From: a virus | Lineage: Duplodnaviria > Heunggongvirae > Uroviricota > Caudoviricetes | IMG/VR virus record: IMGVR_UViG_2563366805_000011 | DNA: 9,154 nucleotides | Reading direction: 5' to 3' (one strand) | Shown: piece after piece, positions 1 through 9,154 of the stretch | Layout: each line of letters begins with the position of its first letter | Position numbering within the stretch: position 1 is the stretch's first letter | Translations under genes and position numbers: made by a program | The notes under the pieces: generated by a model | Databases searched by the model: none | What the model saw: only the letters and a program-made list of their open reading frames with translations | What the model was told of the DNA's origin: nothing

Positions 1-1236
1 CTACGATAACCGCGCATTCAACATGGCTATCTGTTCGTCGTTCATGTCATCAATCCACATACCGTAAATTTCATACACCATCTGCGCAGTTTCATGCCCC
101 ATTTGGCTGGCTATAAATGCCGGGTTCGCTCCTGCCGTCAACAGCCAGCAGGCAAAAGTATGCCGCGTATGGTACGGATTACGGCGGCGAATACCAGCAC
201 GTTTTACTGCTGCATTCCACCTTGCCCCCAAACTGCTTACCGAGTAATAAGGTTTTTGTTTTCCGTTACACACCCTGGGCATGAAAACAAAATGCAGTTT
301 TTGCTTTTCGGTTCTGCCGTACTCCCGATGATAAAAGGTGATTTCGCTTTTGCGATGATGCCCGGTCAGTTTGTATTGCTCCTTCAGTGCTTCAAGAGCA
401 GGCTGCAGTAGTGTTACTGTTCGGATCCCGGCATTTGTTTTTGGGGGACCGAACATATCAAGTATCGTCAGGTTTCTTCTGACATTCACTATTCCCTTTT
501 CGAGATCCACATCCTCCCACGCCAGAGCTGCCAGTTCCCCGTGACGAAGTCCTGAGTAAACGGCAAATTTCCACAAGTTCTGGCTCTGTCCTTTTTCACT
601 TTCCATTAATGCATTGAATTCTGTTTTAGATAACGGATCAGGCTTTATTCTGTTTCGCTGTAATTTTTTTACTCCTTCAAATGGTTTGGTTGATATAAAT
701 CCCGACTGATACGCAAAACGCAACAGCGAACAGAGCAGGGCGATATAGTTATCAACTGTGCGCACGGTTCTTCCTTTTTTGTTGGATCTTGGATTATCCA
801 GGTAAAGCGTTTCTCCATGCAGCAGTTCATTCCGGTAGTTTAAGATATCGCTATAACGAATATGTGATATCGGGGTACTTTCACAAATTATTATTCTGAG
901 TGTTTTTAATTGTGATTTCGTTTTCTTCATTGTGTTTGTTGTTAACTCTGTCTCTTTAATTTTTGTCCAGATATCACAAAGCTCTCCGAACGTTTTTATG
1001 ACTCTCGTTGTCACCATTTTTGCCCCAGTGCTGGACTGGGGAAAACGTCTTAAATACTCAAATTCACCGGAGTTTATTTCATGAACTATCAGCGCTCTTA
1101 AATTTCCGGCCTTTTTAATATTACTGTTTGTAATCTCCCAGCCTTTTAATGTTTCCCGACATCGTTTTCCTCGAAACATGAACCAGATGCGAATGTATCT
1201 ACCTCTAATCTCGACACCTGTTGGTAATTTAGACAT
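1..1236 (-). CDS. intR: Phage tyrosine integrase (Rac prophage IntR), 411 aa
   Basis: Minus-strand ORF from ATG (1236..1234) to TAG (3..1); the window begins exactly at its stop codon. Translation carries the tyrosine-recombinase catalytic signature (LRHGEL ... HTRHTFA ... C-terminal YEIYG). It lies 1 nt downstream of an excisionase-like ORF. Length and sequence match Rac IntR as I recall it. Confidence 0.95.
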   Translation of the reverse strand: MSKLPTGVEIRGRYIRIWFMFRGKRCRETLKGWEITNSNIKKAGNLRALIVHEINSGEFEYLRRFPQSSTGAKMVTTRVIKTFGELCDIWTKIKETELTTNTMKKTKSQLKTLRIIICESTPISHIRYSDILNYRNELLHGETLYLDNPRSNKKGRTVRTVDNYIALLCSLLRFAYQSGFISTKPFEGVKKLQRNRIKPDPLSKTEFNALMESEKGQSQNLWKFAVYSGLRHGELAALAWEDVDLEKGIVNVRRNLTILDMFGPPKTNAGIRTVTLLQPALEALKEQYKLTGHHRKSEITFYHREYGRTEKQKLHFVFMPRVCNGKQKPYYSVSSLGARWNAAVKRAGIRRRNPYHTRHTFACWLLTAGANPAFIASQMGHETAQMVYEIYGMWIDDMNDEQIAMLNARLS

Positions 1237-1237
1237 A

Positions 1238-1453
1238 TCATGAGTCTTTGATAAACTGATTTATCTTTGGATAGTTGTACCAGATAATCCCTCGTTTGCT
1301 GTCTGGCTTACCTAAAGGAGATACTCGTTTGAAGTGGAAGCCCTCCACCCAACAGTTCTGGCGGTATGCTTCAATTTGTCTGGCCCCCAGACCAGTGCGA
1401 AGCATCAGGCCGTATTCAACCATCCACTCTTCATTAAAGATTACTTGTGCCAT
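1238..1453 (-). CDS. ydaQ: Excisionase-like protein (Rac XisR/YdaQ), 71 aa
   Basis: Minus-strand ORF; TGA stop (1240..1238) is 1 nt from the intR ATG. The ORF track extends to a TTG at 1477, but ATG 1453..1451 preceded by GAGG (7-nt spacer) gives 71 aa ([15 protein letters not shown]...), the length I recall for YdaQ. Small basic protein directly upstream of the integrase. Confidence 0.85.
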
Positions 1454-1531
1454 CGCATCACCTCTGGCAGGCGCCAATGTTAGACTGAAATTGACGCCCG
1501 ATGTTGATTATTAATAATCAGCTATGAAGTT

Positions 1532-1741
1532 TTAATTTGAATACAATGCAATTCTCGAGGACTGAAGTTTCTCGCAATTAAAATTTATCAATTTTACTTT
1601 CTGCTCTCTGGAAACGCCTGCTTCTTTTTTACCTGAGAGCATTTTTTCGCATTCTGATTTCGTTAGTTTAGATTTTGAATATCTTGTCCAGTTAGTAGGA
1701 GTGCCACCTTCCTTTTCAATAGTGGCGGTAATTTTATACAT
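1532..1741 (-). CDS. ydaC: Rac prophage protein YdaC, 69 aa, function unknown
   Basis: Minus-strand; the ORF track gives 93 aa from a GTG at 1813, but ATG 1741..1739 preceded by GGAGGTG (5-nt spacer) gives 69 aa (MYKITATIEKEGG...), matching recalled YdaC length. TAA at 1534..1532. Confidence 0.8.
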   Translation of the reverse strand: MYKITATIEKEGGTPTNWTRYSKSKLTKSECEKMLSGKKEAGVSREQKVKLINFNCEKLQSSRIALYSN

Positions 1742-1928
1742 GAACACCTCCATTATTATTTCCAGTGGTTCGTTTATTCCATCTTTCGAGTGCTTCTTTT
1801 TCACTTCCACCATAACCGGTTCGGGATTCGCATCCGTTACACTTCGCTCGGTAATATCCTGAAATGGCTTTCACCGTTACTGATGGACAACCACAAAATG
1901 GACATGGTTTAACATTGTCATATCTCAT
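1734..1928 (-). CDS. ralR: RalR/Lar restriction-alleviation protein; DNase toxin of the RalR/RalA type I toxin-antitoxin pair, 64 aa
   Basis: Minus-strand; ATG 1928..1926 gives 64 aa (MRYDNVKPCPFCGCPSVTVKAISGYYRAKCNGCE...) with CPFCGC and CNGC cysteine motifs, matching recalled RalR. TAA (1736..1734) lies 2 nt before the ydaC start. The track's 77-aa version starts at an upstream in-frame ATG (1967). Confidence 0.85.
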   Translation of the reverse strand: MRYDNVKPCPFCGCPSVTVKAISGYYRAKCNGCESRTGYGGSEKEALERWNKRTTGNNNGGVHV

Positions 1929-1940
1929 AATTTTTCTCAT

Positions 1941-1976
1941 AAAAAATATTTCAAGTTGGCGGTGCATTACACCGCC
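1941..1976 (-). terminator. Hairpin between recT and ralR, weak terminator/attenuator candidate
   Basis: 7-bp GC-rich stem GGCGGTG (1958..1964) / CACCGCC (1970..1976) with loop CATTA. On the minus strand a U-run (plus-strand A-run 1941..1946) follows 11 nt after the stem, which is non-canonical spacing. Confidence 0.25.
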
Positions 1977-1984
1977 AGGCTGAA

Positions 1985-2794
1985 TTATTCCTCTGAATTA
2001 TCGATTACACTGTATTCCCCGGTTAATACAGAGGAATCTGCAGGATCGATTGTCAGTGGTTCCTTTTCATCCATTGATACTGCACGCTGGATCTCAATTG
2101 ATACGGGCAGATATTTGAACAGGCGACGAATAGCCGTTTTCTTTGCCATTTCTTCCCAGTGAGTTACCCACGGCCCGTTATTACCAGCTTTACTCAGGCT
2201 GCGCACCAGCTCAATCTGTTTGCGCGTCATAACTTCAAACTGAGTACCTCCGTCTTTCAGTCTTGCGACAGCATAGACGTGGGTAACCGGGGCATCTTCG
2301 TTTTCTCCCGGGCGGTGTATTAACTTTTCATCAAGGCCAAATTCGAAGCTAAACTCGTCACCTTCACGGACAACACGGGCTGACAGGCTGGCGATTTGAC
2401 CAGAACGGCGAGCCAGATCAATCATGCCGCGATAGCCAATGATTAGCTGAACGTTCTTTTTACCGCTCTTTTCGTTTTTATTACCAAAAGGCAGTAAATA
2501 TGCATGACCGAGGGCGCTACCTGGCTCAAGTCCGAGCTGTGAACACTGTACGATCGCACTGACAAAACTCATAGTGTCACAGTTTCCTAACGCCGGAACT
2601 TTACGAATTTCTGTGGTGGCGATACGGATCATACGTTCAGCCGTCATATGGCGTGGAAGAGCTGCTGCCAGTTGCTCTTTCATTGATGGCTGGTTAATAA
2701 AACTAATCACGTCGCTATTTTTAACTGCTGCTGGTGCACGGTTTCCCTGAGTTTTTTGCAGATCGGCTTTTGCGATTGGTGGTTGCTTAGTCAT
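1985..2794 (-). CDS. recT: RecT single-strand annealing recombinase, 269 aa
   Basis: Minus-strand; ATG 2794..2792 with AAGGA 8 nt upstream gives 269 aa ([13 protein letters not shown]...), the RecT length I recall. The start is 2 nt downstream of the recE stop. The track's 288-aa version begins at a GTG inside recE. TAA at 1987..1985. Confidence 0.95.
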
Positions 2795-5387
2795 TTGCAT
2801 ATTCCTTAGCCCAGCGGGGCAGTGATAATGTCTTAATAGCTGGCCATTCATCGGTATTCAGGCAGTCAGACAGGGTTCGCAGATTGCGGTGATATTCCTG
2901 TTGACCTGCCAGTTTTGCTTCTTCGCCCATCATGAAAATTTCAACCGGATAACGTCCGCATTCAATAGTTGTGCTGGCAACCAGAAAAACGAAAGTTGGC
3001 TGCACTCCAAACTGTGCTTCATAACCGTCACTGTAGAATGCATCCTGAACGTGATAGCGGTAGTCGTAATAAGCGGTTTTGAATCGTTGAATATCCGCCG
3101 TAGTTTTCACGTCCATGATCCAGTGAAATTCAGGGATAATTTTGTCCGGACGGCACCGACACAAAATTCCTGTTTCAGGATCTTCCCAGTAAATTGATGA
3201 TTCAGCGTGTCCGGCGCTTTCAACAAGCCATTGCCCCAGCGGCAAAGCCATAACGCTTTGATACATGAGTTCAATTTTCCGGCCTTCTTCCGCAGTGATA
3301 ACCGTTTTTCCTGTGCTTGCGCATTCCATCAGAAACGCTTTCTCTTCTTCTTTTCCGGCGTTTGTACGGCGGTTAAATTCAGGTGCTACGATAAAGCGGT
3401 TACTGAATTCTTCCGGTTCAAGTACCCGGCAGTGGAAAGCAGTTCCTAAATCGAGCGTTTTTGTCTTTGTGGTGTCCACGGGGGCATTTTTACGCCACAA
3501 ATATAGTGCCGGAGTATCAGCAATGTCATCGAGCTGAGACTTACTGATACCGGGACCCGCGTGGTAATTCTCATTCGAAATTCCGTAATAAATACCTGGC
3601 TCTATGTCTTCTACGATTACGGGATCTGCGACTTCGCCAGTTTCATCACTGCAATCGCGATGCGGATCGCTGCCAGCATTCTCATTGTGCGGATGTTCAG
3701 CGCCTTCCATTTCCTCCGGATCATTTTCCTTAGCTTCAACCTGACTCTCTTCATCGAATGTTTCCTGGTATGTTGCGTCGCCCATCACCGCACCACAGTC
3801 AGGGCAGTTATCCCCGCCAGTCTGGCCGCAGGCATTGCAGGCTATTTCCGGTTCCTGTTGCACTACTGGCTCAGGTTGATTCATATCTGGGCTGGTTTTT
3901 TCCGTTTCTGGCTGGTTCTGGTACACACAATCGCGAGTCTGGATCCCCTTTACCCATTTCGGATCGTTCGGGTCGCTAATTCCGTCAACAAATTCACCAC
4001 GTGATGCAGCAAGCAATTTATCGTCATCGACAGGATTTTTTGATGGAATGTTTTTCCGGGCTTCATGGAGTTCTGCCCGCAGTTCCTGATATTTCGCATC
4101 AACAGAATTTACCTGTGACTGAGCATCCAGCGGCTGCGTGTCCTGATGATGTTCAGTTGCGTCCGGTTCCATTGTTTCAGCCTCTCCCTGTTCAACTGCC
4201 GTTGTTCCAGATGGTTGCGGTTTTTCTTCATCATCCTGTTTTCCTTCTTCTGTTACTCGCTGCGGCATCGGGGCAGAGGAGCGACCGCAGGCAATATCCA
4301 CGATTTCCGGATCAGGGTTGGCATGATCGGTTTCAGTCAGTACTTTGTTCAGATATTCAGTGACGTGCGCGGGGATGACCTCGATCCCAATTGGTGCTTC
4401 TTTTACGGACGCAACCACGATGGCGCGGGAATAATCCAGCCCGCCAGGCATGGTGATGAATTTGTCGCGGAAAACAGAAAAGGGCGGTTTATTTTCAGCG
4501 ATAATTTCCTCAATGCGTTTAGCGTGTGCCGGATGAAGGTTATAGATGTCCAGATCCATTGAACGGGCCAGTACGCCAGTGGCTACGTCGCGCGCCAGTG
4601 ACGTCAGATCGTGTACGAAACCTTCGCCGCGATCGGTGAGGTTTCCGCCGCCAGCATTAGCACCGGAAGCCGTGCGAGTGATGTGTGAAACACGATTACC
4701 CTTCATCCACTCTTTTGTCAGCAGTCCTCGATCGGTGTAGTCAGCGTTCAGGTATGCTTCGAAAAAAGCAGTTATCAGTCCCAGGTTTGAATTACCAGGA
4801 TTAGGGAAAACTTTGTCAGTGTCACGAACCAGTTTGTGGAGTTCGCGAATTTCCAGCGGGTCGAGCAGGCTGGTTTTGTGGGAAACAGCCAGGGCAGTAA
4901 CAGCCGGTAGTTCTTCAGCCCGAGCAATGTGTAATGCCTGGAGTCCGTCGCGTGAAACGTGCGTTACCGGTTTTTCGCTGCCGTGTTGAGCAAGCCAACG
5001 AATGGGCAGTTCCTGGCCAGAAATTGGGAGTAGCATATTCTCCTCAATCTCAGTCATGTCTTCGCCGTTGACGTTGGTATTGCCTTGATAGTGAGCGTTG
5101 TCTGGTGCTGCTCCCGGTTTTAGTTCCCATGTCATGGAGTCTTTGCTGAGTTGATAGCGTTCACTCCAGGTAAAATCGATCTCACCTTCAGCGGGCAGGT
5201 CATTAACGACAGGAAAATTCGTGGCAACAGCTTTAAAATAGCTGCTCAGTTTTTTACCTGACTTAACGATCAGGTAGTCCAGAGTGGCACAGGTCGATTC
5301 AAAATCGTTGCTTGCCCACAGGACGACGTCAGGTTCACTGGATGATTTTTTCGCTTTCCGTAACAGGAAGAGTGGTTTTGTGCTCAT
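2787..5387 (-). CDS. recE: RecE exodeoxyribonuclease VIII (5'-3' dsDNA exonuclease), 866 aa
   Basis: Minus-strand 866-aa ORF, ATG 5387..5385, TAA 2789..2787. Same length as Rac RecE as I recall. The C-terminal third (from about residue 590, ...[18 protein letters not shown]...) is the nuclease domain region; the N-terminal two thirds contain an acidic low-complexity segment and a CxxC-x7-CxxC motif. Paired with recT immediately downstream. Confidence 0.95.
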
Positions 5388-5459
5388 TGTTTTTTAACCT
5401 CAACTCAGATTAAAATTCGTTTTGTTCAGTGAATGATCTTGCCGGATACACACTGTTCA

Positions 5460-5490
5460 TAGCCTGCGCCATACGCAGGCTATTTCTTTC
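5460..5490 (+). terminator. Intrinsic-terminator-like hairpin in the racC-recE intergenic region
   Basis: Perfect 9-bp stem TAGCCTGCG (5460..5468) / CGCAGGCTA (5474..5482) with loop CCATA, followed on the plus strand by TTTCTTTC (5483..5490). On the minus (gene) strand the same stem lies just after the racC stop but has no U-tract. Confidence 0.35.
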
Positions 5491-5764
5491 AGATTTCACC
5501 TTTTAATTTCATTGCAATTAGAGTTGCCAGAAATTCGGCTTTTTTTTCTGCGGGCAGATTCTTTCCGATATGCACCAGGCACATTTTTTTGACACCTTCA
5601 TCAAGTGTTTTTACGTTGCCTGATGGACTATCGATATCAACCACAGTGAATGGGGTTTCTTTATTTTCTGTTTTAATTACGTAGCCAATGCGCTTTCCTT
5701 CCAGATTCACCTCGTGAACAATGTCATCGGTAGTTACAACAGTGGCTTCATAATTGGTAATCAT
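5489..5764 (-). CDS. racC: Rac prophage protein RacC, 91 aa, function unknown
   Basis: Minus-strand; ATG 5764..5762 preceded by AAGGAG (6-nt spacer) gives 91 aa (MITNYEATVVTTDDIVHEVN...), matching recalled RacC length. The track's 107-aa version starts further upstream. TGA at 5491..5489. Confidence 0.85.
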   Translation of the reverse strand: MITNYEATVVTTDDIVHEVNLEGKRIGYVIKTENKETPFTVVDIDSPSGNVKTLDEGVKKMCLVHIGKNLPAEKKAEFLATLIAMKLKGEI

Positions 5765-5838
5765 GTTTTTCTCCTTAATTAAGGTTGAGCGAATACCTGC
5801 CATTTCTGGCATAAATTCAGTTTCGAATAGTCAATTAA

Positions 5839-6009
5839 TTAAAGTTCATGTGCCATCTGGTCTTTTTCGGCACAAGCTTCACTGCAATATTTTCTCGGTT
5901 CGTCTTTTGATAAAATCCCGTGCATGAAGTGAAGCATTCTTTCAATAGCTTTGCTTTCTTCAACGTCTTTTTTGCAAAGGTGGTAAGCACATTTTATTTT
6001 CTTAGTCAT
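5839..6009 (-). CDS. ydaE: Small Cys/His-rich protein YdaE, 56 aa, probable metal-binding
   Basis: Absent from the ORF track (too short). I translated it by hand: minus-strand ATG 6009..6007 overlaps the kilR stop (ATGA), with GGAG 8 nt upstream, giving [56 protein letters not shown] and TAA at 5841..5839. Length and position match recalled Rac YdaE. Confidence 0.75.
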   Translation of the reverse strand: MTKKIKCAYHLCKKDVEESKAIERMLHFMHGILSKDEPRKYCSEACAEKDQMAHEL

Positions 6010-6230
6010 CACCATGACTCCGCCTTTACAGGTAAACCATCACGACCGAGGAAGACTTTAATCATGCGGTCAGTAATGCATGTTTTTGTGGTCAGGTTAC
6101 GAATATATAGTTTTCGCTTTTTAATATTGTTTGCCGAGGCAATATATGTCCGGCCTTCATGAAGAACATAATCGCCAGGAGTCACACACTGACGTGGTAT
6201 TTCATCAGTTCCGAAGTGATGTGCAATCAT
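6009..6230 (-). CDS. kilR: KilR, prophage-encoded cell-division inhibitor (host killing), 73 aa
   Basis: Minus-strand; ATG 6230..6228 with GGAG 6 nt upstream gives 73 aa ([30 protein letters not shown]...), matching recalled KilR. The track's 77-aa version starts at an ATG that overlaps the SD. TGA at 6011..6009 overlaps the ydaE start. Confidence 0.85.
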
Positions 6231-6671
6231 AATTATCTCCATTTTTACAAATGAACTTTGTTGATGCGGTGCCTGGTGCCTCCAGGTGACTGCAACCAGT
6301 TAACAATTACAGTCGGCTTTCCCACCCAAACCAATAAGGACTAACATGACTTTTAACTGTGCCACGTGCGCTTAGCCGCATTCACCGCATCACAAAATTC
6401 ACTTTAAAAAGGGCGGACATCAGCCGAACTTCAAGAAAAAAACTGATGCCGCCAGGACTACACACAGCAATGTCGTTATTTACAACCGGAGGCGCACTCC
6501 CACCATTTAAATTTAACAGACAAGACCGACTCTTTATGGATATCGGAAATGCGCCTTCGTGTTGTGCCCGGTTTTATTTCACCACCTCCGGGCTTCGGTG
6601 GTCTCGGCTATACCCCTACAGCGAGAGCTTGTGTTAACATTTCAATACCCTTACAGTTGAGAGTTATTGAT

Positions 6672-7160
6672 ATGTTGGATGTATTTACTCCATTGTTGAA
6701 ACTTTTTGCTAACGAGCCACTCGAAAGACTTATGTATACGATTATCATTTTTGGTCTCACTCTCTGGCTGATACCGAAAGAGTTTACTGTCGCATTCAAT
6801 GCTTATACTGAAATACCTTGGCTCTTTCAGATTATCGTTTTTGCCTTTTCTTTCGTGGTCGCCATTTCCTTCTCAAGATTGCGAGCACATATTCAAAAGC
6901 ATTATTCATTACTACCAGAGCAACGAGTATTGCTTCGTTTATCTGAGAAAGAAATCGCTGTATTTAAAGATTTCCTTAAAACAGGAAATCTTATTATCAC
7001 TTCTCCTTGCCGTAACCCGGTTATGAAAAAATTAGAACGGAAGGGCATCATTCAACATCAGAGTGATAGCGCAAACTGTTCTTATTATCTCGTCACCGAA
7101 AAATACTCCCATTTTATGAAGTTATTCTGGAACAGCAGGAGTAGACGTTTTAATCGTTAG
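6672..7160 (+). CDS. sieB: SieB superinfection exclusion protein (membrane), 162 aa
   Basis: Plus-strand; ATG 6672 with GAGAG 8 nt upstream gives 162 aa, matching recalled Rac SieB. Two strongly hydrophobic N-terminal segments (YTIIIFGLTLWLIP, WLFQIIVFAFSFVVAISF) indicate a membrane protein. The track's 203-aa version adds a Pro/Gly/Arg-rich extension from ATG 6549 that I consider unlikely. TAG at 7158..7160. Confidence 0.85.
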   Translation: MLDVFTPLLKLFANEPLERLMYTIIIFGLTLWLIPKEFTVAFNAYTEIPWLFQIIVFAFSFVVAISFSRLRAHIQKHYSLLPEQRVLLRLSEKEIAVFKDFLKTGNLIITSPCRNPVMKKLERKGIIQHQSDSANCSYYLVTEKYSHFMKLFWNSRSRRFNR

Positions 7161-7322
7161 CTTACTGTGTGCTTCTCCAACCATCGGCGCGCACCAGTTT
7201 CGGTTTTAAATGTTTTGCTTTTGGTATACGTCATGGCAGTGAACGTTCCATCCTGGTTGGGGAACACGCCGCACACCAGGGATTCGTTGTTGCCGAGGTC
7301 GATTTTTTGCATTTTGCGAATC

Positions 7323-7457
7323 TCACATCTTGTTGCTACGTATAGCGACTTCTGCCTGCCAGAGATCCCAGTCGTTGCTGCGTAAAGCCTGCACAGCCTG
7401 GTTGTAAGTGATACCGCAACAATCCATCAAATACTGAACTACTTCGTAATGCACCAT
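7323..7457 (-). CDS. ydaG: Small protein YdaG, 44 aa, function unknown
   Basis: Absent from the ORF track. I translated it by hand: minus-strand ATG 7457..7455 preceded by a strong SD (AAGGGGAGAG, about 5-nt spacer) gives MVHYEVVQYLMDCCGITYNQAVQALRSNDWDLWQAEVAIRSNKM, with TGA at 7325..7323. The 44-aa length matches recalled YdaG. The name is assigned by size and position and could be swapped with ydaF. Confidence 0.7.
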   Translation of the reverse strand: MVHYEVVQYLMDCCGITYNQAVQALRSNDWDLWQAEVAIRSNKM

Positions 7458-7489
7458 CTTATCTCTCCCCTTAACGCCGGGTGGCGGAA

Positions 7490-7645
7490 CTAACTGCTGC
7501 ACTGCAAAATTTGAATCCCGCCGTCATGTTCATACGCCTCGGGCTGGCTACTTAACCCCTTACCACTGCCTGGTAACTCGAAGTATTGCCCTGCGTTCTG
7601 TGGGGCGGGGTGGGTTGGTAGGTATATAATGTACTTTGTGTTCAT
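7490..7645 (-). CDS. ydaF: Small hypothetical protein (YdaF-like), 51 aa; doubtful
   Basis: Minus-strand ORF with tandem ATGs at 7648..7646 and 7645..7643 (MMNTKYIIYLPTHPAPQNAGQYFELPG...); 51 aa from the second ATG matches recalled YdaF length. There is no recognisable SD, and the start lies inside the operator/promoter-like cluster (7626..7670). The track's 72-aa version starts at a GTG. Confidence 0.45.
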   Translation of the reverse strand: MNTKYIIYLPTHPAPQNAGQYFELPGSGKGLSSQPEAYEHDGGIQILQCSS

Positions 7646-7670
7646 CATTGTAAAGTACTTTAAGTACATT
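7626..7670. promoter_or_regulatory. Operator-like repeat cluster with a candidate leftward PL-like promoter
   Basis: ATGTACT (7629..7635), a perfect 12-bp palindrome TAAAGTACTTTA (7651..7662), and the reverse-complement copy AGTACAT (7663..7669). On the minus strand, TTTACA (7654..7649), a 17-nt spacer, then CATTAT (7631..7626), pointing toward ydaG-kilR-recET. Prediction by eye only. Confidence 0.4.
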
Positions 7671-7744
7671 TTATGTATAAAAAAATGAGACGGGATAAAG
7701 TGAAGCACAAACCCGGAGGGGGACGCTACCGGATTTATGCTGAT

Positions 7745-8164
7745 TTAAGAGGCTTTTTGTTTTTTCTTTCGTGCTAACTCTTCGTAAATTGCATTGTACT
7801 TCTGTTTTTTCTCCTCAAGAGTTTTTAAAAGTTCATCTGTCTCACTGTCAGGGAGCTCGTCCAGAAGGTCAATGATGATTTTTTGTCTTGGATTTAACTC
7901 CTGATAGAAACGTATCTGTCCACTTTCTTCTGTATCCTCTCCCAAAAGATAGGTTGGTGTTGTTCCAATGAGTGTTGCTAATTCCCTTAATTTCTCTCGG
8001 CGAGGAATTGTTTCACCATTAAACCATTTGCTAACCGCTTTTGGTGTTAATTTCATTCGACGGGCAATTTCTGCCTGCCTTCCATGTTGTTCATAACCAG
8101 CGTTTTCACAGGCTAGCGCAAGCCTACTGGCGAACTCTTTACGCGCTTTATCTTCATGAACCAT
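7745..8164 (-). CDS. racR: Prophage repressor, cI-like XRE-family HTH protein (RacR-like), 139 aa
   Basis: Minus-strand; ATG 8164..8162. The N-terminal half has an XRE/cI-type HTH (FASRLALACENAGYEQHGRQAEIARRMKLTPKAVSKWFNGETIPRREKLRELATLIGTTPTYLLG); the C-terminal half is a charged, coiled-coil-like tail with no S24 peptidase domain. It is divergent from a Cro-like gene, with operator-like repeats on both sides. No SD upstream, consistent with a leaderless transcript. I recall K-12 RacR as 158 aa, so this may be an allelic variant or my recollection of the length is off. Confidence 0.8.
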   Translation of the reverse strand: MVHEDKARKEFASRLALACENAGYEQHGRQAEIARRMKLTPKAVSKWFNGETIPRREKLRELATLIGTTPTYLLGEDTEESGQIRFYQELNPRQKIIIDLLDELPDSETDELLKTLEEKKQKYNAIYEELARKKKQKAS

Positions 8165-8171
8165 AAGTTCA

Positions 8172-8200
8172 ATGATATTCGCTCTTGAATGTACTGTCAG
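8172..8200 (-). promoter_or_regulatory. Candidate PRM-like sigma70 promoter for racR (leaderless)
   Basis: On the minus strand, CTGACA (8200..8195), a 17-nt spacer, then TATCAT (8177..8172); the predicted start falls at or next to the racR ATG (8164). There is no SD upstream of racR. An ATGTACT operator-like site overlaps the -35/spacer. Prediction by eye only. Confidence 0.45.
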
Positions 8201-8222
8201 TTCTGTTATGGCATGTACTCAA
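8187..8222. promoter_or_regulatory. Two direct ATGTACT repeats in the racR/cro divergent intergenic region (candidate OR operators)
   Basis: ATGTACT at 8189..8195 and 8213..8219, 24 bp apart, inside the 79-bp interval between the divergent racR and Cro-like starts. The same heptamer recurs in the region downstream of racR. Confidence 0.45.
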
Positions 8223-8243
8223 AGTTCACATTGTGAGGATGAT

Positions 8244-8423
8244 ATGAACCAGAAAACACTTGAAGATGTAATCAAAACTGTTCGCGTTTCTGTTGTGGCC
8301 GACGTTTGTGGTGTCAGCCAAAGAGCAATCTACAAATGGATGGATAACGGAAAATTGCCTCGCACAGAATATACCGGCGAAACAAATTACGCTGAAAAAA
8401 TGGTGATGCTGCCAACTTACTGA
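8244..8423 (+). CDS. Cro/YdaS-like HTH regulator; 3' end fused to the IS1 left end (probably truncated)
   Basis: Plus-strand ATG 8244 with GAGGA 4 nt upstream; HTH-like segment (QKTLEDVIKTVRVSVVADVCGVSQRAIYKWMDNGKLP). Native sequence ends at 8401 (52 codons); the last 7 codons and the TGA stop (8421..8423) lie inside the IS1 left inverted repeat. It occupies the position of the first rightward gene (ydaS in K-12 Rac). The track's 83-aa version starts at an upstream ATG (8172). Confidence 0.7.
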   Translation: MNQKTLEDVIKTVRVSVVADVCGVSQRAIYKWMDNGKLPRTEYTGETNYAEKMVMLPTY

Positions 8424-8424
8424 T
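8402..8424 (+). repeat. IS1 left terminal inverted repeat (IRL)
   Basis: GGTGATGCTGCCAACTTACTGAT matches the IS1 terminal repeat as I recall it. The partner IRR is outside the window. Confidence 0.85.
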
Positions 8425-8456
8425 TTAGTGTATGATGGTGTTTTTGAGGTGCTCCA

Positions 8457-8732
8457 GTGGCTTCTGTTTCTATCAGCTGTCCCTCCTGTTCAGCTACTGA
8501 CGGGGTGGTGCGTAACGGCAAAAGCACCGCCGGACATCAGCGCTATCTCTGCTCTCACTGCCGTAAAACATGGCAACTGCAGTTCACTTACGCCGCTTCT
8601 CAACCCGGTACGCACCAGAAAATCATTGATATGGCCATGAATGGCGTTGGATGCCGGGCAACTGCCCGCATTATGGGCGTTGGCCTCAACACGATTTTAC
8701 GTCACTTAAAAAACTCAGGCCGCAGTCGGTAA
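8457..8732 (+). CDS. insA: IS1 InsA (DNA-binding transposition inhibitor), 91 aa
   Basis: GTG start at 8457 preceded by GAGGTG; translation [42 protein letters not shown]... with zinc-finger CxxC...CxxC and a C-terminal HTH; TAA at 8730..8732. Recognised as IS1 InsA. Confidence 0.95.
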
Positions 8733-9154
8733 CCTCGCGCATACAGCCGGGCAGTGACGTCATCGTCTGCGCGGAAATGGACGAACAGTGGGGCTATGTC
8801 GGGGCTAAATCGCGCCAGCGCTGGCTGTTTTACGCGTATGACAGGATACGGAGGACGGTTGTTGCGCACGTATTCGGTGAACGCACGCTGGCCACGCTGG
8901 AGCGTCTTCTGGGCCTGCTGTCGGCCTTTGAGGTCGTGGTATGGATGACGGATGGCTGGCCGCTTTATGAATCACGCCTGAAGGGAGAACTGCACGTTAT
9001 CAGCAAGCGATATACGCAGCGCATTGAGCGGCATAACCTGAATCTGAGGCAGCATCTGGCAAGGCTGGGCAGGAAGTCACTGTCGTTCTCAAAATCGGTG
9101 GAGCTGCATGACAAAGTCATCGGGCATTATCTGAACATAAAACACTACCAATAA
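8651..9154 (+). CDS. insB: IS1 InsB' reading frame (167 aa as annotated); expressed as the InsAB' transposase by -1 frameshift from insA
   Basis: ORF in the -1 frame relative to insA, ending at TAA 9152..9154 (last codons ...HYLNIKHYQ). Recognised as IS1 InsB. It differs at several residues from the K-12 IS1 copy I remember. Confidence 0.9.
8706..8714 (+). other. IS1 programmed -1 ribosomal frameshift site (TTAAAAAAC, A6C motif)
   Basis: A run of six A followed by C near the end of insA, in the insA/insB overlap. This is the known IS1 frameshift motif that produces the InsAB' transposase. Confidence 0.8.

Follow-up and report, generated by a model that had tools for sequence, protein, structure and literature searches.

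The 9,154-nucleotide stretch of DNA analysed here (the window) very probably carries a Sp10-like prophage at the Rac site whose immunity switch comprises five 17-bp operators of the HK022/933W type, to which dimers of a 139-aa repressor would bind. As judged from the letters of the DNA, the region is a lambda-like immunity switch of the HK022/933W type, with operators of a kind long known. The initial annotation had proposed OR/OL-type operators overlapping divergent early promoters, and this proposal was borne out; the predicted sites match HK022 in layout, spacing and promoter hexamers. The left arm of the window is Rac-like (int, recET, kilR, sieB, ydaF and ydaG). In 1047 of 5426 complete E. 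coli genomes (about one in five), a match covers at least 80% of the region from 7450 to 8420. A Shigella flexneri locus (L015) is 99% identical and is without IS1 at the position where the window carries this element.

The heptamer ATGTACT was found at the coordinates first given for it, namely 7629-7635, 8189-8195 and 8213-8219 on the plus strand, with its reverse complement AGTACAT at 7663-7669, and the 12-bp palindrome TAAAGTACTTTA was confirmed at 7651-7662. On both strands of the whole 9154-bp window the heptamer occurs four times in total, with no copies beyond these four, whereas 0.77 copies were expected from dinucleotide-preserving shuffles (four or more copies in 0 of 200). Because the heptamer had been picked post hoc, a correction was made by asking how often any 7-mer reached at least four copies in the shuffled pair of non-coding patches, which occurred in 54 of 5000 shuffles (p ~0.011). 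The earlier statement that the repeat is unlikely by chance is thus moderately significant for the heptamer alone and becomes decisive once an independent pattern derived from HK022 is added: the 15-mer TGWACNNNNNGTWCA gave seven matches with at most one mismatch versus 0.93 expected, five of them at the operator places (three exact and two with one mismatch), and the core GWACNNNNNGTWC (GWAC-N5-GTWC) gave exactly five matches in 9154 bp versus 0.36 expected, all at the operator places. The predicted functional unit is a 17-bp pseudo-palindrome of 6-N5-6 form, (A/T)TGWAC-N5-GTWCA(T/N), of which the heptamer is one arm; ATGTACT represents the better-conserved arm in four of the five operators.

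Two of the predicted operators, all of which are given without a strand, lie in the patch downstream of the repressor gene. OL1 (ATGTACTTTGTGTTCAT, 7629..7645) is composed of the arms ATGTAC and ATGAAC, overlaps the PL -10 hexamer, has an exact core with 0 mismatches to the HK022 15-mer, and aligns with the HK022 oL site TGTACTTAAAGTTCA; in E. coli alleles its substitutions lie in the N5 spacer and the outermost base. OL2 (AAGTACTTTAAGTACAT, 7653..7669) abuts and overlaps the PL -35, shows an exact core and a match to the 15-mer pattern, aligns with the HK022 oL site AGTACCAATAGTACA, and includes AGTACAT together with half of the 12-bp palindrome. On the other side of the gene, OR3 (ATGAACCATAAGTTCAA, 8156..8172) has its centre at 8164, where the A of the repressor ATG doubles as the predicted PRM +1; its 15-mer is identical to HK022 oR3 (TGAACCATAAGTTCA), likewise annotated across the cI start. 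OR2 (ATGTACTGTCAGTTCTG, 8189..8205) sits inside the PR spacer and covers the PRM -35; it aligns with HK022 oR2 (TGTACTATCAGTTCC) and has a weak right arm (GTTCTG). OR1 (ATGTACTCAAAGTTCAC, 8213..8229) lies over the predicted PR start and aligns with HK022 oR1 (TGAACCATAAGTTCA). Both OR2 and OR1 show an exact core and a match to the 15-mer pattern. The centres are thus located at 7637 and 7661 for OL (24 bp apart) and at 8164, 8197 and 8221 for OR (33 and 24 bp apart). The initial inventory had captured one arm of each of the other four sites but missed OR3 and the rightward promoter at 8185-8212. A third OL site was sought 24 bp to the left and to the right of the pair (centres 7613 and 7685), and neither inspection by eye nor the core search revealed one; at centre 8245, where a further OR site would fall, there is an ATGAAC arm contributed by the cro-like start codon but no partner arm. 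A candidate description of the sites as palindromes centred on GTAC was rejected, as extension failed at OR1 while the 6-N5-6 reading fits all sites.

Both minus-strand promoters named in the initial annotation were recovered by the promoter scan and fit HK022, PL corresponding to the annotated pL hexamers and the PRM layout being conserved. The PL-like leftward early promoter (7626..7654, minus strand; -35 TTTACA at 7654-7649, 17 nt, -10 CATTAT at 7631-7626) is directed into the ydaG/ydaF/kilR/recET operon, and its hexamers coincide with the HK022 pL -35 and -10 and are kept in the OL regions of relatives. The PRM-like repressor promoter (8172..8200, minus strand; -35 CTGACA at 8200-8195, 17 nt, -10 TATCAT at 8177-8172) scored 10 of 12 matches in the scan. 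Between the end of its -10 and the repressor ATG there are 7 nt and no Shine-Dalgarno sequence, and this arrangement is conserved in enterobacterial relatives, with CTGAYA-17-TAnnAT-7 nt-ATG gapless in Salmonella, Raoultella, metagenomic and HK022 relatives. Because the -10 lies exactly 7 nt before the ATG, the repressor mRNA is predicted to be leaderless and to start at the A of the AUG.

The PR-like rightward promoter (8185..8212, plus strand; -35 TTGAAT at 8185-8190, 16 nt, -10 TATGGC at 8207-8212) was placed by homology; the consensus scan needs T as the sixth base of the -10, and PR is absent from its output because that base is not T. It coincides with the annotated -35 and -10 of HK022 pR, with a 16-nt spacer in both, and in all relatives the -10 lies precisely in the gap separating OR2 from OR1. 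The -10 is weakened in the window allele; it reads TATAGC in three of four aligned close E. coli relatives and TATATT in ETEC1717, and distant relatives have TATAAT or CATAAT. Just past the repressor stop codon, a hairpin on the minus strand (7704..7741) folds at -19.4 kcal/mol (z = -5.7; 0 of 200 shuffles as stable), and the diverged ETEC1717 allele retains its stem arms but differs in the loop. This hairpin, which has a poor U-tract, is possibly a terminator or an insulator between the PRM transcript and PL.

For comparison, the HK022 operators were taken from the annotation of GenBank X16093.1, in which the features are labelled 'potential' binding sites (a literature search turned up no HK022 footprinting paper), and facts on the 933W operators were taken from PMC3317979 and PMC3202840. 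In X16093.1 the oR sites lie at the cI ATG, at +33 and at +57 (centres 3007, 3040 and 3064), the same offsets as in the window, and in both DNAs a pair of oL sites is separated by 24 bp and the pL and pR hexamers occupy matching positions. They also share the word TGWAC-N5-GTWCA, the complement of three right and two left sites, and a PRM whose -10 is separated from the ATG by 7 nt. Apart from OR3, individual window operators differ from their HK022 counterparts by 1-5 bases. The two systems diverge in other respects: HK022 CI has 235 aa with an S24 peptidase/oligomerisation domain, whereas the window repressor has 139 aa with a helical C-terminus of ~50 residues; the left arm is Rac-like (recET, kilR) in the window but nun/cIII/kil in HK022; and HK022 has an extra core site 324 bp to the right of the cI start, where IS1 replaces the corresponding window DNA.

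The phi24B/933W record (EF517298.1) follows the same plan: its OR3 is placed at the start of cI, and on the left it has no more than two sites, spaced by 24 bp. Like the window, 933W uses a 15-bp rotationally symmetric site with G-W-A-C at positions 2-5 (PMC3317979). Its arms, however, read CGWAC and the first residue of its recognition helix is S41, as opposed to TGWAC and P41 in the window, and its OR spacings are 32 and 24 bp rather than 33 and 24 bp. The C-terminal domain of the 933W repressor is of the S24 type but of another lineage, and its binding is reportedly non-cooperative (PMC3202840).

From Enterobacterales to Pasteurellaceae, ~40 homologous loci keep the operator register. Measured from the repressor ATG, exact cores in 39 homologous loci fall almost solely at -57, -33 and 0; with few exceptions, offset 0 is occupied in the relatives from Enterobacterales, Vibrio and Pseudomonas. 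In 26 of these 39 loci, an OL-type pair with a spacing of 22-25 bp (nearly always 24 bp) lies on the downstream side of the repressor operon. Spacings in Pasteurellaceae are similar (24 and 31-34 bp), but the leader there is ~20 nt. Among close E. coli alleles, changes fall in the N5 spacers and between operators, and the DNA to the left of OL2 drifts. Outside the core, the family profile has T or C adjoining the core and A/T at the centre, in agreement with the measured preferences of the 933W repressor (PMC3317979).

The immunity repressor is encoded by an ORF on the minus strand (7745..8164; 139 aa, WP_000233319-type) that is annotated in O157 Sakai, where the Sp10 repressor is ~99% identical to it at the DNA level. 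Residues 1-75 form an HTH of HK022/933W type; a disordered linker joins it to a C-terminal helical domain of ~50 residues, in which the AF2 model shows two helices. Identity is 46% to HK022 CI over 99 aa and ~51% to 933W-type CI in the N-terminal domain; the recognition-helix stretch TPKAVSKWFNGE has an almost identical counterpart in HK022, and K42, S45, K46, W47, F48 and N49 of the recognition region are invariant among the relatives compared. In the 933W model, K42 and K46 contact the GWAC bases, and K46A abolishes specific binding (PMC3317979). A PDB sequence search with the repressor returned nothing beyond a weak match to the N-terminal domain of P22 C2, and no solved structure of HK022-type specificity. 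Pfam assigned HTH_3/HTH families only, with no Peptidase_S24 domain found, and full-length relatives that bear S24 align only over residues 1-~100. Since the repressor is without an S24 autocleavage domain, derepression cannot follow the RecA-cleavage route of lambda. The helical C-terminal domain in place of S24 is a mildly unusual feature already noted for Sakai Sp10, whose repressor was reported to be without a peptidase domain and which was not induced by mitomycin C (PMC2669165). Similarly, Gifsy (PMC3121763) and Sakai Sp6/Sp9/Sp10 (PMC2669165) have short non-cleavable repressors relieved by antirepressors.

Several other explanations of the repeated word were weighed. The idea that the repeat reflects chance or the base composition of AT-rich intergenic DNA draws on the post hoc corrected p of ~0.01 for the heptamer alone, but the HK022 15-mer and core counts were reached in 0 of 200 shuffles and the operator positions are conserved across genera, which makes coincidence vanishingly improbable. 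The view that the GTAC-centred heptamer, or else the palindrome TAAAGTACTTTA, is itself the binding unit has in its favour that GTAC is self-complementary and that no other word is repeated as exactly as the heptamer. As a unit, however, the heptamer was not upheld, because OR3 and many sites of relatives have GAAC/GTTC and no GTAC with the register unchanged, and because every site has a conserved partner arm at a distance of 5 bp. The palindrome proved to be an incidental by-product of the OL2 left arm: although kept in Sakai, it is broken in three of four aligned close E. coli relatives (TAAAGTACTTTT or TAAAGTACATTT), and HK022 reads TAAAGTACCAAT in its place. Furthermore, the 933W repressor protects two ~6-bp blocks that are symmetric about the central bp of its 15-bp site (PMC3317979). 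Either word is very improbable as the unit.

An assignment of the sites to the K-12 Rac repressor RacR, as made in the initial annotation, is consistent with the position of the repressor gene, which is that of racR in a Rac-like left arm, yet the protein has 36% identity to K-12 RacR over a 33-residue HTH stretch only, and K-12-like genomes match the window only up to 7620. Whether the RacR operator had been defined at such resolution was initially left open; for K-12 it has been footprinted as (T/A)TAGGC-N3-GCCTA(T/A) (PMC9638921), and the window has a different operator type, known from annotation in HK022 and from measurements in 933W. The TAGGC-N3-GCCTA pattern has six matches in K-12 Rac; in the window it gave one 2-mismatch match, inside the repressor coding sequence and no more than expected by chance, and the word is absent from both regulatory patches. 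Conversely, K-12 Rac has no site scoring at least 10/12 on the arm-based 17-mer score. The repressor is thus not K-12 RacR, and RacR operators are an extremely improbable identity for these sites. K-12 Rac nonetheless resembles the window in element type, gene order, the presence of three intergenic operators and an O3 over the repressor ATG (PMC9638921, PMC5700373), and has two further RacR-operator matches to the left of racR, whereas the repressors are unrelated beyond a generic HTH and the operator words are unrelated. The PaaR2/YdaS region of CP-933P is likewise a cryptic lambdoid switch with a leaderless repressor and OR/OL sets overlapping PRM, PR and PL, but its operator word consists of GTTTAGTAA repeats, absent from the window, and PaaR2 is followed by a toxin-antitoxin pair (PMC8630535). 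As to which protein uses the sites, the sequence alone does not tell, and K-12 YdaS reportedly does not repress racR, indicating that lambda-like sharing is not universal (PMC9638921). Use by the Cro-like protein alone or by the repressor alone is nevertheless unlikely, given that both proteins are homologous to the HK022 pair and that the position of the core follows that of the repressor gene in ~40 loci in which the N-terminal domains are conserved. In lambdoid phages generally, CI and Cro share operators (for CP-933P, see PMC8630535).

With five shared HK022/933W-type operators, dimers of the 139-aa HTH repressor would bind all five sites, and by analogy the Cro-like protein would bind the same five. 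Occupation of OR1, at the PR start, and of OR2, in the PR spacer beside the -35, would shut off the rightward cro-like, ydaT and replication genes, while OL1 and OL2, which cover the PL -10 and -35, would keep the kilR/recET operon off. OR3, positioned on the +1 and ATG of a leaderless mRNA, could provide negative autoregulation or Cro-mediated shut-off of PRM. Because OR2 overlaps the -35 hexamers of both PR and PRM, it is not obvious that repressor at OR2 could activate PRM as in lambda, and cooperativity at the 24-bp pairs is only a possibility, because the C-terminal domain differs from that of HK022 CI and 933W is non-cooperative. We infer here the binding itself, the order of occupancy, any cooperativity and the effect of OR2 on PRM, whether activation or repression.

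The switch in the window is partly decayed, both by the weakened PR -10 and by an IS1 in the cro-like gene (8244..8401, plus strand; HK022 Cro type), which is cut after codon 52. Its intact counterpart in Sakai, of 84 aa, shows 62% identity over 73 aa with HK022 Cro. Similarity to all relatives stops at 8401, and the sequence from 8402 is read as an IS1 end followed by insA/insB-like ORFs.

In its main lines this is a standard lambdoid switch, and the result is confirmatory rather than surprising. It does correct a likely mis-annotation, in that the 'racR' of Sp10-like prophages at the Rac site (in O157:H7, Shigella and many E. coli) would be a repressor of HK022 specificity, to which the toxicity and operator results for K-12 RacR/YdaS are not transferable. 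The exact operator and promoter coordinates can be used for reporters, CRISPRi and derepression of the recET/kilR arm. More tentatively, a domain-swap repressor that joins a DNA-binding domain of HK022 specificity to a short, helical, non-cleavable C-terminus, with operators that are nearly those of HK022, might confer SOS-proof cross-immunity to phages of HK022 immunity. Since OR2 lies on both -35 hexamers, a geometry conserved from Enterobacterales to Pasteurellaceae, the switch may operate without lambda-style cooperativity or PRM activation. The fixed 24/33-bp operator register around a leaderless repressor gene provides a signature of the family across gamma-proteobacteria.

The ATGTACT heptamer to which the initial annotation had drawn attention occurred in four copies in the window, complement included, all within the two non-coding patches beside the repressor gene (139-aa HTH protein, 7745-8164, minus strand) and exactly at the coordinates reported. 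Against 0.77 copies expected in 9154 bp, none of 200 shuffles reached four; in a test that allows for the heptamer having been picked after inspection, some 7-mer reached four copies in 54 of 5000 shuffles of the patches, and by itself the repeat is moderately significant. Every heptamer has a GTWC (W, A or T) behind it, separated by a stretch that varies: ATGTACT-TTGT-GTTC at 7629, ATGTACT-GTCA-GTTC at 8189, ATGTACT-CAAA-GTTC at 8213 and, on the complementary strand, ATGTACT-TAAA-GTAC at 7669. In a 6-N5-6 reading, the sites are pseudo-palindromes with arms ATGWAC and GTWCAT, and a fifth, ATGAAC-CATAA-GTTCAA (8156-8172), whose centre is the A of the repressor ATG, contains no GTAC; the GTAC heptamer does not define the site, and the count had to be corrected to five. 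Exactly five copies of the core GWAC-N5-GTWC stand in the window (0.36 expected), all at the predicted operators, with left centres (OL1, OL2) at 7637 and 7661, 24 bp apart, and right centres (OR3, OR2, OR1) at 8164, 8197 and 8221, spaced by 33 and 24 bp.

Proposed initially as OR/OL-type operators over divergent early promoters, these sites were found to have close counterparts in phage HK022, and that functional reading was essentially right. In a protein search of the phage collection, the repressor N-terminal domain was 46.5% identical to HK022 CI; the recognition-helix stretch is near-identical (TPKAVSKWFNGE in the window, TPKAISKWFNGE in HK022), and the divergent Cro-like protein (gene starting at 8244, plus strand) shares 62% identity with HK022 Cro. 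Annotated in the HK022 record X16093.1 are the pL and pR hexamers, three oR sites (3000-3014, spanning the cI ATG at 3007; 3033-3047; 3057-3071) and two oL sites (2201-2215; 2225-2239). OR3 is identical in HK022 and the window (TGAACCATAAGTTCA), while HK022 and window read TGTACTATCAGTTCC and TGTACTGTCAGTTCT at OR2, TGAACCATAAGTTCA and TGTACTCAAAGTTCA at OR1, TGTACTTAAAGTTCA and TGTACTTTGTGTTCA at OL1, and AGTACCAATAGTACA and AGTACTTTAAGTACA at OL2. The leftward promoter TTTACA-17-CATTAT named at the outset coincides with HK022 pL (-35 TTTACA, -10 CATCAT), and the proposed repressor promoter has a layout, CTGAYA-17-TAnnAT-7 nt-ATG, common to relatives and HK022. PR was missed by a consensus promoter scan; HK022 pR, TTGACT-16-CATAAT, falls on window TTGAAT (8185-8190)-16-TATGGC (8207-8212).

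The five predicted operators were shown to overlap three promoters. Under the HK022/lambda paradigm, repressor dimers on OR1 and OR2 would block PR, with OR1 covering the PR start and OR2 filling the spacer and touching the -35, while OL1 and OL2 would lie over the PL -10 and -35 and silence kilR and recET. By the same analogy, OR3, on the +1/ATG of a predicted leaderless message, would turn PRM off at high repressor levels or with Cro bound. The OR2 centre falls at -33 of PRM, and the site includes the PRM -35 hexamer, so that activation of PRM from -42, as in lambda, cannot simply be assumed. Directly after the repressor stop codon lies a hairpin with a 15-bp stem (7704-7741, minus strand; -19.4 kcal/mol, z = -5.7), whose arms are kept in a diverged allele in which one change turns a U-G wobble into U-A; with its poor U-tract, it may terminate PRM transcripts before PL.

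The window carries left-arm genes of a Rac-site prophage (int, xis, ralR, recT, recE, kilR, sieB, ydaF and ydaG, from ORFs and annotated relatives), and the repressor had been taken for RacR. In the complete E. coli genome search, however, the match of K-12-like genomes ended at 7620 (7450-7620 matched, with complete divergence beyond), placing a mosaic junction with K-12 Rac at about 7620, directly beside the PL start and OL1. Since, in addition, identity to K-12 RacR was 36% and limited to a 33-residue HTH stretch, and the Cro-like protein and K-12 YdaS are unrelated, the 'racR' label is positional only. RacR operators were excluded as the identity of the sites by this weak protein match and by comparison with the RacR operators (PMC9638921); K-12 Rac held no site of at least 10/12 on an arm-based 17-mer score. 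CP-933P-type repeats (PMC8630535) are absent from the window. A binding unit consisting of the heptamer or of a 12-bp palindrome is at odds with the GAAC-armed sites that occupy the same register, and with the palindrome being lost in most close relatives and in HK022. A chance origin of the repeat was excluded by the excess of the core and by an HK022-derived pattern search.

In K-12 MG1655 Rac itself (L001), two RacR-type sites, TAGGTAATGCCTA (3131-3143) and TAGGCTATGCCTA (3156-3168), are spaced by 25 bp in the interval from ydaG to the racR 3' end and form a putative OL-like pair for the K-12 repressor; RacR operators were the subject of a 2022 NAR paper, which mentions neither ydaG nor sites on the ydaG side. 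The ydaG-position ORF of the window (7323-7502, minus strand) is open for 59 aa, as annotated in Sakai (44 aa in K-12), and has a marginal Pfam UBA_4 (UBA-like) match (23.0 bits, cut-off 21.8).

The match ran through 8401 in O157:H7 Sakai and in about 1047 of the 5426 complete E. coli genomes, and the same immunity module was found in a Qin-like prophage (L004) beside ydfA-C and dicB, in a different context in locus L003, and in phages Tritos and vB_EcoS-673R7. Close E. coli alleles (87-99% identity) keep the operator arms; their variation lies in the N5 spacers, the outermost base and the DNA separating the operators, and the sequence left of OL2 drifts heavily. Upstream regions of more distant repressors (62-72% identity in the HTH domain; Salmonella, Raoultella, metagenomes), several with a full S24 peptidase C-terminal domain, align gap-free to the window from the ATG, with the same three sites. 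A family scan with one genome per species returned 43 loci, in which the exact core stands at -57, -33 and 0 from the repressor ATG in Enterobacterales, Vibrio and Pseudomonas, and at -56, -32 and 0 in a 933W-like subgroup. Pasteurellaceae roughly keep the spacings (24 and 31-34 bp), and because a leader of about 20 nt, bearing a Shine-Dalgarno in Haemophilus, Volucribacter and Gallibacterium relatives (L038, L049-L055), precedes the repressor coding sequence, the third operator lies upstream of the ATG. In 26 of 39 loci, the repressor operon is followed downstream by an OL-like pair of cores spaced by 22-25 bp (nearly always 24), and elsewhere in each locus of about 5 kb the exact core is almost absent. 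In the Salmonella relatives, the repressor gene is separated from the OL pair by a HigB/HigA-like toxin-antitoxin pair (L006, 3053-3720; L007, 3088-3755), which fills the slot of rexAB in lambda and of paaA2-parE2 in CP-933P. HK022 (L013) and a Kluyvera relative (L023) have an extra exact core 324 bp cro-ward of the repressor ATG, inside the cro-cII region; in the window, IS1 replaces the equivalent DNA.

The repressor N-terminal domain was also 50.7% identical to 933W/phi24B CI. The 933W site is a 15-bp symmetric sequence in which positions 2-5 (G-W-A-C) are critical, while position 6 favours T or C and the centre A/T; K42 and K46 are modelled to contact the G-W-A-C bases, and specific binding is lost in K46A (PMC3317979). 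The window's repressor family has both lysines invariant, and the family-wide site profile computed here has, outside the core, the base preferences of 933W. Operator family, layout and recognition chemistry are already known from HK022 annotation and 933W biochemistry; that HK022-type operators are used by the Sp10-type 'racR-position' repressor was nowhere stated explicitly in the literature searched.

After a predicted disordered linker (77-89), the repressor C-terminal domain is a helix-turn-long-helix (helices 92-103 and 106-138) without a Pfam match over residues 77-139; it is about 65% identical in Salmonella relatives of 138-151 aa; in full-length relatives from Raoultella, Klebsiella and Enterobacter, an S24 peptidase takes its place. 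Cooperativity of the repressor depends on the C-terminal domain. Non-cooperative binding has been reported for the repressor of 933W (PMC3202840), whose C-terminal domain is different again. Because the S24 domain is absent, RecA-stimulated cleavage cannot inactivate the window's repressor, for which a Gifsy-type antirepressor route (PMC3121763) would be an analogy only. At the Rac attachment site of Sakai, prophage Sp10, whose repressor is reported to have no peptidase domain, was not induced by mitomycin C (PMC2669165).

From 8402 to the window end (9154) we read an IS1 copy, with an inverted-repeat end followed by insA/insB-like ORFs, which cuts the Cro-like gene after codon 52. The insertion appears strain-specific, since none of the 5426 complete E. 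coli genomes in the collection searched matched beyond 8401, and the host may be Shigella-like and rich in IS1. Compared with four close alleles, the window carries G instead of A at 8210 in the PR -10 (TATGGC for TATAGC) and A instead of G at 8239 beside the cro-like Shine-Dalgarno, changes shared by E. coli ECONIH4, which is 100% identical over 7450-8401. Together with IS1, these two changes look like decay, or like selection against rightward expression.

Follow-up and report, generated by a model that had tools for sequence, protein, structure and literature searches.

The DNA analysed here, a window of 9,154 nt, represents the left part of a prophage of the Rac type, with the backbone and integration site of Rac as judged from gene content and from comparison with the K-12 locus. 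The genes of this arm and the elements of the adjoining immunity region are arranged as follows:

1-1236, minus strand: intR; the gene order after it is xis, rcbA, ralR, recT, recE (866 aa), racC, ydaE, kilR, sieB, ydaF and the repressor gene
7745-8164, minus strand: prophage repressor gene, 139 aa, HTH_3, DicA-like (Pfam HTH_3, 1.8e-9)
8156-8227, divergent intergenic region: three operator-like 15-nt repeats found by a repeat search, core TGWAC-N5-GTTC
8156-8170: operator-like repeat 1, ATGAACCATAAGTTC
8189-8203: operator-like repeat 2, ATGTACTGTCAGTTC
8213-8227: operator-like repeat 3, ATGTACTCAAAGTTC
8172-8200, minus strand: sigma-70-like promoter toward the repressor gene, -35 CTGACA, 17-nt spacer, -10 TATCAT, 10 of 12 consensus matches
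8244-8401, plus strand: native 5' part of a Cro-like gene, 52 codons plus 2 nt (84 codons in the intact gene)
8244-8423, plus strand: fusion ORF of 59 aa, MNQKTLEDVIKTVRVSVVADVCGVSQRAIYKWMDNGKLPRTEYTGETNYAEK followed by MVMLPTY from the left end of IS1, with the stop codon TGA at 8421-8423

A 26-bp att core (TTGTTCAGGTTGTATTGTTCTTTCTT) is retained at attL of the window, and a single SNP separates the window from the genome of ECONIH4 across positions 1-8401. In K-12, the same backbone occupies the same site, where ttcA is followed by intR, xisR, rcbA, ralR, recT and on to ydaF. The layout of the K-12 racR-ydaS-ydaT module (PMC5700373, PMC5700377, PMC5917428) is likewise shared, in that a repressor gene is divergent from a small HTH gene that is followed by ydaT. 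What differs is the identity of the parts: the 139-aa repressor and the 84-aa Cro-like protein are heteroimmune to those of K-12, and in the strains matching the window ydaT and everything rightward of it have been deleted.

An earlier sequence-only reading of the window had named the repressor RacR. This label does not hold, since BLASTP matches between the repressor and K-12 RacR are limited to 33 residues at the HTH (E = 1e-4) and those between the Cro-like protein and K-12 YdaS to 18 residues around the HTH (E = 0.028). The repressor is thus not an orthologue of RacR, nor is the Cro-like gene ydaS, and a likeness confined to a short HTH stretch marks the module as heteroimmune. The repressor scores 56 bits against the NCBIfam DicA subfamily, under the cut-off of 101, and is identical to WP_000233319.1, which is present in ECONIH4 and in O157:H7 ATCC 43894. 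A mosaic boundary is seen when window positions 7745-8243 are set against K-12 positions 10766-11662, where the repressor gene and the first rightward gene are unrelated to racR and ydaS; the flanks of the module are Rac-like, with sieB and ydaF on the left and, in intact relatives, ydaT on the right. YdaT of these relatives is 94% identical to K-12 YdaT, and ydaT, the only K-12-like member of the rightward module, is deleted in the assemblies matching the window. The same immunity module is also present in a Qin/DicB-type prophage (F5656C1).

The three putative operators show, as read from their letters, the half-site symmetry TGAAC/GTTCA, and the predicted leftward promoter, a consensus match only, overlaps the middle one. 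In the rightward direction, the scan of 8165-8243 gave no sigma-70 promoter at or above its threshold and inspection by eye yields only weak candidates, and we therefore claim no coordinates for P_R.

The Cro-like gene opens at 8244, which is also the RefSeq start of its intact homologue in ECONIH4 (WP_001072342.1), an 84-codon gene that overlaps the start of a ydaT-family gene. When the window is aligned with the uninterrupted Rac-type prophage of ECONIH4, positions 8244-8401 are identical to ECONIH4 9500-9657 and the two diverge exactly at 8402. The ORF had been described as running into IS1 at 8402 after 52 native codons, with its last seven codons and the TGA stop supplied by the element; translation agrees, with codon 53 being a hybrid (AT native, G from IS1) that changes Ile to Met and is followed by six IS1 codons, VMLPTY. 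The exact 59-aa fusion protein occurs on 29 contigs in NCBI, ENA and Logan, for example as EOW08297.1. Among 5426 complete E. coli genomes, the Cro-like gene is matched in 1046 and the repressor/cro 5' segment in 1049. Disruption of the gene is rare (5/1046), its coverage being at least 80% in 1041 of the 1046 carrying genomes. Since the uninterrupted gene in these 1041 genomes has 84 codons, and not about 52, the element is situated within the gene, whose product it cuts short at residue 52 of 84, as the sequence-only reading had proposed.

The predicted truncated product keeps the HTH and has lost residues 53-84, the stretch in which the phrog_35-conserved region ends. The HTH is represented by a Pfam HTH_17 match, below threshold, at residues 15-40, a stretch that the truncated product retains, and the match to phrog_35 'transcriptional repressor' (1.5e-14) covers residues 1-67 in the intact protein, against 1-43 in the fusion. 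The label 'Cro-like', and with it the putative function, is based on gene order, the three operator-like repeats and a CII-like neighbour, and not on family membership: no match above threshold to Pfam Cro, P22_Cro or YdaS was obtained, only sub-threshold ones to HTH_17, MerR and AlpA, and a comparison of the 84-aa protein with PDB sequences returned nothing meaningful, with no relative among solved structures. In intact relatives the gene has the position typical of cro, being a small HTH gene that comes first in the operon divergent from the repressor gene and is followed by a cII-type gene, the product of which, YdaT, matches phrog_163 'CII-like' (5.4e-36).

YdaS and YdaT of CP-933P have been shown experimentally to be analogues of Cro and CII (PMC8630535, PMC9986795). 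The present module resembles lambda Cro/CII and CP-933P YdaS/YdaT in that the first gene is divergent from the repressor gene, three operator-like repeats are present and a CII-like gene comes next. It differs from CP-933P in being the module of an O157:H7 Rac-type prophage, lacking paaA2-parE2, with no Cro family model above threshold. We also considered that the Cro-like gene might be CP-933P YdaS itself and rejected this, as the identical module stands beside recE, kilR and sieB in the Rac-type prophage of ATCC 43894 and the CP-933P proteins are different.

From 8402 to its end, the window consists of the following elements:

8402-9154, plus strand: the first 753 of the 768 bp of IS1, identical at every one of these 753 nt to copies from complete E. 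coli genomes
8402-8424: left inverted repeat (IRL), GGTGATGCTGCCAACTTACTGAT
8409-8436: P_IRL-like promoter, from a promoter scan
8457-8732: insA (Pfam Zn_ribbon_InsA, 1.3e-21; HTH_Tnp_IS1, 1.8e-30)
8708-8714: A6C frameshift motif AAAAAAC
to 9152-9154 (TAA): insB' frame (Pfam DDE_Tnp_IS1, 5.9e-74)

This alignment bears out the identification of 8402-9154 as IS1. The element has the terminal inverted repeats of IS1, about 23 bp long, and its insA and insB' frames, together with the A6C -1 frameshift motif for InsAB'; RefSeq describes the identical resident copy of ECONIH4 as an IS1 family transposase made by programmed frameshift. Of the right end of the element, the last 15 nt fall outside the window; the full copy in scaffold KE137155.1 is 768 bp long and ends with ...AAGTTGGAGTCATTACC. 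Two other full-coverage matches (F5656C1 and strain 573) proved to be unrelated IS1 copies, located in a Qin/DicB-type prophage and in sieB.

Two contigs were followed past IS1: scaffold KE137155.1 of GCA_000408565.1, which is identical to the window over all 9154 bases, and a 140-kb contig of GCA_040785665.1. The link from the window, which ends inside IS1, to these assemblies rests on sequence identity of its 9154 bases. In KE137155.1, the right end of IS1 (...GTTGGAGTCATTACC) is followed by GATTTTGCGACATTTAAAAGCG. The right flank, GATTTTGCGACATTT, maps to position 25997 of the K-12 locus, within the ttcC pseudogene at a distance of 188 nt from uspF, which places it in the chromosome beyond the right end of Rac. 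The ttcC remnant is succeeded by uspF, ompN, ydbK, ydbJ, hslJ and ldhA, and neither attR nor ydaT, replication genes or late genes are found past the right end of IS1 in this scaffold. The att core is gone at this end, the flank beginning 11 bp past the end of the core as placed in K-12. The remnant kept is the fixed left arm with int, xis, rcbA, ralR, recT, recE, racC, ydaE, kilR, sieB, the repressor gene, the operators and cro'. In GCA_040785665.1 (region 10927-11000), the cro'-IS1 left junction is the same and the right flank is CTTCGGCTGCATGTG; here the right end of IS1 is joined to about codon 23 of ompN, with uspF and almost all of ompN lost, which indicates that this IS1 made a second deletion at its opposite end. 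A scan of GTDB representative genomes for the junction gave no match.

The nine bases at the left end of IS1 (8393-8401, plus strand, TGAAAAAAT) had been put forward as one copy of a possible target-site duplication. They are not repeated at the right end, where the flank is GATTTTGCG in KE137155.1 and CTTCGGCTG in GCA_040785665.1. A simple insertion of IS1 is flanked by a direct target duplication of 8-9 bp; its absence shows that this copy does not mark a site of simple insertion, and is no argument against its being IS1.

The history of the element becomes apparent from closely related genomes. ECONIH4 carries an IS1 that is identical at 768 of 768 positions, in the same orientation and with the same right flank, at merged coordinates 19731-20498, and its left end adjoins an MFS-transporter gene, 10,073 bp rightward of the breakpoint in cro. 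The junction of IS1 with ttcC is common to 23 complete genomes at 100%, which include all 21 complete genomes carrying a 100% identical repressor/cro 5' query (window 7745-8401). While the right junction is fixed, the left junctions of this resident IS1 vary and form a nested series, given here in ECONIH4 coordinates:

19730: ECONIH4 and mussel ST536, next to the MFS gene
11755: ABWA45, 3' end of ydaV
9657: the window, KE137155.1 and GCA_040785665.1, cro codon 53
6510: C 236-04A, recE
in abgT: MS 115-1

No target duplication is present at any junction pair of the series. The resident IS1 of the 'intact' ECONIH4 is itself without one (left ...CCCACAGCA, right GATTTTGCG), and the attR core is absent there, indicating that the late region of the prophage had been lost before, in a previous IS1 event.

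Several of these genomes carry further rearrangements. ECONIH4 has a BCCT-DUF2254-LysR-GGCT-MFS cargo cluster between DUF977 and IS1, and in mussel ST536 an IS3-family element with a group II intron (ltrA) is found in the LysR gene of this cluster (positions 10328-13811 of the contig). C 236-04A carries IS1 at 983-1750 and 13258-14025, the resident copy having made a deletion leftward into recE and a second copy lying in abgT. In MS 115-1 (13258-14025), a left junction in abgT is fused to the uspF right junction, and the whole prophage has been lost together with ttcA, dbpA, zntB, dgcM and smrA. MS 115-1 is apparently an IS1 x IS1 recombinant of the abgT and uspF copies that are both present in C 236-04A; its left junction is that of the second IS1 of C 236-04A, indicating that recombination between IS1 copies operates in this lineage. 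In 2273-PO3 (NZ_CP061749.1), the immunity module (2485392-2486048, plus strand) and the IS1-ttcC junction (2731034-2731133, minus strand) are about 245 kb apart on opposite strands, which suggests an IS1-associated inversion.

The sequence-only reading inferred an insertion that blocks expression of everything downstream and left open whether IS1 had instead mediated a deletion of the rest. It is this second option that the flanking sequence supports, KE137155.1 passing from IS1 directly into the ttcC remnant and uspF. A resident IS1, a shared right junction and the absence of a duplication together argue for an IS1-mediated deletion and against a simple polar insertion, and we hold with high confidence that the segment to the right of cro was deleted by IS1, in one step or in two. 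As to the route, a one-step adjacent deletion promoted by the resident IS1 is in our judgement the probable one. IS1 is resident at the right prophage boundary, beside ttcC/uspF, throughout an E. coli lineage. Intramolecular transposition of this copy into a nearby target would have rejoined IRL to codon 53 of the Cro-like gene and cut out 10,073 bp of the arrangement seen in ECONIH4, keeping the IS and one flank and making no target duplication. The missing material, which corresponds to 877,501-887,573 of ECONIH4 NZ_CP026399.1, comprises the 3' third of the Cro-like gene as well as ydaT, a ydaU-like gene, ydaV, DUF1627, DUF977 and the BCCT-DUF2254-LysR-GGCT-MFS cluster.

Such events have reportedly long been known, adjacent deletions promoted by IS1 being credited to Reif & Saedler 1975 and IS1-mediated intramolecular rearrangements with replicative deletions to Turlan & Chandler 1995. 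A retained IS with one fixed and one variable flank and no duplication is the signature of IS-promoted adjacent deletion, and this is what the comparison shows: relative to ECONIH4 and the 22 other genomes, IS1 and its right flank are unchanged, 10,073 bp are missing and the endpoints are nested. Orientation is kept and the other flank is joined to nearby DNA, as in the IS1-promoted deletions already described, from which the present case does not differ in kind; what we have here are natural alleles, reconstructed by comparative genomics. Both adjacent deletion and recombination between IS copies are documented causes of IS copies that lack a target duplication (PMC11708052).

Recombination between two IS1 copies is the second way in which the deletion may have come about, and we regard it as possible but rather doubtful. 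A new IS1 would have inserted in cro at 8401/8402 in direct orientation, generating a 9-bp duplication, and then recombined with the copy on the uspF side, which would remove the intervening 10 kb, one IS1 copy and the duplication. Exactly the observed structure would result, the identical IS1 sequence fits both routes equally, these genomes contain about 26-40 IS1 matches each, and MS 115-1 looks like a recombinant of this kind. However, no intermediate was found in the 5426 complete genomes or in JGI metagenome contigs. The right junction expected of an insertion (IRR, 8-12 bp and then GAAAAAATCGCTCATGCATC, in the 3' part of cro) was met 0 times among the complete genomes and 0 times in the metagenome contigs, a weak negative in the latter, where the control left junction itself had only 1 match. 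Moreover, a separate pair of insertion and recombination would be required for each of the four left endpoints on the one fixed right junction and for the single right-end move, whereas a one-ended adjacent deletion covers all endpoints directly.

A mis-scaffold across a collapsed IS1, with the 10-kb segment still present between two copies, would also produce a cro'-IS1-uspF join. The KE137155.1 assembly is at scaffold level and IS1 is present in about 30 copies in these genomes; most junction contigs stop inside IS1, 40 of the 62 blocks lie on contigs of 10-20 kb, and contigs L005-L008 end in or at IS1. Nevertheless, the independent 140-kb contig of GCA_040785665.1 also passes through IS1 into chromosomal DNA, closed genomes of the same lineage carry real deletions of the same type, and neither complete genomes nor JGI metagenome contigs showed the right junction that a second IS1 copy in cro would have, so that we consider an artefact very unlikely. 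IS1 insertions are polar, and a simple insertion in cro that silences an intact downstream prophage by blocking P_R-driven expression, as originally proposed, is compatible with the window taken by itself, in which the ORF is truncated as described, but it is hardly credible, as both contigs followed past IS1 enter chromosomal genes and not ydaT or later genes, no duplication exists, the right junction is that of the pre-existing IS1 and the predicted junction IRR-TGAAAAAAT-CGCTCATGC was not found.

The deletion from the resident IS1 changes what can be said about the state of the prophage. The sequence-only reading concluded that the insertion locks the element in the prophage state by polarity. 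The element would indeed be locked, the cause being the loss of the attR core and of everything rightward, and not polarity, which is moot because no rightward operon is left to express. Because the attR core was lost, as it already had been in ECONIH4-type ancestors, the remnant is predicted to be unable to excise by Int/Xis.

It had also been suggested that racR is dispensable in this strain. The background invoked, that RacR is essential in K-12 through repression of ydaS/ydaT, agrees with the literature (PMC5700373, PMC5700377), and deletion of racR is tolerated in K-12 once ydaS-ydaT has been deleted (PMC5700373). Because the present repressor is not a racR orthologue, the suggestion can be argued by analogy only; by that analogy, the repressor may have become dispensable for the rightward side, although kilR and the leftward genes are intact. 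Natural strains that have lost the toxic CII-like ydaT and the replication genes while keeping the repressor, kilR and recET could serve to ask if a repressor of this kind is still required.

The operators, cro' and with them P_R now immediately precede IRL and insA, with which they share a strand, and the stop codon of cro' at 8423 precedes insA by 34 nt. It is conceivable, as a long shot, that the prophage switch has thereby become fused to IS1, such that the repressor could gate read-through into the element. If this were true, repressor-gated transcription into IS1 could set the levels of transposase and InsA or the activity of IRL, and IS1 rearrangements such as the later ompN deletion would be coupled to the state of a defunct phage switch.

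The event itself is a textbook case of ordinary IS-driven prophage decay, already known as such, in a sequence already public and annotated, and nothing here alters existing knowledge of IS1 or Rac. Its main value is a corrected annotation, namely the end point of a prophage remnant in place of a silenced but otherwise complete operon. The outcome is the same as in other prophage decay in which the right arm is lost and recET and the left arm are kept; unlike there, closely related genomes here reveal both the agent, one resident IS1, and the stepwise order in which it acted. The lineage offers a clean natural case in which a single resident IS1 has worn away, step by step, first a cryptic prophage and then the adjoining chromosome (uspF, ompN).

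Minor variants were noted elsewhere in the collection. In the Logan assembly ERR9385440 (3721-4551), recT is called as a 276-aa product with a DUF1187 (rcbA) match and no separate ralR or rcbA is called; the remnant is otherwise identical, and a small deletion or fusion within its ralR-rcbA region is suggested. In BKQ37E (NZ_CP170328.1, 6545-7483), an independent IS1 of a different subtype (IS1A, 30 mismatches to the IS1 of the window) is joined to the Cro-like gene at a point 13 nt downstream of the junction in the window; its orientation is the same, it has no target duplication, and the DNA beyond it is different, with a hypothetical gene, DUF1971 and then late genes and trkG. Combat13F7 (NZ_CP019245.1, 4929-5741) carries an IS-free deletion from nt 106 of the Cro-like gene into the ydaU-like gene that removes ydaT. 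Together with the allele of the window, these make three independent deletions that start in cro, lose ydaT and keep the repressor gene.
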